A stretch of 64,000 bases of DNA from a virus: IMG/VR virus record IMGVR_UViG_3300032093_000013; one strand, given 5' to 3'. Below are positions 1 to 64,000 of the stretch, one piece after another (position 1 is the first letter of the stretch; the number at the start of each line of letters is the position of its first letter). Below the pieces are notes generated by a model. It was not told the origin of the DNA. It searched no databases and was given only the letters and a program-made list of their open reading frames with translations. The translations under genes were made by a program, and so were the position numbers.

Positions 1-1717
1 CCATATTTGTTTGCTGTGGTGGTGCAGACATTTGCACTTCAGATGTTGTGTTAAATGGTGCAAATTTACTATATTTGTTTAGTGGGTCAAATTTACCAGT
101 TAAAGTACCACCATTCCATCCAGTTCCAGTTTCCCAGTGCAAATGAGGTCCACTAGTTCTTCCACTCATTCCAACTTTGCCAATTACCTCACCTTTTTTA
201 ACTGGACCACTGCGTTTATATCCAGATTGCATATGCCCATATAAATGGTAAATTCCAAGATTATCTCTCATTACTAAAAAGTTTCCCCATCCGTTTTCAT
301 AATCAGAATCAACAATAACACCATCAGAAACAGCCCTTAATGAGGTGCCTTGTTTAACTGCTAAATCGGATCCACCATGTGTTCGTGTCCCCCTTAATTC
401 CCCATACCTACTTGTTATAATTGGGGTAATTCCTCTAGATGAAACTGCCTGTGTAGATTGTTGAGAAGTCTGAGCGGGACCTCCTTTTCTTTGCATATCT
501 AGAGCATCTCCCGCTGTTTCAGGTGATATACTAGCTCTATTTCTACCAACACCAGCATATCTAGATTGCCCACGAACTCTACCAGCTTCAGGATATTCTA
601 GACCAACTGAAGCAAATTCTCTTGCCAATTGTTGAATAGCTAATCTTCTATTATTTGATTTTCCATTAATATATGCACCAATTTCTGGTCTCTTTACATC
701 AATCAAATAATCAAACAGTCTGTTTTGAGTTGCAGAATTAAACTTAGCATTTAATGGAATTTTAGTATGTCTAACCGCACCAGCTAAAGTGACGGGAATA
801 AATTGATATTTACCAACTGCAAAAACTCTATTTTCTTTTTGAGCTTGCATAATTTCACCAACTGTCATATCAGTTAGGTTTTTGCCAAAAATAGATTTTG
901 CACCACCTGGAGTATCACCAGCATTTCCCCTATTAACTGAATTAAGTCCACCCTCACCCTTTACAACTAAGGATGCCAATTCGGGATATTTTGTCCCACC
1001 CCCTGAAGTCACGGTGCCACCACTGTAAGGTGGTGGTTCTGCATAAGCACCTTCATTAGTTTGCTGTGTGCCCACTTCAGGAATCTTTTCTCCACTATAC
1101 TTACCTTCTGTGAGTGGAGTTGTTAATAGTCCAAATGCTTCTTCAATTTGACTTGTAAGGTTTTCCATCGTAAAGTTCAAATCACTCATTGCAGTTTTGA
1201 CACGGTTTGAAGTATCAAAGAAATCAAACTGCAATAGATTTTGACCAAGTGCTCCTAAAATATTTCCAACATTAACAAACAATCTAATGGTGTTATTAAA
1301 AAATCCTGAAAGAATTTGACCTGCTTTTTGAATTCTTGCAACAAACTCTTTACCCATTGCAATCCAAGTCGGAAGATTATTCATCAACCACCCAGCAGAT
1401 AAGTATCCAATAAATCCTAAAATTCGATTAAAAAACCCCCCCACGCCTGCTGATTGAGTAAGTTGTTGAGGACCACCAAGACTAATAGCAACTCTTGGCG
1501 CTTCAAGTTCATCCTCAAGCATCATTCTTTTTTCATTTTCTTCTCTTCTTTTTCTAAAAAGATTTGTCTGTGCAAATGATTCTCTTTTAACTTTAGTTCT
1601 TTTTAGAATAACCTGACCAATATTTTTTACAGAGCTTCGTGCTTCAGTGACTTTCTTTTGAGAATCACTTGCCGAAGTCGTAACTTTTTTTAAATTTAGA
1701 GGAGATGCTACTACCAT
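1..1717 (-). CDS. Virion/baseplate-hub protein with lysozyme-like domain and M23 peptidase domain (3' end runs off window)
   Basis: Not in the ORF track; read manually from ATG at 1717 (MVVASPLNLKK). Contains EGGLNSVNRG...MTVGEI...AVGKYQFIP (lysozyme-like) and the M23 motifs THGGSD and GPHLHWE in the same frame. Confidence 0.8.
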   Translation of the reverse strand, partial: MVVASPLNLKKVTTSASDSQKKVTEARSSVKNIGQVILKRTKVKRESFAQTNLFRKRREENEKRMMLEDELEAPRVAISLGGPQQLTQSAGVGGFFNRILGFIGYLSAGWLMNNLPTWIAMGKEFVARIQKAGQILSGFFNNTIRLFVNVGNILGALGQNLLQFDFFDTSNRVKTAMSDLNFTMENLTSQIEEAFGLLTTPLTEGKYSGEKIPEVGTQQTNEGAYAEPPPYSGGTVTSGGGTKYPELASLVVKGEGGLNSVNRGNAGDTPGGAKSIFGKNLTDMTVGEIMQAQKENRVFAVGKYQFIPVTLAGAVRHTKIPLNAKFNSATQNRLFDYLIDVKRPEIGAYINGKSNNRRLAIQQLAREFASVGLEYPEAGRVRGQSRYAGVGRNRASISPETAGDALDMQRKGGPAQTSQQSTQAVSSRGITPIITSRYGELRGTRTHGGSDLAVKQGTSLRAVSDGVIVDSDYENGWGNFLVMRDNLGIYHLYGHMQSGYKRSGPVKKGEVIGKVGMSGRTSGPHLHWETGTGWNGGTLTGKFDPLNKYSKFAPFNTTSEVQMSAPPQQTNM

Positions 1718-1718
1718 A

Positions 1719-3326
1719 TCACATCACCACATTATAATTCATTTGTGAATAAAGCACATAAAAATTATCAGTATTGGAAGATGGTATGAATGGCACATCA
1801 GTCAATGGTTCTTGTTGTGCTACCATTGTTTGTGTTCTATCTCTACCACCACCTGCCATAATAATATTTGCCTTTGCTTCAGGTAATGTTCCAACAGGAG
1901 TAGTTGGTTTTGGTGGTGCCTGCATGTTTGCCGCTGGTTTTTCTTGAATCAATCCTTCGATATTTAATGTTCCGTAAGGAGATGCTGTTTCTTGTGCTAA
2001 AGGTTGTGCTGGTGCCTGTAACATATTTGCAGTATCCACACTGAATTTCATTTCAGATGCTGGCGGCATTGCTGGTGTTTGTGGTTGTGATGGAGACACT
2101 TTTGCTGCTGTTGGTGTTGGTGTTGGCGCATTATCTTTTTTCTTACCCAAGAATGTTCCTTCAAAAGCACCATACTCTCTTGCAATGTCAACACCTAAAG
2201 CAGGAAGTCCGATAATTGGGACAGCAGATGCGTAGGACAACAATCCGCCCGTGATATCTCCTTTTGCAATTCTGTAAGTTCCAACTCCAAGTGCTATAGG
2301 AGCAAAAAGTTTAGAAGCAACATTTCCAGCTCCCCTTAAAACTCCTTGAGCACCTTTTCCAATATTTCCAATTCCACCTAAAAACCTTCCCAAAGGTCCG
2401 CTTCTACTCAAAACTCTTCCACCACTTGTAGTAATGGGAGTCCTACCACCAGCACCTGTAATTGCTCTTGCTGCCCCTCTACCAAGTCCAAGCAACCCAC
2501 CAATTGCTGACCCTGCTAATCTAAAAGGTGCTAAAGCAATTCTAGCAACAAGTGCCCCCAATCTCAATGTTAATCCAGTAATCGTTCTCATTAAGAGACC
2601 GAATCCTATTTTAACAGCAGCAAAAGCACCTATTGCATATAAAACATTCTTAATAACATTATTCTTAATTTCTTCAAGTTTTTTACTATTTCCTTCAGTC
2701 AGTGCTTTTAAGGTTTCAATACCTTGATTTGTAAGCCATCCAAAGAATAATGTTGTCAGAGACCCCATAATACGGTCAAACAAACTTGTAATGGTTTGTT
2801 GAAGTTTGAGTATTGGTCTTGCAAGTGCCGCTTGAATTCCTCTTTCAAGAGCACTTTCTTTACCAAGACGAATTTTACGCTCTGCTAATCTTCTTTCTTG
2901 TTCTTGCTCTTGCTTGAGTTGATTTTGCTCAACAGCACTTTCTGCTTGCAATAATTTGGCAGTGTTTTGCACTCCCTGATTTAAGTCGGTGACTTGCACA
3001 CGAATCACATCAAGACTCTGCTGAAGACCGCCAACTGTTTGTTGAGTTGTTTGAATGCTTAAGTCTTGTGCTCTATCAACTAAACTAACTTGAGGTCTAA
3101 CTACAATTGCTGTGCCAGTAGTGGCGCCAGCACCGCCACCTCCTCCACCTACTCCAGCACTACCTCCACCGCCAGAGACTACACGCCCACCAAAAACAGT
3201 TCTTGGGAGGGTTGTAATTCTACCTAAAGAAAATTTTTGAAGGGTAATTCTTTCTGTGCCAGTATAATACCCACCACCCGGTTTTTCACCTGTTTGTGCT
3301 CTTAAACCAGCTTCTGCCCTATCCAT
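1719..3326 (-). CDS. Probable baseplate hub / tail length determinant (gp29-like)
   Basis: 535 aa with coiled-coil and Gly/Ala-rich helical segments; lies directly downstream of gp26-gp51 as in T4-like cyanophages. Confidence 0.55.
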   Translation of the reverse strand: MDRAEAGLRAQTGEKPGGGYYTGTERITLQKFSLGRITTLPRTVFGGRVVSGGGGSAGVGGGGGGAGATTGTAIVVRPQVSLVDRAQDLSIQTTQQTVGGLQQSLDVIRVQVTDLNQGVQNTAKLLQAESAVEQNQLKQEQEQERRLAERKIRLGKESALERGIQAALARPILKLQQTITSLFDRIMGSLTTLFFGWLTNQGIETLKALTEGNSKKLEEIKNNVIKNVLYAIGAFAAVKIGFGLLMRTITGLTLRLGALVARIALAPFRLAGSAIGGLLGLGRGAARAITGAGGRTPITTSGGRVLSRSGPLGRFLGGIGNIGKGAQGVLRGAGNVASKLFAPIALGVGTYRIAKGDITGGLLSYASAVPIIGLPALGVDIAREYGAFEGTFLGKKKDNAPTPTPTAAKVSPSQPQTPAMPPASEMKFSVDTANMLQAPAQPLAQETASPYGTLNIEGLIQEKPAANMQAPPKPTTPVGTLPEAKANIIMAGGGRDRTQTMVAQQEPLTDVPFIPSSNTDNFYVLYSQMNYNVVM

Positions 3327-3492
3327 TCGCTTGATTCTTCAGGGTTTCCTCTTCAATATATTGTTGGAGAAGAGTAATATAAACCTCCCTTTCCCAAGGA
3401 ATCATATTTTCCAACTCTGTTAATGAATATTTATGGTGCTGAATCAAGGCAAAGTTTGTCTTGTAGTATGATGCAAGGTCTTCGTGCATCAT
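3319..3492 (-). CDS. gp51: Baseplate hub assembly chaperone gp51-like (57 aa; possibly made as a -1 frameshift extension of gp26)
   Basis: Manual translation MMHEDLASYYKTNFALIQHHKYSLTELENMIPWEREVYITLLQQYIEEE; typical short cyanophage gp51 signature (ENMxPWER). Confidence 0.85.
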   Translation of the reverse strand: MMHEDLASYYKTNFALIQHHKYSLTELENMIPWEREVYITLLQQYIEEETLKNQANG

Positions 3493-3507
3493 TCCTAGGC
3501 GAAAAAA
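3468..3507 (-). promoter_or_regulatory. Putative -1 programmed ribosomal frameshift signal (slippery heptamer plus stem-loop)
   Basis: U UUU UUC at 3507-3501 in the last codons of gp26, an 8-nt spacer, then an 8-bp hairpin AUGAUGCA/UGCAUCAU; the -1 frame is the gp51 frame. Confidence 0.65.
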
Positions 3508-4214
3508 CTTGTTAGACCCTCCAATACTACTTCACTTTCCACTTCAGTATTTGGATTTGTAACTTTAATAGTATGAGAAAGTTTAGGCATTGTTTCAAAA
3601 AACTTTTCAATGTCTTTAAACTGTTGAGAAGTTAGTTGCTCAAGAAATTCCTTAAGTTCTTTTTTTGTTACATCAGAAGATGACCAAGACTCTTCTTCAC
3701 TATAAATCTGCTCAATACAAGAGGTAATCATATCAAATGTTTCATCAACAGAAATTTCAGATCCAGCAATAAAATTACTCTTGACAAATTCTTGCATTGA
3801 TGGATATCTCATTCTCAAAGTTAAACTATCATCAAGTTTGATATCTCTCGAATGGTCTTCTCTAAACTCAACTTCAATATCATCTAGATTGATACTTACA
3901 GGAACTTGTGTATTTCCATCATCGGGACAAGTAATTAAAACATCAACGGTTTCACCAACAGATTTTCCACGAATGTTGAGGAACAAATATTCAATATCAA
4001 AAGTTGCAAGTTGCTCAATCTTAATTCCACGAGTAACAATGCAATTGCCAATTACTGTTTTTACTGCTTCAGCAATTTGCTTTGGGTCTTCACTTTCCAT
4101 TGCAATGATTAAAACCTTTTCTTCCTTCACAAGAAATGGGCGATACTTGATACTTTTCTTTAGAGAAGGAATTTCCAACTCATAGGTCGGTGTTGAAATT
4201 TTTGGTAAAGGCAT
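3495..4214 (-). CDS. gp26: Baseplate hub assembly protein gp26
   Basis: MPLPKI..YRPFLVKEEK..FDIEYLFLNIRGKSVGE..CPDD motifs; synteny. Confidence 0.9.
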   Translation of the reverse strand: MPLPKISTPTYELEIPSLKKSIKYRPFLVKEEKVLIIAMESEDPKQIAEAVKTVIGNCIVTRGIKIEQLATFDIEYLFLNIRGKSVGETVDVLITCPDDGNTQVPVSINLDDIEVEFREDHSRDIKLDDSLTLRMRYPSMQEFVKSNFIAGSEISVDETFDMITSCIEQIYSEEESWSSSDVTKKELKEFLEQLTSQQFKDIEKFFETMPKLSHTIKVTNPNTEVESEVVLEGLTSFFA

Positions 4215-4244
4215 AATAACCTATAGAAACGTCAGTAAAGTTAT

Positions 4245-5084
4245 TTAGAAGAGAGTTTCTGAGTTCGCTTGTGTAGATAATGGATTTGAAGATAAAGAAT
4301 CTGATGCTGACTGAAGTGCTTCGCTATTGCTTACTCCAAAAGTATAAGTTTCCTGAGATGCTCGGAAAACATCCTCTGCAGATTGTGGAGCCGATGGAAT
4401 ATTCTGCGGTTGAAGAGGATTGAGATTATTATTATTTCCGATAACAAATTGATTAAAGGAATTTGTTGCTCCAGCAATATAACGATCGTATTGAAAAGAA
4501 GCAGAAACTTTTAAAGTATCTGATGACGTATATGAAACAGGAACTGAACTTATGTTTAATGGAAACAACCCTCTAAAATTATATACAATCTCCCTTCGAT
4601 AATCCCTATCAAACTTAACTATTCTAACTTGATTTGCCTTATAATATTGGGGGTATTGCATTCTCACAAAATAATTACTGACATTTTGACTAATTGGTGC
4701 GTTTTCACCAATAAGACCTTGATTATTAAAAGACCCACTGGCAATAAATTCCATCCAACATTCTAAAAAGTTAAGCATTTGATAATCACTATCGACATAA
4801 AAATCTAGAGTGATTTCTGAATAGATTCTAGAGCTTGCAAACTTTTCTTGAACTCCCATATAATTTCCATCAACTGTAAAAGATCCTAATGATGTTGTTG
4901 GAAGCACAGCAGAGTAGCATAACAGACCAGCGCCTTCAGCAATAAATCTGGGATTGATTCCCCTTCTAGAAAGGTAAAACATCAACTCTGGAGGCAGCAT
5001 TCCAAATTGCACTTCATAATGAGAAGTTTGTGCAAGATTGGTTAGCAGTGGTTTAATATCCGATATTCTGCGAGGAAATGCCAC
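4245..5084 (-). CDS. Tail-tube-like baseplate protein (gp54-like tube initiator)
   Basis: Tail-tube-fold-like motifs (ITLDFYVD..FLECWMEFI..FPLNISSVPVSY..VSASFQY); lies between gp26 and gp4. Confidence 0.65.
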   Translation of the reverse strand: MAFPRRISDIKPLLTNLAQTSHYEVQFGMLPPELMFYLSRRGINPRFIAEGAGLLCYSAVLPTTSLGSFTVDGNYMGVQEKFASSRIYSEITLDFYVDSDYQMLNFLECWMEFIASGSFNNQGLIGENAPISQNVSNYFVRMQYPQYYKANQVRIVKFDRDYRREIVYNFRGLFPLNISSVPVSYTSSDTLKVSASFQYDRYIAGATNSFNQFVIGNNNNLNPLQPQNIPSAPQSAEDVFRASQETYTFGVSNSEALQSASDSLSSNPLSTQANSETLF

Positions 5085-5125
5085 TCTAAATACCTTATAC
5101 GAGTCTTATATTATTAAGTATTTAG

Positions 5126-5563
5126 ATGTCATATAAGGGAAAATATAAACCATCGCATCCTGAAAAATACAACGGAGATCCTACAAATATCATTTATCGA
5201 TCTCTTTGGGAAAGAAAGTTTTGTGTCTATTGTGATACGAATGAAAAAATAATTGAATGGTCATCAGAAGAAAAAGCAATTCCTTATCGGTCACCAATCG
5301 ACGGAAAGATACATCGGTACTTTCCAGACTTCCTTATTAAAGTCAAAGAATCTGATGGTAGTATTAAAAAATATATGATTGAGATTAAACCCTCAAAACA
5401 AACAGTGCCTCCCCCAAAACCAAAGAGACAAACAAAGCAATACATTGCAGAGGTTTATGAGTATGCTAAAAATCAATCAAAGTGGGAAGCAGCAAGAGAA
5501 TGGTGTGCTGATCGTGGGTATGAGTTTAAGGTAATCACCGAACACGAATTGGGAATTAAGTAA
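5126..5563 (+). CDS. gp4: Head completion nuclease gp4
   Basis: YKGKYKP..YRSLWE..HRYFPDF..IEIKP..NQSKWEAA; TnsA-like PD-(D/E)XK fold; late promoter TAAATA at 5087-5092. Confidence 0.92.
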   Translation: MSYKGKYKPSHPEKYNGDPTNIIYRSLWERKFCVYCDTNEKIIEWSSEEKAIPYRSPIDGKIHRYFPDFLIKVKESDGSIKKYMIEIKPSKQTVPPPKPKRQTKQYIAEVYEYAKNQSKWEAAREWCADRGYEFKVITEHELGIK

Positions 5564-5937
5564 TGCCAAGAAAGACTTTACAACAAAGAAAAAGAAGTCG
5601 TATTACCCTTCTTGTAAAAAATCTGCTTGGGACAGAAAATGCTAATGATATTATGAATAAATTAAAGACTATTTTACCAGAAACTGTAGGACCACCGAAG
5701 GCAGGTAAGTTTTATATTTTTGTATATAACGCAAAGACTTCTGGAGTGAGATATGACCAAAATCCTTTAGTCGCAGTTACAGAAGTTTTTAATTGGGGAT
5801 TTAGAGGAATCAATTATCACTGGGGAGAAGTGCGCCAATACACTTGGGATGAAGTTGCAGGTGCTGTCTATGAGGTCTATAGGGAAGAAATAGATGACTT
5901 AAGGCGATTGCCTTTCAGCAACATTCTAACTAAATAG
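5563..5937 (+). CDS. gp2: DNA end protector protein gp2-like
   Basis: FVYNAKT..YDQNPLV..GFRGINYHW motif; follows gp4. Confidence 0.7.
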   Translation: MPRKTLQQRKRSRITLLVKNLLGTENANDIMNKLKTILPETVGPPKAGKFYIFVYNAKTSGVRYDQNPLVAVTEVFNWGFRGINYHWGEVRQYTWDEVAGAVYEVYREEIDDLRRLPFSNILTK

Positions 5938-5949
5938 TTCAAAAAATAA

Positions 5950-6867
5950 ATGTCCAAACCAACAGTATTCAGATACCCATTAGGTCTCATAGATCAGAAT
6001 ACTGACTATGTAAAAATTGATGCTTATAAGTATCGTCCTCCAGGACTTAATGTTCCTACACAGCAAAACTTTTCTTTTGCTCAAAAAAGTTCTGATGGAC
6101 TATATGATAGTTTGGGTGCAAAAGAAATAAGAGGGACTATTATTTTACCCATTCCACAAAGTATGCCTACCAACACACAATCTGCGAGTTGGTCTGAAGG
6201 TAGAATGGGTCCAGGAGCAACTTTAGGATTGGGAATAGCATCTAAAACTATAGAAAGTAAAGATTTTTTTAGTAATTTGGGGTCAAGTTTAGCAGCAGCT
6301 GCTGTTGGTATCAGCAAAGCTGCACAAACAACACTAGGTCAAAAAGGATTGCAAAGTTTTTTTGCTGCAAAAGGTGTTGAACAATTGCTAGGGCAAGATG
6401 GTCTATTTAATGATGTTTTAGCAAGACAAACAGGAGCAGTATTTAATGAAAATATTGAATTGTTATTCAGAGGTTTAAATCTTCGAGCACCATTTCAATT
6501 TGCCTTCGATTTGGCGCCAAGAGATGATAAAGAAGCACAAGTAATTCGAAATATGGTCATTTTCCTTAAAAAAGAAATGGCAGCTAGAAAAGGAAGCCAA
6601 ACTGGAGCAGCTGCTGGATTATTCTTAACTGCTCCAAGCGTTTTTAAAGTTCAATATATGAGTGGTGGAAAACCACATCCATATCTCAACAAGTTTAAAA
6701 TTTGCGCCCTTACTGATTTAGCACTTAACTTTACTGGGTCTAATACATATGCAACCTATTCTGACGGAACTCCAGTGCATATGAGTTTGGGATTAACATT
6801 CCAAGAGTTGACTCCAATTTACGCCCAAGACTACCCGGAAAGAAACGAAACAGGAGTTGGATACTAA
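5950..6867 (+). CDS. gp48: Baseplate tail-tube cap gp48
   Basis: ILPIP..NIELLFRG..FQFAFDLAPRD..EA..LTFQELTPIY; synteny with gp53; TAAATA at 5931-5936. Confidence 0.85.
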   Translation: MSKPTVFRYPLGLIDQNTDYVKIDAYKYRPPGLNVPTQQNFSFAQKSSDGLYDSLGAKEIRGTIILPIPQSMPTNTQSASWSEGRMGPGATLGLGIASKTIESKDFFSNLGSSLAAAAVGISKAAQTTLGQKGLQSFFAAKGVEQLLGQDGLFNDVLARQTGAVFNENIELLFRGLNLRAPFQFAFDLAPRDDKEAQVIRNMVIFLKKEMAARKGSQTGAAAGLFLTAPSVFKVQYMSGGKPHPYLNKFKICALTDLALNFTGSNTYATYSDGTPVHMSLGLTFQELTPIYAQDYPERNETGVGY

Positions 6868-7559
6868 TGACATACTTCAGAGAACTTCCAAATTTAGAAT
6901 ATCAATCCTTTTTACCAGGAACTAAATCTTCTCATCAATATGTCACGGTAAAGAATTTATTCCGTAGAGTTAAACTTCGTGACGACTTACAAAATGTCTT
7001 CACTATCTTTGACAAATATCAAATTCCAGATGGTTCCAGACCAGAGTTGGTCGCACAAGAACTTTATGGAAGCGTTCAATATGATTGGGTTGTGATTGTA
7101 TCTGCAGGAATTACAAGACTTAGAGATGAATGGCCACTTTCCGATAAACAAGTCTATGATTATTCGGAATCAATTTATGGAAGTGACTTAAATGAAATTC
7201 ATCATTATGAAACCAAAGAAGTCAAAGACCCAGAAGATCGTTTAATTTTACCTTCTGGTCAAGTTGTTGATGAAGACTTTAAAGTTTATTATACTTACGA
7301 TGGAAATCTTTATACAAATGACGCAACAGCACTTGGAGAAAATGTCATTCGCATATCAGACCCAATTGTGGGTGTGAGTAATTATGAATATGAAGTCAGA
7401 AAAAACAATGATAAAAGAGGTATCTACGTATTAAAACCAAGATACCTCCAACAAGTTATTAATGATACAAGAAAAGCGATGATCTATGATAGGTCATCGC
7501 AGTATGTGAATGATAGATTAATTAAGACTGAAAACACAAAGGTTTCAATTCCATTTTAA
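6867..7559 (+). CDS. gp53: Baseplate wedge subunit gp53
   Basis: YFRELPN..KNLFRR..RPELVAQELYG..WVVI..EWP (LysM-like) motifs. Confidence 0.9.
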   Translation: MTYFRELPNLEYQSFLPGTKSSHQYVTVKNLFRRVKLRDDLQNVFTIFDKYQIPDGSRPELVAQELYGSVQYDWVVIVSAGITRLRDEWPLSDKQVYDYSESIYGSDLNEIHHYETKEVKDPEDRLILPSGQVVDEDFKVYYTYDGNLYTNDATALGENVIRISDPIVGVSNYEYEVRKNNDKRGIYVLKPRYLQQVINDTRKAMIYDRSSQYVNDRLIKTENTKVSIPF

Positions 7560-7582
7560 AGGAGGAGATTTCTCTCCTCCTC
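7558..7582. terminator. Intrinsic terminator between convergent gp53 and gp32
   Basis: AGGAGGAG-atttct-CTCCTCCT hairpin. Confidence 0.7.
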
Positions 7583-7589
7583 ATACACA

Positions 7590-8513
7590 TCAGTCTTCGG
7601 CAAGTTTTGCGAAGTACGAAAGTGCGTCATCATCCTCATCTTCTTCCACTGGAGCAGCAGCACGACGAGTGGGTTGAAGATTATTCAGTTCGCTACGAAG
7701 ACCATCATCAAGGTCCCTTGCAGAACCACGAGAATACTCTTCCTCGTTATCAACTTCTTCATCGAGACGCACAGACTTTGCACCAAGCACTGAATCAAGA
7801 CGCTTCTTCAATTCTTCATAAGTCTTGAATTGGTCAGGAGCAACAAATTCGGTAAGAGAATACTGCTTCTTCCAGATTGCTTCCATTGCATCATCATCGT
7901 CCAGAAGAGCTCCAACCGAAGCAAACTCACTGGAATCATAGTTACGATAACCAGCAACACTCTTTGCCTTCAGTTTGAAGTTTGCACCTTGCCAGAAGTC
8001 AAAGGCATTAATCGGAGTTTCGTCCTCATATTCAGGTTGCATTGCTTCCATAATCTTATCAAAGATTTTCTTACCATACTTGAAGAGGAAGACTTTACCT
8101 TCGTTTTCAGGATTGGCAGGGTCTTTGACGACATAAACATTGCTGACATAAGTCAGTTTACGCTTCTGCTTACGGGCAACTTCTTTGCCAGCATCAGTGC
8201 CATTATTCCAGAGTCCAGAGTTGTGCTCGCACACAGGGCACTTTTGATTCACGGTAGTCAGGCACGTATCAATTAACCAACCACCAGGACCTTGAAATGC
8301 GTGACTATAAACTTTGACAAACGGAATATCTTCCCCATTAGGAGCAGGAAGAAAACGGATTACGGCATAACCATTATTTGACTTATCTACACTCAACTTC
8401 CAAAAGCGGTCATCACTAGAACTTTCGGAGTTATTCATTTTTTCTACTTCTTTCACCAGTTTTTCGGTGAGAGAACCAAGTTTGGATTGCTTCTTAAGAT
8501 TTTCGAATGACAT
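7590..8513 (-). CDS. gp32: Single-stranded DNA-binding protein gp32
   Basis: DDRFWK..GYAVIRFLPAP..HAFQGPGGW..CPVCE..YGKKIFDKI; acidic tail ending DALSYFAKLAED. Confidence 0.97.
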   Translation of the reverse strand: MSFENLKKQSKLGSLTEKLVKEVEKMNNSESSSDDRFWKLSVDKSNNGYAVIRFLPAPNGEDIPFVKVYSHAFQGPGGWLIDTCLTTVNQKCPVCEHNSGLWNNGTDAGKEVARKQKRKLTYVSNVYVVKDPANPENEGKVFLFKYGKKIFDKIMEAMQPEYEDETPINAFDFWQGANFKLKAKSVAGYRNYDSSEFASVGALLDDDDAMEAIWKKQYSLTEFVAPDQFKTYEELKKRLDSVLGAKSVRLDEEVDNEEEYSRGSARDLDDGLRSELNNLQPTRRAAAPVEEDEDDDALSYFAKLAED

Positions 8514-8554
8514 AGGATTTTTAGGATACTTGGGATGAATTGGATTACTTGGAT

Positions 8555-8583
8555 ATTATAGCAAAAATGCTCTCAACCGTCAA
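8555..8583 (-). promoter_or_regulatory. Sigma70-type promoter for gp32
   Basis: TTGACG-17nt-TATAAT with an extended TG. Confidence 0.7.
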
Positions 8584-8905
8584 TGAATTGCTTGAGAGAT
8601 TCGATGGTTTTGGTCATACTGCTAAACAGTACTCCCATATCAGTCTCTGGTGGGAAACCCATCAGGGCAACTGATTTACGAAGATTCTCTTTCATCACAA
8701 CCGCTTCTGGGTCATCCGAAAGAGACAATCTTGTATACATTACTCTCTGTTTTTCAAGTAACATTTCAAGTCTTTCAATATGCTCCAGTTTATCTTCACG
8801 GGACATAACACCAAAAGTCAAAATGCTTCCATATATACTCTCTTGTAACTGATTGATTTCTTTCAGTTCTTCCTGAATAATATCAGAATCAAAAAATTTA
8901 CTCAT
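8573..8905 (-). CDS. Conserved cyanophage protein (DUF1825-like)
   Basis: MSKFFDSDIIQEEL..LLEKQRVMYTRLSLSDDPEA; start moved to ATG 8905, which overlaps the end of gp59. Confidence 0.75.
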   Translation of the reverse strand: MSKFFDSDIIQEELKEINQLQESIYGSILTFGVMSREDKLEHIERLEMLLEKQRVMYTRLSLSDDPEAVVMKENLRKSVALMGFPPETDMGVLFSSMTKTIESLKQFIDG

Positions 8906-9494
8906 TGATAATTTCCCGTAAAATCTTCTTGAATTGAAACACATCAATATTTAGAAATGGATTGTATTTTTTCATTTTTAAACTGACGGTTTCCCATACC
9001 GGATCTGAAAGTTTCTTATCAAACTTTTTCCCGAACAGGAATATTTTATCATAGATGATTAGAGTTTCAATAGAAATCTTCCCGCTCAGGAATCTTTTTA
9101 GAACGGGTGGATGACCTTTGGAACAGTTCAAGGCATCCTCTAATTTTGTTTCCAAGAACAATTCGCTGCTTTGCTCTTTGAACAAGTAAGTCAAACTCTG
9201 TTGTCTCCGCATCCAATCTGCGTATTTCCTTTCGCCAGAATTGATAATTTCGCCAATCCATAAATTACTCGCGTTGTCTGCCTCTACAAAATTTGATACT
9301 AAAAAATCTACGACTTCTTTGTCAGAGTATTTGCGACTTGTTTTCTCGAACCAATATTTATCGCGCCTCTTATTAAAGGAAGCAATACTGGCACGGGTCT
9401 TCGCACCATACTTGAAGAAATCGTATTTTGGATTTGTAAAATGATTTTTAAGTGACAGATAATGTTGATAAGTTTCAAATGGAGTCACAATCAT
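8898..9494 (-). CDS. gp59: Helicase loader gp59
   Basis: YLSLKNHFT..YDFFKY..FNKRRDKYWFEK motif. Confidence 0.92.
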   Translation of the reverse strand: MIVTPFETYQHYLSLKNHFTNPKYDFFKYGAKTRASIASFNKRRDKYWFEKTSRKYSDKEVVDFLVSNFVEADNASNLWIGEIINSGERKYADWMRRQQSLTYLFKEQSSELFLETKLEDALNCSKGHPPVLKRFLSGKISIETLIIYDKIFLFGKKFDKKLSDPVWETVSLKMKKYNPFLNIDVFQFKKILREIINE

Positions 9495-9751
9495 AGAGGC
9501 AGTTTTGCACGCGAGGTCCGCTTCATAAAGTTTAAACTTATCGCATCATATTTCAACTTTTCTTTTAGAGGTTTTGAAATAAGTTTTGTAACTGACTCAA
9601 CTTCAAGACTATTGATCTCACAATAATGACAAATTGCGTCAATATAATTGAAGTTTTCTTCAATTACAATTTTCTCTATTTCTAGAGCAAACTTTGAAGG
9701 AGTAAGAAACTTATTTTCTATGACTTGTTCTAATTCTTTATTTGGTTCCAT
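9491..9751 (-). CDS. gp33: Late transcription coactivator gp33
   Basis: FALEIEKIV..YIDAI..LISKPLKEKL..LNF; start moved to MEPNKEL. Confidence 0.9.
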   Translation of the reverse strand: MEPNKELEQVIENKFLTPSKFALEIEKIVIEENFNYIDAICHYCEINSLEVESVTKLISKPLKEKLKYDAISLNFMKRTSRAKLPL

Positions 9752-10421
9752 AGATCTCCAGTTTATCTCTAACAAACTTTCTAATGTATTCGGTGAGAAG
9801 TTTGATGTATTTTGATTTGTCATATTCTTCATAAACGACGCATTCTCCATTTTCACAAGCCATGATGATTACAAGTTTTTTGACTGAAATACCAGTCAGT
9901 TCATATAGCATACAACCATATGCCATACATTGAACAAAATAGTGTTCAATCCACTCGCGTGGTTTTGGTTTTTTAGAAGTCTTAAAGTCAATTATTGCTA
10001 ACTCGCCGTTATATTCAGCGATACAATCAACTGTCCCAGCAATACCCAGTTGCTTACTATATAGGGACCCTTCAAGGGCGTAAATATTATTTATGCGCTT
10101 TATCTCCGTTTTCGCAATCTTAAAAAGAAAATCCGCAATCGGCGCAACAGACGGCAAATCTTGATTCTTAAGGTAGTGCTCCGTAAGAGAATGCATATCC
10201 GTGCCGCGAGAAGTCGCCGCTTTAGTAATCTTATCAGCTTCCTCCTCACCGACCTTTTTACGCCAATTGACAAAGATTTCACGATTAAAATGACTCGTAA
10301 TAGAAGTAATGGATACTAACTTAAGGAGTTTTTCCTCATCTGGCACAGAATAATATCTTACACCATCAATCGTTTCACGCTCCAACTTTGGGAGTTCAAT
10401 ATCAATATGATTAAACATCAA
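9738..10421 (-). CDS. PD-(D/E)XK exonuclease (cyanophage exonuclease A type)
   Basis: SITSIT..RGTDMH..AGTVDCIAEY..IIDFKTS..YFVQ..AY motifs. Confidence 0.85.
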   Translation of the reverse strand: MMFNHIDIELPKLERETIDGVRYYSVPDEEKLLKLVSITSITSHFNREIFVNWRKKVGEEEADKITKAATSRGTDMHSLTEHYLKNQDLPSVAPIADFLFKIAKTEIKRINNIYALEGSLYSKQLGIAGTVDCIAEYNGELAIIDFKTSKKPKPREWIEHYFVQCMAYGCMLYELTGISVKKLVIIMACENGECVVYEEYDKSKYIKLLTEYIRKFVRDKLEIYGTK

Positions 10422-11176
10422 AAACCAGCATCCATTTTCGCAATAATGTATTCTTTGACAAGTCCAGAACGAACAATATCGTCTACACCAAATTCAATTA
10501 TATCAAAAGATGGCATTTTACGCAATACTGACATAAAATCTACAATACCATTACGCTCATTTGTTTTCTGTAAGTCTGATTGAGAAGCATCACCACAGAA
10601 ACAAATCTTGGTATTCTCACCAACACGAGTAATGATGGAATCAAGTTCGTGGAAGTTTAGATTCTGAAACTCGTCCACAATAATGATTGCATTATCAAGA
10701 GTCGTTCCGCGAAGAAAAGAAGTTGACCAGAACTTAATTGTTTCTTGCGACTTTAAGTTGCCATAGAGCATCTCAAATTCAGAATCACTAGGCATCTGGA
10801 ACATATACTTCACCATATTCTTATAAGGAATCTGGTAAATATCTGCCTTATCTTCGTGAGAACCAGGAAGGAAACCAATTTCTCTTGTCGCAACTAATGA
10901 ACGAACAAGATAGATTTTCTCATAAGGAGTTGATTCATCTAGAACGTCAGCAAGAGCATTGTAAAGAGTAATAAAGGTCTTACCCGTTCCAGCACACCCG
11001 TAGGCAACTAGATGTTTACCGTCAGTATAAGATTCAAACAAACGCTTTTGGTTTTCTGTAAGAGGGTCAATATCAACCAAGTATTCTGCACTTAGAGGTT
11101 TTCTCCTCTTCATTTGTTTTGCGGTCAGACCAACACCGATTGGTTGATCGTTGTTTCCTCTTTTTCTTCTTGCCAT
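10418..11176 (-). CDS. phoH: PhoH-family ATPase
   Basis: GCAGTGKT Walker A, IGFLPG, FLRGTT, IIVDEFQN, GDASQSDL, DIVRSGLV. Confidence 0.97.
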   Translation of the reverse strand: MARRKRGNNDQPIGVGLTAKQMKRRKPLSAEYLVDIDPLTENQKRLFESYTDGKHLVAYGCAGTGKTFITLYNALADVLDESTPYEKIYLVRSLVATREIGFLPGSHEDKADIYQIPYKNMVKYMFQMPSDSEFEMLYGNLKSQETIKFWSTSFLRGTTLDNAIIIVDEFQNLNFHELDSIITRVGENTKICFCGDASQSDLQKTNERNGIVDFMSVLRKMPSFDIIEFGVDDIVRSGLVKEYIIAKMDAGF

Positions 11177-11177
11177 A

Positions 11178-11417
11178 TTAGAGTTTTTTTACAGTTGAAC
11201 CGGGCATTTTTTGAGCACGACCTAAGACATCATTCCACGAAGGATGTTTTTGAGTTAATTTATTTCTCCAATCTCCCACCTCACCAACATTCATTTGTGT
11301 TGGAATGAGTGGTTTGAGATGAGGATTTTCTTTGAGATATGGGTCCTTTTCTGCCATAAGCATCCATTTCTCAAAGATTTCACCAGTTTCAGTATTTTCG
11401 AAGCGATATGTAGGCAT
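11178..11417 (-). CDS. FmdB-like small protein
   Basis: MPTYRF..TGE N-terminus; usual position between thyX and phoH. Confidence 0.65.
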   Translation of the reverse strand: MPTYRFENTETGEIFEKWMLMAEKDPYLKENPHLKPLIPTQMNVGEVGDWRNKLTQKHPSWNDVLGRAQKMPGSTVKKL

Positions 11418-11442
11418 CAGTTATAATCTCAACATAAAATAT

Positions 11443-12078
11443 TTAGACCCACTCAAGAGCTTCTGCAACTGTCGGGAATTGCTCAGAAAATACTTTTTTG
11501 CATTCAAGAGCAATATCCATATGCTCTTTTTGAGTACCATTGGCAGATCTAAGTGTTATGTAATGTATCCACGACCTGCAAGAACCCGTCATATAGATGC
11601 GTGTGGGCGTCGCTAAAGGCAATACAAATCTTGCACACTCTTTTGCTACACCTGCCTCTAACATTCGCTTGTAGAGGTTATTAGAGTGCTTAAACAATTC
11701 AGCAATTTCTGCCTGAAACTTAAGTTTTACATAGTCACCAAGATCATCTGTGGAGTTTTGACGATTCTTGGTATCTTGTTTACGAAGATCTGGAATAGGA
11801 ATATTTTCGGTGATTAGATTTGTGTCAGCATACCTTTGTGAAAATTCCTGAAATGTAAAGGACCTGTGTCGAAGTATCTGAGCTGCGATACCACGGTTAG
11901 TTTCAATCTCAAGACTCATAGAAGATTGCTCAAACACAGACCAATGATTGTGCTTAATACAATAACGTAGCAAACCCGCATAGTTTTCAGAATCCTGATT
12001 CTCTGGATTACTAACTCTCGCAATAAACGCCATTGTTTGTTCTGCATCGGGAGTCACGCTGATAAGTTTTACAGTCAT
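11443..12078 (-). CDS. thyX: Flavin-dependent thymidylate synthase
   Basis: ARVSNP, HWSVFE, QILRHRSFTFQEFSQRY (RHRx7S), ECARFVLP, TQKEH. Confidence 0.97.
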   Translation of the reverse strand: MTVKLISVTPDAEQTMAFIARVSNPENQDSENYAGLLRYCIKHNHWSVFEQSSMSLEIETNRGIAAQILRHRSFTFQEFSQRYADTNLITENIPIPDLRKQDTKNRQNSTDDLGDYVKLKFQAEIAELFKHSNNLYKRMLEAGVAKECARFVLPLATPTRIYMTGSCRSWIHYITLRSANGTQKEHMDIALECKKVFSEQFPTVAEALEWV

Positions 12079-12242
12079 TTCTTTCCAAATCCTTTTGATG
12101 TTTTTGATTCAAGTTCTGCGATTTCTTCCTTAAGCGTTCGCAGTTGTGTTTTCATCTCTCTGATTTTTTCATCAGTATAAAGATTTTCTTGTTTTACCAA
12201 TCTTTCTAAAAGTTTAATGAGTTCTCGTGCTCTACTGGTCAT
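12075..12242 (-). CDS. Small coiled-coil hypothetical protein (55 aa)
   Basis: Manual translation MTSRARELIKLLERLVKQENLY...SKGFGKK; stop overlaps the thyX ATG. Confidence 0.7.
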   Translation of the reverse strand: MTSRARELIKLLERLVKQENLYTDEKIREMKTQLRTLKEEIAELESKTSKGFGKK

Positions 12243-12411
12243 CTAAATCAGAATCCTCAAAAATTTCGTCGTAATCTAACACTGGTCTTTTTCTGACTTC
12301 TGGTTCTGTATACTTATTATACGCAGAAACATCAGAATAAACTTCTGCTTTCAGAGAATCAACCAAGAGTTCTAAATTACGAACAAGAAGTTTTAGTTTG
12401 TCTTTATCCAT
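12232..12411 (-). CDS. Small acidic hypothetical protein (59 aa)
   Basis: Manual translation MDKDKLKLLVRNLELLVDSLKAEVYSD...DYDEIFED; overlaps the next gene. Confidence 0.7.
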   Translation of the reverse strand: MDKDKLKLLVRNLELLVDSLKAEVYSDVSAYNKYTEPEVRKRPVLDYDEIFEDSDLDDQ

Positions 12412-12432
12412 AAGTTACTATTCTCTTCAGGC

Positions 12433-12472
12433 ATTTTACCATAAAAAAAGAGGGGCAGTCAACCCCCCGTTT
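12433..12472 (-). terminator. Terminator hairpin overlapping a promoter
   Basis: GGGGGG-ttgactg-CCCCTC plus U7; TTGACT in the loop and TAAAAT 18 nt downstream. Confidence 0.65.
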
Positions 12473-12474
12473 CA

Positions 12475-12651
12475 TTATGACTTGCTTAACAACTCCCTAC
12501 AAATTCTTTTACAAGTTTGTTTTTCATCATCACACTCAATCAAACAATTAAAATAATCATTAACTAAGTCGTTCTGTTCATTAGATCGTTCTACTGTCTC
12601 CTCAAATTGTTTCCATCCAGCTAATTGATTGTAAGAGATTAGGTTGTGCAT
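12475..12651 (-). CDS. Small Cys-containing protein (CxxxC-x6-CxxxC)
   Basis: MHNLISYNQLAGW...YFNCLIECDDEKQTCKRIC; GGAGG Shine-Dalgarno before ATG 12651. Confidence 0.75.
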   Translation of the reverse strand: MHNLISYNQLAGWKQFEETVERSNEQNDLVNDYFNCLIECDDEKQTCKRICRELLSKS

Positions 12652-12784
12652 AATAACCTCCATGCACATAGAATAACATAACAAAGGGGTTTTCGTTCAT
12701 ACGCTTCACCTCTATATTCTACTACTATCTAGGTGTTTTGTGTTGATTCCTTAACAATAATTTATACCTACGAGTTTATACCTA

Positions 12785-12813
12785 TAAAAAAAGGAGGAGA
12801 TCAACCCCTCCGA
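12785..12813 (-). terminator. Intrinsic terminator closing the riboswitch-controlled small-gene operon
   Basis: GGAGGGG-ttgat-CTCCTCC followed by a U-run. Confidence 0.7.
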
Positions 12814-12816
12814 TTT

Positions 12817-12900
12817 CTACTTAAATAAAAATTGAATATAAAGCGACAATAAAACAAGTACAACCGCAGATCCTGCGGCAATTTGTAATACTGCGAACAT
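12817..12900 (-). CDS. 27-aa single-TM peptide
   Basis: Manual translation MFAVLQIAAGSAVVLVLLSLYIQFLFK; TGATG coupling to the upstream ORF. Confidence 0.55.
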   Translation of the reverse strand: MFAVLQIAAGSAVVLVLLSLYIQFLFK

Positions 12901-12998
12901 CACTTTGCTCCAACGAGTTGTGCTAGTTGTGCTTGGTGACGGCGCTCTTCTTTTTGTTTTTGCTCTTTAATGATTTGAAGGAAGTTAAGTTTTTTCAC
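12900..12998 (-). CDS. 32-aa basic peptide
   Basis: GTG start overlapping the DUF4278 stop, after a GGAGGGG Shine-Dalgarno; MKKLNFLQIIKEQKQKEERRHQAQLAQLVGAK. Confidence 0.6.
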   Translation of the reverse strand: MKKLNFLQIIKEQKQKEERRHQAQLAQLVGAK

Positions 12999-13132
12999 TT
13001 GTGCCCCTCCTTTACAAACTTAACACCACGATAGGTTTCGTTGTATTGTTGGGCTTGTTGTTGCATTTGCTGTTGGTATTCAATACGCTTTTGAGTATCG
13101 TATTCAACACCACGATATACGACTTTAGACAT
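12995..13132 (-). CDS. DUF4278-family small protein (45 aa)
   Basis: Two YRGV repeats: MSKVVYRGVEYDT...NETYRGVKF; AAGGAG Shine-Dalgarno; downstream of glutamine riboswitches. Confidence 0.8.
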   Translation of the reverse strand: MSKVVYRGVEYDTQKRIEYQQQMQQQAQQYNETYRGVKFVKEGHK

Positions 13133-13163
13133 TAGGTTTTCTCCTTAATTTTGAGGCTAAAGA

Positions 13164-13335
13164 GCGTTCCTTCAGTCGGCTTTTGCGTCTATTTTGCACT
13201 CTTTTGGAGTAATCTGTTTGATTTCCCAAACCAAGTCATTTTTTGCTTGTTTTGGAATATCAACTTTATGAATTCTCCCAACCATTAACTGTGCTTGAAG
13301 GCAAGTTAAAAGAAGTGTTTCCATAGATGAACGAC
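13164..13335 (-). ncRNA. Glutamine riboswitch aptamer 2 (glnA-type) with a greatly expanded P2 loop
   Basis: 5' UCGUUCAUCUAU ... 3' AUAGACGCAAAAGCCGACUGAAGGAACG; P1 CGUUC/GAACG and P2 UCUAU/AUAGA; parallels aptamer 1. Confidence 0.65.
13172..13324 (-). CDS. 50-aa ORF nested inside riboswitch aptamer 2
   Basis: Manual translation METLLLTCLQAQLMVGRIHKVDIPKQAKNDLVWEIKQITPKECKIDAKAD. Confidence 0.6.
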   Translation of the reverse strand: METLLLTCLQAQLMVGRIHKVDIPKQAKNDLVWEIKQITPKECKIDAKAD

Positions 13336-13352
13336 CTATAAGTAGGTTTTAA

Positions 13353-13399
13353 TCCGTTCCGAGTCGGCTTACTTCCGTCTGGTTTCCCAGATGAACGAT
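13353..13399 (-). ncRNA. Glutamine riboswitch aptamer 1 (glnA RNA motif)
   Basis: AUCGUUCA-UCUGG-GAAA-CCAGA-CGGAAGUAAGCCGACUCGGAACG; P1 CGUUC/GAACG, GNRA-capped P2 and GGAAGUA junction. Confidence 0.8.
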
Positions 13400-13405
13400 G
13401 AGAGT

Positions 13406-13435
13406 ATTATACTCCCTTTCGTGGATATTTATCAA
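13406..13435 (-). promoter_or_regulatory. Sigma70-type promoter for the riboswitch transcript
   Basis: TTGATA-18nt-TATAAT; predicted start site ~13399, at the first base of aptamer 1. Confidence 0.7.
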
Positions 13436-13443
13436 GTATGATT

Positions 13444-13459
13444 TGTATCATACGATACA
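13444..13459. promoter_or_regulatory. NtcA-binding box
   Basis: TGTA-TCATACGA-TACA, a perfect GTA-N8-TAC palindrome with AT-rich flanks. Confidence 0.7.
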
Positions 13460-13518
13460 AATTTATAAAATCTTCGCGTGAGAAAATTTTGCCGGAATTT
13501 TTTGCCCCTTCTGGGGAA

Positions 13519-13893
13519 TCACTTACGCTTTTTCTTTTCGGGTGCCTGATATCCCCAGAGTTTTGGATTAATCTTTCCATAACCCCAGTCAATATTACGA
13601 ACTACTGGACCGAGATTATCGTAATACATATCAAACAAATTAGATCTCTTTCCACAGCGTGTTAAATCATAACAAGTTTTACCATCAATTTGATAAGTGA
13701 CTATGTAAGCATCAGTTGGAACTTGACTGTCTTTTGCTTCTTCTAGAGTACAGTTTTGTTTGATAACTTCACACCCATATTTTGATTTAAACAATTCCTT
13801 TTCTTCGGGAGTCCAGGCATGGTTTAAATCTTTATTGGGCGCCTCTCCTTTATCTGATGGCATCTTTGGTTTTTCTATAAGATTTTTTTCCAT
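13519..13893 (-). CDS. Conserved cyanophage hypothetical protein
   Basis: ORF track; PTDAYIVTY..FDMYYD..GYGKINPKLWG. Confidence 0.7.
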   Translation of the reverse strand: MEKNLIEKPKMPSDKGEAPNKDLNHAWTPEEKELFKSKYGCEVIKQNCTLEEAKDSQVPTDAYIVTYQIDGKTCYDLTRCGKRSNLFDMYYDNLGPVVRNIDWGYGKINPKLWGYQAPEKKKRK

Positions 13894-13916
13894 GATAATA
13901 ACTTCAAAAATTTAGA

Positions 13917-14528
13917 TTAACTTCTACCGCCCCACTGAATGTCTGAATACGCTTCAGCAACAATTTCTTTTGTAAGATTATATTTTGTATTCAACTTTTT
14001 ATCTTTCACCAGGCAAAGAATTTCTGCTTCAAGAGGATGAAGACCTTCAAGGATATTAATAAACATTGTCTCACGACGAATATTATTCAACGAATCATTA
14101 CCACCTTTGATGAAATGATAAAAGTTTTTGTATTCTCTACTAATTGTGGTATGCCCTTGCTTATCACTCGATCCGATTGAAAAAGATCCAGTTTCGTGCA
14201 TCTTACGAACTTCTTCAGAAATCTTCGTTGTAAGAGACCCGCTGTAAGAAGTTTGGTCTGAGTATCCAGAATATGGCACCGCACCTTCTGGAAGCATTGA
14301 AATTACTGATTCATCAAAATTCCAAATAAAGATTGATTTCAATGCGACATGCTCATACTTTCTAAGAATTTCTACCTTCTTGGAATTTGTTTTTTGTCTT
14401 GATACAATATCTAATACTTCAAAGACAAACGGGTTGTTTGGCAAACTTGGAGTTGCAGTAACTCTAGCAGTAGTTGCCTTTGAAGTGGTCTTTTTAACGG
14501 GTGTTTTTGCTTTAGTTGTCGTAGTCAT
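13917..14528 (-). CDS. Conserved T4-like cyanophage hypothetical protein
   Basis: ORF track; IWNFD..LPEGAVPY..RRETMFINILEGLHPLEAE. Confidence 0.8.
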   Translation of the reverse strand: MTTTTKAKTPVKKTTSKATTARVTATPSLPNNPFVFEVLDIVSRQKTNSKKVEILRKYEHVALKSIFIWNFDESVISMLPEGAVPYSGYSDQTSYSGSLTTKISEEVRKMHETGSFSIGSSDKQGHTTISREYKNFYHFIKGGNDSLNNIRRETMFINILEGLHPLEAEILCLVKDKKLNTKYNLTKEIVAEAYSDIQWGGRS

Positions 14529-14570
14529 ATGATGAACAAAATGTTGAATAATGTTAAAGTTATTTATTGA

Positions 14571-14813
14571 CTATTCTTCGTCTTCCTCTACTTCAAACTC
14601 ATCTTCAAAGTATCCTTGCTCAAATCGTACTGATACGATTTCTTGATCGATTAACTCACCATCCTTATCATAAAACTCTGGATGGTATGCAATTTGTTTT
14701 GGACCTTCTTGGTGATTCATCATGTATTCTCTGGCAACCCAACCAAGCATTACTCCCACAATCAGAAACAATACTGTTAGAAAAGAACCGAATACTAAAC
14801 TGATTGCTAACAT
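14571..14813 (-). CDS. Small membrane protein
   Basis: N-terminal TM helix, HPEFYDKDG, acidic tail. Confidence 0.7.
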   Translation of the reverse strand: MLAISLVFGSFLTVLFLIVGVMLGWVAREYMMNHQEGPKQIAYHPEFYDKDGELIDQEIVSVRFEQGYFEDEFEVEEDEE

Positions 14814-14830
14814 GTGTTTGCTCCGGGAAA

Positions 14831-15049
14831 CTACTTTTTCTTCCTTGATATAAAGGAAAACTCAAAATAGATGGTTACCTCCCGATTTAGAAAGCAAACC
14901 ATCTTCTCAAAGATGATGTGAAACGGTTGAGTCTGCTTTCTTTTGCCTCCATTAAGTATAAGTTCAACACCACGATTAAAGTGGTCTTCCTTTTTATTTA
15001 GGTCAAGATTTGATGATTTGTTTTTCCTTGAGGAATTTGATTGTGTCAA
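14831..15049 (-). CDS. Hypothetical protein (start uncertain)
   Basis: ORF track; fills the gap between nrdC and the membrane protein. Confidence 0.5.
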   Translation of the reverse strand: MTQSNSSRKNKSSNLDLNKKEDHFNRGVELILNGGKRKQTQPFHIIFEKMVCFLNREVTIYFEFSFISRKKK

Positions 15050-15245
15050 CTGATCCTCCTAATTTTTGTTCATCACAAATAACTTGTGGGAAAGTAGAGC
15101 CTTCGCCAAACTCGGCATAAAACTCATCTCTGGTAAAATGCTCATTGAGATTATATACTACAAAGTTACTTCCTGTCAACTCAAGAACTTGTTTGACTTT
15201 ATAGCAGTATGGGCAATCCTCTTTAGAATATACAGTAAAGTTCAT
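15003..15245 (-). CDS. nrdC: Glutaredoxin
   Basis: CPYC, TFPQV and LGG motifs. Confidence 0.93.
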   Translation of the reverse strand: MNFTVYSKEDCPYCYKVKQVLELTGSNFVVYNLNEHFTRDEFYAEFGEGSTFPQVICDEQKLGGSVDTIKFLKEKQIIKS

Positions 15246-15279
15246 AATTTGTTATAATTTTTATATTAATTTATAATAG

Positions 15280-15307
15280 AAAAAAGGAGGGTATAAAAAC
15301 CCTCCTT
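15280..15307 (-). terminator. Intrinsic terminator
   Basis: AAGGAGGG-tttttata-CCCTCCTT continuing into a U-run. Confidence 0.8.
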
Positions 15308-15382
15308 ATTATACCACCAACTCACCTCTCCCACCACAGAGAAGTGGTCTTCATTCCCAAAGTTACAAGGATATTGAAGACT
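15280..15382 (-). ncRNA. Candidate stand-alone small RNA (~100 nt)
   Basis: Perfect promoter upstream, two hairpins (GUCUUCA/UGAAGAC and CACUUCUC/GAGAGGUG), then an intrinsic terminator; no convincing ORF. Confidence 0.55.
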
Positions 15383-15387
15383 TGAAT

Positions 15388-15449
15388 ATTATAAAGGAAA
15401 TTCAAAAGGTTGTCAACCGGTTGACGAAGTGTGTTTTTATAAGTAGACT
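15388..15449. promoter_or_regulatory. Back-to-back divergent sigma70 promoters
   Basis: Minus strand: TTGACA(15416-15411)-17-TATAAT(15393-15388). Plus strand: TTGACG(15421)-17-TAGACT(15444). Centred on the palindrome GTCAACCGGTTGAC. Confidence 0.7.
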
Positions 15450-15484
15450 AGGTTTGTTGCCGTTGAAGATAAGTTATAACTTAA

Positions 15485-15754
15485 TTAAGGTTTAGGACCT
15501 AAAAGACTCTCATTCCAAACTTCTTTGAGTTCTGTTGTGATCTCATCAACGGTTGTTCCAGTTATTTCTGCTTCAGTAACAATATTGGTTGCATCACGAA
15601 GTGCTTGTTTTTGAGTCTTAATTTCTTCAGTATCAGTACCAAATTCAAGTGCTCTTACAAAATCCACATCCAGTTTTTCTAGAAGTGGTTTTCTCACCGC
15701 TCTCATCTTATCTTTTTGGATTTCTTTTGCTTTATCTACGTTAATCTTGATCAT
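15485..15754 (-). CDS. Tail fibre partner/assembly chaperone-like protein
   Basis: Helical R..LLEKLD..KQALRD pattern of fibre assembly proteins; downstream of a fibre gene. Confidence 0.6.
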   Translation of the reverse strand: MIKINVDKAKEIQKDKMRAVRKPLLEKLDVDFVRALEFGTDTEEIKTQKQALRDATNIVTEAEITGTTVDEITTELKEVWNESLLGPKP

Positions 15755-16014
15755 TTCTTGTACTCCAGTACCCAGTCTTCATAGTCCATACCGTATCCTG
15801 TCGGTTCTCCAAGTTCTTCTACATCAAGTTCCCAAGCATTAAAAAATGTATAGTCATTTGATACTTCTTCTTCATTTACAATCCAAAAAGGTTGCCCAGT
15901 TGGAGTATCCTTAAGAGCAATTTCAGTGATTGTATAATTTTCAAGTGCTTCTGGTGTTGGGTATCCTACTGCAACTCCACCAAAATCATTATGCATAAGA
16001 ATTAATTGTGCCAT
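15751..16014 (-). CDS. Tail fibre partner protein
   Basis: IALKDTPTGQPFWIV..FFNAWE; paired with the previous gene. Confidence 0.6.
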   Translation of the reverse strand: MAQLILMHNDFGGVAVGYPTPEALENYTITEIALKDTPTGQPFWIVNEEEVSNDYTFFNAWELDVEELGEPTGYGMDYEDWVLEYKK

Positions 16015-16045
16015 AATTATTTTAAGACTTGTGAATATTTATAAA

Positions 16046-17188
16046 TTAACGGAAAATTGCTACATTACAACTATTAACATCAAAAGGAACACTACTAGAT
16101 GGGTTACCAGTCACAATTTTTAGTGAACCAGTTCCAAATGCTGAATAATTTCCAGAGTTTAGGTTTGGTCCACCTTGTCCAACCTGATGAACTAATCCTT
16201 GCCCACCACCTTGAGAGATGGAGACCGTTGGACAATAGTTAGAATCTGGCATAGAACTTGAAAAATTGATTGTATAATTTCCAGTACTATTTCTAGTTAC
16301 ACTGGTTACATTAGCACTACCACGAATAGATCCACTTGTTCCATCAAAGTTCACCCAAACACGACATCCATAAGCCGTTGCTACTGAACCATATCCAGAG
16401 TTAAATAATAAATTTCCATTAGAGTTCAATTGCATTTGAACTCCCAATTCACCATTATCAGGTTTGACTTGAAATCTCAAATATCCACCAGTATCTGCAG
16501 CATTTCCAACATTAGTATTTGTATAAGACTCAATAACTGCCTTAATACCAGGATTGCCTGTTAGATTGGTTCCAGATACTTTATTTCCAAAAACAATCGA
16601 ACCAATTCTTGATGCACTTGGATTTGCATTTGGATTTACAAGTGCTAAACAACCGTCAGCAGGATTAGTTCCAGAAGCAGTTCCTGAAAAAGTATAAACT
16701 AATTGATTAGCGTCCTTACCCCAATTTAAATCTGATACTGTTACTCCAGCACCAAAAGTTGCTTCACCTCTTACGTCAAGTGTTTTTACAGCACTTATTG
16801 TTCCTATACCCAGACGACCATTACTATCAAACCTAGCTGCTTCTACACCACCTTCACCAAACGCTATGGTATCAGCAGAAGGAAAGAATATACCGGTATT
16901 ACTGTCACCTGTTGGACTTATAGATGGAGCTGAAGTGCTACCGGCAGCAACGGTTGTAACACCAGTATTTGTAATGCTTGTAGCAGTTACAGTAGTGGCA
17001 GTTACTGATGTAAAAGTAGAAACCCCAGAAGAACTTAAAGTATTATTACCAATCTTAATCGTCCCTGACTGAACATCCAAAGCACTCGTTGGTACTGACG
17101 TTCCGATACCGACTCTACCAGTGGAATCTTGATAGACTCCGCCAGTACCAGATTGATGTAACCAACGATTGAATCTTATATCAGACAT
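16046..17188 (-). CDS. Tail fibre / adhesin module
   Basis: GRVGIGT fibre repeats, APSISPTGDSNTGIF segment, C-terminal WVNFDG..NVTSVT..G.YTINF domain. Confidence 0.75.
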   Translation of the reverse strand: MSDIRFNRWLHQSGTGGVYQDSTGRVGIGTSVPTSALDVQSGTIKIGNNTLSSSGVSTFTSVTATTVTATSITNTGVTTVAAGSTSAPSISPTGDSNTGIFFPSADTIAFGEGGVEAARFDSNGRLGIGTISAVKTLDVRGEATFGAGVTVSDLNWGKDANQLVYTFSGTASGTNPADGCLALVNPNANPSASRIGSIVFGNKVSGTNLTGNPGIKAVIESYTNTNVGNAADTGGYLRFQVKPDNGELGVQMQLNSNGNLLFNSGYGSVATAYGCRVWVNFDGTSGSIRGSANVTSVTRNSTGNYTINFSSSMPDSNYCPTVSISQGGGQGLVHQVGQGGPNLNSGNYSAFGTGSLKIVTGNPSSSVPFDVNSCNVAIFR

Positions 17189-17208
17189 TTATATGAGTTT
17201 TTAGATAT

Positions 17209-17430
17209 TTATAGACCCAACAGTTCTTTGAGTTCTTCTATTGAGAGTCCTGCTGCCTCTAACTTCTGTTGTGGAGTTAAAGATTCTGGTTCAGTAATTG
17301 GGTCTGGTGGAAGAGGTTCATTGCCTTCTTCTAACCAGAGAAGATATTCTGTTGAGGTCTCGACATTGTGCCATTCGTCTGTTCCTATTTTATTTGCAGA
17401 TGACCTATCTTGATTTAATTTAAAATTCAT
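17209..17430 (-). CDS. Tail fibre partner protein
   Basis: YLLWLEEGNEPLP motif; follows fibre 17443-18681. Confidence 0.6.
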   Translation of the reverse strand: MNFKLNQDRSSANKIGTDEWHNVETSTEYLLWLEEGNEPLPPDPITEPESLTPQQKLEAAGLSIEELKELLGL

Positions 17431-17442
17431 AACTTTATCTCC

Positions 17443-18681
17443 TTATAATTCGGCAGAAGCTCTAATGCGAACGTAAGTATGACCACACACTTCACCAGTA
17501 GAAAAGTTTCCGGATGTTCTAGAAGCTACAGATGAAACGGCACCCACTGTTGGAGCTTGATTATTACCATAAGTTACAGCAGTACTGCCCCCATTATAAT
17601 ATATAAATCCAGAAGCTTGATATGCTGTATCATAAGTAACTACGGATGGACCAGTTCTCATTAATGGAGAAAGAGGTATGCTAAAATAACCATTAGTTGA
17701 ACCAGGATACATATTAACTGTTCCCCCATTATATTCTTTTATTTGATAGTATCTTTCACATAATGCTAACTCTTGCCCAAAACTTCTTCTCTCAAACGGG
17801 GTCGCAACTGTACCGGATTCTAATTGAACTCCTGTGATAAAAAAGGTAGCATTAAGAGTTGAAATCCACTGAGTTTGTGATGATGTTGCTAATTCTACAC
17901 TTCCTGTCCATGTATTATTTGTTGCCTGATAGTCTGTACCAGCACCTAGTGTCCACGACATATTCATACCACCAGAGTTGGTCTTTTCCCAAGTTCCAGT
18001 AGTATCTCCACTAATAATAATGGTTTTATACTCCCAAGTATCGGGAGAGTTAATTGAATAATTTATTGGAATAGCACGACTGTCGGCATAGTTTGTAAGT
18101 GCGACACAATATGTCCCCGATATACTAGATTTTACCCAGAAAGATAAAGTTGCTGTTTTAGCATTGGTAGTTCCATAGTGTAAATCGGCAACGTTATATC
18201 CCTCAAATCTATGACTAATAGAAGCGTAATCACCAGCAGCAATAGTGGCATCGGCGGTGGTGACTTGTGCTCTTAAAGCATTTGAAAAACCTTGACCAGT
18301 TGGTACGTCAGATGTTTGAATACCAGAAATAACACACGTTGAGTTTTTTTGAATGTTAAATCTATCTACTGGAAATTGTCTATTACCAAATCCATCACCA
18401 GTAACTGAAACACTCGCTCCATTATTTCTCTGATCTAACCTCATATCTCCGTTAATTATTCTATTCCGGGCACCAGAAAGGGGACCATCATTAATAGAAC
18501 CAATATAAGCAGTAGTAATACCAGCAGTTGTTACACCTACAATACTTGTAGCATTTAAAGTTGTAAAAGTAGAAATCCCAGAGACACTCGCAGAATAAGT
18601 AATAGTTCCACCAGCAGTCCCGATAGCGACGTTAGTTCCACTCGCAGGAACGATAGCATTAACTCGGAGACTGCTAGCCAT
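17443..18681 (-). CDS. Tail fibre with carbohydrate-binding-like domain
   Basis: RNRIINGDM..QR..TLSFWVKS..GVQLESG..ATPFE.R....ELALCERYY. Confidence 0.75.
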   Translation of the reverse strand: MASSLRVNAIVPASGTNVAIGTAGGTITYSASVSGISTFTTLNATSIVGVTTAGITTAYIGSINDGPLSGARNRIINGDMRLDQRNNGASVSVTGDGFGNRQFPVDRFNIQKNSTCVISGIQTSDVPTGQGFSNALRAQVTTADATIAAGDYASISHRFEGYNVADLHYGTTNAKTATLSFWVKSSISGTYCVALTNYADSRAIPINYSINSPDTWEYKTIIISGDTTGTWEKTNSGGMNMSWTLGAGTDYQATNNTWTGSVELATSSQTQWISTLNATFFITGVQLESGTVATPFERRSFGQELALCERYYQIKEYNGGTVNMYPGSTNGYFSIPLSPLMRTGPSVVTYDTAYQASGFIYYNGGSTAVTYGNNQAPTVGAVSSVASRTSGNFSTGEVCGHTYVRIRASAEL

Positions 18682-18701
18682 TTATAAACTCCTTTGTATT
18701 A

Positions 18702-18983
18702 TCAACCAGCGAGTGCTGCTGACGCTGCTGCTGCCTCTTCGTTTCTTTGTGCTGCTGTCTTGACTAAACCTTCTTCATAAGCTGCCAAAACCATATCTGG
18801 TTTGTTAGTAGCAGTGATTGCTTCGTTATTATCTAACTTATGCTTGACGTAAAGGTCGCAGATTTCGTCAATCGCAATGCGAGCACGATTGGTTGCTGCA
18901 TTATCAATCCAGTCCTGAGGATCAGCAGCGACGTATTGAAGTGCTAGGTCTTCTGCTTCCGTTAAAGTAATTGTATAGTCCAT
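18702..18983 (-). CDS. Partner protein of C1q-type fibre (copy 1)
   Basis: Nearly identical to 33302-33574. Confidence 0.7.
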   Translation of the reverse strand: MDYTITLTEAEDLALQYVAADPQDWIDNAATNRARIAIDEICDLYVKHKLDNNEAITATNKPDMVLAAYEEGLVKTAAQRNEEAAAASAALAG

Positions 18984-19023
18984 ACTTATATGTAAATTGT
19001 TTTGAAGTATTTAGTGGTATTTA

Positions 19024-19878
19024 TTATGATATTTTGGCGCCTGAAAATGAAATAAAACCACTACCTGAAATTAATTGAACACTATTTGATGCCCAATAAA
19101 TATCAACTACATCATTTGTTGCTAAACTTACAATACATGATGCATTAATGATAGTATTTTCTCCAATATCATCTCCTGCAGTTTGTCTTAACTCTGCCCT
19201 TTGGCGAATATTTCCATTTACTCTTATATCCCACATTGATTCTGTATTTGCATCAGTATATGTTGAGGCTTGGAAAAAATAAACTCCACCGACTGGTGCA
19301 GTAAAGGCATAAGTTGAAGTATTATATGAGTTTGTGTTATCAAAACCACCACTATCAGAGGTGGAATTATACGGTAATCTTTGTGCTGATGTAATAGTTA
19401 CAGATGTAGTAGCTGTTGCTCTGAATGCAGGTTGATATAGGACAGACATATATCCATTACTATCAACCTTAAATCTTTCTGTCCCAGATCCAATCTGCCC
19501 AGAATATAATCTAAAATTATCAATATAGTGGTGATGTATATTGCCAGAAGTTACACCAGTGTCCCATCCAGCGGCATGAGGACTCATTACAAATCTTCCG
19601 GTGGTATTAATTCCGGAATGAACACCAGTTATATCAATAAATTTAGTCGGATTATCAGTCCCTATACCAATAGATCCAGCAGCACCTACTCTTATTCTTT
19701 CGGTATTATTAGTACCTATGGTCAGTATATTAGTCGCAGGAGAAGCAATGGAAGCACCGGTGCCAACAGCAAAACCACCACCAGTAATGCCACCACTAAG
19801 AGTTACTGGACTACTAATTGTTACAGTAGAGACACCAGTATCAGATTGAATATTATTAACTATAATTCTGCTAGTCAT
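19024..19878 (-). CDS. Tail fibre with C-terminal C1q/TNF-like domain
   Basis: PAFRAT..YNTSTYAFTAPVGGVYFF..VSLATNDVVDI..FSG; start moved to MTSRII. Confidence 0.75.
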   Translation of the reverse strand: MTSRIIVNNIQSDTGVSTVTISSPVTLSGGITGGGFAVGTGASIASPATNILTIGTNNTERIRVGAAGSIGIGTDNPTKFIDITGVHSGINTTGRFVMSPHAAGWDTGVTSGNIHHHYIDNFRLYSGQIGSGTERFKVDSNGYMSVLYQPAFRATATTSVTITSAQRLPYNSTSDSGGFDNTNSYNTSTYAFTAPVGGVYFFQASTYTDANTESMWDIRVNGNIRQRAELRQTAGDDIGENTIINASCIVSLATNDVVDIYWASNSVQLISGSGFISFSGAKIS

Positions 19879-20117
19879 ACGATTGTCCAAACTCCTTGTA
19901 CTGTGACGGTGTAACCAGCACCGACTGTCACTGTTCCGGCAGTGACTCCGTTAGTTCCCAATGGTATCGTCACGTTCTCATCAATAGTATTTTTATTTGT
20001 TTTAATCACACCATAACTATCAACCCATTGTGAAGCACCATTGACGCTGATTGGATCTTTAAAATCAACTGTGCTACCAGTTTGAGAGCGAATGTTTTGA
20101 ACGTAGATGCGAGTCAT
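19875..20117 (-). CDS. Small beta-rich fibre adaptor (paralogue A)
   Basis: MTRIYVQNI...WVDSYGVIKTN..TNG..GTVTV..WTIV. Confidence 0.65.
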   Translation of the reverse strand: MTRIYVQNIRSQTGSTVDFKDPISVNGASQWVDSYGVIKTNKNTIDENVTIPLGTNGVTAGTVTVGAGYTVTVQGVWTIV

Positions 20118-20353
20118 ACAATTACCCACTCTCCATTTACTGTAACTTCATATCCAGGTTGAACTGTAATGGGACCAGAAGAAAGACCATTGGTTCCTGC
20201 GGGAATGATCACATTTTCAGCAATGGTATCACGATTGGTTTTAATCACTCCATAAGTATCCACCCATTGCTTATCACCATTTGCAGTGATGGTTTCTTTG
20301 AACTCCGTTGTTGTGGAAGTTGAATCAATAATATTGGCTTTGAGTGTGCTCAT
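20114..20353 (-). CDS. Small beta-rich fibre adaptor (paralogue B)
   Basis: MSTLKANII...WVDTYGVIKTN..TNG..GPITV..WVIV. Confidence 0.65.
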   Translation of the reverse strand: MSTLKANIIDSTSTTTEFKETITANGDKQWVDTYGVIKTNRDTIAENVIIPAGTNGLSSGPITVQPGYEVTVNGEWVIV

Positions 20354-20368
20354 TGGTTTTTTGAATAT

Positions 20369-20689
20369 TTATTCTGGTTTTGGATATTTTGCTTTGACTT
20401 CCATTACTCTTGTGAGCATTTCTTCATAGGCATCTCCACCTTTCCAAATCGCATCAAGTTGGTCTTTGATATCTGGATACTCTGGTGCTCTTTGGCGTTG
20501 GTATTCTTTTGCAGCATATTCTTCTTGAAGTCTAGCAATTTCTAATTCAATTTCCTCTCTCGTTGGACATTCTTCCTCTTCATCCAACCAATCTAAACCT
20601 TCATAAGTATTGTTTTTAACTATCCATTTTGTACCAGGAACTAAATTTCGTAGTGCTTCTACAACACCAATAGAACGATTATAGGTCAT
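20369..20689 (-). CDS. XkdW-like fibre partner protein
   Basis: L.PG..W..PT.EE..YQRQRAPEYP...QLD..VKAKYPK. Confidence 0.7.
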   Translation of the reverse strand: MTYNRSIGVVEALRNLVPGTKWIVKNNTYEGLDWLDEEEECPTREEIELEIARLQEEYAAKEYQRQRAPEYPDIKDQLDAIWKGGDAYEEMLTRVMEVKAKYPKPE

Positions 20690-21435
20690 TGTGCCACCTC
20701 CCATACTTGTATGTAATTATTTCCCCAACCATAGTTAAACTCACCAGATCCGCCATAAGGTTGTATGGATAATAAAAATGTTGTTGAATTGGTTGAGTTA
20801 GACACCACGGAAGTATTACAGTGAACTTGATAATGGTGATTCACCTCATCTCCTTTATAAGCAAAGAATAAGGAATTTCTTTGATAACTTCCATTTATTG
20901 CTGAACCATCTCTTTTAATCATTGCGGATATTCCTTCAGATGGAATAATTCTCGTCTGACACTCTGCGTGAATGATTAATCTACTATTTGAAAATTTTGG
21001 AGTAATTGAAACTGTAACAGGAGTATTGTAAATTACATCTTCACTAATAGTGACATAAACATCATTGACTGATGGGACTCTATATTCACTATACTGTACA
21101 AGTGTTCCGGGAGCATAAAGACTTCCAGTATCCGTGCCAACTAGTTTATGTCCAGTTGGAACTGTAATGGTATTATCACTCCCTCTAATTGTTGTTAAAG
21201 TACTAATACCTATTGAATTGATATTACCAGCAACATTGCCAGTTACATTACCAGTAACATTGCCAGTTACATTACCAGTAACATTGCCAGTAATATTACC
21301 AGTAACGTTACCAACGAAAGTCCCACTACCACCAGAACTCAAAGTAGTTGTACCAATTTTGAAGTCAGTAGCACTCACCGTGACAGTCTGACCTGTTCCA
21401 ACTGGTTTTATTGTATTGACATTCAGAATGCTCAT
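20686..21435 (-). CDS. Tail fibre module
   Basis: GNVT tandem repeats; SITPKFSNSRLII..WEVAQ C-terminal domain. Confidence 0.75.
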   Translation of the reverse strand: MSILNVNTIKPVGTGQTVTVSATDFKIGTTTLSSGGSGTFVGNVTGNITGNVTGNVTGNVTGNVTGNVAGNINSIGISTLTTIRGSDNTITVPTGHKLVGTDTGSLYAPGTLVQYSEYRVPSVNDVYVTISEDVIYNTPVTVSITPKFSNSRLIIHAECQTRIIPSEGISAMIKRDGSAINGSYQRNSLFFAYKGDEVNHHYQVHCNTSVVSNSTNSTTFLLSIQPYGGSGEFNYGWGNNYIQVWEVAQ

Positions 21436-21452
21436 TGGAGTTTTTTAGGTAT

Positions 21453-21779
21453 TTATTGTTTTGGTTTAGGATACTTTAATTTAACTGCTTCACATTTAGC
21501 ATAATACTCATCAAGTTTTGTATTATCGCCTTTTGAAGACCAATACAAAGCATCAGCAAGTTCTTTCAAGTCTGGATATTCTGGTGCTCTTAATCTTTGA
21601 TATTCTTGCTGACTATATTCTGTTTGAAGTCTTGCTATTTCTGCTTCTACTTCCTCTTCTGTTGGTTGTTGATATACTTCGTCCCACCAGTCAATAGTGT
21701 TATAATCATCGTCTCTTATTGAAAATTCCGCACCAGGTAATAAAGAATCAATTGCTTGGTGAATTGTTATTTTTTTCAT
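21453..21779 (-). CDS. XkdW-like fibre partner protein
   Basis: Paralogue of 20369-20689 (YQRLRAPEYP..VKLKYPK). Confidence 0.7.
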   Translation of the reverse strand: MKKITIHQAIDSLLPGAEFSIRDDDYNTIDWWDEVYQQPTEEEVEAEIARLQTEYSQQEYQRLRAPEYPDLKELADALYWSSKGDNTKLDEYYAKCEAVKLKYPKPKQ

Positions 21780-22846
21780 TACGCTGCTACCTCCATTAAA
21801 GTCCAAGAAGAATTAAAATCTCCTGCTGATCCAACAAACATAACTCCACCACATCCTGTTGCCCTACAATACAATTCATAACTAATCAATGATGTCGTCG
21901 CTGGACTGTCTAACCAAGTAAAAGTATATGCGGGCATATCATTTGTATATGAAGCAGTAATACCATCTCTATAAGAGTCCATTAAACTTGGAGAAACTAC
22001 AGTTCCACCTCTAGCAATTGCTATATTTCCATCACAAATAAATTGACATCCGATAGTTACAGTGTGAAGTATCTTACTAGTAGATGCACTTGGTGTAATA
22101 GTATTTGTAAAACCAGTGGCTCTATATGTTGAAGAAGTGGAAGTAGCAGTAAAAGATGAAGAACCCAAATCTTTCCAAATTACTTGAAGAATACTTCCAG
22201 TTTGTTGAAGAATTGGATTGCCAGAACTATTTAATACTTTTGTCCCCGCTGCTGAAAGTTTTAGGTTTCCAGAGCTATCAATTCTTGCTCTTTCATTTGC
22301 ACCAGTAGAAAATATAATTGGATTGCTGGTATCTGCTTGTAAGGATAATGTATCGTAAGAATAAATTAAACTTCCAGTTCCAGTTATACCGCCATAACTA
22401 TAAGAAGAACCTGTTCTTGATAATTGGACGTTTCTAGTTCCATCACTAATTCTTATACCATCGGATGAAGTGCCAAGAGATGTTGGATCACTTACTCCAA
22501 TATGAGTTTTGTTTAATGGATTATTAGTTCCCAATCCAATAAAACCAGTAGCAGTTGTAGTAATAACTGTTCCACCAGTTCCAACATTTAATCTTGTAAA
22601 AGTAGAAACACCAGTGGTATTAACGTTCGCAGCAGTAATGACACCTACAAACTGAATATTACCATTTGGATCAACAGTAAATGTATTGCCCGTTGTGTTA
22701 ATTCCTACCGTGGTAATACCAACAGTCTTACCATCAATCTGTACCAGAACTCTTCCCTGCGAGTTGGTAACTTTAACCTTCTCATCAATAGTAGGACTTG
22801 AAGCATCTGCCTTTGCTTCTATATTACTAACGCGGAGAGTGCTCAT
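21779..22846 (-). CDS. Tail fibre module
   Basis: IGLGT, ERARIDSSGN, GSILQV..ITPSASTSKIL..LMEVAA. Confidence 0.75.
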   Translation of the reverse strand: MSTLRVSNIEAKADASSPTIDEKVKVTNSQGRVLVQIDGKTVGITTVGINTTGNTFTVDPNGNIQFVGVITAANVNTTGVSTFTRLNVGTGGTVITTTATGFIGLGTNNPLNKTHIGVSDPTSLGTSSDGIRISDGTRNVQLSRTGSSYSYGGITGTGSLIYSYDTLSLQADTSNPIIFSTGANERARIDSSGNLKLSAAGTKVLNSSGNPILQQTGSILQVIWKDLGSSSFTATSTSSTYRATGFTNTITPSASTSKILHTVTIGCQFICDGNIAIARGGTVVSPSLMDSYRDGITASYTNDMPAYTFTWLDSPATTSLISYELYCRATGCGGVMFVGSAGDFNSSWTLMEVAA

Positions 22847-22870
22847 TCCTTTATATCACCTTTTGAATAT

Positions 22871-23611
22871 TTAGACTACGACTAAAACGGAACCAGTTGC
22901 AACGTCAATTGTAATACCAAGTCCAACTGTTACGGGACCAATTACAAGACCGTTTTTACCTGATGGAATAAAAAGATTTGAATCAATATTTTGATCTGTT
23001 AAAATGGCACCATCTACAAGAGCAATGTTACCAACTGCCTGAATTGCTCCTTCAGAGTTAGCAGCACCAGCAATAGTTGTGGTATTGATTCCAAGAATCT
23101 TTGTGGTATGAACACCAACAGCATTGGCACTGAATGTTCCACCCGCGCCAGCATTTCCAGAAATACTTACATCAATAGAATTGGTTGATGAATTATAGGC
23201 AAAAGTATTTCCAAAACCAATAAAGTTAAGTTGAGTAACACCAACTCCAATGTTGACGCCGCCAGACTGAATACCAACTCCTCTTGCTGAAGGTGCTAGT
23301 TTTGCAAAGGTAACTGATCCATCAGCAGGAACACCAACACCTAGTGCAACTCCAAGAGAAATGCAAAAGAAGTCATCAGTTGATTGTGGTGCTGCTGCGA
23401 AGATGATTTGGTTTTCATCAATCTCATATGCTGATGATGGTTCTTGTATAACACCACCAAGAGATACCAGAATTGAAAATGGTGATCCAGGATAGTATGG
23501 ATTTCCACCAGAGGTTAAGTTGAATCTTACGGTAGACCCATTAAACTGTGATGAGATATCATCCAGTTTGAGATAATTTCCAGCGTCTAATTGTCTACCA
23601 ATATATGCCAT
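22871..23611 (-). CDS. Virion fibre/adaptor protein
   Basis: LDDISSQFNG..VSLGGVIQEP..IIFAAAP domain; C-terminal NG..GPVTV..VVV. Confidence 0.7.
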   Translation of the reverse strand: MAYIGRQLDAGNYLKLDDISSQFNGSTVRFNLTSGGNPYYPGSPFSILVSLGGVIQEPSSAYEIDENQIIFAAAPQSTDDFFCISLGVALGVGVPADGSVTFAKLAPSARGVGIQSGGVNIGVGVTQLNFIGFGNTFAYNSSTNSIDVSISGNAGAGGTFSANAVGVHTTKILGINTTTIAGAANSEGAIQAVGNIALVDGAILTDQNIDSNLFIPSGKNGLVIGPVTVGLGITIDVATGSVLVVV

Positions 23612-23628
23612 TATGGTTTTTTAGATAT

Positions 23629-26055
23629 TTATGATGGGTAGGAGATGATGACGATACCGGAACCACCAGTTCCACCACTTCTATAGTATGGATATCCTCC
23701 AGCGCCCCCGCCGCCACCGGTGTTTGCTTGACCTACTGTAGCAAGTGTTCCAGAACCTGTAGATCCATTTCCACCACCACCGCCGCCACCGGTGCCACCA
23801 GTTCCGTTATAAGCTCCACCACCACCGCCGCCAGAATAAGTTAATGTTGTGCCAGAAATGGTAAAAGCAAGACCACTTCCACCATTTCCACCAGTTCCAC
23901 CAGAAGCATTACTTCCGGCATTGCCAGCGCCGCCGCCGCCACCGCCTGAACCATAACCATCTCCACCGCCACTATTGCTTCCAGTTCCACCAGGATTTCC
24001 CCATCCTAACGGTGGGGAGGCAGTTACAGGAGCACCACCAGTGGCACCTGATCCAGTTCCTCCTGGTTGAATTGGTCCACCAGGTCCAGGAGCTCTACCG
24101 CCTCCACCACCACAACCACCAGGAAGACCTGTACTTCCATAGTTTGGAGAACCTGCTCCACCACCAGTAGCAGTTACTGTAGTTGAAAGTGATAAAGAAC
24201 TATTTGATCCATTCGTCGCCTGAATGCCCATATCTCCATTTCCACCTTGCCCACCTCCACCAACTGTTACGGTGTATTGTCCTGGAGATGCTGAAACTGG
24301 TGCCGAAGTCGCATATTGAATTGCTCCTGCCCCACCACCACCAGAAATAGTACCCCCGCCACCGCCGCCACCAGCGATAACCAAATAATCAATAGAAGTT
24401 AAAGATGGGCTTAATATGCTAAAGGTGCCAGAACCTAAAAATGTATGAATTGTTTTTGTTGGAGAATATGAAACTGTACCGCCACTTGCTTTTGCTGCGA
24501 TTAAACCTTGTTGATATCGAATTACAACAACACCAGATGCACCAGACTTTGAAACATTAGGAGATGCATGTGATGCTCCACCACCGCCCCCACCTGTGTT
24601 AGCAGTTCCATCATTTCCTGCTCCTGCTGGTGATCCACCACTACCACCTCCACCAGGTCCACCAGATCCCCCTTGACCTGCTACATTTGCTCCACCACCA
24701 CCGCCACCTGCATAAGTCACTGATGTTCCTGTAAGACTATATGATAATCCGTCACCACCAACGCCACCATATGTAGATGGACCAGGACCAGAAGTTCCCA
24801 TTGGATTACCTTGTCTTCCTGCTCCGCCACCACCTCCAAAAGCAGCATAAACGGATGGATTATGTTGACCATATCCACCAGGATTTCCTTGACCAGAAGT
24901 TCCAGAACCACCACCAATAGATGGAATCGTAGCAACTGCGCCGCCGCCGCCGCCAGAACCTCCAGGATGTCCAGCAGCTGCTGGTGCTGAAGGTGAAAAT
25001 TCTCCTCCACCACCGCCACTAATTGCAGTAATAGTTGTTATATCAGGTCTTGATATTGTTGATGGAGTTCCATCATTTGGTGTTCCTGCTGCTGGGAGTC
25101 CTGCACCACCACTACCAATTGTAACTGAATAAGAACCTGGTGTAATTGGATATGAAGAGTTGTACAATAAACCACCAGCACCACCTCCGCCACCACCTCC
25201 AGAGGGACCAGCACCGCCACCACCGCCGCCAGCGACTACCAAATATTCAATAACTGCGTCTGTTCTAGAAGAAGTAACGTTAAATGTTCCAGAAGAAGTG
25301 AAACGATGTGCTCTATAAAAAGCACCATTTAGTTCATATTCACTTATAGTTCCACCTGTTGCCTGAATATAAGGCGATCCAACATTTGCCCATCCCTGAA
25401 TATTTCCATTGTAAACTTGAACTGCCCCTTCTGTCGCATTGTAAATTATAGTTCCAGTTGCAGTATTGATGCCAGCATTTCTACCAGTGGTGCTTGTGGT
25501 TCCTAAACCAACCAAATTATTTCTTATAAACGCATTTCCAACAGTGATACTTGAAGCTGAACCAACTTGAACTCCATTAGTCGCAGTAATGATACCAGAA
25601 GATTGAAGTCCTTGTGACTGTAAAACTCCAAAGACAGTCGCACCGTATCCTGTGGTTTCCAGTTCTTTTGAGTTATCATAATAAAGTTCTGCTGCTCCAT
25701 TTGTATTAAATACGGCAAGTAATTCACTAAAAGCAGCATTGTATAATATTATGCCATTACTTCCAGCAATAGCTAAATTTCCAGTTCCAGAATCACTAAT
25801 TATACTGTTGGACCCATCGTGATAAATCTGCAGATCATTACTATCACCTAAAAGAATTTTATCATTATCACCAAGATTCACATTACTTTGGAATGTGGAG
25901 ACGCCTGATACATTTAGTGCTGTGGAATTGACATTCCCGTAGTTTGGTGCTGTGATCGAAGTCGCAGTAATCACACCAGTGATATTAATGCCCGTCAAAG
26001 GTGCGGTGCTTGAAATACCAGAACTGGTGATTTGTGTAAGACGGTCAAGTGCCAT
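23629..26055 (-). CDS. Fibre protein with two glycine-rich (polyglycine II-like) domains
   Basis: Two YLV(V/I)AGGGGGG...NTGGGGG...GxSGxVxIxY domains. Confidence 0.8.
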   Translation of the reverse strand: MALDRLTQITSSGISSTAPLTGINITGVITATSITAPNYGNVNSTALNVSGVSTFQSNVNLGDNDKILLGDSNDLQIYHDGSNSIISDSGTGNLAIAGSNGIILYNAAFSELLAVFNTNGAAELYYDNSKELETTGYGATVFGVLQSQGLQSSGIITATNGVQVGSASSITVGNAFIRNNLVGLGTTSTTGRNAGINTATGTIIYNATEGAVQVYNGNIQGWANVGSPYIQATGGTISEYELNGAFYRAHRFTSSGTFNVTSSRTDAVIEYLVVAGGGGGGAGPSGGGGGGGAGGLLYNSSYPITPGSYSVTIGSGGAGLPAAGTPNDGTPSTISRPDITTITAISGGGGGEFSPSAPAAAGHPGGSGGGGGAVATIPSIGGGSGTSGQGNPGGYGQHNPSVYAAFGGGGGAGRQGNPMGTSGPGPSTYGGVGGDGLSYSLTGTSVTYAGGGGGGANVAGQGGSGGPGGGGSGGSPAGAGNDGTANTGGGGGGASHASPNVSKSGASGVVVIRYQQGLIAAKASGGTVSYSPTKTIHTFLGSGTFSILSPSLTSIDYLVIAGGGGGGGTISGGGGAGAIQYATSAPVSASPGQYTVTVGGGGQGGNGDMGIQATNGSNSSLSLSTTVTATGGGAGSPNYGSTGLPGGCGGGGGRAPGPGGPIQPGGTGSGATGGAPVTASPPLGWGNPGGTGSNSGGGDGYGSGGGGGGAGNAGSNASGGTGGNGGSGLAFTISGTTLTYSGGGGGGAYNGTGGTGGGGGGGNGSTGSGTLATVGQANTGGGGGAGGYPYYRSGGTGGSGIVIISYPS

Positions 26056-26061
26056 TTATTT

Positions 26062-26403
26062 TTACTGCGGTGGTTGTCCTTCTGGTTTTGGATGTCTTGC
26101 TTTTACTGCCTCTACCATCTGAACCCATTTACCATTCTCCAAATTACCAGACTTGATATCATCAAAGAGAAGGTTCAGTTGGTCTTTCCAATCTCCATAC
26201 TCCGTTTCACGATTACGGGCATAGAGGTAGTAATTATAAGTTTCTACATCCTTTTGAATTTGCGCTTCTACTTCTTCCCATTCAGGTGGTTCAGATCCAT
26301 TTGGACATTCCCACCTTGTAAAAGTCCTATTATATAAGTCAAACTTAGCATCAGGACGAAGATATTTAATAGCGGTATCAACACCAGGCAAACGAATATT
26401 CAT
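26062..26403 (-). CDS. XkdW-like partner protein
   Basis: LRP.A..W..PP.WEEV..R...Y....QL..VKARHPKP. Confidence 0.65.
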   Translation of the reverse strand: MNIRLPGVDTAIKYLRPDAKFDLYNRTFTRWECPNGSEPPEWEEVEAQIQKDVETYNYYLYARNRETEYGDWKDQLNLLFDDIKSGNLENGKWVQMVEAVKARHPKPEGQPPQ

Positions 26404-26428
26404 TTCAGTAGTCTCCTAATATAAGTTA

Positions 26429-26833
26429 TTATTCGGCAGCAGGCTCAGGGGTAACGAGATCCCACTCACCGTTCTCTTCGTCCCACTGGTATCTTGAACC
26501 TGCTTCCACTTGCTCTGCAGTAAGTTCAGGAGCAGGTCCAACTGGCGATTCCCAGTCGGCAGTTTCGTTGTTCAAAACCCAAGACTCAAAAGGCTTTGGT
26601 GCGACGAAGGCATCCAGTCCAGCATTGTATGAGTAACCAACGCCAGCATAACGCTTTCTGATGCTGCTGTTGTAGGAGGTCTGAACCCACTTACCACCCA
26701 GAAGCTTCTTACAGAAAGCAATACCTAGAATCTCATCCTCTTCGCCAGTGTGAGGATCGGTAATATCTTTGTTATCTACTACGATAACTTGTGTGACGAC
26801 GTTGTTTTCGTCTAGTTGAGCAAAGTGTGCCAT
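26429..26833 (-). CDS. Partner protein of glycine-rich fibres
   Basis: MAHFAQLDENNVV..WVQTSYN..RKRYAG.GY.Y..DAF..P.PF.SW. Confidence 0.7.
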   Translation of the reverse strand: MAHFAQLDENNVVTQVIVVDNKDITDPHTGEEDEILGIAFCKKLLGGKWVQTSYNSSIRKRYAGVGYSYNAGLDAFVAPKPFESWVLNNETADWESPVGPAPELTAEQVEAGSRYQWDEENGEWDLVTPEPAAE

Positions 26834-26906
26834 AAGTCTTTATTCGTGAATATAATAAATGAATGGTATGTTTTTATTTATGTATTATGAAGGGTAAGTG
26901 ACACTA

Positions 26907-28511
26907 TCAAACTCTATATCTAATAACCACTATTCCACTACCACCTTGCCCTGCCGATCCACCAGCAACCCCAGCACCACCTCCGCCACCAGTATTTGCA
27001 ACTGCATTAGAACCACTAGTTGGTCCTGCAACTCTAGCACCACCAGCGCCGCCGCCGCCAGGTCCACCACTACCGCCTGGTCCAGGACTCCAAATAGAAC
27101 CACCACCACCGCCAGCATATAGACCAGTAGGTCCAATCGCAGATGATGTTGGGGAAGGGACAGCAGGACCAATTAACAAGGAACTAAATGTGGAGTATGA
27201 TAATCCAGCACCTCCTGGAGAAGGAGTGCCATTTGGACCAGCACCATTTGTTCCTGCAGCTCCAGCGCCGCCACCGCCGCCGCCAGGACCACCAGGTCCA
27301 GCTCCGCCGGCAGCGGACCCGCCAGGATTTCCCCACCCAGCTGGCGGTGAAGCATTTCCAGCAGTTCCACCAGGTGATCCAGTTGCTGGACCAGCAAATT
27401 GTACTGTAGGTCCACCACATCCAGCACCACCACCCGATCCACCAGGTCCTCCTGGTTGATTTCCACTGTCTGATCCACCACCGCCTCCTCCAGGAGCCGT
27501 TACTAAACCTCCAAGAGAAGAAGAACCTCCAGTAGTTCCTCTTGAGCCAGCCACTGCAGGCCCACCAGCGCCTCCAGCACCAATTGTTACTGGATACGTT
27601 GCATTTGAAACTAAAACCGAAGTTGAATATACTAAAGCGCCAGCGCCGCCGCCGCCGTTGCCATCAAAGCTTGGAGCACCATTTCCTCCCCCACCTCCGC
27701 CACCGACACACAAAACTTCAACTGTGTTACTTCCAGTAACAACAAAGCTCGCAGGACTTGATGCAAATACATGATAAGTATATCCATTATTTGATACAGT
27801 AGAAGGAATTATTGTCCCTCCACTAGCACTAAATGCTGACTTAATTGTTTGCCATCCCAAAATAGGTCCAAAATATCCTTCAATTGATGTTGTGGTATCA
27901 TTATAAACCAAAGTTCCAGTCGCAGTTCCAACACCAGCATTTCTACCAGTTGTTGTTGTTTGACCTAGACCAATTTGATTATTTCTTATAAAACTTTGTC
28001 CAACAATAATACTTGTTGTAGCACCAACTTGAATACCACCAGAAAATGTAGAGAGTCCAGTAGCATTTACATTACCAGTTACATTACCACTAAATCCACC
28101 AGTCGCTGTTACAACTCCAACAACAGAAGCACCAGCACCAACTACAAGACCGCTTCGTGCGGTAATAACACCAACAGAATCAACGTTAGTTACATCTTCA
28201 TAGGTCACTGTTCCAGCAACACTAATGTTTCCACTAAAAGATGCACTCGCAGCAGTGATAGTGCCGACAGTAATGTTGGGTGTTCCGCTTAACCCCGTTG
28301 CGTTTCCTGTTACATTTCCTGTTAGATTCCCTACAAAACCACTAGAAGAAGTTGTAACACCACTAACAACAAGACTATTCGTTCTTACATTTGCTGTTGA
28401 TGCCGCACCAGTAATATTGGGAGTATCGATACTTCCAGTGACTACAATGTTTTGTAAAGTAACTGTCCCAGTGCTTCCAATACCAGCGGCAGCAATCTTG
28501 GTAAATGCCAT
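26907..28511 (-). CDS. Fibre protein with one Gly/Pro-rich domain
   Basis: TYEDVTNVDSVG shaft motif; VLCVGGGGGGG...GGSGIVVIRY. Confidence 0.8.
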   Translation of the reverse strand: MAFTKIAAAGIGSTGTVTLQNIVVTGSIDTPNITGAASTANVRTNSLVVSGVTTSSSGFVGNLTGNVTGNATGLSGTPNITVGTITAASASFSGNISVAGTVTYEDVTNVDSVGVITARSGLVVGAGASVVGVVTATGGFSGNVTGNVNATGLSTFSGGIQVGATTSIIVGQSFIRNNQIGLGQTTTTGRNAGVGTATGTLVYNDTTTSIEGYFGPILGWQTIKSAFSASGGTIIPSTVSNNGYTYHVFASSPASFVVTGSNTVEVLCVGGGGGGGNGAPSFDGNGGGGAGALVYSTSVLVSNATYPVTIGAGGAGGPAVAGSRGTTGGSSSLGGLVTAPGGGGGGSDSGNQPGGPGGSGGGAGCGGPTVQFAGPATGSPGGTAGNASPPAGWGNPGGSAAGGAGPGGPGGGGGGAGAAGTNGAGPNGTPSPGGAGLSYSTFSSLLIGPAVPSPTSSAIGPTGLYAGGGGGSIWSPGPGGSGGPGGGGAGGARVAGPTSGSNAVANTGGGGGAGVAGGSAGQGGSGIVVIRYRV

Positions 28512-28536
28512 TATTAACCGACTACTTTTTCTTTAT

Positions 28537-29067
28537 TTATCGCACTAACATATCCCAAGAAGTCACAACACGCTCTTTATTGCTTGCGTTTGACTGTGCG
28601 TAATGTAAAAGCACACTGGGAACAATATACATTACACCTTCTTTCGCATCAGGAGCAAAAGCAAGTTGTGTGGTATCACTTACAGGATCGTTCCAGGGAC
28701 CAACAAAGACTGTTGGTTTATGAACTTTCTCATCATACTCAACATATAAAATTCCACTGTAACCGTGACTACGATGATTATGAACGGTCTGATAGTCTTC
28801 TTTCTTATATTTAATCGTCCAGATATCGGTGATTTGATACTCCGAAACACCAGACTCTTCACAAAACTTTTTCAGTTCCTCATTGAAGAGCATATCAAAG
28901 TCCAGAGCATAACTTCTACCGTCCTTCTGGCGGTCTGTATAAAAGTGTTGAAGACCTTTCTTCTCAAAGTTTTTTCTTTCAATCTTTTTATACAGTGCCG
29001 CCTTTTTTCTGGACCAGTCTTCTACCTCATAACGGTAGATTGGTACGAAGAATAGGGGATGTATCAT
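28537..29067 (-). CDS. 2OG-Fe(II) oxygenase-superfamily protein
   Basis: HNH..YSGILY..PSVLLH..N....RVVTSW double-stranded beta-helix motifs. Confidence 0.75.
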   Translation of the reverse strand: MIHPLFFVPIYRYEVEDWSRKKAALYKKIERKNFEKKGLQHFYTDRQKDGRSYALDFDMLFNEELKKFCEESGVSEYQITDIWTIKYKKEDYQTVHNHRSHGYSGILYVEYDEKVHKPTVFVGPWNDPVSDTTQLAFAPDAKEGVMYIVPSVLLHYAQSNASNKERVVTSWDMLVR

Positions 29068-29772
29068 TCAGCGAACTGCGTCAAAAGCACAGTGACAGAA
29101 AGGACCATTGGCGTTTACATAATGTAAAAATATCTGATGGTGGTAAGTATCATCAGGCAACTTTCTCACCTTTCTCCATAACCTTTGTGCCCTATTATAC
29201 CTTGAAGGAAGTGGGTCACGCCAGTGTTCTCTTTCACACCCCTTATAAACCGCTGCGTCACCATCGTTCATCAGCACATAACTTTCAGAACCATCAGGAC
29301 GCTCAAACCAAATGGGCCAAGGATTGTCAGGATGATTAGAACTGATTTGAAGGGTCACACTCACTTCACAAGCAGGACGGTCACTATGACGCTTTAACTG
29401 TTGACCAACAAAATAAAAACGGTCATAGAAATAAGTTGGGTGAAGGTCCATTTCAAGACGCTTCTCTATTTCTTTCTTAACCAGAAAGTGTAGTTCACGA
29501 TAGGTTGGAATATTATAACGGGCAAGTGAACCATTCACCTGCTTCTCATCAGGACAGTAATCATACTTGTCCATTCGGTTATTATAATAAGTTATCTGCC
29601 CTCTTTCAGTTGGCACATCAACCTTTAAGTTTTGTGGGTCGGCAATGAGACCTGGAATGAATAAGTATCCGTTCTTCTCAAAGGACTCGTTCTTGGACAT
29701 CTTACGAGGAGGCATCGCACAACGTTGATACCCTTCCTCATAGACACCGCCTGTGGACTTATATTCTTTCAT
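29068..29772 (-). CDS. 2OG-Fe(II) oxygenase-superfamily protein
   Basis: LKRHSDRPACEVSVT..GDAAVYKG..EHWR..QIFLHYV (HxD...H). Confidence 0.8.
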   Translation of the reverse strand: MKEYKSTGGVYEEGYQRCAMPPRKMSKNESFEKNGYLFIPGLIADPQNLKVDVPTERGQITYYNNRMDKYDYCPDEKQVNGSLARYNIPTYRELHFLVKKEIEKRLEMDLHPTYFYDRFYFVGQQLKRHSDRPACEVSVTLQISSNHPDNPWPIWFERPDGSESYVLMNDGDAAVYKGCEREHWRDPLPSRYNRAQRLWRKVRKLPDDTYHHQIFLHYVNANGPFCHCAFDAVR

Positions 29773-29774
29773 TG

Positions 29775-30431
29775 TTATACCTCCTCATTTTGTTGTTGTT
29801 TTTTGCGTTCCCACCAGAGTTTTCTTGCTTCACTTTGTTTTCTTCTAGTTTCTTCACTAGGAGACTTTCCATAAAAATAATTTTTTTCACCCTTGCGAGA
29901 TTCACTCATTTTCTTTTTACTTTCTTCTGAATGCTTTTTACCAATCCAAGGATGTGGTTGATTTTTCCAAGTTTCTGTTGTCCGTTCTTTTAGAAGTTCT
30001 TTAGTTTCTTCTGTATGCGTTTTTCCATAAAAAGGATTTTGTTCCCCATCGTAAGACCGTCTCTTTTGTAGAGTTTTTTCTATCCACTCTGGTTTAATTT
30101 CTCTACCTTTAAGTCTCTCACTCATCTTTTTTTTATATTCGTCAGAACGAACAACTCCTTCGGCAGAAAACCCAGTAGAAGTTTGTTTAGATTGATTCGC
30201 AAAATGAGCGTTTCTTGCCACATCATAAAACTGATGTAACTTAATTTCAGCATCTAATGCCTCTTCTCTTGTATCAAATACTTCTAAAATAATTTTATTG
30301 GTAGGGTTAAAAGTTTTATCATAAAAAGAACCAAAGTACCTATCTTCCTCTGGAAGACAGTCGCAAGTTCTACTTCCGATATATCCCCTACCAAAATCTT
30401 CGTAAGAGTAATAGACGTAATGATGTCTCAT
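29775..30431 (-). mobile_element. Free-standing GIY-YIG-type (Seg-like) homing endonuclease with NUMOD3 repeats
   Basis: YVY..YIGSR..YFGS N-terminal domain; NPFYGKTHTEETK, GKKHSEESKKKMS and GKSPSEETRRKQS repeats; own TATAAATA late promoter at 30453-30460. Confidence 0.85.
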
Positions 30432-30476
30432 AATACTGCTAAATGATATAAGTATTTATATCTCAAACGAGGTTCA

Positions 30477-31094
30477 TCATTTCCACCTCGGACCGCAAAC
30501 CCAGCCGACTAAACTTTTTCTGAGGCCAGACTTGACTTTACGAACTCGGTGAGGAGTGCGTGAGTCAAACATAATCAAAGTGCCCCTCTGCTTGGGAGCA
30601 AAATAGGTCTTACGTCCGTTATCCATAAACTGAACTTCGCCACCAGTATAGTCCTCTGGGTCTGATAGTTGAAGTGAGAATGAAAGTTTTCTCACATACT
30701 CACCTTGAACCGTGAGAAGATCTTGTGCGATATTGGTGCCTGAACTGACGATTTGTTGAGGTTTATAAGCAGTATCAATACCCGCATCAATGTGCCAGTC
30801 ATAAAACTGTCCAGCACCATATTGAGTGTATTGAATACTTTCACCATCAATCGCAGTCAGGTCATACAGAAAGTTTTCTCTGTTGGTTCTCTGAATATAA
30901 TGCCAGATGAAACCACCAATCCAATGAGAAGTCGGAATCCAGGCATTCTTGCTATCACGGATGACTTTATCTACTGCGTCTCCGTGAAGTCTGGACTCTT
31001 GTGCGATGGGATCGAACTTCTTGATATCTTCTTCAAGAATTTCTATAATATCTTTTGGTAGGTCAGTCGTGTACCACGTCGTGAGGAACGCCAT
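30477..31094 (-). CDS. 2OG-Fe(II) oxygenase, prolyl-4-hydroxylase/PKHD-like
   Basis: FYDWHID..RKLSFSLQLSDPEDYTGGE..PHRV..V.SG.RKSLVGW. Confidence 0.88.
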   Translation of the reverse strand: MAFLTTWYTTDLPKDIIEILEEDIKKFDPIAQESRLHGDAVDKVIRDSKNAWIPTSHWIGGFIWHYIQRTNRENFLYDLTAIDGESIQYTQYGAGQFYDWHIDAGIDTAYKPQQIVSSGTNIAQDLLTVQGEYVRKLSFSLQLSDPEDYTGGEVQFMDNGRKTYFAPKQRGTLIMFDSRTPHRVRKVKSGLRKSLVGWVCGPRWK

Positions 31095-31148
31095 AAAAGA
31101 ATAATGTGTTTCAGTTTTATTATATATTATACCACAAGAAGTGGGATT

Positions 31149-33284
31149 TTATGATGGGTAAGCGATGATGACGATACCGGAACCACCGTTAGCTCCTTGT
31201 TGACTTCCTGTTGGAGTAACAGGTGGACCAACATACGCGCCACCACCACCTCCACCACCGAGATTAACATTTCCATTGGATGCTACCCCAGTTGTTGGTC
31301 CACCAGCGCCACCTCCACCAGATCCCCCAGCACCTCCACTAGTGGGTGATGAATTTGCACCATCAGCAGATCCTCCTCCACCTCCACCACCGGCATATGT
31401 TATTGAAGAACCATTAATACTAGATGCTAAACCAGATCCACCAATTCCACCAGCAGGTGGGTTACTTCCAGAACCACCAGCACCTCCACCACCAGATCCA
31501 ACATATGGAGAAGCTGATGGTGATCCGGGTGATGCTCCTGGTGGACAGAATCCACCATTATTGCCTTGCGATGGGACAGTTGTTGCCGTGGGTTGATTAG
31601 TTCCATCACCTCTATTTCCAGTTCCCGCAGTGCTTTGGAAACGAGCAGCGCCTCCACCACCAGATCCACCATTTTTACCTGCGTTATTATCTCCTGCTCC
31701 ACCTCCACCACCACCTTGTGATGTTATTGTTGAAAATATAGAAGCACTTCCAGGAGATCCATCTGAGGCACCACCAGCACCTGTTCCTCCAGTTACAGCG
31801 CCACCCCCTCCGCCAGATCCAACAGTGATTGAATATGAACCAGGAGATACGGAAAAACCACTTCCTGTTCTCATTCCGCCAGCTCCACCGCCGCCGGCAA
31901 AACGAGCGCCACCTCCGCCGCCACCGCCAACTACAAGGTAGTCAACGGAACTTAAAGAAGGATCGGTGACTGTAAAGGTCGCTGATGAAGTAAAGGTGTG
32001 AATAGTCTTACCATCAGCATATGAAACTGTTCCACCAGTCGCTTTGACTGACTGTTGACCGACCTGATAACGGAGGATGACGATACCGGAACCGCCAGCA
32101 GAACCTGATCCTGGAGATGGTTGTGCCCCTCCTCCTCCGCCGCCGCCGCCAGTGTTTGCTGTTGCAGAGGCGGAAGCACTAGATGGAGACGAAGCACCTG
32201 GACCACCAGTAGCTCCACCACCAGATCCACCTGCTCCACCAGTTCCAGCAGGACCAGGTTGTCCGCTTGCTACTTGTTGACCACCGCCGCCGCCGCCGCC
32301 GGCATAAAAGACTGCTGTTCCGGAAATAGATGAAGGTAGTCCAGTTCCTCCTGCACCACCAAAATTAAGACTACCACCTGCACCAGGTGCTCCTGCACCA
32401 CCACCTCCTCCTCCACCTCCACCAACTGTTGTTGGAGCAAGAGTGCCTGCACCTTGACCACCAGGATTTCCTTGCCCAGGAGTGCCTGTTCCTGCGGGCA
32501 ATCCTCTTCCAAATCCACCACCACCTGATGCGCCAGATGTGCCTCCAGGGCTGCCTCCAGGGATGCCCTCACCACCAAGAGAAACGATAGCAGAAAAACC
32601 AACATTTGACGAATTAAATGTTGAACTATTACCAGGAACATTTTGTGGAGCACCTCCTGCTCCAACAATGATTGAATATGCTCCAGGAGAATTACTAACA
32701 GTTACACCAATACCAGTTCTGAAACCGCCTGCACCGCCGCCTCCCCCTGCACCATTACCATTATCACCATTAGTTCCACCGCCTCCACCACCAACTACAA
32801 GATACTCGACAGTATTATTATTAGCAGGAGCAGTTAAAACTTTAAAAGTATTAGATGCAGTAAACGTATGCGCTTTCCAAAAAACTCCACCACTATAATA
32901 AGAAGTTACAATACCACCCGTTGCCTGAATAAAGTTATCTGATGTTGGTTTCCAAGTTGTTCCGTCATAAACTTCTACAATACCCACTGTTGAATTGTAT
33001 ATAATAGTTCCAACAGCAGTTCCAACACCAGCATTACGTCCAGTGGTCGTTGTAGCGCCTAGACCGACACCAGTACTATTAATAAACTTATCACCTACCG
33101 TAATACTAGTCTGTATTCCAGATATTTGACCAGTTACATTACCCGTTAAGTTTCCAGTGATACTCGTCGCACTCAAAATACCGACCGTTGTGATACCTGA
33201 AAGAACCACACCAGTATCACTGAATGTTACGGTGCTTAATCCACTTCGGTTTTGTATTTGATTGACACGAATTTCAGAAGCCAT
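31149..33284 (-). CDS. Fibre protein with two glycine-rich domains
   Basis: Paralogue of 23629-26055; two YLVVGGGGGG domains ending GGSGIVIIAYPS. Confidence 0.8.
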   Translation of the reverse strand: MASEIRVNQIQNRSGLSTVTFSDTGVVLSGITTVGILSATSITGNLTGNVTGQISGIQTSITVGDKFINSTGVGLGATTTTGRNAGVGTAVGTIIYNSTVGIVEVYDGTTWKPTSDNFIQATGGIVTSYYSGGVFWKAHTFTASNTFKVLTAPANNNTVEYLVVGGGGGGTNGDNGNGAGGGGGAGGFRTGIGVTVSNSPGAYSIIVGAGGAPQNVPGNSSTFNSSNVGFSAIVSLGGEGIPGGSPGGTSGASGGGGFGRGLPAGTGTPGQGNPGGQGAGTLAPTTVGGGGGGGGGAGAPGAGGSLNFGGAGGTGLPSSISGTAVFYAGGGGGGGQQVASGQPGPAGTGGAGGSGGGATGGPGASSPSSASASATANTGGGGGGGGAQPSPGSGSAGGSGIVILRYQVGQQSVKATGGTVSYADGKTIHTFTSSATFTVTDPSLSSVDYLVVGGGGGGGARFAGGGGAGGMRTGSGFSVSPGSYSITVGSGGGGGAVTGGTGAGGASDGSPGSASIFSTITSQGGGGGGAGDNNAGKNGGSGGGGAARFQSTAGTGNRGDGTNQPTATTVPSQGNNGGFCPPGASPGSPSASPYVGSGGGGAGGSGSNPPAGGIGGSGLASSINGSSITYAGGGGGGGSADGANSSPTSGGAGGSGGGGAGGPTTGVASNGNVNLGGGGGGGAYVGPPVTPTGSQQGANGGSGIVIIAYPS

Positions 33285-33301
33285 TATGGTTTTTTAGGTA
33301 T

Positions 33302-33574
33302 TTATTGAGGTAACTGTGCTGCTGCTTCTTCGTTTCTTTGTGCTGCTGTTTTGACTAGACCTTCTTCGTATGCCGCTAAGACCATATCAGGTTTGTTAGT
33401 AGCAGTGATTGGTTGGTTATTGTCCAACTTATGTTTTACATAAAGGTCGCAGATTTCATCAATCGCAATTCTTGCTCTGTTGGTAGCAGCATTATCAATC
33501 CAGTCTTGTGGGTCTGCGGCGACATATTGAAGTGCTAGATCTTCTGCTTCTGTTAAGGTAATTGTATAATCCAT
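33302..33574 (-). CDS. Partner protein of C1q-type fibre (copy 2)
   Basis: Nearly identical to 18702-18983. Confidence 0.7.
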   Translation of the reverse strand: MDYTITLTEAEDLALQYVAADPQDWIDNAATNRARIAIDEICDLYVKHKLDNNQPITATNKPDMVLAAYEEGLVKTAAQRNEEAAAQLPQ

Positions 33575-33596
33575 ATAAAGTCTTTTTGAGTATTTA

Positions 33597-34577
33597 TTAT
33601 CCTATTAAGTACCCACCAAAATTTGGATAATTGTCAGTTGAAGAATTAGTAGATGGATAAAAAACATTTCCACTATCAGAACTAAAATATATTCTAATTG
33701 TATCATTGGCACTTAAAGTCAGTATTGTCTGCTGAATTGCATTAACAGGATATTCCGATCCAGTAGCAGTAGAATCCAATCTTAACTGTTGGGTATTAAC
33801 AGAAGAATTATTTTTATGAATAAAAAATCTATAAACATCAGATATATTATTTCCAACATTTGACCAGAAAAATAAATAAGTTCCTGCTACTGGTGCGGTA
33901 AAAACTCCATTACTTGTATTATAATGACTTCCAATGTTAACATATGTAGATGGAAAAATTATATAGTTTCCAGTAGCATATGTTCCACTACCAACTCCAT
34001 ATGCGTGGAACACTGGTTGATAAGGTGTAGTTATCCTACCGTTTGAATCTACACTAAATCTTGAGGTATTTGCCGTTAGAATACGAAAAGATCCAGTGCT
34101 TGAAGGATTATTGATACCAATATCAAATCCATTATCCGTAGTTGAATAAACATTAGTGTATTCGCTCCCTCTAAATTGTATTTCATTTAAAGAAGCACTA
34201 TTTTGAATTGTTATTTTTTGATTTACATTATCAGTTCCTATACCAATATTACCAGTGCTTCCAAGTCTTAATGACTCAACACCACCTTCAGTAAACGCAA
34301 TGGTATCAGGTGATGGAAAGAATATTCCTGTGTTTGAGTCCCCACTTGGACTTATAGATGGGGCAGCAGTAGTTCCGGCAGAAACTACAAGACCATTAGA
34401 AAATGTAGCAATGCCAGAAGAATTAACAGTTCCAGTAACATTACCAGTCAAATTACCACTAAAAGTCGTAGCAGTAACTCTATCAGTTCCGATTGATACA
34501 TTGTTTCCAACAGTAATGGAACTCGCTACCGAGATCGTACTAACACCAGAAATACTGTTGAAATTAATGATTGCCAT
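33597..34577 (-). CDS. Tail fibre with C-terminal C1q/TNF-like domain
   Basis: QPVFHAY..YNTSNGVFTAPVAGTYLF..LTLSANDTIRI..FGGYLIG. Confidence 0.75.
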   Translation of the reverse strand: MAIINFNSISGVSTISVASSITVGNNVSIGTDRVTATTFSGNLTGNVTGTVNSSGIATFSNGLVVSAGTTAAPSISPSGDSNTGIFFPSPDTIAFTEGGVESLRLGSTGNIGIGTDNVNQKITIQNSASLNEIQFRGSEYTNVYSTTDNGFDIGINNPSSTGSFRILTANTSRFSVDSNGRITTPYQPVFHAYGVGSGTYATGNYIIFPSTYVNIGSHYNTSNGVFTAPVAGTYLFFWSNVGNNISDVYRFFIHKNNSSVNTQQLRLDSTATGSEYPVNAIQQTILTLSANDTIRIYFSSDSGNVFYPSTNSSTDNYPNFGGYLIG

Positions 34578-34610
34578 CTATCTTATAATAAGACTTCCAG
34601 TTTTGAATAT

Positions 34611-35897
34611 TTATACGACGACCCAAACTCCATCAATCGTCAGAGCACCATTAACATTCACAGGTCCTGCCATCAGACCATTAAAGTTTGTTCCAATATA
34701 ATGATTGCCGTTCAGAGTATTATCCATTATCACCATACCATTTGAAACATAAATTCCTTGGAATGAGTTGCCAACACCAGTGAGTGCTGATACATCAACG
34801 CTTGTAGTATTAACTCCAACAGAACTTTCGGTTGTAATACCAGCAGTGTTTGCTCTCCACTTGGAAGAAACAACGCCAGTCAACAAAGAACCATCACCAA
34901 CAAACTTGGATGCTGTGATGATTCCTGCACCAACATTGCCCATTGAAACGGCAGCACCAGTCGTATTGATGCCACCAGGTCCAACTGTAATGGAACCTAC
35001 AACAACATTATCAGCAGTTGTAAGCCCTACATTGCCAGTGCGCCCATAAAAACCAGTGACATTACTTGACGTTGCACCAGCAAAGCCAATGTGTCTTACC
35101 TGAATTGCAACTCCACTTCCAGGTGCTGATACAAAACTAATAACATTTGCATTGACACTATATGCTCTAGTTACAAAAGCATCTGAAGGATACTGTACAA
35201 CACCATCTAGTGTAGCTAAAACATTCTGATTGTTTGCTGGTATTTTAGAAAGTGTAAAGTCAGTTGTTGCATTATTGCCAGTGAAACTATCAACAGTATT
35301 ATCCGCAATATCAAAGGTTGGGAAGTTGTTGGCAACTAGATTTCCCCAAAAGACATCGGTGATTGCTGGGGGTGTTGAAAATACAATGACAGAATCTAAA
35401 TCAAATCCAAATCCATTTGCTGGTGTTGTCGTATCATTTGGTTGCTGAATAACACCATTAATAGAAATTTGAAGTTGAGCAGCACGAGTCATTGCTGCTT
35501 TGGTTCCATTATCATATGTTGCCTTGAATCTTGTATTGATTCCGTCGAAGGCAACATTGAATGTATGATTTGTTCCTACTCCAGGTCCAGTGATTTGAAT
35601 AAAGGCGCCGTTTATTGCATTGACATAACTCAATGCAAGACGAATGCTATTTTGGTCGTATTTAATAATATAGTAAACATTACCAGAAATTAAGTTACCA
35701 ATTGCAGTTCCAGTGGTGCTGTAAGTAACTCTCTGCCCGGTAATGAATCGATGATTGTTTAGCGTGATTGTGTCATTAACCAGCGAAATGATACTTGAAT
35801 CACTACCATCGAACGTCAGTGTGTATGATGAAATGTCATCCAAAATTTTGAAAGAATTATTTTCTCCAATCGAAGGCAGGTTTCCAAGATATGACAT
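34611..35897 (-). CDS. Virion fibre/adaptor protein
   Basis: LDDISS, HRFITGQRVTY, ISINGVIQQP and LDGVVQYP repeats; C-terminal NG..GPVNV..WVVV. Confidence 0.7.
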   Translation of the reverse strand: MSYLGNLPSIGENNSFKILDDISSYTLTFDGSDSSIISLVNDTITLNNHRFITGQRVTYSTTGTAIGNLISGNVYYIIKYDQNSIRLALSYVNAINGAFIQITGPGVGTNHTFNVAFDGINTRFKATYDNGTKAAMTRAAQLQISINGVIQQPNDTTTPANGFGFDLDSVIVFSTPPAITDVFWGNLVANNFPTFDIADNTVDSFTGNNATTDFTLSKIPANNQNVLATLDGVVQYPSDAFVTRAYSVNANVISFVSAPGSGVAIQVRHIGFAGATSSNVTGFYGRTGNVGLTTADNVVVGSITVGPGGINTTGAAVSMGNVGAGIITASKFVGDGSLLTGVVSSKWRANTAGITTESSVGVNTTSVDVSALTGVGNSFQGIYVSNGMVIMDNTLNGNHYIGTNFNGLMAGPVNVNGALTIDGVWVVV

Positions 35898-35914
35898 ATC
35901 TGTTTTTTAGTTAT

Positions 35915-36130
35915 TTATTCTGGACCAAAAGTGTTTCCTGGAATTCTTGAATCTAATGGAGATTCTGGTCCGTTATCTTCAACAACTCTAATTGAACTTT
36001 CATCTTGACCTTCATCAATCAATTCTTGCTTTCTAGTTAAAGCTTTTTCTTGAGTTGGAATTTTTGAATGAGACCAGTCTTTTAGTTCCCATTCACCATC
36101 TTTTAAAATTTCTATTCTATAAAAAGTCAT
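35915..36130 (-). CDS. Small hypothetical protein (fibre partner)
   Basis: ORF track; directly downstream of fibre 36144-37820. Confidence 0.55.
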   Translation of the reverse strand: MTFYRIEILKDGEWELKDWSHSKIPTQEKALTRKQELIDEGQDESSIRVVEDNGPESPLDSRIPGNTFGPE

Positions 36131-36143
36131 ATGAGTTTTATGT

Positions 36144-37820
36144 TTAATAATCCGATATTATTTTCATATATATACCCGCAATATTACCTGATGAATAGTA
36201 ACTCGTTGCCTTTGCTTGTAATGTGAGATTATTTCCAGAACTACTTAACGACAAACTAAAACTTCCAGTGTTCCAACTACCACCAGCGTGTAATTGATTC
36301 AATAAGTTAACGCCGTAACCAGGACTAGTAGTATTAAAAGCCCATTCTTGAACATTTTTTGAAGACGCATCTCCAGACGTAACAAAAATAACTCCACTTG
36401 TATCATTAAATCTTGGAAATAAAGTATACCAAGTATTATTACACGTTACCGCTGCGGTATAACTGTGAAAACCTGACATATTTCTATATGTTAAATTTGT
36501 GCCAGATGCTATATTACCAGTATCAGTTTGATCGTTTAAGTTAGTATATACACGTACCGAAGAAGACAATACATCACCTTGTACGTGAAGTTTTTGGGTT
36601 GGATTGTCGGTTCCTATGCCAGTATTTCCACCTGGAGATATTACTGCAGCTAATCTTGGTGTTACAGTTGTATTTGCAGTAGTTGCTTGATTTGCAGTAT
36701 TGCAAGTATAAAAGTTTATATATCCACCATATGCTTGTTCGATACCACTAAATCCATATGAAGCAGTATTTGTTGCATAAAAATTATTATTACTTATTCC
36801 TCCCTCAATATAATTTAACCATCCTCTTAAGTTATAACCTATTAAATTATTATTATAACTTGAAACCTGACTAGATGATAATGCTCCATAAGTCGTCCAC
36901 AAAACTCCATTACCACCAGATACAGTGGCAATTATACTTCCTACATGTAATGCTGCTCGTGGATTTGTAAATCCTATACCAACATTACCACCCGATAAAA
37001 TCCTCATTCTTTCTGTATTGCCACCGGCTTTGAATTCAATTGCGTTTTCAGCACGAAGTTGCATATTAGTGGTGCCATCAACATCACCAAAATATCCCCG
37101 TGTTGTTCCGCTACTTTGTATAGTAAAAGAACCGTTAAACTTACTACTTCCATTAACATCTAGTTTTGCACCTGGGGATGCTGTTCCTATGCCCAAGTTA
37201 CCACCACCAGTACAAGCAAGAATATTACCACTAGTATTGCTGTTTATTAATAAATCACTACCGTCAATCTGTAAACCTCTATATCCAGAATTCGCAGTAT
37301 TTCTCGCAGCAATTCTAGAATAAGTGCTAGGACTATTGGCACCTATCATTAAACGTTCAGAACCTGCAGTTAATTCTAATTGTTCTGCTGGATTATTAGT
37401 GCCTATACCGACAGAAGAACCAGCACTAACTCGTACTCCACTCCTCGCTGTAATAACACCAACAGAATCAACGTTAGTCGTGTCTTCATAGGTCACTGTT
37501 CCAGCAACACTGACGTTTCCAGTGATTACTGCACTCGCAGCAGTAATGGCACTAACAGTGATATTTGGAGTTCCTGAAAGACCTGTTGCGTTTCCTGTTA
37601 CATTACCAGTTAAGTTTCCACTAAAAGTTGTAGCAGTGACAACACCTGTGGAATTAATATTCCGAATAGAAAGCCCTGTGGAATGTAGATCGGAACTTCC
37701 TATTGTAAAACCTGCACTATGAATCGTAACGGCACTTCCAACATTGATTTGCGAAGCCGTAACGACTCCTATGTTTATAGAACTTTGAAGAACTTCGCCA
37801 CTAATCTTTGTAAGTGCCAT
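36144..37820 (-). CDS. Tail fibre protein
   Basis: Repeated GNxGIGTxxP..LxV and ERMRI motifs. Confidence 0.8.
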   Translation of the reverse strand: MALTKISGEVLQSSINIGVVTASQINVGSAVTIHSAGFTIGSSDLHSTGLSIRNINSTGVVTATTFSGNLTGNVTGNATGLSGTPNITVSAITAASAVITGNVSVAGTVTYEDTTNVDSVGVITARSGVRVSAGSSVGIGTNNPAEQLELTAGSERLMIGANSPSTYSRIAARNTANSGYRGLQIDGSDLLINSNTSGNILACTGGGNLGIGTASPGAKLDVNGSSKFNGSFTIQSSGTTRGYFGDVDGTTNMQLRAENAIEFKAGGNTERMRILSGGNVGIGFTNPRAALHVGSIIATVSGGNGVLWTTYGALSSSQVSSYNNNLIGYNLRGWLNYIEGGISNNNFYATNTASYGFSGIEQAYGGYINFYTCNTANQATTANTTVTPRLAAVISPGGNTGIGTDNPTQKLHVQGDVLSSSVRVYTNLNDQTDTGNIASGTNLTYRNMSGFHSYTAAVTCNNTWYTLFPRFNDTSGVIFVTSGDASSKNVQEWAFNTTSPGYGVNLLNQLHAGGSWNTGSFSLSLSSSGNNLTLQAKATSYYSSGNIAGIYMKIISDY

Positions 37821-37821
37821 A

Positions 37822-38148
37822 TCAGGTCATTTCTAACAGGGTAACCGCAACATCTAAACTTCCAGCAACATCACTTTTAGCAGTTAAGGTATCCGTTGCT
37901 TCCAATACAATTTTATTACCTTGCATAAATTCTAAGGTTGATCCCTGTGGAATGGGAACGTTTCTCAAAAGACTGATATTATCTCCGACTGCTCTTGTAA
38001 TTCCAATACCAACATTAATACCCGTACCCGATACATTTGCGAGTGTAATGCCAATAATAGTTGTTGTGGTCGCAGATGGAGCAGTATAAATGCCAACAGT
38101 TGTTACACCTACACTTGCTTTAGTTTTCAATTTAAAAGCGTTCGTCAT
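37822..38148 (-). CDS. Small beta-sandwich virion adaptor
   Basis: IYTAP..I.LAN..KIVLEATD.L; paralogue of 43894-44232. Confidence 0.65.
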   Translation of the reverse strand: MTNAFKLKTKASVGVTTVGIYTAPSATTTTIIGITLANVSGTGINVGIGITRAVGDNISLLRNVPIPQGSTLEFMQGNKIVLEATDTLTAKSDVAGSLDVAVTLLEMT

Positions 38149-38153
38149 TTATA

Positions 38154-41100
38154 CTATCCGAATACAATTGAATAAATCAAAGCGTTTTCCAAAACGCTAT
38201 TACCATTAACTTTATAATCTCCTGTGATATTTATATCTCCTACTGCGTCTATCTTATAAGATGGAGACGTTGTGCCCACACCAACATTGCCAGTAATATA
38301 AACTTCTTCAAATCTAGAATTGCCAACAACATCTAAATCACTTCTAGGATTTGATGTATTAATACCAAGATTATCATTTGCTGGATTATAATATACAGAA
38401 TTCGCACCGGAGAAAATGCCAAGACTATTAAATTGAATTTGACCATTCAGTCCGGCAGCATTGGTAACAATGCCAATACCACCAGCACTCGACCAGATAA
38501 CATCCGAACCATTAGATGTAAGAACGAATCCAGAGTTTCCTGCGCTATTTGTGCTATCATAAAGACCATTACGAATACGAATGTTTCCATCAACATCAAG
38601 TTTTTGTGTCGGATTTGTGATTCCAATTCCAAAAAATCCACTTGTAGGAATAAAGGCAATCAGGGTGCTTGCAATTCCTACAGAACTGACTCCGATATTG
38701 GAGGCAAATGTTGGATATACTGGATTAGCACTAATTGGTTGCGCCTCAACAGTGAATGCAGTAACACCAAAGAGATTACTACCATCACCATAGTAAACAA
38801 CTGTTGTAACACCTGGATTTGATGAAGTTACGATACCCGACGAAGTAATCTTAACCTTGTCAAGTATTGTTTCGCCAACGACATGTAACCTTGATTGTGG
38901 ATTTGTGATGCCAATACCAAAATAACCAGGATCTGGAATATATGCAACTTGAGTGCTTGCGATTCCTACAGAACTTACACCAGCATTAGAAGCGAATGTG
39001 GGGTATACTGGCGTTGTTACAAATGGTTGAGATTCAACCGTGAATGCTGTAACGCCAAATAGATTACTACCGTCACCATAGTAAACAACCGTTGTAACAC
39101 CAGGATTTGTTGAGGTAATAATTCCAGTTGATGTAATCTGAACTTTGCCTAATGTTGATACTCCAGAAACATTTAACTCATTAACAGAAACAAGTCCACC
39201 AATAGTGCTAGTTGAAACTCCAGCGACACCCGAATAAGTACTTACACCAGCAGTCCAAGCATAAGTCGCTATACCAGATACGTTGGCATATCCGCTGAAA
39301 GTGGAGAATCCTGTTGTATTTGAGTATCCAGAGAAGGTAGAAAATCCTGAAGAGTTTGAGTATCCAGAAAATGTTGAGAATCCAGAAGTATTAGAGTAAC
39401 CAGAGAATGTAGAATATCCAGCTACACCCGAATAAGTACTTACACCAGCAGTCCAAGCATAAGTCGCTATACCAGATATGTTGGCATAATCAGAGAAAGT
39501 AGATACTCCAGAAGCATTAGCATATCCACTAAAAGTTGATACTCCAGCAGCGTTAGCATATCCAGAGAATGTGGAGAATCCTGTTGTATCAGAGTAACCA
39601 GAGAATGTAGAATATCCAGCGACACCCGAATAAGTACTTACACCAGCAGTCCAAGCATAAGTTGCTATACCTGCATTGTTTGCATATCCACTAAAAGTTG
39701 ATACTCCAGCAGCGTTAGCATATCCAGAGAATGTAGAGAATCCTGTTGTATCAGAGTAACCAGAGAATGTGGAATATCCAGCAACTCCAGAATATGTTGA
39801 AACTCCAGCAGTCCAAGCATAAGTTGCTATACCAGAGTTATTGGCATAATCGGAGAAAGTTGCCACCCCGGCAGCATTAGCATATCCGGAGAATGTAGAG
39901 AATCCTGAAGTATTAGAATACCCAGAGAATGTAGAGAATCCTGAAGTATTAGAATACCCAGAGAAAGTTGATACTCCAGCAGCGTTAGCATATCCAGAGA
40001 ATGTGGAGAATCCTGAAGTATTAGAATACCCAGAAAATGTAGAGAATCCAGATACATGGGCATAGTTTGCTACACCTAGCAAATCTCCCACAAATGTTGG
40101 AGCAGTTACAACACCAGTAGAATTAATTTGACTGGTTCTTAGTATATTAAGAGTGCTAATTCCAGTTGAATTAATATTTGTGAGATTTGAGTGTGTACTT
40201 GTTAGCGTAGTAACAACACCAGTTACTGCATTTAAATTAGATGTATTAAGATTAGTAAATGTAGAATTGGTTACATTTAAATTTAAAACTGTTGCAATGC
40301 CAGTTACATTTAATCTTTCATTTGTAAACGCAGTTGCAAATCCAACATTAGAAGAAATATTATCAATGTATGCAAGATTACTATAAAGATTTGTAATCGT
40401 ACCAAATCCAGTATAATTTAATCTCGTGCCACTTAAATCTGTGATAATACCGGATTGCGAGAAGATGTTGTTAGAGTGAAGATTGCTAATATCGGCACCA
40501 GTAATTGTAGCAATTCCGCTCGCCAGTCTTGAAACTTGAAGAGCATCTGCATTGATTTGCTTATCGGTAATTTGTACATTACCAACTGCAAGTCTTACAT
40601 CATTTGGAACTAGTGTAGATCCAATACCGACCGCATAATTAAATAACCAGGCATCAGTGGTGCCGACTCCATAAGTTCCTGCCCTAGACCATAAAAGTTT
40701 TTTGTGTGTATTTGGAAGTGAATTAACTCCAACAGATTGAAGTGAAACTAATGGGTTTCCTTCAGTAGAAGCAATTGAGATACCACCACCATTTGCGCTA
40801 GTATCAGTTGATACATCAGCATTTATATTATTTGTTGTAATGCCAAGAACAATAGTTTTGTCAATAACAAATAAGTCTTCTGCGAGGATAACAGTTGTTG
40901 TTCCACCAATGCTTAAGTTTCCTGCGATAAAGACGTTATTATGGAATGTCGCAGTAGAATCAAAAACATCAAAGTCTCCCAAGACATCAAGACTCTGAAT
41001 TGTTGCAATACCAGTTACAGTTAAATCAGTATTTGTAAGATAATCAATTGTAGCATTTGTGGTGTCTAGAGTTGCAATGGTGCCGACACCAGTATAATTA

Positions 41101-43892
41101 AGTCTTGCACCAGAAATATCAGTTACGACACCTACACTAATATACCCATAATCAGCATTCAGATTTGTAAAATCAGAATTAGTCGAAGTAAGATTGGTGC
41201 TATTCAGAGTGGTGATTGTAGCGACACCACTTACATTCAAGAAAGTATTATTCAGATTAGCAATCGTACCTATTCCACTGTTTAGAATCGTAGCAGTAGC
41301 GACACCAACATTAATATAATCACTGGTTAAATTATTAATTGCTGCAGTATCAGTATCTAATGTTGTAATTGTGCCGACACCAGTGTAAGTAAGTCTGGTG
41401 CCAGAAATATCAGTTACAATACCGACATCAATATTGGCATTATTAGCATTCAGATTAGTAAAATCAGAATTTGTATAAGTTACATTTGTACCTGATAAGG
41501 TCGTAATGCTCGCAGTAGTTGCACCTAAAGTAGTAATTGTAGCAATACCACTAGTCAGTCTACTATTAGAAATCTCAGTGATAATACCAGTTACAATATA
41601 AGCATTATCAGCATTTAGATTAATAAAGTCTGAGTTAGTAGATACAATATTAGTGCTGTTAATTGTGGTAATTGTGCCAATACCAGTTACATTCAGTTGT
41701 GGTGTTTGTAATGTGTCGTAAACGGTAACGCCATATCCAGTGGTCTCAAATTTTTTGAAGTTGTCGTAATAAAGTTCTGCTGAACCATTTCTGTTAAAGT
41801 AAGCAGCAGTTTCTGTATCATTAACTCTTATAGCAACATCATCCCAGTTTGATATACTTAATAGTCCCTGATTATTTGTATATCCAATTCCAGCAGTAAA
41901 TGCACCATCAACGACTCTGTATAGTGTGGTCGGACCGAAAGCATTAATTACAAATCCACCAGTAGAAGTTGTAACGTCAGTAATTGTAAGATTATCATTA
42001 ACATTGACCGTTCCACCATTAGAATCAAGTGTTAAATTACCAGTGACGGTATCAATTGTATTATCATTTGTAATTCCAATTTGAATATTATCAATCGTAG
42101 CTCCGCCGTTCGCATCAATCGCACCAGCAAATGTGGAAATACCGGAAACATTTAGATTGGTTAGATTAGTCTGAGTGCTATTCAGTGTGGCAATCGTACC
42201 AACACCAGTATAATTCAGATTTGTACCACTAATATTAGTTACAATTCCACTATTAATATAAGCATTAGTAGAATATAATGTGGCAATACTACCAATACCA
42301 CTGTTCAGAAGATTATTGGTTAGATTATTAATCGTACCAGTTGAGCTATTCAGAGTGGTGATTGTAGCGATACCACTTGAAAGTCTTGTGTTGGTTAAAT
42401 CAGTTACGACACCAACATTAATATAACCATTCGATGCATAAAGGTTGGTAATCGTACTGGTGCCAACAACTTCTCTAGTAACATCTAGATTTGTAATTGT
42501 ACCAACACCAGTATAATTCAGATTTGTACCAGAAATATCGGTTACAATTCCACTATTAATATAAGCATTGGTAGAATATAATGTAGCGATACTACCAATA
42601 CCACTATTCAGAAGATTATTAGTTAGATTATTAATATTACCAGTCGAACTATTCAGAGTAGTAATTGTAGCGATACCACTCGTAAGTCTGGTGTTTGTAA
42701 TATCAGTAATTACACCAACATTAATATTAGCAGTTGGTGAATATAAAGTCGCAATTGAACCAACACCACTGACATTCAGAATGGTGCTATTCAGATTATT
42801 GATTGTGCCAATACCGGTGTTTAGGATATTGACTGTACCTACACCAGTAGTATTAAAGTCGCTGATTACATTATTAATTGTACCAATACCGCTAGTCAGT
42901 CTAGTATTGGTGAGATTAGTGATTGTTGAATTAGTACTGGTAAAGGTTGTAATCGTACCCACACCAGAATTAATTTGTCCGTTGAAAGTAGTGGCTGTAA
43001 CTACACCAGTAACTAATACATCACCAATAACATGCAGAGCAGATGTTGGATTAGTTGTGCCCACTCCAACAACACCCGAAACATAAGCTCCACCAGTAAC
43101 CTGAAGTCTCTGCGATGCGGTTCCTGTTGTCGTGCCAGATCCAATGAATACAGGACCATTATTAAATGTAGAAATACCAGAAACTTGTATTTGAGAAAAT
43201 GATGTAGCTGCAGAAACAATTCGATTAATTGTTGCCGCAATTCCCGTAATGCTTGTAATTGTGGCGGCAACTCCAGTCAGGTTTGTGATGATTCCGCTGC
43301 TTACATTCAGATTAGCAATTGTTGCTGCAGTGCCAGCCAGATTTACAATCTGACCATTTGTGAATGTGACAGCAACTCCAAGCAGGTTAGTAACAATGCC
43401 ACTACTTACATTTAAATTAGTAATGGTTGCTGCAGTGCCAGCCAGATTTACAATCTGACCATTTGTGAATGTGACAGCAACTCCAAGCAGGTTAGTAACA
43501 ATGCCACTACTTACATTTAAATTAGTAATGGTTGCACCAGTACCAGCAATACTTGCAATCGTTGCAATGCCAGTAATGTTGGCATTTCTAATAGTAGTGA
43601 TGCCAGTAAAGTTTGCATTACGGGCAGTTAATTCATCAAAGACTAAATCATCAGCAACATAAAGATCACCACCAACATAAAGGTCTCCACCAGTGGTTGT
43701 GATACCACCAGCAGATGCCAGTGTGGTAACACCTGTTGTTTGAGTATCTCCAATTACATATAAACTTCTACTTCCGGCATTTGTTGTCCCAATTCCGACT
43801 TTTCCGGTAACTTGAAGTACTGTTTTACTTTCAGTACTTGAAGATATACCTACATTAAGTTGTGATTGTCTGCCGGAAAGAAACTTTGACAT
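38154..43892 (-). CDS. Giant repetitive tail-fibre protein (1912 aa)
   Basis: GIxTI beta-helix-like repeats, a 12-aa SGY..SG.STF tandem array and VGIGT fibre motifs. Confidence 0.8.
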   Translation of the reverse strand: MSKFLSGRQSQLNVGISSSTESKTVLQVTGKVGIGTTNAGSRSLYVIGDTQTTGVTTLASAGGITTTGGDLYVGGDLYVADDLVFDELTARNANFTGITTIRNANITGIATIASIAGTGATITNLNVSSGIVTNLLGVAVTFTNGQIVNLAGTAATITNLNVSSGIVTNLLGVAVTFTNGQIVNLAGTAATIANLNVSSGIITNLTGVAATITSITGIAATINRIVSAATSFSQIQVSGISTFNNGPVFIGSGTTTGTASQRLQVTGGAYVSGVVGVGTTNPTSALHVIGDVLVTGVVTATTFNGQINSGVGTITTFTSTNSTITNLTNTRLTSGIGTINNVISDFNTTGVGTVNILNTGIGTINNLNSTILNVSGVGSIATLYSPTANINVGVITDITNTRLTSGIATITTLNSSTGNINNLTNNLLNSGIGSIATLYSTNAYINSGIVTDISGTNLNYTGVGTITNLDVTREVVGTSTITNLYASNGYINVGVVTDLTNTRLSSGIATITTLNSSTGTINNLTNNLLNSGIGSIATLYSTNAYINSGIVTNISGTNLNYTGVGTIATLNSTQTNLTNLNVSGISTFAGAIDANGGATIDNIQIGITNDNTIDTVTGNLTLDSNGGTVNVNDNLTITDVTTSTGGFVINAFGPTTLYRVVDGAFTAGIGYTNNQGLLSISNWDDVAIRVNDTETAAYFNRNGSAELYYDNFKKFETTGYGVTVYDTLQTPQLNVTGIGTITTINSTNIVSTNSDFINLNADNAYIVTGIITEISNSRLTSGIATITTLGATTASITTLSGTNVTYTNSDFTNLNANNANIDVGIVTDISGTRLTYTGVGTITTLDTDTAAINNLTSDYINVGVATATILNSGIGTIANLNNTFLNVSGVATITTLNSTNLTSTNSDFTNLNADYGYISVGVVTDISGARLNYTGVGTIATLDTTNATIDYLTNTDLTVTGIATIQSLDVLGDFDVFDSTATFHNNVFIAGNLSIGGTTTVILAEDLFVIDKTIVLGITTNNINADVSTDTSANGGGISIASTEGNPLVSLQSVGVNSLPNTHKKLLWSRAGTYGVGTTDAWLFNYAVGIGSTLVPNDVRLAVGNVQITDKQINADALQVSRLASGIATITGADISNLHSNNIFSQSGIITDLSGTRLNYTGFGTITNLYSNLAYIDNISSNVGFATAFTNERLNVTGIATVLNLNVTNSTFTNLNTSNLNAVTGVVTTLTSTHSNLTNINSTGISTLNILRTSQINSTGVVTAPTFVGDLLGVANYAHVSGFSTFSGYSNTSGFSTFSGYANAAGVSTFSGYSNTSGFSTFSGYSNTSGFSTFSGYANAAGVATFSDYANNSGIATYAWTAGVSTYSGVAGYSTFSGYSDTTGFSTFSGYANAAGVSTFSGYANNAGIATYAWTAGVSTYSGVAGYSTFSGYSDTTGFSTFSGYANAAGVSTFSGYANASGVSTFSDYANISGIATYAWTAGVSTYSGVAGYSTFSGYSNTSGFSTFSGYSNSSGFSTFSGYSNTTGFSTFSGYANVSGIATYAWTAGVSTYSGVAGVSTSTIGGLVSVNELNVSGVSTLGKVQITSTGIITSTNPGVTTVVYYGDGSNLFGVTAFTVESQPFVTTPVYPTFASNAGVSSVGIASTQVAYIPDPGYFGIGITNPQSRLHVVGETILDKVKITSSGIVTSSNPGVTTVVYYGDGSNLFGVTAFTVEAQPISANPVYPTFASNIGVSSVGIASTLIAFIPTSGFFGIGITNPTQKLDVDGNIRIRNGLYDSTNSAGNSGFVLTSNGSDVIWSSAGGIGIVTNAAGLNGQIQFNSLGIFSGANSVYYNPANDNLGINTSNPRSDLDVVGNSRFEEVYITGNVGVGTTSPSYKIDAVGDINITGDYKVNGNSVLENALIYSIVFG
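39200..40075 (-). repeat. Intragenic 36-nt (12-aa) tandem repeat array
   Basis: More than 20 units such as SGYSNTSGFSTF, SGYANAAGVSTF and AWTAGVSTY, arranged in higher-order blocks. Confidence 0.9.
43321..43535. repeat. Exact 105-nt tandem duplication
   Basis: The unit starting gttgctgcagtgccagcc occurs at 43321 and 43426. Confidence 0.85.
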
Positions 43893-43893
43893 T

Positions 43894-44232
43894 TTAGTTA
43901 AGTGTTTCTAGAACGCTACCGATAAATTTAATACTTGTGCTGTCTGCAGATAATTGAATAACGTCACCAGACTCTAAAACCAATTTTCCAAATAACAAAT
44001 CTATTGAATCATTTCCTGCAACTGCCAAGTTCTTGACGATTTCTGTTGTAACTGCAATTCCCGAAACTGTTCTTTTGTGAGAAAAAGAAATCGTATGAGT
44101 TACATTATCAATATTTGCAGCTTGAGCCAGCAGCACAACACCCGAATAACCAGTCGGTGCTGTGTAAATTCCAACCGTGCTTGCAGTCGCAACTTTAGTA
44201 ATTGTCTTAAATACGTTTAATGGTAAAGCCAT
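43894..44232 (-). CDS. Small beta-sandwich virion adaptor
   Basis: IYTAPTGY..LLAQAAN..GKLVLESGD. Confidence 0.65.
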   Translation of the reverse strand: MALPLNVFKTITKVATASTVGIYTAPTGYSGVVLLAQAANIDNVTHTISFSHKRTVSGIAVTTEIVKNLAVAGNDSIDLLFGKLVLESGDVIQLSADSTSIKFIGSVLETLN

Positions 44233-44236
44233 ACTA

Positions 44237-46099
44237 TTAATCTCCTCCTAATGCTAGAATGAATGGCGTCATTGTTGAGAATAAACTTTTTGAATAAAAA
44301 GTTCCAGAAATAGTTCCTGTTGTTTGATTAATTGTCACGCCTTCACCAATTCTAAAATTACCAGATTGGTCTGTGCTGGTATAGACGACCAATCCACCGT
44401 TTTTCATATCAACCTCATTATCTTGAATTGGCACTCCACCAGCAAAAGGAAGAGCAGTTGTAATGTCTGTTCCAGATCCGATGTATTCAAAAGAATGACC
44501 AGAAGCTAAGATTCTACTTTGTTTAAAAAATGGAATCGAAACACCAGCACCGACAACATATGGCACATTTTCATTTGTTGTAATCGTGCAAACTCCTGCA
44601 GAAACTGGAGTAGATCTTTGAATCGTATAATATGAAGGTGTTAATTCTATAGTAGCAGTTGCTGTATTTATTCCAACATCCGGAGTGCTAATTGTAATTG
44701 TTGGAATTGAAGTGTATCCTCTACCACTTGAAATAATTTCAAAATCAGTTACACTTCCACCACTAATTTCTGCAACTGCTTGAGCTGCAACTCCCCAAGT
44801 TGAAACTGTGCTTGGATCTCCAATTGTAACTGTTGGGGTTGTAAGATATCCAGTTCCGCCAGATCCGACAATAATTTTTCCAACAGTATAATATAAGGTA
44901 TCAAAATAAATTACTTGCCCGTCAAATGGGCGAATGATATTTATTTTTGCGGTGCCACCAGAATTATAAGTATGAGGTAAAGTAGAAGTTCCAACATTTA
45001 CACTAAAGGTATATGTTGTCGGAGTACTCAATACAGTAAAAACATATCCATTGTTTCCACTTGGATACGTTACGATTCCCGGTCCAGAAGGGCAAGTGAA
45101 TTGAAGACCAGATATTGAAACACCCACACCAACTTCAAATCCGTGCTCATTGTTGGTGGTAATCGTTACAATACCAGTTGTATTACTATAAGTTGCATTT
45201 GTTACATTAAATGTTGGATTATTAAATGCTACTCTGAATGTGTCGGCATTAACATCGCTAGAAGTTGAAAGTATTCCAGTATATTTTCTTTGCCCAACAC
45301 CATCAGAAACTAATCCAAAATTACCAAACGAAGCATTGGAGTTTGTAAGATCGCAGGCGCCGCCAGAAGCACAATAAACAGCAATGTTTGGGCAAATTGT
45401 AAACAAAGATACTAGCTGAGCATAACCTTCATTTGTAATTGAAACACCAACTCCAGCACTATTATATTGTGTAAATGAGTCAGTAACCATGCTCTTGAGT
45501 GGTCCAAGAGCATGATTGCCATCAATCTTCATTCCAATACTATCTGGAATAAAATTAGTGCAGTTACGAATATAAGGAGATTGACTAAAATATCTTAGTG
45601 TGTCTGGATCAAATGCTACAATTGCACCACCACCCGTCGATGCCCCAGTAAATGAAACTTCTGTGATGTAATTTCCAGGAGCAACGTGAAATAAATCTCC
45701 AGGATTTTGTGGAGTGATTGAGACCTCTCTTAAACTATCACCAACAATACTAACTTGTGGGGGAAGTTTAATGGGGTTATTTTCTAGATAATATCCAGCA
45801 GCAACTTTAATAACTGATCCTGTTGTTGAGATTGCAACTGCTCCTGCGATTGTTCGCTTTGCGTCTCCAAGTTTGAGTCCTGTGTTTGTATCGCTTCCGT
45901 CTTTTGTGACATAGATAACATTTGTAACTGTTGCTCCGGCACCAACTCTGATAACCTCTGATCCGATACCTACTCTATTTCTTACAGCATAGAGTTCTGC
46001 ATCATTAATGTTATAGGCTAATTCGCCGTATTGTAGGGCTCCTTGTGCTGGTATTTTTCCAGGCACAGCAGAGCGTTTAATCCGAATCGGAGTTCCCAT
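44237..46099 (-). CDS. Virion structural / proximal fibre protein
   Basis: IRIKRSAVPGKIP..GELAYN N-terminal anchor; YV..DGSD.N.G..VGDSLR beta-helix-like region; GSGGTGY..PTVTI repeats. Confidence 0.75.
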   Translation of the reverse strand: MGTPIRIKRSAVPGKIPAQGALQYGELAYNINDAELYAVRNRVGIGSEVIRVGAGATVTNVIYVTKDGSDTNTGLKLGDAKRTIAGAVAISTTGSVIKVAAGYYLENNPIKLPPQVSIVGDSLREVSITPQNPGDLFHVAPGNYITEVSFTGASTGGGAIVAFDPDTLRYFSQSPYIRNCTNFIPDSIGMKIDGNHALGPLKSMVTDSFTQYNSAGVGVSITNEGYAQLVSLFTICPNIAVYCASGGACDLTNSNASFGNFGLVSDGVGQRKYTGILSTSSDVNADTFRVAFNNPTFNVTNATYSNTTGIVTITTNNEHGFEVGVGVSISGLQFTCPSGPGIVTYPSGNNGYVFTVLSTPTTYTFSVNVGTSTLPHTYNSGGTAKINIIRPFDGQVIYFDTLYYTVGKIIVGSGGTGYLTTPTVTIGDPSTVSTWGVAAQAVAEISGGSVTDFEIISSGRGYTSIPTITISTPDVGINTATATIELTPSYYTIQRSTPVSAGVCTITTNENVPYVVGAGVSIPFFKQSRILASGHSFEYIGSGTDITTALPFAGGVPIQDNEVDMKNGGLVVYTSTDQSGNFRIGEGVTINQTTGTISGTFYSKSLFSTMTPFILALGGD

Positions 46100-46155
46100 T
46101 TATGATATGCGGTATCTACCAGAAGAAACAGTATTTACTGCTTTCATTTATTTAT

Positions 46156-46527
46156 TCAACTTGCGTTATTCCTTCTCGGGCGATAAGCAAACAAGTTCGT
46201 CGGAGGATCTGGTTTCATCCATTCTTCAATCTTATCAAATCTTTCTTCACTATAAAAGTCTTGCTGAACGTACCACAATTTCCAGTGCTCGTGCCCTTTT
46301 GACTGGTTACAATCGTGGCAGCAACAGACTACATTTTTTGTAACGTCTAATCCACCTTTTGATTGAGGAAGAATGTGATCAATCGTGAGTTTCTCATCTG
46401 ATCCACAATAAGCACATTGATGACTCCATTCTTCTTTTATCTTTTGCCTCCACATTCGTTTCGCTTCTCCTGAACTTGTTGTTTGTAGATGAAACAAGTA
46501 CTCTGAAGGCGAACGGAGGAGATCCAT
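46156..46527 (-). CDS. HNH endonuclease
   Basis: CAYCG..LTIDHILPQSKGG..NVVCCCHDCNQSK. Confidence 0.9.
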   Translation of the reverse strand: MDLLRSPSEYLFHLQTTSSGEAKRMWRQKIKEEWSHQCAYCGSDEKLTIDHILPQSKGGLDVTKNVVCCCHDCNQSKGHEHWKLWYVQQDFYSEERFDKIEEWMKPDPPTNLFAYRPRRNNAS

Positions 46528-46552
46528 AAGCGATTGCGATTTGAATTATTTA

Positions 46553-46849
46553 TTAAACAACCACTGGTTTTCCTTGACCTTCTGGAAGTTTTATCTGAAG
46601 TAGTTCTTTCACTTCCCAAGAACCACCAACTCCACCATCCATATTCACAACAATCTCATTAGTCGTAAGTGCTTTAGGAATCTCAACATTCACGACAGGT
46701 CCCATTAGAAACTTATTGCGAGTATAAGTTCTGTTCTGTGAATCAAAGGCAACCATATTCAGAGCGTCCATTTCATCACCACAGTCCAGAATCTTTCTTC
46801 CAGTTCTTTTATCAATCACTGAAAAATATTCATCACGATACTTGTTCAT
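46553..46849 (-). CDS. Conserved cyanophage hypothetical protein
   Basis: ORF track; TGRKILDCG.E.DA. Confidence 0.65.
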   Translation of the reverse strand: MNKYRDEYFSVIDKRTGRKILDCGDEMDALNMVAFDSQNRTYTRNKFLMGPVVNVEIPKALTTNEIVVNMDGGVGGSWEVKELLQIKLPEGQGKPVVV

Positions 46850-46958
46850 CTTCTATTTCCTTTTCTTCATTATAAGATGGTTCTGGTTTTCTGTAAAGAC
46901 CTGGCCAAGTGTCACGAATAATCTCTGCGAGTTTATAAGGAGTTTCAGAAGTTATCAT
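46833..46958 (-). CDS. 41-aa hypothetical protein downstream of psbD
   Basis: Manual translation MITSETPYKLAEIIRDTWPGLYRKPEPSYNEEKEIEDEQVS. Confidence 0.6.
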   Translation of the reverse strand: MITSETPYKLAEIIRDTWPGLYRKPEPSYNEEKEIEDEQVS

Positions 46959-46975
46959 AGTTGTCTTAAGTTAAG

Positions 46976-46999
46976 AAAAAAGACCCCGAAGGGTCTTTG
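46976..46999 (-). terminator. psbD terminator
   Basis: AAAGACCC-ttcg-GGGTCTTT plus U-run. Confidence 0.85.
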
Positions 47000-47025
47000 C
47001 GTTTTCGCAGGGTATTATATTTTTA

Positions 47026-48087
47026 TCACAAGGCATTTCCTCGGGGCAATACCTCATCTGGAAATACGAACCGTTCTCCTGGTTGGTCTATTGGGGCTAA
47101 CCAAGCACGAAGTCCCTCATTTAAAAGCACATTTTTTGTGTAAAATGTCTCGAATTCGGGATCTTCTGCTGCTCTAATTTCCTGACTAACAAAGTCGTAT
47201 GCACGAAGGTTGAGAGCAAGACCGATGATGCCAATAGAGGAAGTCCAGAGGCCCATAACGGGAACAAAAAGCATAAAGAAATGCAACCAACGTTTATTGC
47301 TAAAAGCAATACCAAAGATCTGAGACCAGAATCTGTTAGCCGTAACCATAGAATACGTCTCTTCCTCTTGAGTCGGTTCAAATGCTTTGAAAGTGTTTGC
47401 CTGTTCACTGTCTTCAAATAATGTGTTTTCGACTGTTGCTCCATGAATTGCACAGAGCAGTGCTCCTCCCAGTATACCAGCAACTCCCATCATGTGGAAG
47501 GGGTTGAGGGTCCAGTTGTGGAAACCCTGAAGAAACAGAAGGAACCTGAAAATTGCAGCAACTCCAAAAGAAGGTGCAAAGAACCAACTGGATTGTCCCA
47601 GTGGATACATTAGAAACACAGAAACAAATACTGCAATAGGACCAGAGAATGCGATTGCATTATAAGGTCTGATACCCACCAGACGAGCAATCTCAAACTG
47701 GCGAAGCATAAAACCAATCAGACTAAAGGCCCCGTGGAGCGCCACAAAAGTCCAGAGTCCCCCAAGTTGGAACCACCTGACGATATCCCCTTGAGCCTCA
47801 GGACCCCAGAGCAGAAGAAGAGAATGACCCATAGCGTCTGCTGGAGTACTAACTGCCGCAGTAAGAAAGTTTGCACCCTCAAGATAGGAACTTGCCAACC
47901 CGTGAGTATACCAACTCGTAACGAAAGTTGTCCCAGTAAGCCAACCACCAAGAGCAAGGTAAGCAGTGGGAAAAAGAAGAAGTCCAGACCAGCCAACAAA
48001 AACGAAACGATCTCTCTTAAGCCAATCATCCAGGACATCGAACCACCCCCTTTGTGAAATAGGTCGTGAAAGTGTAGAAGAAGTCAT
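47026..48087 (-). CDS. psbD: Photosystem II D2 protein
   Basis: [21 protein letters not shown]...EVLPRGNAL. Confidence 0.99.
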
Positions 48088-48139
48088 AGCCTCCTTTTGT
48101 TATTTCTCATATTTATGTTAACATTCCTTAATAAAAAAG

Positions 48140-48511
48140 TCAATGAGTATTAGTGCTTAAATACTCAATCATTGCTTGGAGAGTGCTTACATTATCTCCA
48201 ACAAGACCAAGAGCAGTGTTGCAATTATTACAAAGAACACCACGAACCTTATTTGTAGAGTGGCAGTGGTCTATACATTTCTTTGTCAGTTCTACATTAC
48301 ATATCTGACAGTTCTCATTCTTCATCAAGTCATTATATTGGTCCTCCGTGAGTTTAAACTTGCGTCTGGCATATTCGTGAGTTTTATAATACTGTCTGCG
48401 AACTTCTCTTTCGCAGTCCTTACATTTTGATTGAACACCAGAAGGTCTACTGCTTCTTTTAGAGAACCCATCAAGTTCTTTTATTTGTCCGCATCTGCTA
48501 CAAGTTTTCAT
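48140..48511 (-). mobile_element. Free-standing endonuclease VII-type homing endonuclease (F-CphI-like)
   Basis: CQIC..IDHCH....VRGVLCNNCNTALG plus an N-terminal Zn finger; between psbA and psbD; TATAAATA at 48538-48545. Confidence 0.85.
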
Positions 48512-48556
48512 TATGGTATGGAAGTTTGGTATGGAAATATTTATACATTATAGCAT

Positions 48557-48583
48557 AAAAAAAGAGACCCGTGAGGGTCTCTA
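48557..48583 (-). terminator. psbA terminator
   Basis: AGAGACCC-tcac-GGGTCTCT plus U-run. Confidence 0.85.
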
Positions 48584-48589
48584 ATTTTA

Positions 48590-49923
48590 TTAACCGATTG
48601 TGGGAGCAGTAAGAGCAACTGGAGTTGCTTCTGCTGCAGCAAGGTCAAGAGGGAAGTTGTGGGCGTTTCTTTCATGCCGTTATTGTTATCGTAAAGACTC
48701 TTTATTCTTTACTTCTCTATGTCGCCATAGAGTCCAGACTATCTCTTCATCCGTTCTGGATGCTGGGCATTCGTGGGTAGATTATTGTTGGAACTCACTA
48801 CCTAGTCGTTAGACCTGCCGAAGAACCTATGTCCTCTTCGGATTGGTACGGGATTGTCTACTTGAGAGTTTCCCCGTTTAACCCAGTTTCGTCAAGAAAC
48901 ATTCCTGTTTCAGGGTGACTACATTTAAGAAATCACTTCCATGCCGAGTCCAGCACGGTTGAGAACATCAGCCCAAGTGTTGATAACTTTACCCTGACTA
49001 TCAACGATAGATTGGTTAAAGTTAAAACCATTCAGGTTAAATGCCATCGTGGAAACACCAAGAGCGGTGAACCAGATGCCTACAACAGGCCAAGCAGCAA
49101 GGAAGAAGTGCAGCGAACGGGAGTTATTAAAGGAAGCATATTGGAAAATAAGGCGTCCGAAATAACCGTGAGCAGCAACGATGTTATAAGTCTCTTCTTC
49201 TTGACCAAACTTGTAACCATAGTTCTGCGACTCAGACTCAGTGGTTTCACGAACCAGCGAGGAAGTCACAAGAGAACCGTGCATTGCACTAAACAGAGAA
49301 CCACCGAAGACACCAGCAACTCCAAGCATGTGGAAGGGGTGCATCAGAATGTTGTGCTCTGCCTGGAACACAAGCATGTAGTTGAAAGTACCAGAGATAC
49401 CCAGAGGCATCGCATCAGAGAAAGAACCTTGACCGAAAGGATAGACCAGGAATACAGCAGATGCAGCAGCAACAGGTGCGCTATAAGCAACACAGATCCA
49501 AGGACGCATACCCAGGCGGTAGGAAAGTTCCCATTCACGACCCATATAGGCGTAGATACCAATCAGGAAGTGGAACACAACCAGTTGGAAAGGACCACCG
49601 TTGTAGAGCCACTCATCTAGAGAAGCAGCTTCCCAGATAGGATAGAAGTGCAGTCCAATAGCATTGGACGAAGGAATCACAGCACCAGAGATGATGTTGT
49701 TTCCGTACATAAGAGAACCAGCAACGGGTTCACGAATACCATCGATGTCCACAGGAGGGGCAGCGATAAAGGCAACGATGAAGCAGATGGTAGCAGCAAG
49801 CAGACAAGGAATCATCAGAACGCCGAACCAACCCACATAGAGGCGGTTATCGGTGCTGGTGACCCACTGGCAAAACTGTTCCCAAGTATTTGATTGTCGT
49901 TGTTGAGCGATTGAAGCAGTCAT
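48590..49923 (-). CDS. psbA: Photosystem II D1 protein, spliced (exon 1 49923-48932, exon 2 48677-48590; 359 aa)
   Basis: Joining AT|G restores [19 protein letters not shown]; 992+88=1080 nt in frame; MGREWE indicates the E130 high-light D1 type. Confidence 0.97.
48678..48931 (-). mobile_element. Group I self-splicing intron, 254 nt, no internal ORF
   Basis: Exon ends in U and intron ends in G; P1 GUGAU/GUCAC with a U-G pair, P3 CUGGGU/GCCCAG, P4 CGGG/CCCG, P7 GACUA/UAGUC and P9 CUCUAUG/CAUAGAG. Confidence 0.93.
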
Positions 49924-49937
49924 TTGTTTTTAAAAGG

Positions 49938-50045
49938 ATAGTAAGACCATCAGGGAAATGGTGGAGATACTATGCTCCCCGCACCCTTAGCGGGGATATG
50001 AGAGACGTAATTTATACACCCATAGGTCTCGGTTAACGGGTGTTT
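49938..50045 (-). ncRNA. PhotoRC-II-like RNA motif in the psbA leader
   Basis: ACCGAGAC..GUCUC, CCCCGC/GCGGGG hairpin and ACCAU..CUGAUGGUCUUAC directly 5' of psbA; recalled resemblance to the cyanophage psbA leader motif. Confidence 0.7.
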
Positions 50046-50088
50046 GACAGTGTTACAATCTGTTAGGGATTCATAACATTTGTTTACC

Positions 50089-50122
50089 TATTTATCATAC
50101 TACGATCTGGTTCTGGTGTCAA
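50089..50122 (-). promoter_or_regulatory. psbA promoter (sigma70 with overlapping late box)
   Basis: TTGACA-17-TATGAT overlapping TAAATA. Confidence 0.75.
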
Positions 50123-50283
50123 GCCCTGTATTCTTCGATTTTTTCCAATACCTTGTTCAGATAATGATGCGCCAACCACTTTGGATCATACCCAGACTTA
50201 TTCATCCACTCTTTTTCCAAGTCTGCCTTTAATTTAATAATCTCACACTTAACAATATCTTTGGTCAGGTGTCCGCGTGGCAT
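50119..50283 (-). CDS. 54-aa hypothetical protein
   Basis: Manual translation MPRGHLTKDIVKCEIIKLK...AHHYLNKVLEKIEEYRA. Confidence 0.65.
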   Translation of the reverse strand: MPRGHLTKDIVKCEIIKLKADLEKEWMNKSGYDPKWLAHHYLNKVLEKIEEYRA

Positions 50284-50342
50284 AATACTAAAAAACTCTG
50301 CTGCTTATTTAGCAACAGAGTTAAGTATTATGAAGTCTTATA

Positions 50343-50870
50343 TCAAACAGTAGTACCGACTTTCACATTTGCGGACACATACTCTAGAACATTTTCTGGA
50401 GTAGTCTGCTCATAAGGGTCGGAGTCGGCATTGTCCCGTTGCCCCACTTCCACGAATAGTTTCTCGATGACTCCGTTATCCACGACTGCAGCATAACGCC
50501 AAGAGCGGTCACCGAAACCAAGGTTAGACTTGCTGACAAGCATTCCCATAGAACGTGTGAAGTAAGCATTGCCGTCTGGAATGAGTTTGACATTAGCAAT
50601 ATTCTGGTCCTTAGCCCAGGCATTCATAACAAACCCATCATTAACAGAGATGCAATAAATGTCATCAATGCCAAGTCCAATAAAATCTTCGTACTTCTCT
50701 TCAAATCCAGGCAGTTGATAAGCAGAGCAAGTAGGAGTGAATGCACCAGGCAGACTGAAAATAACCACACGCTTACCATCGAAAAGATCTGCGGAGGTAC
50801 GAGTTACAAATTCACTAGACTCACGAAAAGTGAATTGAACTTGAGGAACTTGATAACCATCACTACGCAT
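50343..50870 (-). CDS. Peroxiredoxin (type II / Prx5-like)
   Basis: FSLPGAFTPTCS, ISVND.FVMNAW and RSWRYA motifs. Confidence 0.93.
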   Translation of the reverse strand: MRSDGYQVPQVQFTFRESSEFVTRTSADLFDGKRVVIFSLPGAFTPTCSAYQLPGFEEKYEDFIGLGIDDIYCISVNDGFVMNAWAKDQNIANVKLIPDGNAYFTRSMGMLVSKSNLGFGDRSWRYAAVVDNGVIEKLFVEVGQRDNADSDPYEQTTPENVLEYVSANVKVGTTV

Positions 50871-50881
50871 TTTTACCTCCA

Positions 50882-50989
50882 TCACCAAATACCAGGGATA
50901 ATCTGACCAGTAGCAGCATAGCTACCCATCGCAGCAATAATACCGATCATTGCTGCCCAACCGTTAATACGTTCTGCTCTTTCGTTCAT
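50882..50989 (-). CDS. hli: High-light-inducible protein (35 aa)
   Basis: Manual translation MNERAERINGWAAMIGIIAAMGSYAATGQIIPGIW. Confidence 0.92.
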   Translation of the reverse strand: MNERAERINGWAAMIGIIAAMGSYAATGQIIPGIW

Positions 50990-51249
50990 TGTTTTTCTCC
51001 TTTATAAGGGTGTTGTTGTTTAAGTTCTGGATTGGGTTGGGAGAAGACCATAGGACTTCTGGTTTTATTTTTGATAACAATAAAAGCGTCGTTCTGATAC
51101 GATACGGTTCCAAATGGCTTCGCCCACTTTGCATTTGCGTCTGGGTGAGTCGCAGTTCCAGTTACTGCTACGCCACCAATCTCAACAGAGAGTTCATCGT
51201 TGGCGTCCCATCCCAGTTTTTCAAGGGCAAGTGCAAACTGCCCAAGCAT
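50986..51249 (-). CDS. Conserved cyanophage hypothetical protein
   Basis: MLGQFALALEKLGW..; start moved to avoid overlap with petF. Confidence 0.65.
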   Translation of the reverse strand: MLGQFALALEKLGWDANDELSVEIGGVAVTGTATHPDANAKWAKPFGTVSYQNDAFIVIKNKTRSPMVFSQPNPELKQQHPYKGEKQ

Positions 51250-51257
51250 TCCAGCGG

Positions 51258-51551
<294 letters not shown>

Positions 51552-51638
51552 TTAGTAAGTATCTGATAGTTGATTGACTGAGTGTGCCAGTAAAACAAAA
51601 AAGGCAACACTAGTCATTGTAAAGATAATTGAAGTCAT
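51552..51638 (-). CDS. 28-aa single-TM peptide
   Basis: Manual translation MTSIIFTMTSVAFFVLLAHSVNQLSDTY; fills the hli-petF gap. Confidence 0.5.
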   Translation of the reverse strand: MTSIIFTMTSVAFFVLLAHSVNQLSDTY

Positions 51639-51647
51639 TGTCAAGTA

Positions 51648-51857
51648 TCAGAAGAGTCCGAAGAAGAGTTTTCCTGTTGCTGCATAAGAGATAAAACCAG
51701 CCACGATCCCAAGCATAGCCCAGCGACCATTAGTGGATTCAGCGCGTTCAGCATAACTTTTCATCCCATACTTTTTTGCGTCTTCGTCGGAAATATAAAC
51801 AGGAGGCTCAATTGCCCACATATTCTGTTGTCCACGATCATTAGTCGTAACAGTCAT
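51648..51857 (-). CDS. hli: High-light-inducible protein
   Basis: AESTNGRWAMLG..TGKLFFGLF. Confidence 0.92.
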   Translation of the reverse strand: MTVTTNDRGQQNMWAIEPPVYISDEDAKKYGMKSYAERAESTNGRWAMLGIVAGFISYAATGKLFFGLF

Positions 51858-51866
51858 TGTAGTTTT

Positions 51867-51913
51867 GTTAAGAAACATTACATAATTATATAGGAAATCT
51901 TAAGACCTGTCAA
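51867..51913 (-). promoter_or_regulatory. Sigma70 promoter of the hli-petF-prx operon with an HLR1-like repeat
   Basis: TTGACA-17-TATAAT; GTTAAGAA-AC-ATTACATA (plus strand) over the start site. Confidence 0.65.
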
Positions 51914-52698
51914 GGTGTCTGTGAGGATTCGGTAATACGACCCAAATAAGGATCATAATTCATCAAATCGTCTATCTTCATATCATGACCCTGCTGCTCC
52001 CAAAATTGCAGAAGTCCGTCATGACTTGCTCTGTGAAAAACATCAATGTGCTCCGGATGAATTGAAGACCCCAATTCAATTCGATAAAGAAAAATAGGAA
52101 TCGAATACGTATTTCCAGAATTATAAACCAAATCATCAGCAACTGCTCTAGGTTTTACGCCATTATCAAGTTTATACTTATCATCACGAACGTGAAACTT
52201 AAGGAGTTTTTCTGCGTGATGACGAGTAATCATATATGCAGCAGTAGAGAAATCATTGACGAATCTCTTGTGCAACTTAACGTGCAAATCTCCAGTGCAG
52301 ATAATTGCAAGTTGCACTACATCCCAATCATAAGGAATCTTGGAAACAAAATCCGCCCAAGTGAAATCCCAAAATCTTGCAAGTTGAAGATCAACATCAT
52401 CTTCCATAATGATTGCATATGGAGAGTCAGAGGTTTCATACCAATGCTTAATTGCCTTTAGATGAGAAGTTGTGCAACCAATCTCCCCAGAAGTCATTGT
52501 GTCTGGGTATCTACCTTTAATGATATCTCCCAAGTCATCATCACGACCATCATAAGCAGAGATGTGAGTATAATTCTCAATCTCCCAATACTTAAATTGG
52601 TCCTCCATATATTGTTTTCTTTCTGGTTGACCATCTAAATTCAAGTAATAGATTGGTCCAATATTTTTAAGTTTATATGCTGATTTGTTTTTGTCCAT
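51910..52698 (-). CDS. Glycosyltransferase family 25-like
   Basis: YYLNLD...R..ISAYDG..GEIGC..SH..IIMEDD. Confidence 0.85.
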   Translation of the reverse strand: MDKNKSAYKLKNIGPIYYLNLDGQPERKQYMEDQFKYWEIENYTHISAYDGRDDDLGDIIKGRYPDTMTSGEIGCTTSHLKAIKHWYETSDSPYAIIMEDDVDLQLARFWDFTWADFVSKIPYDWDVVQLAIICTGDLHVKLHKRFVNDFSTAAYMITRHHAEKLLKFHVRDDKYKLDNGVKPRAVADDLVYNSGNTYSIPIFLYRIELGSSIHPEHIDVFHRASHDGLLQFWEQQGHDMKIDDLMNYDPYLGRITESSQTP

Positions 52699-53504
52699 CA
52701 CATTCTCATCCATCTTTCTGGAATTAAATCTTTAGTGTTTTTATCTTTACAGGTTTCCCCAAACCAATTTATAGGTGCAACGACGTGGTTAGAATTAGAC
52801 AACCAAGCACCCCACCAGGAGAATGAGGAATTAGCAATAATATGATGTTTGCACAGGGACATTAGACACAGGTCAACATACTGGTCTCCAGATTCAGAAA
52901 CCATAAAACGCTCATCTGAAAATACCTCCTGCTCTTTACACCATTCTGGTTCATCAGAAAAAATAATGACTGGAAGACTAGTATCAAAATTCTTCAATGC
53001 TTCTTCATAATAATTCAAGTCAAGAGCAGTGTGATTTGGATTTTGAAGGTAGTCTGTGCGACGAATATGAAGACTGATTGCATCACCAACAGACCCCACC
53101 ATTTCTTTGCAAGGTTCTAGAATCTCATCCTTGAAAGAAAAGTCAACCCGAATCTCATCTTCAATATGTGCGAAATATTTTTCTGACTGAAAAAATCCAG
53201 CAAGAGTAATTTCATCCGGACACATATTGAAGAGAATCTCATCAAAGTGAAAATGCCTTTCTTCTGCTACTGGAGCATATCCCCTATCAAGAAGTTTAAT
53301 GTTATGAGGAAGGACATACGACATCTTAAATGGATAGAAGATTTCAATCTTCAAATCAAACCCATAAGGGTCCTTAACAACTTGACTATGATTTGGAATA
53401 CAAAAATCATATCCTCGATTGCGGGCAATACCTCTTAAAGAGGCATACTGAAACATTTGATTTCCTAATCTGCCCAGTCTACCAAGATGATTAAACGCCA
53501 GCAT
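52698..53504 (-). CDS. Glycosyltransferase family 11 (alpha-1,2-fucosyltransferase-like)
   Basis: GRLGNQMFQYA, HIRRTDY, FSD, IIANSSFSWWGAWL. Confidence 0.92.
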   Translation of the reverse strand: MLAFNHLGRLGRLGNQMFQYASLRGIARNRGYDFCIPNHSQVVKDPYGFDLKIEIFYPFKMSYVLPHNIKLLDRGYAPVAEERHFHFDEILFNMCPDEITLAGFFQSEKYFAHIEDEIRVDFSFKDEILEPCKEMVGSVGDAISLHIRRTDYLQNPNHTALDLNYYEEALKNFDTSLPVIIFSDEPEWCKEQEVFSDERFMVSESGDQYVDLCLMSLCKHHIIANSSFSWWGAWLSNSNHVVAPINWFGETCKDKNTKDLIPERWMRM

Positions 53505-54315
53505 TCAATTGTCCCCTTCTTTCTTTAACATAATTTTGGTCTTCATAGTATCTTACTATAGCATCTTTATCCAGTGTGCGAATTACCTGCCAAAGATTAT
53601 GATTATCCATAAACTTTGGATTATGATAATGTGAATTAAAAGTTCTTGAGTGGTCAAAATGATAGACCACATCATTTACTCTTCCTACATTATATCCAAG
53701 TGCCTGCAAACGATAATAATATTCACAGTCTTCAGCACCCCAAGATATGAAGTTTTCATTCCACATATAAGAGTCAATATAAACCTGACGCTTAATCATT
53801 TGACCCCAACCCATTACAGAAGGTTGCAGTTTACAATTTGGTTGAATGACATTCAAGTCAAATTTAGATTGAATAAAAGAATCAAATAAAGAAACTGGAT
53901 AATCAACTGCCCACTGATAAACACCGCAACCATAAGGGTAGACTGCATCAAATCCACCCATAATCATATTATATGCAGTTACATAACTTGATACTGGATA
54001 GACAACATCGACATCATAATTATAAACTACTTCTGTATTTGAAGCAAGAAGCAAGTCATTTAAAATTCTTGTTTTATAGAAAAACTTGTTTTCAGATTGC
54101 TCAAAGATGTGATAAAGATTTGTCGGAATATCTCCAAAGATTTTTTGAATGACTGGTAGTGCCTTGTCTTGAAAAACAGATTGCGTATCATTCTCCTTGA
54201 CAATAATGGGAGATTGTGGGAAATGGTGTGTGATATAACTGATTGAAGTGATAATGTTTTTCAGTCGGTCTTCACTTTCAATTCGACAAGGCATTAAGAA
54301 TGTAAGATTATTCAT
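53491..54315 (-). CDS. GT-A glycosyltransferase (GT2/GT7-like)
   Basis: YDVD (DxD) and NENFISWGAED motifs. Confidence 0.8.
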   Translation of the reverse strand: MNNLTFLMPCRIESEDRLKNIITSISYITHHFPQSPIIVKENDTQSVFQDKALPVIQKIFGDIPTNLYHIFEQSENKFFYKTRILNDLLLASNTEVVYNYDVDVVYPVSSYVTAYNMIMGGFDAVYPYGCGVYQWAVDYPVSLFDSFIQSKFDLNVIQPNCKLQPSVMGWGQMIKRQVYIDSYMWNENFISWGAEDCEYYYRLQALGYNVGRVNDVVYHFDHSRTFNSHYHNPKFMDNHNLWQVIRTLDKDAIVRYYEDQNYVKERRGQLNAGV

Positions 54316-55159
54316 AACTCACCTCCACCCAGTTCTCTGGCAGAAGGTCTTTCATATTGTAGTGATTATACATCGATCCAAACCAAGGATTCGGTGCGAC
54401 AATCGGTTGTGTAGGATTCTCAATCAACCAGGCACCCCACCAACTCATTGTGCTGTTGGCAATAATACCACCACCACACAGAGACATCATACACAAATCA
54501 AAGTAAGGAATCAATGCCTGCTGACGACCTTGAAGTGTATCACAAGTTTGAGGATACTTTTCAGTATATTCCGAGAGCATAAACCTATCGCCTTGAAATA
54601 ATTCCTGCTCTCCACACCATTCAATATCATCGGAGAATACAAGCACTGTAGAATTTTCATCAAAGTGAGTCAGTGCCTTCTCATAATATCCAATAGGACA
54701 GGCAGGATGTGCCTCTGGTTTGACCAGGTAATCTCCTCTCCTTACGTGAAGAAAAATCGGATTCTCAATCTCATCAATGATTTCTTTACAAGGTTCTAGA
54801 ATCTCATCTTTGAATATGTAATCTTTACGAATAATATCTTCCACATTCAAAAAATACTTTTCAGAGGTAAAGTAATCGTGAAGATTTACATTGTCTGGAC
54901 ACTTATCAAAAAACTCTTGGACAAAGTGAAACTCTCCCGTAGAAATACTGGGAGCATTTAAGATTCCAAAATTACTTTCCTGGACTGATTCCATCTTGAA
55001 ACAATCAAAAAGACCATAATTGGAATCTCCATAACTATCTGGACGAGGAATCAACCAATCAAATCCCCGATTTTTAGCAATACCACGAAGGGCAGCATAC
55101 TGAAACATTTGATTGCCCAGACGCCCATTAGAACCTAGTCGATTATAACTTATAGTCAT
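54308..55159 (-). CDS. Glycosyltransferase family 11
   Basis: GRLGNQMFQYA, HVRRGDY, IANSTMSWWGAWL. Confidence 0.92.
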   Translation of the reverse strand: MTISYNRLGSNGRLGNQMFQYAALRGIAKNRGFDWLIPRPDSYGDSNYGLFDCFKMESVQESNFGILNAPSISTGEFHFVQEFFDKCPDNVNLHDYFTSEKYFLNVEDIIRKDYIFKDEILEPCKEIIDEIENPIFLHVRRGDYLVKPEAHPACPIGYYEKALTHFDENSTVLVFSDDIEWCGEQELFQGDRFMLSEYTEKYPQTCDTLQGRQQALIPYFDLCMMSLCGGGIIANSTMSWWGAWLIENPTQPIVAPNPWFGSMYNHYNMKDLLPENWVEVSYE

Positions 55160-55962
55160 TTTTTAAAATAATTCAAATAGATAAAGTCTTCAAGAATTTC
55201 ATATTGCCGTACTCTCTCAAGATTATCTTTAATTGCTTCCATTTTATCATAATAAATGTCTTCTGACACATCAAACTCTTCCGTCAATGGAATGATTCCT
55301 TCAGAATTAAAATAATTGCCAATATCTGAAGATCCCATGTAAACAGGTATGGTACCCGAAGCAAAACAGTCAAGAATTTTTTCTGTAAAATAAGATTCGT
55401 AAAATCCGTTTTCAACAACTACAGAAAACATATAATCACAAAGACCCTCTTCTTTTAAACTAATCTCGTTTATTCCTCTTCCATACACATCAATCTGGTC
55501 ACCAATCATTTCTAACCAACGAAGTCGAAGTCTTTGCCCCTCAGTCATTGATTTATTAGATGATATCATTGAAATCATCTTAGTTTTTTTATAAATTTTT
55601 GGTTCTTGAATCCAAAATCCTTGAGCCGGACACCACTTAAATTTTGAATCAAGTTTGAGCAATTGTTGGTTATGAGTAAAAATAACATCAAAAGTATTCA
55701 AATAATCTTGAAGATTTCTCTCCACATCTTCTACAATTCTAGACTTGATGTATTTTGATTCTAATATCCAAGCATATTTTTTTCCACCAATGGTATCATT
55801 AAATGCCTGTGATATTGTATCGTCAACGTAAAATGTTTCGCCAATAGAATTATCGCGAACCCACTCAACATATTTTGATTCTTTACCATGCACGGAATAA
55901 CCTTTGTTTCCTCCAGTGAGATGAGTAAAGGTATCTCCGACTAAATTGAATTTTCTTTTCAT
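55156..55962 (-). CDS. Glycosyltransferase family 10-like
   Basis: YMFSVVVEN....YFTEKILDCF..GTIPVYMG. Confidence 0.8.
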   Translation of the reverse strand: MKRKFNLVGDTFTHLTGGNKGYSVHGKESKYVEWVRDNSIGETFYVDDTISQAFNDTIGGKKYAWILESKYIKSRIVEDVERNLQDYLNTFDVIFTHNQQLLKLDSKFKWCPAQGFWIQEPKIYKKTKMISMISSNKSMTEGQRLRLRWLEMIGDQIDVYGRGINEISLKEEGLCDYMFSVVVENGFYESYFTEKILDCFASGTIPVYMGSSDIGNYFNSEGIIPLTEEFDVSEDIYYDKMEAIKDNLERVRQYEILEDFIYLNYFKK

Positions 55963-56001
55963 AGATGATATAATATATAAATCTGATGTTAAATTAAAAC
56001 A

Positions 56002-56682
56002 ATGCGAGTCATATCCTTTTCATTATACGGCAATAATCCAAAATACACAATAGGTGCAATCAGAAATTCAGAATTAAAAGAAACGTATTTTCCTGGTTGG
56101 GAAATGAGAGTCTATCATAATGACTCTGTTCCAAACTATGTATTAGAGCAACTGGAAGCAAATAATGTTGTTTTGGTCAATACTGGAGTGGAGCAAGGTT
56201 TCTGTAATGCTATGTGGCGTTTTGCGCCAGCATCAGAAAAGGTAGAATGCTTCATCTCCAGAGATTGTGATTCTCGTTTATTTGAAAGAGATGCTGTAGC
56301 AGTTCAAGAATGGTTAGAATCTGGTAAGTGTTTTCATATCATTCGTGACCATCCTGGCGGTCACGCTTGGGAAATCAGTGCTGGTATGTGGGGAGCAAGA
56401 GGATGCTTTGTTGAGGATATTCAAGATAAAATTAACGAATATATTCAAACAAGTTCTTGGGTGAATGACCGAGCAGTAGACCAAAGATTCTTGCAAGAAG
56501 TTATTTACCCCAGAGCCTGTGAAAGTCTATTCTTACACGATGAATACTTTAATTATGAAGGTATTGGAACTCCAATTAAAAGAGACCGACAATTAGATGA
56601 CTTTGCCTTTATTGGAGAACCATTCGATGAAAATGATAATCAATTAGAAAATCATAGAGATATGATTATTCAAAGATATTGA
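56002..56682 (+). CDS. Putative glycosyltransferase-associated protein (GT-A-like)
   Basis: ISFSLYG..MWRF..ISRDCDSR..HIIRDHP..AGMWG..DQRFL; the only plus-strand gene in the island. Confidence 0.65.
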   Translation: MRVISFSLYGNNPKYTIGAIRNSELKETYFPGWEMRVYHNDSVPNYVLEQLEANNVVLVNTGVEQGFCNAMWRFAPASEKVECFISRDCDSRLFERDAVAVQEWLESGKCFHIIRDHPGGHAWEISAGMWGARGCFVEDIQDKINEYIQTSSWVNDRAVDQRFLQEVIYPRACESLFLHDEYFNYEGIGTPIKRDRQLDDFAFIGEPFDENDNQLENHRDMIIQRY

Positions 56683-57377
56683 AGAGAATCTGGAAGAATC
56701 TTTTGCTTGTAAAGTGAAAGATTCTTTTCATATGCATCTTTATCAGATTGATATGGAATTGCAATTTTTCCTGCTGGTAAAGAACATACTCGAATATGTC
56801 GCAAATCCTTTACCTTATATCCAAAAGCATATGCACGATATGCCATGTCTCCATCCGCATAGTAATACTGATACTCTGGATTATACATTCCAATTTCTCT
56901 AAAAATTTTCTTTCGATATAATCCATAATTCATTACGATTTCGCCACCAGAATCTGCAACATTGCATAGACACCATCCAGAAGTATGGTCTTTTCCTTTT
57001 AACCAATCTGGGTTTTTGGTGTCTTCATAATTTCCATACTTCCAATTAAAAAGATAAAAGTCGTGATTTGATTGAAGTTCTAAAAATACTTCAGACCATT
57101 CATTACATAAAATTACATCGTCATTCCATTGGCAGATAACTTCGTGAGTTGCTGCTTGAATACCTAAATTCATAAAGTGTGGATATGAACTACGACCACC
57201 AACCTCAATTAATTTAATTCTAGGATGATTTATCTCCTTAATAAGAGAGATAGTGCCATCGGTGCTTCCACCATCAACTAATACAAGTTCTAATCTTTCA
57301 TCGGCAATAACAGTATTTGCGATTAAAGTAGGAAGCATTCCCACACGATTTAAAGTGCCAGTTACAATACTAATCAT
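56670..57377 (-). CDS. Glycosyltransferase family 2
   Basis: ISIV..LVDGGSTDGT..NLG..WNDD..YYAD.D. Confidence 0.85.
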   Translation of the reverse strand: MISIVTGTLNRVGMLPTLIANTVIADERLELVLVDGGSTDGTISLIKEINHPRIKLIEVGGRSSYPHFMNLGIQAATHEVICQWNDDVILCNEWSEVFLELQSNHDFYLFNWKYGNYEDTKNPDWLKGKDHTSGWCLCNVADSGGEIVMNYGLYRKKIFREIGMYNPEYQYYYADGDMAYRAYAFGYKVKDLRHIRVCSLPAGKIAIPYQSDKDAYEKNLSLYKQKILPDSLQYL

Positions 57378-58141
57378 TTGTTTAAATAATCGATAAATTG
57401 AAAATTATCAATTCCCATAATCAATGCTAGTAAACTAACGTTCGAAAAACTATACAAAAAGTGACTACAGTTTGAAAGTAAATAAACGCTAGATAATACC
57501 TCTTCATTAATTTGAGAACGATTTGGGCAATTGTGGTGAATGGCTTGAGAGTTATCACTTATCTTAAGAGAAGAGTCGTAAATAACTCTTTCTTTGTATC
57601 TATCCAATAAAGAATCAAGATACCTTTTATCATCGGTAGCAACAAATATTTTTTCTTTTTCTACATTATCAATTGACGCAAAAATTGTTTCTAATTTTAT
57701 CTCCGGAAGTTCTTCACTTTTGTCTGTGCCTCTGATTTGTATTCCTAGAGTATCATCATCAATACCCAGTTCTAATTTTTTATTTTCATATTTAATTAGA
57801 TACTCATCCTTTATCTTTAGAATATTATTATAAACCAGATTTTTGATTTTTAAGTTATCTAAATTTGCAGGAGTATGTGCATTATACTGTGAATGAAAGA
57901 TTTGATTTGAAAAATATCTCTCTAACCACCAAGACCCAATATCATACACATCATTTGTTTTGAGAGAAATATTATCAAATAATGATAGCGTCTGAGATTC
58001 AGATATTTCAATATTAAAATTACCTTTATCAAGATAATGCTCCATTGCCATGTCGATGATTCCACAAACAATAGAGCAAAATCCTTTATATGAGTAATTA
58101 AATCGTGAATCAGAATATGAAATATATCCGGTTTTAGTCAA
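57374..58141 (-). CDS. NodZ/GT23-like fucosyltransferase-fold protein
   Basis: LGIQIRGTDK, IFVATDD and LLSNC..F...SNVS motifs. Confidence 0.7.
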   Translation of the reverse strand: MTKTGYISYSDSRFNYSYKGFCSIVCGIIDMAMEHYLDKGNFNIEISESQTLSLFDNISLKTNDVYDIGSWWLERYFSNQIFHSQYNAHTPANLDNLKIKNLVYNNILKIKDEYLIKYENKKLELGIDDDTLGIQIRGTDKSEELPEIKLETIFASIDNVEKEKIFVATDDKRYLDSLLDRYKERVIYDSSLKISDNSQAIHHNCPNRSQINEEVLSSVYLLSNCSHFLYSFSNVSLLALIMGIDNFQFIDYLNK

Positions 58142-58826
58142 TATTAATTACCTCATTTAATCCTTTTGAATGAATTGCATCTGGATAATTTCTCACATAC
58201 TTATGTCTGTAAATTTTTGGTTTTTTTATTTCATACGAATTGACTAAATCCAAAAATCCAGTTTGCATCATATGAATTTCTTCTGCATTTTCTAGAAGTT
58301 TGATGTAATCAAACATACCAAATTGATAGTCATTACGAATAACTTTATAATCACTCGTAACTTTACTCATATCAATATTATATCCTCTCTTAGGATCGTC
58401 TAAAACAAAGATATATTTTTCATTATCTGGATTTAATGTTTTGCAAACTTCTTCTTCTTTTTCTAAGTCTCTATCAAAATAAAATTCATCAAATCTAATT
58501 TGAAAATCTAATCCCGCAAGATAATAAAATGCCTCATCAAATGTCATTCTATCTAAACAACTATCAAGATTTTCAAATCCTGGTTTAAGTAAATTATTTT
58601 TAACAGTTGGATTATTCTCGACAAATAGAATTGCCTCTTCTTCCCTATCAAAAGTAAAGATTTCTAGATTATTCAAATCACGATACATATAACTCACATT
58701 ATCGTAGTAATGTGTATAGCAAAATAAGACTATATTATTATACTTTTTACAAAAATGGCGAACCATACCATTACAAATAATATGGTCCCCCAAACCCAGG
58801 TGATGATGAATATATTTGAGTGACAT
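58134..58826 (-). CDS. Hypothetical glycan-related protein (GT-B-like)
   Basis: HLGLGDHII.NG N-terminal motif; context. Confidence 0.55.
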   Translation of the reverse strand: MSLKYIHHHLGLGDHIICNGMVRHFCKKYNNIVLFCYTHYYDNVSYMYRDLNNLEIFTFDREEEAILFVENNPTVKNNLLKPGFENLDSCLDRMTFDEAFYYLAGLDFQIRFDEFYFDRDLEKEEEVCKTLNPDNEKYIFVLDDPKRGYNIDMSKVTSDYKVIRNDYQFGMFDYIKLLENAEEIHMMQTGFLDLVNSYEIKKPKIYRHKYVRNYPDAIHSKGLNEVINID

Positions 58827-58827
58827 A

Positions 58828-59172
58828 TCACTCAACTCCCTTATAAAGTTTTACAGAATCTTCACGAAGAGGTCTTCCAGTTGCAATCGCATTATCTACA
58901 AGAAGATTTACTGCTTGAACCAAACGGGGGCGTTTGATTTTGAAGCAAATGTCAATCTTACGCTTCAAATTAGCAACTTCCTCATCAGTCTCCGCTTCCT
59001 GAATTGCATCCTCCAACATCCACATACGAGTATGAAGAATTGAAAGTTTTTCAACAACCTCACCAAGATTGTCAGTTTCAATGTATTCAACGTCAGGAAG
59101 TTCTCTGCGAGAAAGAACTTCATCAATGGTTTCTTTAATACACTGGTCAATCATTTCACCAAACTTACTCAT
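58828..59172 (-). CDS. Helical hypothetical protein
   Basis: ORF track; LGEVVEKLSILH..MW..ED. Confidence 0.6.
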   Translation of the reverse strand: MSKFGEMIDQCIKETIDEVLSRRELPDVEYIETDNLGEVVEKLSILHTRMWMLEDAIQEAETDEEVANLKRKIDICFKIKRPRLVQAVNLLVDNAIATGRPLREDSVKLYKGVE

Positions 59173-60341
59173 AATTCTCCTAGAATATTTTCTAATAGAT
59201 TCATATCTTTTTGAGATACAAATTGATTATTGCCGATATAAACTCCGTTCTCATGTATCAAATCTACATTTAGATTTTGTTTTTTACAAGAAATTGTATA
59301 ATTTTTAAGATATGGTTGTCTTAAAAGATTCCCACCAACAACGGGTCTATATTCAATTTTATACTTATTAAATATTTCAATAAGTTTTAATTTAGTTTCT
59401 TTTGTTTTACATATGAATGGAAAACAAAAACAACTATTACCTTTATTATACACTATTGGATAAAAATTGTCTTTGTTTTTTTCAGAAGACATTATTCTTA
59501 CAAATTCTTCGTATGACCTTCTACGAGTTTCAATAAACTTATCCAATCTTTTAAGTTGAGTCAATCCAAGAACCGCACCAAATTCAGTGTTTCTAAAATT
59601 GTATCCATCACTCACAAAGAGAAAAGATTTTTCAATCTCAGGATTTTGATTCTGATAATATTCAAATTGGTCAGATGCTCTTGCCAATCCATGAGACCTT
59701 TTCATTTTCATTAGGTCATATAAATCTTTACTATTCGTAGATATCATTCCACCTTCTACTGTGGACATATGATGCCCAAAATAAAAACTAAAAGTAGATC
59801 CTAAACTATTCTTTCCTACCTTATCTCCAAGATTATCTAAACATCCATGAGATTCGCAGACATCATCAACAAACAGAGCTTCAGGGAATAATTTACGATA
59901 TTCTTCTACTTGTGCAGGAATCCCCAAAAGATGTGTAACAAAAACTAATTTAATATCTGGGTGACATTTTGATATTTCTTTTAGATTTTCTAAATCAAAA
60001 CTATAATTCTCAAGATTTACATCACAAAAGATGGGAGTTAGTCCTAGTTGAATAATTGGATTGATATTTGTAACCCAGGTGCAAGATGGCAATAAAACTT
60101 TATCACCACTCTTTAAACCATACTCTTCAATGATTGAAGCAACTAATAAAAAATTTGCTGTGCTTCCAGATGTTACAAATAAAGAATACTTGCATCCCAA
60201 CCATTTGGACCACTCATTTTCAAATCTCTCAACATTTTCTCCCTGAGTAAACTTGTCGGAAGTTAGTACAAATTTTGCAAGTTGAAATCTATCCCATAGA
60301 GAGATAGAATTCTTCATAAGTGGCCAGTTATAGACGGACAT
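59169..60341 (-). CDS. DegT/DnrJ-family PLP enzyme, ColD-like GDP-4-keto-6-deoxymannose 3-dehydratase
   Basis: SGSTAN, DVCESHG, FSFYFGHHMSTVEGG (His at the usual Schiff-base Lys) and GYNFR; adjacent to gmd and fcl. Confidence 0.75.
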   Translation of the reverse strand: MSVYNWPLMKNSISLWDRFQLAKFVLTSDKFTQGENVERFENEWSKWLGCKYSLFVTSGSTANFLLVASIIEEYGLKSGDKVLLPSCTWVTNINPIIQLGLTPIFCDVNLENYSFDLENLKEISKCHPDIKLVFVTHLLGIPAQVEEYRKLFPEALFVDDVCESHGCLDNLGDKVGKNSLGSTFSFYFGHHMSTVEGGMISTNSKDLYDLMKMKRSHGLARASDQFEYYQNQNPEIEKSFLFVSDGYNFRNTEFGAVLGLTQLKRLDKFIETRRRSYEEFVRIMSSEKNKDNFYPIVYNKGNSCFCFPFICKTKETKLKLIEIFNKYKIEYRPVVGGNLLRQPYLKNYTISCKKQNLNVDLIHENGVYIGNNQFVSQKDMNLLENILGEL

Positions 60342-61272
60342 AATTACTCCTATTTTGAAGAAACCAGTCAACTGTTATCTTTAATCCTTCTTCCAGAGGA
60401 GTCTGTGCTTTCCAACCAAGAGAATCCATTTTAGAAGTATCTAATGCTCTTCTTGGTGTGCCATTTGGTTTTGTAGTGTCCCAAACAATTTTACCTTGAT
60501 ATCCAACTTCCTTTGCAACTAAGTCAGAAAGTTCTTTAATACTCACCTCTCTATTTGGTCCAATATTGATTACCTCAGGATTCTCATAATTATTCATCAA
60601 AAATACTAACCCATCCGCAAGGTCATCCGAAAAAAGAAATTCTCTTGTTGGACTTCCATCACCAAAACAAACAACCTCAGAATCGTTATTTTCTTTCGAT
60701 TGAATAAATCGGTTAATGAAACTTGGAATTACATGACATTGACTCGGAATGAAGTTATCATTAATGCCATATAGATTATTAGGCATTACTGAAACTGTTG
60801 GGAATCCATATTGCTCAGTATATCTTTTGCACATGTAGTAACCTATAATTTTGGACATGGCATATCCATCATTAGTTGGTTCCAAAGGACCAGTCATCAG
60901 ATATTCTTCTTTAATTGGAACTGGAGCATGTTTGGGATAGATGCAAGCAGACCCTAAGAAGAGAAGTTTTTTACACCCATTACGATATGCTGCATCAATT
61001 ACATTTGTTTGTATCTGAAGATTTTCACGAATAAAGTCGGCTGGTGCTACTTTATTATATCCAATACCACCGACCTTTGCTGCACCAAGAAAAACATACT
61101 CAGGTCTTTCTTCAGCAAAGAATTCATCAACATCTTTTTGAACTCTCAAATCTAAGTCTGCTCTAGAGCGAGTCAGAAGATTTGTATAGTCATTAGCAAT
61201 CAAATGCCTGCAAATTGCAGATCCAACAAGCCCTCTATGACCTGCAATAAAAATCTTAGAATTACTGTCCAT
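60328..61272 (-). CDS. fcl: GDP-L-fucose synthase / ColC-like epimerase-reductase
   Basis: [42 protein letters not shown]. Confidence 0.93.
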
Positions 61273-62263
61273 AAATGCACATGTCCTCAACTAATTGTTT
61301 AAAAGAAATCTTAGGTTCCCAACCTAGTTTTTCCTTTGCCTTAGTGGCATCACCCAACAAAGTCTCTACTTCAGCAGGTCGAAAATATTTAGGGTTGACT
61401 TTAACAATGGTTTTTCTCGTGTTTTTATCAATTCCAATCTCATTAAGACCTTCTCCTTCCCACACGATATTCATACCAAAATATGGAGCCGCTTCTTCTA
61501 CAAATTCTTTAACAGAATACTGAACTCCCGTCGCAATTACAAAATCATCTGGTTCTTCTTGCTGCAGCATTATCCACATTGCTTCAACAAAATCTTTAGC
61601 ATGTCCCCAATCACGCTTTGCATTTAGATTGCCCAACTCAAGAATCTGCTGTTCTCCGGTAGAAATTCTTGAAAGCGCACGAGTAATCTTACGAGTCACA
61701 AATGTTTCACCACGACGAGGAGATTCATGATTAAAAAGAATGCCCGTGCAAGCATACATTCCATAAGATTCTCTGTAGTTTTTGGTGATCCAATATCCAT
61801 AAATCTTGGCACAACCATATGGCGAGCGGGGATAGAATGGAGTTGTTTCTTTTTGTGGAATCTCCTGCACCAAACCAAACAATTCACTCGTAGATGCTTG
61901 ATAGATTCTTACATGCTTTTCCATTCCCAGAAGACGCACTGCTTCAAGAACTCGGAGAGTGCCGAGAGCATCAACTTGACCAGTATATTCTGGTGTTTCA
62001 AAAGAAACTTTTACATGACTTTGAGCGCCAAGATTATAAATTTCATCTGGTTGAACTAATTGAATCACTCTTACAAGATTTGTAGAATCCGTAAGATCTC
62101 CATAATGCAATTTAATTTTATGATAAATGTGATCGATTCTAGATGTATTAATCGAAGATGAGCGACGAATAATACCGTGAACCTCATATCCTTTTTCTAA
62201 AAGTAACTCAGCAAGATAAGATCCATCTTGACCTGTGATGCCAGTAATAAGTGCTTTTTTCAT
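61262..62263 (-). CDS. gmd: GDP-mannose 4,6-dehydratase
   Basis: [46 protein letters not shown]. Confidence 0.97.
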
Positions 62264-63081
62264 GCTTGACAATTTGTAAAATCGATTTGACCGTTTCTGG
62301 TTGCCCAGATTGGATACTCTTTACCATAAGTATTCCAGATTCGTGCTTGCTCTGGTCCTACTGGGACGCCAGAGTATCCAGCAGAGTTCCAGATTGTTTC
62401 ATAAGTGTCATCTTCATGAAAAGTAAAATCATGAGATTCTGCTTCAGATTTTAACAATAGAGAAAAAATAGATTGGTCGTGTCTATTCTCTATAAAAATT
62501 GAATCATTTGCAATTACTGATGGACTATCATCAAGATAATGACCGTTATCTTCAATAGAAATGGATTTCCACTTATCGACGATGCTTCTCATCAGATTAT
62601 CATTCTTCATAAAGAAGATGCCAGAAATAATTTGCCGAGTCATCAGATACTGGTCATCATCATTCATAATTCTACGATAAGTATCCATCTTTGTCCATTG
62701 AATCTCTGGAAGATCCAATGTAAAAAAGACACCGGATGTTTCCAGACACTCTTGACAATATTGTTGCAATTTTTCTAGACCATTTTTATTCAACTCGCAA
62801 CCAGAATCAACATATAAAAGGACATCATCTTCTGGTATATTTTTAAGTGCTTCCCCAACAAAGTAAGATTTACAAGCATAATATCCATAAAATCTACTTG
62901 GCATACCAACTCGCTGCCCCATCATTTTGCTGGCATTATTATCCCAGAAATCGCCAACTAAATCATCTTCATCAAACTCTTGAATAGATTTAAAAACTCC
63001 AAAACTCTCTGCCTGTTTTTTTAGTCTATTCTTACCAATAGAGAAATTATTATCTCCAAAATAAGTCAAGTGTATATTCAT
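62260..63081 (-). CDS. Putative glycosyltransferase
   Basis: LLYVDSGC (DxG), QIISG and [11 protein letters not shown] motifs. Confidence 0.6.
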
Positions 63082-63103
63082 ACAATTAATTTAATATCAA
63101 ATC

Positions 63104-63140
63104 ATTATACCAAAAAAGGAGAGTTTATGCAACTCTCCCA
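63104..63140 (-). terminator. Terminator overlapping a sigma70 promoter for the glycan operon
   Basis: GGAGAG-ttgcataaa-CTCTCC plus U6; TTGCAT-17-TATAAT. Confidence 0.7.
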
Positions 63141-63144
63141 TCAG

Positions 63145-63240
63145 GTCTTTCATGCACGCCACCAATTCTTTGACTGGAAATTGGAAACCAGGCGGGAGAG
63201 AGTCCCATCCGCACCAACTGCCCTTGAGAGAGGCAGTAAA
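63145..63240 (-). ncRNA. wcaG-like RNA motif
   Basis: UUGGUGCGGAUGGGAC..CCCGCCUGGUUUCCAAUUUCCAG..AAUUGGUGGCGUGCAUG; UGGYG copies upstream of the gmd/fcl genes. Confidence 0.7.
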
Positions 63241-63247
63241 CTCAAAT

Positions 63248-63563
63248 AGGGTCATATTTGACTCCACCAGTATAAGTTTTAAGTCATTCCAGGACTAAGT
63301 GTAAGTTGGGTTAACTTTGATATTTCAGTGATACCAAAGAATGCAATTAAAAATAGCACATCCCAAAGTTTGAGTTTGATGGCAAAAGGAATACCGAGTA
63401 GACCTCCAATAAACTTTATCATCAAACCATTTTTAAAATCTCCCCACAACATGATTTGATAACCAAGTAAGAGGAGAAAGTTGCCAATGTATCTCAGGAT
63501 ACTTGTTTTAGACATAAGGGGGATTCATCACCGACCAGTGCTGTTATAGACCATCCGTGTCTT
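63248..63563 (-). ncRNA. Two related RNA modules (manA-like) flanking a membrane-protein ORF
   Basis: AGAC-ACGGAUG-GUCU-AUAACAGC-ACUGGUCGG (63563-63517) and AGUC-CUGGAAU-GACU-UAAAACUUAU-ACUGGUGGAGUCA..UGACCC (63297-63248); the family name is from recall only. Confidence 0.45.
63279..63515 (-). CDS. Small multi-TM membrane protein
   Basis: About three hydrophobic segments. Confidence 0.65.
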   Translation of the reverse strand: MSKTSILRYIGNFLLLLGYQIMLWGDFKNGLMIKFIGGLLGIPFAIKLKLWDVLFLIAFFGITEISKLTQLTLSPGMT

Positions 63564-63795
63564 CTTCATCGTCTCTTACATAACAAGGAACTCTATCTGG
63601 ATCTAACCACCTGCAATATTGGTGATCCTCCATTGCAGTAGAACACTGCATAACGTTATCAAAAAGATAGATGTCGTTCCAACGTTTCGTATACTCATTT
63701 TGTTTTTGCATACGATAGTCTGGTTTTCCATTTATCTCTAGGATACCTGCCTCAACGAAGCGGTATCCTTCACGCTCCAGAAGAACCTTACTCAC
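63544..63795 (-). CDS. Conserved cyanophage hypothetical protein
   Basis: ORF track; GTG start overlapping the upstream stop. Confidence 0.65.
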   Translation of the reverse strand: MSKVLLEREGYRFVEAGILEINGKPDYRMQKQNEYTKRWNDIYLFDNVMQCSTAMEDHQYCRWLDPDRVPCYVRDDEEDTDGL

Positions 63796-64000
63796 GCTTC
63801 AACTGCCTCAAGATCACTGGCGACATACTCCATAAGCATTTCGTAGTCGTCAAGGGGGTCACCAGAAAACACAACGCCTTCATTCTCATAAAAGCGGCGG
63901 ACCTTTTTATAAAGTTTCGGACTCTTTACATCAAGATAGATTTCCCCGTTAGCAGCAAGACGAAGAGTGCTAACATCTTTTTTGAACTTTTGAATCAGAG
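63792..64000 (-). CDS. Hypothetical protein (5' end outside window)
   Basis: Manual translation ..QKFKKDVSTLRLAANGEIYLDVKSPKLYKKVRRFYENEGVVFSGDPLDDYEML..EA*. Confidence 0.65.
   Translation of the reverse strand, partial: LIQKFKKDVSTLRLAANGEIYLDVKSPKLYKKVRRFYENEGVVFSGDPLDDYEMLMEYVASDLEAVEA

Follow-up and report, generated by a model that had tools for sequence, protein, structure and literature searches.

The tail assembly chaperones gpG and gpGT of phage lambda are reportedly made by a conserved -1 frameshift of tail assembly chaperone genes, in accounts said to be those of Levin et al. in 1993 and of Xu, Hendrix and Duda in 2004. For phage P2, a -1 shift that yields E and E+E' is ascribed to Christie et al. 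in 2002, and the T-rich heptamer is reportedly T TTT TTG. The signal of the Escherichia coli dnaX gene, as Larsen et al. are said to have described it in 1994, has three parts: the heptamer, a stem-loop 5-8 nt 3' of it and, about 10 nt on its 5' side, a Shine-Dalgarno-like element.

The conserved -1 frameshift of tail assembly chaperone genes has been summarised (PMC10885494). Table 2 of Leiman et al. 2010 (PMC3004832) names gp26 and gp51 of phage T4 as chaperones of hub assembly. As cited in PMC10885494 and PMC12846349, Vladimirov, Gautam and Davidson (Virology 2022) identified gp26 and gp51 as the tail assembly chaperones of T4-like phages. The second of these papers also credits them with poly-T -1 frameshift signals in T4-like short-form genes, and the title of their work stresses a non-frameshift solution with two genes. 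An unannotated -1 frameshift on a poly-T motif has been reported at the end of the short-form gene of phage Adele (Pakpunavirus/Vandenendeviridae; PMC12846349). The 'gp51' of cyanophages and vibriophages reaches 20% of the length of T4 gp51, an oddity listed since 2010 (PMC3037559).

In this study, we analyse a gp26-like gene in a stretch of 64,000 nucleotides of DNA from a T4-like cyanophage (IMG/VR record IMGVR_UViG_3300032093_000013), called the window throughout. We consider it likely that this gene encodes a tail (hub/tape-measure) assembly chaperone and is read in two ways, with products of 239 and 298 aa. The frameshift reading is supported by heptamer conservation, codon invariance, missing AUGs, hairpin covariation, an upstream GGAGG, colinearity with T4 gp51 and a chaperone-like N-domain; the -1 slip itself, its rate, the roles of the stimulators and the partners of the domains are inferred. 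The initial annotation knew of no description of such a frameshift in T4-like phages. To judge from the two citing papers (PMC10885494, PMC12846349), the idea is apparently in print in Vladimirov et al. 2022, and a gp26/gp51 frameshift is in itself a variation to be expected on a known theme.

The gp26-like gene and its neighbours

The gene and its two large neighbours lie on one strand:

3495..4214, minus strand: gp26-like gene, short (0-frame) form of the tail/hub assembly chaperone, 239 aa (ORF list, PF12322)
4245..5084, minus strand: upstream tail-tube-family gene, 279 aa (PF23849 Phage_TTP_2, E 1.9e-15; phrog_45 tail tube, E 5e-38)
1719..3326, minus strand: downstream 535-aa ORF, tape-measure candidate by position only (ORF list)

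The gp26-like protein matches PF12322 (T4_baseplate) in full length, from profile position 2 to 219 of 219 (E 4.3e-76; 255.9 bits against a Pfam gathering cut-off of 24.5). The family has 4667 representatives at E <= 0.001. In PHROGs the protein falls to phrog_150, baseplate hub (E 1e-83). Its AlphaFold model (pLDDT 94.9) was compared with 48,161 chains using VIA-align. The top three matches were 3fgx_B (Z 7.9), the HK97 tail assembly chaperone 2ob9_B (Z 7.7) and 3klu_A (Z 7.4), Z values of 7-8 being moderate and, as the tool warns, in a range that can reflect a common arrangement. We take 3fgx and 3klu to be tail assembly chaperone relatives as well. These alignments cover 85-86 residues, all on residues 1-95 of the gp26 model; the next match, 5ir0, an uncharacterised protein of a V. 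cholerae element, has Z 4.9 and the first clearly unrelated row 4.8. Foldseek gave 2ob9_B a local probability of 0.72, the global Foldseek search had no match at E <= 0.001 and a PDB profile search with the gp26 family had no significant match. On these model comparisons, the N-domain of gp26 (residues 1-95) is closest to solved structures of tail assembly chaperones.

With a tube-family gene upstream and the 535-aa ORF downstream, position and size fit the order of tube and tape measure genes. The ORFs upstream of gp26 are heterogeneous among related loci. The ATG of the 535-aa ORF overlaps the end of the -1 extension described below by 8 nt. No family is named for this ORF in Pfam, NCBIfam or PHROGs, BLASTP found no significant similarity to T4 gp29 or to the tape measure protein of Caulobacter phage Cr30, and its neighbours in the ESM Atlas are viral proteins without names. 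Cr30 has a gene annotated as tape measure in the corresponding position, shifted downstream by one small ORF. The term 'gp29-like' of the initial annotation agrees with the position of the gene and finds no counterpart in detectable similarity to T4 gp29, so that it is used here as a label of position only.

A second PF12322 copy was found neither within the 64-kb window nor, at E <= 1e-5, in complete relatives. Complete cyanophage genomes have one gp26-family locus each; hence a separate gene for the long form was not found in them.

The slippery heptamer and the -1 frame

The following elements lie at the end of gp26:

3501..3507, minus strand: slippery heptamer T TTT TTC in X XXY YYZ phase, proposed -1 shift site (sequence and conservation in relatives)
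3495..3497, minus strand: TAG, 0-frame stop of gp26, which shifted ribosomes would bypass
3319..3507, minus strand: -1 frame extension, 62 codons from the slip site (FFRLGMMHED...QANG) plus the stop at 3319-3321 (translation)
3319..3492, minus strand: 57-aa annotated-style 'gp51' ORF, inside the -1 extension (ORF list)
3319..4214, minus strand: complete recoded gene; a long form of 298 aa is predicted from codons 1-238 in frame 0 and the -1 frame thereafter

The 3' end of gp26 reads ...GGT CTA ACA AGT TTT TTC GCC TAG, with a single codon (GCC) between the heptamer and the stop. At the same place, relatives have TAG, TAA or TGA. The in-phase heptamer is where the initial annotation had placed it. 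With 28 copies of TTTTTTC in the window and 31.7 expected, the heptamer is at chance level and is not evidence by itself. Judged by sequence comparison, the significance of the signal lies in its conservation among relatives and not in the heptamer or a single fold taken alone. NNT TTT TTN is in phase at 121 of 121 IMG/VR junctions, even where the 0-frame residues change. T TTT TTC is invariant in all 80 close relatives (64-85% gp26 identity), in which the codon before the Phe pair varies (TCT, AGT, GCT, AAT, GAT) and its third base is always T. A second clade has T TTT TTN in 41/41 sequences, N being A in 25, C in 11, T in 4 and G in 1; the 0-frame residue thus is Phe or Leu while TTTTTT is kept. 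Among distant named T4-like phages, from KVP40 to Cr30, 12 of 13 carry the heptamer in phase. It is absent from Vibrio phage D495, where an overlapping ATG is present. Conservation of TTTTTT(N) with the -1 phase, suggested earlier as a check, consequently holds in close, second-clade and most distant relatives. Across about 110 conserved degenerate codon columns of gp26, entropy is zero only in the two Phe codons of the heptamer, while the other Phe columns mix TTT and TTC.

A run of T could also act during transcription. RNA polymerase would then add one U on the T6 run and some mRNAs would encode the fusion in one frame, with a protein identical to the product of a -1 ribosomal shift and inseparable from it by sequence analysis. 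The conserved element is indeed homopolymeric, and some relatives carry a T7 run at the slip site. For the polymerase to slip efficiently, however, six T make a short run, and the X XXY YYZ codon phase, which is always kept, matters for tRNA re-pairing and not for the polymerase. The structure 6-8 nt downstream and the Shine-Dalgarno-like element 10 nt upstream, described below, fit ribosomal stimulators. We therefore hold transcriptional slippage to be very improbable and favour a shift of the ribosome.

The -1 frame is open at the junction, where it reads FFRLGMMHEDLASYYK..., and is the frame of the ORF 3319-3492. Translation confirms the earlier view that it is the gp51 frame and that a fusion would have about 298 aa (236 + 62); the junction peptide expected of it is ...GLTSFFRLGMMHEDLASYYK. 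In PHROGs the extension matches phrog_634 (baseplate hub assembly catalyst) with E 3e-28 and phrog_150, in its C-terminal part, with E 4e-7. A model of the 62-aa domain has three helices (pLDDT 77.6), and a global Foldseek search with it had no match at E <= 0.001. Conservation of the -1 peptide begins at position 1, and H8 does not vary. Nearly all close relatives carry CGN (Arg) as the first -1 codon after the slip, and Arg stands at that place in 47/62 non-redundant -1 peptides. The 0-frame codon that overlaps it varies (A, G, V, E, S). That the -1 Arg is kept while the 0-frame codon varies implies that the -1 frame is under selection before the stop and before any AUG is reached.

T4 provides a reference for the whole product. 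T4 gp51 covers the whole PF12322 profile with its residues 1-201 (E 4e-52), and its residues 200-246 align to the -1 peptide, beginning at the second residue of the latter (BLASTP E 2e-6). By this alignment, the predicted gp26-gp51 fusion has its colinear equivalent in T4 gp51. T4 gp26 ends EFFELL, and its FF is spelt TTC TTT, which is not slippery.

The same junction may be read as two separate genes with no recoding, gp26 stopping at UAG and a free 57-aa gp51 starting from the AUG at 3492 or 3489. A re-initiating or newly bound ribosome would start gp51, a hairpin would hide the starts until translation of gp26 opens it, and TTTTTTC would merely reflect a conserved Ser/Asp-Phe-Phe C-terminus, FF being conserved as protein in T4 gp26 also. 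In all 18 public records inspected, including deposits of 2023-2025, either two genes are annotated or the second ORF is left out. AUG AUG occurs in the window, where an AGGA adjoins it, and in most members of the nearest clade. The spacing between the two ORFs is small (a gap or overlap of 2 nt here and of 1 nt in KVP40, Cr30 and Y68), as is typical of coupling, and yields the -1 phase automatically. The downstream ORF shows this phase here and in each of the 13 relatives annotated with one, which alone is weak evidence for a frameshift because common coupling overlaps (TAATG, ATGA) give the same phase.

Against two genes stands the lack of a conserved start. AUG is absent at the junction of S-T4, Ochrobactrum OC, Astolliot, LPCS28 and Aeromonas G2. 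In 27/62 non-redundant -1 peptides (44%) the first Met is at position >= 14, past the invariant His8. The only Shine-Dalgarno-like element near 'gp51' is the AGGA, which abuts the first AUG with zero spacer, as expected from the earlier statement that a well-spaced one is lacking. A second ORF in the -1 frame thus overlaps the end of gp26 with no conserved start of its own, the pattern looked for in chaperone frameshifts. Moreover, three successive wobble positions are fixed while amino acids change, the conserved -1 Arg codon lies upstream of the stop, the homology to T4 gp51 begins at the slip site and not at the AUG, T4, needing no slip, has its FF as TTC TTT, and hairpins occur in lineages that have no AUG to hide. 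We consider two separate genes improbable. The proposal of the initial annotation that gp51 is the frameshifted tail of gp26 and not a separate gene is supported by the conserved heptamer, the missing AUGs and the colinearity with T4 gp51. Among the best 150 of the 4667 PF12322 representatives, none has gp26 and the C-terminal domain fused in one ORF.

Candidate stimulators of the proposed shift

Two elements flank the heptamer:

3468..3492, minus strand: hairpin, 8-bp stem and 9-nt loop, 8 nt 3' of the heptamer, candidate downstream stimulator (fold)
3518..3522, minus strand: GGAGG, internal Shine-Dalgarno-like element, 10 nt 5' of the heptamer, candidate upstream stimulator

The arms of the hairpin are AUGAUGCA (5', 3492-3485) and UGCAUCAU (3', 3475-3468), and both AUGs of the 'gp51' ORF sit inside it; sequence and fold agree with the perfect 8-bp stem that had been noted 8 nt downstream. 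The single-sequence fold has a z-score of only -1.8, not significant alone, and significance was judged instead by control windows within the gene and by covariation. The hairpin has -10.4 kcal/mol against a mean of -3.8 in same-size windows of gp26, none of which is equally stable. Across 93 junctions, the downstream hairpin beats at least 95% of control windows in 78%. Within the stem, 92% of cells are paired, compared with 25-43% when the partner is slid, and one stem pair covaries through three Watson-Crick types (U-A 25, G-C 14, A-U 10). Several lineages that keep the heptamer lack the hairpin, and some lineages without the AUG, e.g. L129, also have stable stems. Conservation of the hairpin, as anticipated earlier, is therefore borne out as to covariation and restricted to some clades as to its spread. 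An Rfam search of 3300-3700 returned only a chance CRISPR-repeat row (E 0.8).

GAGG is located exactly 10 nt upstream of the heptamer in 90/124 unique junctions and GGAGG in 50/124, where about 0.003 are expected per window. The Glu codon in the element is GAG in 82% of sequences, while GAA is favoured at other conserved Glu columns. GGAGG also encodes a conserved Glu-Gly. The window hence has the layout of dnaX, with GGAGG at a 10-nt spacer, the heptamer and a hairpin at an 8-nt spacer, the stimulation being putative.

Translational coupling, too, classically involves a hairpin that covers a start codon. Because of the two AUGs and the AGGA abutting the first, separate initiation or re-initiation of a free 57-aa peptide is possible in the window as an additional product. 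A stronger form of this idea is that the frameshift operates in relatives and survives here as a relic, gp51 with its own AUG being a free small protein on the way to separate genes as in T4. Two AUGs at the junction are found in the clade of the window only, and Vibrio phage D495 has seemingly lost the heptamer and has an overlapping ATG. Conversely, the heptamer and the wobble T are intact here and in the 80 closest relatives, hairpin spacing and GGAGG are intact here, Met and Leu interchange at the AUG column as ordinary residues, and a free 57-aa peptide would be without the gp26 domain that T4 gp51 retains. We regard the relic as the least probable of the explanations considered and retain a functional frameshift.

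Proposed decoding and comparison with known systems

We propose that most ribosomes would read AGU UUU UUC GCC and stop at UAG, which gives the 239-aa short form. A minority would slip back by one base with tRNA-Phe on UUU in the P site and on UUC in the A site, both tRNAs re-pairing with UUU UUU. Reading would resume at CGC CUA GGA AUG AUG..., past the 0-frame stop, for 60 more codons to the 298-aa long form. The hairpin 8 nt downstream probably promotes the slip, and the GGAGG 10 nt upstream may pair with the tail of 16S rRNA and aid it. The extra three-helix C-terminal ('T'-like) domain of the long form would be the 'gp51' of cyanophages in the databases. The two forms would correspond to gpG/gpGT of lambda and to genes 26 and 51 of T4. 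By analogy, both might act together, off the virion, in building the hub, the tape measure and the tube initiation complex.

A frameshift would explain why the 'gp51' of cyanophages and vibriophages has one fifth of the length of T4 gp51. It would also bring T4-like phages into line with long-tailed phages at large, which as a rule produce their short and long tail chaperones from a single start. On this reading, the 18 records inspected are all wrongly or incompletely annotated, and so, probably, are most of the 689 records with a gp26-family gene. A PF12322 protein whose gene ends in NNT TTT TTN, with about 60 open codons behind it in the -1 frame, is very well conserved and could serve as a signature for annotation pipelines. 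We add, as a speculation that we consider doubtful, that the published work on T4-like phages may omit cyanophages. The 'core gene' gp51 would in that case be an annotation artefact in hundreds of genomes, and the real product a frameshifted gp26-gp51 fusion set by GGAGG at -10, U UUU UUN and the covarying hairpin; clades with AUGs in the hairpin might in addition yield the T-domain as a free peptide through coupled re-initiation, so that a single RNA structure would tune the ratio of three products.

With lambda, the locus shares the predicted short and long forms with a common N-terminus, the X XXY YYZ heptamer close to the end of the short ORF and the place of the gene after a tube-family gene and before a large gene of tape-measure size. 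The differences are several. At 239 aa, gp26 is far larger than gpG, with extra domains past residue 95 and no detectable sequence similarity to it, the downstream gene is a tape-measure candidate by position only and the heptamer is U UUU UUC in place of G GGA AAG. P2 is a contractile-tail phage whose E/E+E' gene lies between the tube and tape measure genes and belongs to a different protein family. The three-part layout of dnaX is found in the window, yet the dnaX heptamer is A AAA AAG where the window has T TTT TTC, and the dnaX shift leads to immediate termination and a shorter product, whereas the shift in the window would extend the protein. Phage Adele is likewise a myovirus with an unannotated poly-T -1 shift at the end of the short-form chaperone gene, of a different phage family and with the motif given as GTTTTT (PMC12846349). 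In T4, gp26 (208 aa) and gp51 (249 aa) both belong to PF12322 and form the same short/long pair as predicted here; they are encoded by two divergently transcribed genes with no slip site in gp26, in contrast to one gene and a predicted -1 shift in the window. As gp26 and the C-terminal part lie in different frames, the window does not have a separate long-form gene of the T4 type; its one gene would work like such a gene if the shift occurs.

Locus layout and the end of gp26

The minus strand of the window carries, in this order, a tail-tube-family gene, gp26 and three ORFs:

4245-5084, minus strand, tail-tube-family gene (PF23849, phrog_45)
3495-4214, minus strand, gp26-family gene of 239 codons (PF12322, E 4.3e-76)
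3319-3492, minus strand, 57-codon ORF (gp51), from the ORF list
1719-3326, minus strand, 535-codon ORF, from the ORF list
2-1717, minus strand, ORF with an M23 peptidase domain, from a domain match

The 3' end of gp26 reads AGT TTT TTC GCC TAG and contains the heptamer T TTT TTC (3507-3501, minus strand) in the phase X XXY YYZ. From the heptamer the -1 frame reads FFRLGMMHEDLASYYK..., the same frame as that of the 57-codon ORF, which predicts a gp26-gp51 fusion of 298 aa. A hairpin with an 8-bp stem (3492-3485 with 3475-3468) and a 9-nt loop begins 8 nt past the heptamer and encloses both AUGs of the 57-codon ORF. The initial annotation had described heptamer, phase, open -1 frame, fusion, hairpin and AUGs from the sequence, and all were correct on recheck. 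The ATG of the 535-codon ORF shares 8 nt with the end of the -1 extension (ATGGATAG, 3319-3326, minus strand), so that the long-form frame continues without a gap to where the next gene begins. No tRNA genes were detected by ARAGORN in the 64-kb window. The nearest named gp26 relative is found in the freshwater Synechococcus phage S-SRM01 (240-kb genome, 80% identity); IMG/VR contigs reach up to 85% gp26 identity to the window.

The signal of the window alone is not beyond chance. TTTTTTC occurs 28 times versus 31.7 expected, the z-score of the junction fold is only -1.8, and the overlaps TAATG and ATGA, common in coupled genes, give a -1 phase as well. The argument must therefore come from comparison with relatives.

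Conservation of the proposed slip site and the -1 frame

For distant relatives, 13 annotated T4-like phages were sampled across 689 phage records with a gp26 relative, namely the cyanophages S-SRM01, S-T4 and S-PM2 as well as Caulobacter Cr30, Stenotrophomonas Ps15, Ochrobactrum OC, Pseudomonas Astolliot, Cronobacter LPCS28, Rhizobium Y68, Aeromonas G2 and Vibrio 6E35.1a, KVP40 and D495. In 12/13, gp26 ends in NNT TTT TT(C/T/G) followed by 0-1 codons and the stop, and an open -1 frame of ~60 codons encodes a related peptide. The sole exception is Vibrio phage D495 (locus L008:3190-3400), whose gp26 ends in TCA CTT TTC AAG TAA with no heptamer. In D495 an ATG overlaps the gp26 stop (TAATGG) and the -1 peptide is more divergent; this phage may have adopted separate initiation or a different shift site.

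Among IMG/VR loci with 64-85% gp26 identity, T TTT TTC lies one codon ahead of the stop in 80/80. The preceding codon is TCT, AGT, GCT, AAT or GAT, its third base always T, so that the amino acid varies while the wobble T stays. The gp26 codon alignment has about 110 conserved degenerate amino-acid columns, and zero synonymous variation is confined to the two heptamer Phe columns (TTT 100%, TTC 100%); the remaining twelve conserved Phe columns are mixtures of TTT and TTC. T TTT TTN is likewise found in 41/41 unique junctions of a second clade with ~46% identity to the window protein (N = A 25, C 11, T 4, G 1). As N is mostly A, the 0-frame residue there is mostly Leu, with TTTTTT unchanged. 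A conserved TTTTTT in -1 phase in relatives, named in the initial annotation as a check of the frameshift, is borne out in all three samples apart from D495. The pattern indicates that selection acts at the nucleotide level rather than on the end of the protein. T4 is the converse and a natural control for such selection elsewhere: its gp26 (L094:3803-4429, minus strand) ends in EFFELL with the non-slippery FF codons TTC TTT, and its long form has its own gene, gene 51. Polymerase slippage on the T run, which would give the same protein, appears very unlikely, and a relic signal in the window's clade is highly improbable.

Conservation of the -1 peptide extends to its very first residues, and His8 is invariant among 62 non-redundant peptides. 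In nearly all close relatives the -1 codon immediately past the heptamer is CGN (Arg), and 47/62 peptides have Arg at this position; the overlapping 0-frame codon varies (Ala, Gly, Val, Glu, Ser). The first Met stands at position 14 or later in 27/62, which argues against production of gp51 by separate initiation or re-initiation only, a reading that we consider very unlikely even though its coupling overlaps would also produce the -1 phase. For S-T4, OC and Astolliot, annotation had to place the gp51 start inside conserved sequence: the first two use TTG or GTG, the third an internal ATG. The annotations of LPCS28 and Aeromonas G2 omit the downstream ORF. Judged from these sequences, reading of the -1 frame probably begins at the slip site rather than at an AUG; free gp51 could be made from the AUGs alongside the fusion.

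T4 gp51 covers the whole PF12322 profile with residues 1-201 (E 3.9e-52), and its residues 200-246 align to the window -1 peptide from the second residue (E 2e-6). This makes T4 gp51 the colinear counterpart of the predicted fusion, with T4 gp26 as the short form. The gp26 PHROG profile, phrog_150, likewise covers part of the -1 peptide with its positions 231-278 (E 4e-7). Since complete cyanophage genomes have one gp26-family locus apiece, the 64-kb window holds no second copy and the 150 best family representatives include no fused gp26-gp51 form, no other source of the long form is visible in these phages.

Elements flanking the heptamer

Folding of the 42 nt from 3 nt past the heptamer was compared with same-size stretches of each phage's own gp26. 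In 78% of 93 junctions its stability exceeded that of 95% or more of the controls, and in the window it reached -10.4 kcal/mol versus a control mean of -3.8. In an alignment of 53 junctions from the window's clade, 92% of the cells of a 10-pair stem are paired, versus 25-43% with the 3' partner slid. Hairpin covariation, a further check put forward initially, was found: one pair occurs as U-A (25), G-C (14) and A-U (10), joining a synonymous Ala wobble to a Glu/Ala/Val second codon position, and the window carries a second double change in the stem, C-G to U-A. The stem is not universal. Other stems substitute in other clades, and S-T4, OC, Astolliot, LPCS28, Y68 and Aeromonas G2 lack it. Within the clade with Leu for Met at the junction, the members L129, L109, L117, L121, L132 and L155 have a different 7-bp hairpin ~6 nt past the heptamer, e.g. 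GGCUAUC-UCAC-GAUAGCC, and others have no stable stem. Some lineages have stable stems at the same spacing with no AUG at the junction to hide, which favours a frameshift stimulator over a start-codon mask alone.

GGAGG at 3522-3518 (minus strand), exactly 10 nt 5' of the heptamer, was absent from the initial annotation. GAGG recurs at the identical spacing in 90/124 unique junctions, and 82% of sequences use GAG for its Glu, against a preference for GAA in other Glu columns. As GAG GGN doubles as the coding sequence of a conserved Glu-Gly, the element is suggestive only. The layout of GGAGG, heptamer and stem resembles the E. coli dnaX frameshift signal.

Protein products and comparison with known systems

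The AlphaFold model of gp26 (pLDDT 94.9), searched against 48,161 PDB representatives, gave as top matches 3fgx_B (Z 7.9), 2ob9_B (Z 7.7; 'bacteriophage HK97 tail assembly chaperone') and 3klu_A (YqbN; Z 7.4), each with 85-86 aligned positions in the first 95 residues of the model. The following match, 5ir0, had Z 4.9 and the first clearly unrelated one 4.8; Foldseek returned a local 2ob9 match with probability 0.72. As the Z values are moderate, a tail assembly chaperone fold of the N-domain is supported, not proven. The 62-residue extension is modelled as three helices (pLDDT 77.6) and had no PDB match. Four Cys positions (window gp26 residues 96, 100, 220 and 223) are common to 53-77% of family members in a pattern CxxxC ... 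CPxC, also present in T4 gp26 and gp51, that is suggestive of a zinc ribbon. Of the four, only Cys96 remains in the window protein, the others being replaced by Gly, Asn and Thr, so the putative site seems lost in its lineage.

The 535-aa ORF fits a tape measure in place and size only, and no search run identified it as one; in Cr30 the gene in the corresponding position, displaced downstream by one small ORF, is annotated as tape measure. Window 2-3326 holds this ORF followed by the M23-domain ORF of at least 572 aa; S-PM2 (L003:3386-5714) has a single 1167-aa ORF (S-PM2d207) at the equivalent place. Possibly the locus encodes a tape measure that carries a lytic domain and is split in the window lineage or fused in S-PM2.

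The initial annotation named no earlier description of such a frameshift in T4-like phages; this has to be corrected. Vladimirov et al. 2022 reportedly identified gp26/gp51 as the tail assembly chaperones of these phages (PMC10885494), and the phage Adele paper cites that study for poly-T -1 frameshift signals in 'TAC-N genes of T4-like phages' (PMC12846349). Cyanophage gp51 has been described as ~20% of the usual length (Sullivan et al. 2010, PMC3037559). All 18/18 GenBank and RefSeq records opened, including those of 2023-2025, either annotate two genes or omit the downstream ORF. Given those papers and these records, the window gene would be an unannotated case of an already known kind.

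The most likely reading of the sequences, which we hold with good confidence, is a tandem -1 ribosomal slippage. Two tRNA-Phe would slip together by -1 on U UUU UUC, with the hairpin and perhaps GGAGG as stimulators, to yield a minor 298-aa form alongside the major 239-aa form. Whereas T4 makes the short and long chaperone forms from genes 26 and 51, the window would use one gene and a -1 shift, and the 239/298-aa pair would correspond to gp26 and gp51 of T4 and to gpG and gpGT of lambda.

What the first reader, a model, noticed from the sequence alone, without database searches (positions are those of the whole stretch)
13164..13335. A protein-coding gene nested inside a riboswitch aptamer
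Seen: aptamer 2 repeats the ends of aptamer 1 (CGUUCAUCU.. and ..AGACG.AA..AGCCGACU..GGAACG), but the 4-nt GAAA loop of P2 is replaced by ~130 nt. An intact 50-codon ORF starts in the 5' strand of P2 (UCU-AUG) and stops in the 3' aptamer core (GCC GAC UGA), so its last residues IDAKAD are dictated by RNA structure. Inference: folding and translation exclude each other. Glutamine binding would hide the AUG, and a translating ribosome would melt the aptamer controlling DUF4278, making a two-output switch. Covariance searches would likely miss the split aptamer.
Basis: partly seen in the sequence, partly recalled or inferred. Interest (0 to 1): 0.8.

Follow-up and report, generated by a model that had tools for sequence, protein, structure and literature searches.

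The report
Gene nested inside phage glutamine riboswitch
A freshwater cyanophage's double glutamine-sensing RNA closes one of its stems around a complete, conserved 50-codon gene, so the sensor fold and translation of that gene cannot coexist on one mRNA; many cyanophages share the layout, standard riboswitch scans miss it, and I found no paper describing it.

Summary
On the minus strand, CGUUCAUCU (13333-13325) and AUAGACGCAAAAGCCGACUGAAGGAACGC (13192-13164) are the two halves of a glutamine-I (glnA, RF01739) unit. They are separated by 130 nt that carry an intact 50-codon ORF (13324-13172).

- The ORF is a real gene. 123 of 124 unique variants are open, all have exactly two Cys, and interior codons carry many synonymous changes.
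- Its last six codons show almost no synonymous change, so RNA sets the IDAKAD tail.
- The P2 stem across the ORF covaries (UCUAU/AUAGA, UCCCA/UGGGA, UCCUU/AAGGA and others).
- In an arbitrary IMG/VR sample, 65 of 119 unit-2 stems and 48 of 133 unit-1 stems enclose such a gene. In P-SSM4 and P-HM2 both do.
- Rfam misses every split unit, although an uninterrupted twin scores 36.9 bits.

The long-range pairs and the 8-nt P3 strands covary between units (173/185 cells paired against 73/148 within units).

The reciprocal two-output switch is plausible but untested. This scan noted the same layout before in at least 30 other genomes. I found no published description.

The parts
13406..13435 (-). 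Promoter-like site TTGATA-18-TATAAT (11 of 12). The predicted start lies just upstream of unit 1. A GTA-N8-TAC palindrome at about 13456-13443 lies upstream.
   Evidence: consensus scan only. The palindrome was read from the sequence. RNA-library contigs cover up to about 13377 and none lies beyond 13400, which is only a weak hint.
13354..13397 (-). Unit 1: P1 5' strand CGUUC 13397-13393; P2a UCUGG-GAAA-CCAGA 13391-13378; junction ACG plus X1=G 13378-13375; AAGUA 13374-13370; P3 strand a AGCCGACU 13369-13362; GGAACG 13360-13355; Y1=G 13354.
   Evidence: RF01739 39.2 bits.
13334..13353 (-). Linker with a small hairpin (ACCUA-CUUA-UAGGU) that stacks on the predicted inner helix GAACG(13359-13355):CGUUC(13333-13329).
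   Evidence: The MFE fold contains this inner helix. Most relatives have a linker of only 3-6 nt.
13323..13333 (-). Unit 2 5' half: P1 5' strand CGUUC 13333-13329, A 13328, P2b 5' strand UCUAU 13327-13323 (overlaps the A and U of the start codon).
   Evidence: CGUUCAUCU is unchanged in 63 of 64 aligned relatives, the exception being the decayed locus L159. P2b pairing and covariation.
13172..13324 (-). Nested gene, 50 codons plus UGA: two-helix mini-protein with invariant Cys8 and Cys43 and a C-terminal IDAKAD tail.
   Evidence: ORF. 158 protein clusters. Codon-position entropy 0.47/0.19/1.01. 0 stops in frame against 525 and 590 in the other frames. AF2 pLDDT 85.6, helices 2-20 and 25-38, tail 48-50 below 50. 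No family apart from a weak phrog_504 match.
13206..13227 (-). Hairpin inside the ORF (codons W33-P40, GGGAAAU-CAAACAG-AUUACUCC).
   Evidence: RNAalifold and pair counts: two pairs with 15 double changes each, at third codon positions E34/I38 and I35/Q37. Modest support.
13164..13192 (-). Unit 2 3' half: P2b 3' strand AUAGA 13192-13188 (Ile45 and the first two bases of Asp46); junction ACG plus X2=C 13188-13185; AAA; P3 strand b AGCCGACU 13181-13174 (3rd nt of Lys48, Ala49, Asp50, U of UGA); GAA; GGAACG 13170-13165; Y2=C 13164.
   Evidence: Identical 3' half in the uninterrupted twin L205, RF01739 36.9 bits. No synonymous change at codons 45-47 and 49-50. Trans covariation.
13141..13164 (-). 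Expression platform: anti-SD CUCUUUAG 13164-13157 (starts with Y2) pairs with SD UUAAGGAG 13148-13141.
   Evidence: 8-bp hairpin in all folds. It matches the model given for gifB in PMC6212724.
12995..13132 (-). Regulated gene: 45-aa DUF4278 / IF17-like peptide with two YRG motifs.
   Evidence: Pfam DUF4278 E 0.0011, 19.7 bits, below the cut-off of 25.3. phrog_5049 E 1.7e-10. 65 of 72 unique relatives have such a gene here.
12793..12998 (-). Rest of the mini-operon: 32-aa ORF 12998-12900, hydrophobic 28-aa ORF 12903-12817, and an intrinsic-terminator-like hairpin 12811-12793 followed by a T run.
   Evidence: Not studied further.

Best explanation
The leader of a small cyanophage operon is a double glutamine-I riboswitch that controls an IF17-like (DUF4278) peptide. 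One of its stems (P2 of the second unit) closes around an independent, translated 50-codon gene.

Shown:
- The gene is under protein-level selection.
- The flanking riboswitch nucleotides and the P2 pairing are under RNA-level selection.
- The last six codons and the stop codon are riboswitch core (P2 3' strand, the ACG junction that contacts glutamine, and one strand of P3).

Strongly suggested by covariation:
- The two units are interlocked.
- An outer core is built from unit 1's P1 5' strand, P2a, ACG-G and AAGUA, plus unit 2's GAA, P1 3' strand and C13164.
- An inner, circularly permuted core is built from unit 1's P1 3' strand, the linker loop, unit 2's P1 5' strand, P2b and ACG-C.
- The two cores are joined by a shared P3 helix, strand a 13369-13362 with strand b 13181-13174.

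Inferred:
- A 30S subunit on the AUG needs CGUUCAUCUAUG single-stranded, and a ribosome on codons 45-50 melts P2b, junction b and the shared P3. The folded, glutamine-bound state and translation of the nested gene therefore exclude each other.
- At high glutamine the fold forms, C13164 pairs with G13375 instead of with the SD, the IF17-like peptide is made and the nested AUG is hidden.
- At low glutamine the fold is loose, the nested protein is made and the SD stays masked.
For: - Aptamer identity: the uninterrupted twins L205 (36.9 bits), L168, L263, L242 and S-CREM1 hit RF01739 with the same 5' and 3' halves.
- Coding: 158 clusters with invariant C8, W33, E34, K41 and C43. 123 of 124 unique split units have an open frame from an AUG 9-11 nt after C1, all with exactly 2 Cys. 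Third-position entropy is 1.01 against 0.19 at second positions.
- RNA constraint on the tail: Ile45 is ATA 56/56 against 23/333 elsewhere. Asp46/50 is GAC 123/123 against 33/105 elsewhere. Fisher p = 7e-6.
- P2b covariation: 13 distinct strand combinations, 12 fully paired, against 27% when partners are shuffled. Pairs 3-5 show U-A/C-G, A-U/C-G/U-A and U-A/A-U/C-G.
- Interlock: X1:Y2 is paired in 123/123 and X2:Y1 in 119/123 tandems, while the within-unit pairs hold in only 62/123. 25 of 25 single host aptamers have the within-unit pair G:C. The a:b strand pairs hold in 173/185 cells against 129 +/- 4.6 shuffled (0 of 5000 shuffles as high), and within units in 73/148.
- S-SRM01's loss of the UGA (U to G) is matched by A to C in unit 1, about 190 nt upstream.
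- Natural experiment: the two relatives with no downstream gene have a decayed P1 and junction but an intact ORF, and one of them has a changed tail, IDPKFD.
- Platform and ON logic of type-1 glutamine riboswitches: PMC6212724. Ligand contacts C1:G59, G22 and C58: PMC6698751.
- RNA-library contigs from four studies cover 13158-13377.
Against: - No experiment shows glutamine binding by this RNA or translation of the ORF.
- P1 and most core nucleotides never vary, so P1 partner choice rests on one capping pair and on the P3 strands.
- Sequences are related, so the number of independent compensatory events is smaller than the counts suggest.
- Nearest-neighbour energies do not favour the interlocked fold: -56.5 against -59.4 for side-by-side units, and -64.6 for the free MFE.
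- There is no canonical SD before the nested AUG.
- A ribosome terminating at UGA would also reach the first nucleotides of the anti-SD. That could switch the DUF4278 gene on rather than keep it off.
- The ORF survives where the riboswitch has decayed, so it does not need glutamine control.
- The RNA-library contigs cannot exclude DNA carry-over.
Confidence: 0.6

Rival explanations
1. Passive passenger. The P2 loop is simply a tolerant place where a small phage gene settled once and was then inherited and duplicated with the riboswitch. Both functions are kept, but the clash between folding and translation has no selected regulatory role.
For: - Host aptamers also vary most in P2 length, 52-108 nt overall.
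- The P2-equivalent stem-loop was replaced for crystallisation without loss of binding (PMC6698751).
- The unit-1 and unit-2 nested proteins look homologous (hhalign probability 89%, E 2e-6), which fits one origin followed by duplication.
- The ORF persists where the riboswitch has decayed.
- 49 of 119 unit-2 stems and 83 of 133 unit-1 stems lack any ORF.
Against: - The AUG always sits 9-13 nt after C1, at the distal end of P2. In 64 of 65 sampled unit-2 cases the stop is the same core UGA.
- Translation therefore necessarily unfolds both cores, which is hard to keep neutral for a translational riboswitch.
- The layout is maintained across marine and freshwater lineages.
Confidence: 0.25
2. 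Translational coupling. Ribosomes finishing the nested ORF at UGA (13174-13172) melt GGAACG and the start of the anti-SD. Translation of the nested gene would then switch the DUF4278 gene on, in parallel with or instead of glutamine.
For: - The stop lies 1 nt before GGAACG and 8 nt before the anti-SD CUCUUUAG.
- The stop position is fixed in 64 of 65 sampled split unit-2 cases.
Against: - The UGA is part of the aptamer consensus in ORF-free units too, so its position needs no coupling to explain it.
- S-SRM01 reads five codons further.
- Unit-1 nested ORFs stop at several places.
- A footprint would open only the first 2-3 of the 8 anti-SD pairs. This is inference from the usual ribosome footprint size.
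Confidence: 0.1
3. Dead relic or non-coding expansion. Either the insertion destroyed unit 2 and the flanks are leftovers, or the 130 nt are a structured RNA expansion and the ORF is not translated.
For: - Rfam finds no second aptamer.
- The within-unit long-range pair of unit 2 is C:C.
- A hairpin inside the ORF shows some covariation.
Against: - The flanks are frozen at synonymous sites, P2b covaries, and the strands covary with unit 1.
- The flanks decay only where the downstream gene is lost.
- The frame is open in 123 of 124 variants, indels come in whole codons, the two Cys are conserved, and third positions vary most.
Confidence: 0.04

Closest known systems
Type-1 glutamine riboswitch (glnA RNA, Rfam RF01739), e.g. 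the Synechocystis gifB/IF17 leader (PMC6212724)
   Same: Same core nucleotides (CGUUCA, ACG junction, GGAACG), the same kind of downstream gene (DUF4278), and the same anti-SD design in which the nucleotide after P1 is shared between the long-range pair and the SD mask.
   Different: Host examples are single, have a short P2 hairpin and a within-unit G:C long-range pair (25 of 25). Here two units appear interlocked, and a stem encloses a whole gene whose start and last codons are part of the fold.
Tandem riboswitches with two ligand sites, such as the glycine riboswitch, and the 'tandem glnA RNAs' noted by Weinberg et al. 2010 (PMC2864571)
   Same: Two ligand-binding cores on one leader, thought to sharpen the response.
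   Different: Published descriptions treat the glnA tandems as units in series. Covariation here places P1, P3 and the capping pairs between units, so one core is a circular permutation sitting inside P3 of the other. My knowledge of the glycine case comes from memory and was not checked here.
Group I introns with ORFs in peripheral loops (e.g. phage T4 td / I-TevI; review PMC3984707)
   Same: A protein gene sits in a loop of a functional RNA fold, so translation and RNA folding compete on one transcript.
   Different: There the RNA is a ribozyme and the ORF a homing endonuclease lying wholly within a loop. Here the RNA is a metabolite sensor, and the start codon, six sense codons and the stop codon are themselves core RNA positions.
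Riboswitches that bury the SD or start codon in the aptamer, and dual-function RNAs (SgrS/SgrT, RNAIII/hld, tmRNA); from general knowledge
   Same: One stretch of RNA serves both as structure and as message or ribosome site.
   Different: In those cases only the start of the regulated gene, or a separate part of the RNA, is shared. I know of no case where an aptamer closes 3' of the stop codon of a gene it contains.

Membership tests
Glutamine-I riboswitch (RF01739) | P1 strands CGUUC / GAACG carrying the ligand-contact pairs C1:G59 and G2:C58 | tested here: met
   Both strands are present (13333-13329 and 13169-13165) and are unchanged in 63 of 64 relatives; the exception is the decayed locus L159. 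Which 5' strand pairs with which 3' strand cannot be told from P1 itself.
Glutamine-I riboswitch (RF01739) | P2 stem directly after CGUUCA, closed before the ACG junction | tested here: met
   UCUAU/AUAGA across 130 nt. 122 of 124 unique split units have at least 5 contiguous pairs, with compensatory changes at pairs 3-5.
Glutamine-I riboswitch (RF01739) | Junction ACG (G22 contacts glutamine) | tested here: met
   GAC GCA codons at 13189-13184. GAC is 65/65 and GCA 63/63 with no synonymous variant. Contacts as described in PMC6698751.
Glutamine-I riboswitch (RF01739) | Long-range capping pair between the nucleotide after ACG and the nucleotide after GAACG | tested here: not met
   Within unit 2 it is C:C, and within unit 1 G:G. 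Between units it is G13375:C13164 and C13185:G13354. Across tandems the between-unit pairs hold in 123/123 and 119/123, the within-unit pairs in 62/123.
Glutamine-I riboswitch (RF01739) | E-loop strands (AAGUA and GAAG) flanking P3 | tested here: inconclusive
   Unit 2 has AAA in place of AAGUA but keeps GAAG. Unit 1 has AAGUA but only C in place of GAAG. Together they make one complete set, as the interlocked model predicts.
Glutamine-I riboswitch (RF01739) | Covariance-model score at or above the gathering score (35 bits) | tested here: not met
   No hit for 13164-13335 at E <= 10. The uninterrupted twin L205, with the same flanks, scores 36.9 bits. The failure is due to the 130-nt insert.
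Glutamine-I riboswitch (RF01739) | Selective binding of L-glutamine | not testable with these tools
   Needs in-line probing or ITC.
Glutamine-II riboswitch (RF01704) | Covariance-model score at or above 33 bits, and a pseudoknot with downstream sequence | tested here: not met
   Uninterrupted relatives of unit 2 score only 21.6-25 bits (L205, L263); 28.8 bits on L168 falls mainly on its first unit. There is no hit in the window. It shares ACGC with this family.
DUF4278 / IF17-like peptides (downstream gene) | Pfam PF14105 match above the cut-off | tested here: inconclusive
   19.7 bits against a cut-off of 25.3, E 0.0011. Two YRG motifs. phrog_5049 E 1.7e-10.
Nested Cys2 mini-protein (no named family) | Any Pfam, PHROG or solved-fold match | tested here: not met
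   Pfam gives none. phrog_504 E 0.007 only. Foldseek against PDB gives nothing below E 3.7. The Atlas gives unnamed clusters with scores of at most 0.78.

The most novel reading that the evidence does not exclude
Cyanomyoviruses use an interlocked, two-site glutamine riboswitch as a reciprocal translational switch. The unfolded RNA is the mRNA of one or two nested Cys2 mini-proteins, and the glutamine-bound fold hides their start codons while unmasking the SD of an IF17-like glutamine-synthetase inhibitor. As a consequence, residues of the nested protein (for example Ala/Val49) and even its stop codon change only together with compensating nucleotides about 190 nt upstream in the sensor.
Probability: 0.4. 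Interest if true: 0.9.

Novelty: new variant of a known kind. Interest (0 to 1): 0.8.

Why it matters
1. It is a gene whose start, last six codons and stop are working parts of a metabolite sensor. That is a clear case of overlapping protein and RNA constraints: an amino-acid polymorphism and a stop-codon loss are each matched by compensating changes in distant RNA.
2. It suggests a riboswitch with two opposite translational outputs from one fold.
3. It shows why riboswitches look rare in phages. A survey found only two glutamine aptamers in cyanophage genomes (PMC5473149). Yet P-SSM4 and P-HM2 carry two split units each that Rfam cannot see, and hundreds of IMG/VR contigs do the same.
4. The between-unit covariation implies that 'tandem' glnA RNAs are one interlocked two-site fold, which can be tested by structure probing.
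5. Culturable systems exist (P-HM2/MED4, P-SSM4/NATL2A), so all of this can be checked directly.

Tried and rejected
- Rfam at E <= 10 on 12700-13600 found no second aptamer. A covariance model cannot bridge a 130-nt insert, so I compared natural uninterrupted twins instead.
- Function of the nested protein: Pfam, PHROGs, Foldseek against PDB and the ESM Atlas gave nothing usable. A lipoprotein or signal-peptide reading of the N-terminus was rejected for this family because Cys is at residue 8 and there is no basic n-region. That is a reading of the sequence only.
- P1 covariation cannot be had, because P1 never varies.
- The P2 extension (G/A)CACUC with GAGUG(U/C) shows frozen codons (Leu4 CTC 60/65, Glu42 GAG 59/59). 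It is broken without compensation where residue 42 is Thr or Asn, so I treat it as optional.
- Nearest-neighbour energies do not separate the side-by-side and interlocked folds.
- The 3'-half pattern scan of 185,579 species genomes gave 6 hits, all on phage-like or mis-binned contigs. This type is therefore phage-borne, and I found no host example of a nested gene among those searched.
- Metatranscriptome contigs cover the split unit. They cannot show transcript ends, strand or translation, and the lack of cover beyond 13400 is not evidence.
- Literature searches found no description of nested ORFs or interlocked tandems. Ames & Breaker 2011 (RNA Biol 8:82) is not held and could not be checked.
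- No complex prediction was run.

Full report
**What is there**

The window is a T4-like cyanophage: PhotoRC-II, wcaG and a group I intron are all hit by Rfam. Its closest isolates are the freshwater Synechococcus phages DSL-LC02, S-SRM01 and DSL-LC03.

On the minus strand a promoter-like site (TTGATA-18-TATAAT, 13435-13406) precedes a plain glutamine-I aptamer at 13399-13351 (RF01739, 39.2 bits). A 21-nt linker follows. The sequence then reads CGUUCA-UCUAU (13333-13323), 130 nt, AUAGA-CGC-AAA-AGCCGACU-GAA-GGAACG-C (13192-13164).

An ORF of 50 codons runs from 13324 to 13172. The A and U of its AUG are the last two bases of the P2 5' strand. Its codons 45-50 (AUA GAC GCA AAA GCC GAC) and its UGA make up the P2 3' strand, the ACG junction and the P3 strand.

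After GGAACG-C comes an 8-bp anti-SD/SD hairpin (13164-13141) and a 45-aa DUF4278-like gene (13132-12995).

**The flanks are a glutamine-riboswitch unit**

Rfam does not see unit 2 even at E <= 10. Natural relatives that have a short hairpin in place of the insert do hit RF01739:
- L205: UUCGUUCAUCUCCUUUGGAGACGCAAAAGCCGACUGAAGGAACG, 36.9 bits, with the same 5' nine nucleotides and the same 3' half as the window.
- L168 (P-TIM68), 35.4 bits; L263, 34.7; L242, 34.6; S-CREM1, 33.5.

The window's unit differs from these only in the distal part of P2.

**The insert is a real gene**

- A protein search found 158 clusters, nearly all of 50 aa, with invariant M1, L6, C8, Q10, W33, E34, K41 and C43.
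- In 62 unique 50-codon variants, entropy at codon positions 1, 2 and 3 over codons 5-41 is 0.47, 0.19 and 1.01. Every one of the 36 degenerate interior codons has synonymous variants.
- Across all families found by the RNA flank alone, 123 of 124 unique split units have an open frame starting 9-11 nt after C1. All 123 have exactly two Cys. There are no in-frame stops, against 525 and 590 in the other two frames.
- AlphaFold2 gives a confident helical hairpin (pLDDT 85.6, helices 2-20 and 25-38) with a low-confidence tail at residues 48-50.
- No family or fold match gives a function.

**RNA dictates the tail**

- Ile45 is ATA in 56 of 56 variants, while ATA makes up only 23 of 333 Ile codons elsewhere in the gene.
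- Asp46 and Asp50 are GAC in 123 of 123, against 33 of 105 elsewhere.
- Ala47 is always GCA and Ala49 always GCC.
- Five of the six tail codons have no synonymous variant, against none of the 36 interior codons (Fisher p = 7e-6).
- Very different nested proteins all end in D-A-(K/N)-(A/V)-D.
- In the two relatives where no gene follows and a terminator comes at once (L046, L159), GGAACG and, in L159, CGUUCA and ACG have decayed. The ORF is intact in both, and in L159 its tail reads IDPKFD.

**P2 pairs across the gene**

Covariation is present. Among 124 unique split units:
- pair 3 is U-A (90), C-G (31) or U-G (3);
- pair 4 is A-U (89), C-G (13), U-A (11) or U-G (11);
- pair 5 is U-A (92), A-U (18), U-G (10) or C-G (2), with 2 mismatches.

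Thirteen distinct strand combinations exist, among them UCUAU/AUAGA, UCCCA/UGGGA, UCCUU/AAGGA, UCCUC/GAGGA, UCCCU/AGGGA and UCUUA/UAAGA. Twelve are fully paired, against 27% when partners are shuffled. The 5' strand is untranslated and the 3' strand is coding, so protein selection cannot produce this pattern.

**How common it is**

Of these, 65 have a nested ORF of 49-66 aa, 49 have a short hairpin and 5 lack upstream sequence.
- A scan with the unit-1 3' half gave 48 split and 83 plain. All 47 unique split ones have an open frame of 61-73 aa with exactly two Cys.
- In the marine phages P-SSM4 and P-HM2 both units are split by annotated hypothetical genes (PSSM4_169.2/169.3, PHM2_179/180). Rfam finds no glutamine aptamer in either locus.
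- The unit-1 and unit-2 proteins align Cys to Cys (hhalign probability 89%, E 2e-6). The gene-in-stem unit was therefore probably duplicated.
- The 3'-half pattern is essentially absent from 185,579 cellular species genomes: 6 hits, all on phage-like or mis-binned contigs.
- A published survey found only two glutamine aptamers in cyanophage genomes and concluded that phages rarely use riboswitches (PMC5473149).

**A correction: the units look interlocked**

In glutamine-I the nucleotide after ACG (X) pairs with the nucleotide after GAACG (Y). The numbering was checked against PMC6698751.

- All 25 single host aptamers sampled have X:Y = G:C.
- In 123 unique phage tandems, (X1, Y1, X2, Y2) is CGCG in 60, GGCC in 55 (the window's class), and GACC, GCGC, GGAC, CCGG or CTGG in the rest.
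- Within units the pair is possible in only 62 of 123. Between units, X1:Y2 is possible in 123 of 123 and X2:Y1 in 119 of 123.
a8:b1 is U-A, G-C, U-G, A-U or C-G in 32 of 37. a5:b4 is G-C, A-U or G-U in 35 of 37. a1:b8 is paired in 35 of 37.
- Five variable between-unit pairs hold in 173 of 185 cells, against 129 +/- 4.6 with shuffled partners (0 of 5000 shuffles as high). The within-unit alternatives hold in 73 of 148.
- Unit 1 has the AAGUA E-loop strand but lacks GAAG. Unit 2 is the reverse.

The simplest reading is one canonical outer core whose P3 continues into a circularly permuted inner core, with the nested gene in the P2 of the inner core.

- Ala49 (GCC) against Val49 (GUU) in the protein goes with G against A at a5 in unit 1.
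- S-SRM01's loss of the stop (UGA to GGA) goes with A to C at a1.
- Nearest-neighbour energies do not decide between the folds: -56.5 interlocked against -59.4 side by side.
- The sequences are related, so I hold this part at roughly 0.6-0.7.

**Mechanism**

Known: type-1 glutamine riboswitches switch translation of gifB/IF17 on. In the unbound state the nucleotide after P1 and its neighbours mask the ribosome site (PMC6212724). Here C13164 begins the anti-SD and is complementary to G13375.

Inferred:
- Initiation at AUG 13324 needs the P1 and P2 5' strands free.
- Elongation through codons 45-50 melts P2b, junction b and the shared P3.
- A translated nested gene and a ligand-competent fold therefore cannot coexist on one molecule.

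The most economical logic is reciprocal: nested protein at low glutamine, IF17-like peptide at high glutamine. I give this about 0.4-0.45. A neutral passenger (about 0.25) and termination-driven unmasking of the SD (about 0.1) remain open.

RNA-library contigs from four studies span the split unit, for example 13163-13333 with 3 mismatches and 13158-13377 with 4. This shows presence in RNA libraries, not translation.

**Novelty**

The glutamine riboswitch, its tandem occurrence and its link to DUF4278 are all known. Not found in any paper I could search:
- a gene enclosed by a riboswitch stem, with shared start, sense and stop codons;
- the spread of this layout in cyanophages;
- the between-unit pairing.

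Ames & Breaker 2011 could not be read. Earlier notes of this scan report the same layout in at least 30 other genomes. They are AI notes, not independent evidence.

Noticed in passing
L015:1236-1480 (also L017, L047, L052, L058, L014); L165:296-530; L166:296-530: In many relatives unit 1 also encloses a gene. The freshwater form is a 66-73-aa protein with a signal-peptide-like start (MTKALLLLAWVPLLS...) and two Cys. The marine form is ...HWEMSC...EYLIDYF...C...IGRK, whose last codons read GGA CGC AAG UAA through the aptamer core. The window's unit 1 is plain.
   Followed up: partly
L002:1495-1735 (Synechococcus phage S-SRM01): The core UGA is GGA, so the nested ORF runs five codons further (55 aa). 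The changed base (b8, U to G) is matched by A to C at a1 (GUAAG to GUACG) in unit 1, about 190 nt upstream.
   Followed up: yes
L037:863-1665 and L038: The two riboswitch units are about 580 nt apart because an ORF lies between them; its last 146 residues gave no Pfam hit. The downstream gene is also different (MALILI...). The GGCC class of capping nucleotides is retained.
   Followed up: partly
L046:1437-1720; L159:1190-1440: Relatives with a terminator directly after the nested ORF and no DUF4278 gene. The riboswitch core has decayed (AGAAAC for GGAACG; CAUUCA; GACCCAAAA), but the ORF is intact.
   Followed up: yes
window 13206-13227 (-): Hairpin inside the nested ORF (codons 33-40). Its pairs covary at synonymous third positions (E34 GAG/GAA with I38 AUC/AUU; I35 with Q37). 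It may help compact the long P2 'loop'.
   Followed up: partly
window 13443-13456 (-): GTA-N8-TAC palindrome (TGTATCGTATGATACA) 31 nt upstream of the TATAAT box. It is NtcA-box-like but not at the canonical 22-nt spacing. [quoted passage not shown]
   Followed up: no
window 12817-12998 (-): Two further micro-ORFs (32 aa; and a hydrophobic 28 aa, MMFAVLQIAAGSAVVLVLLSLYIQFLFK) lie between the DUF4278 gene and the terminator at 12811-12793.
   Followed up: no
window 48715-48976 (-), 49962-50055 (-), 63148-63245 (-): Rfam hits to a group I intron (57.7 bits), PhotoRC-II (84.2 bits) and wcaG RNA (103.1 bits), typical of cyanomyoviruses.
   Followed up: no
L338-L366 (host cyanobacterial genomes): Single host glutamine-I aptamers span 52-108 nt because P2 varies in length. 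All 25 have the within-unit capping pair G:C and a full AAGUA/GAAG set.
   Followed up: partly
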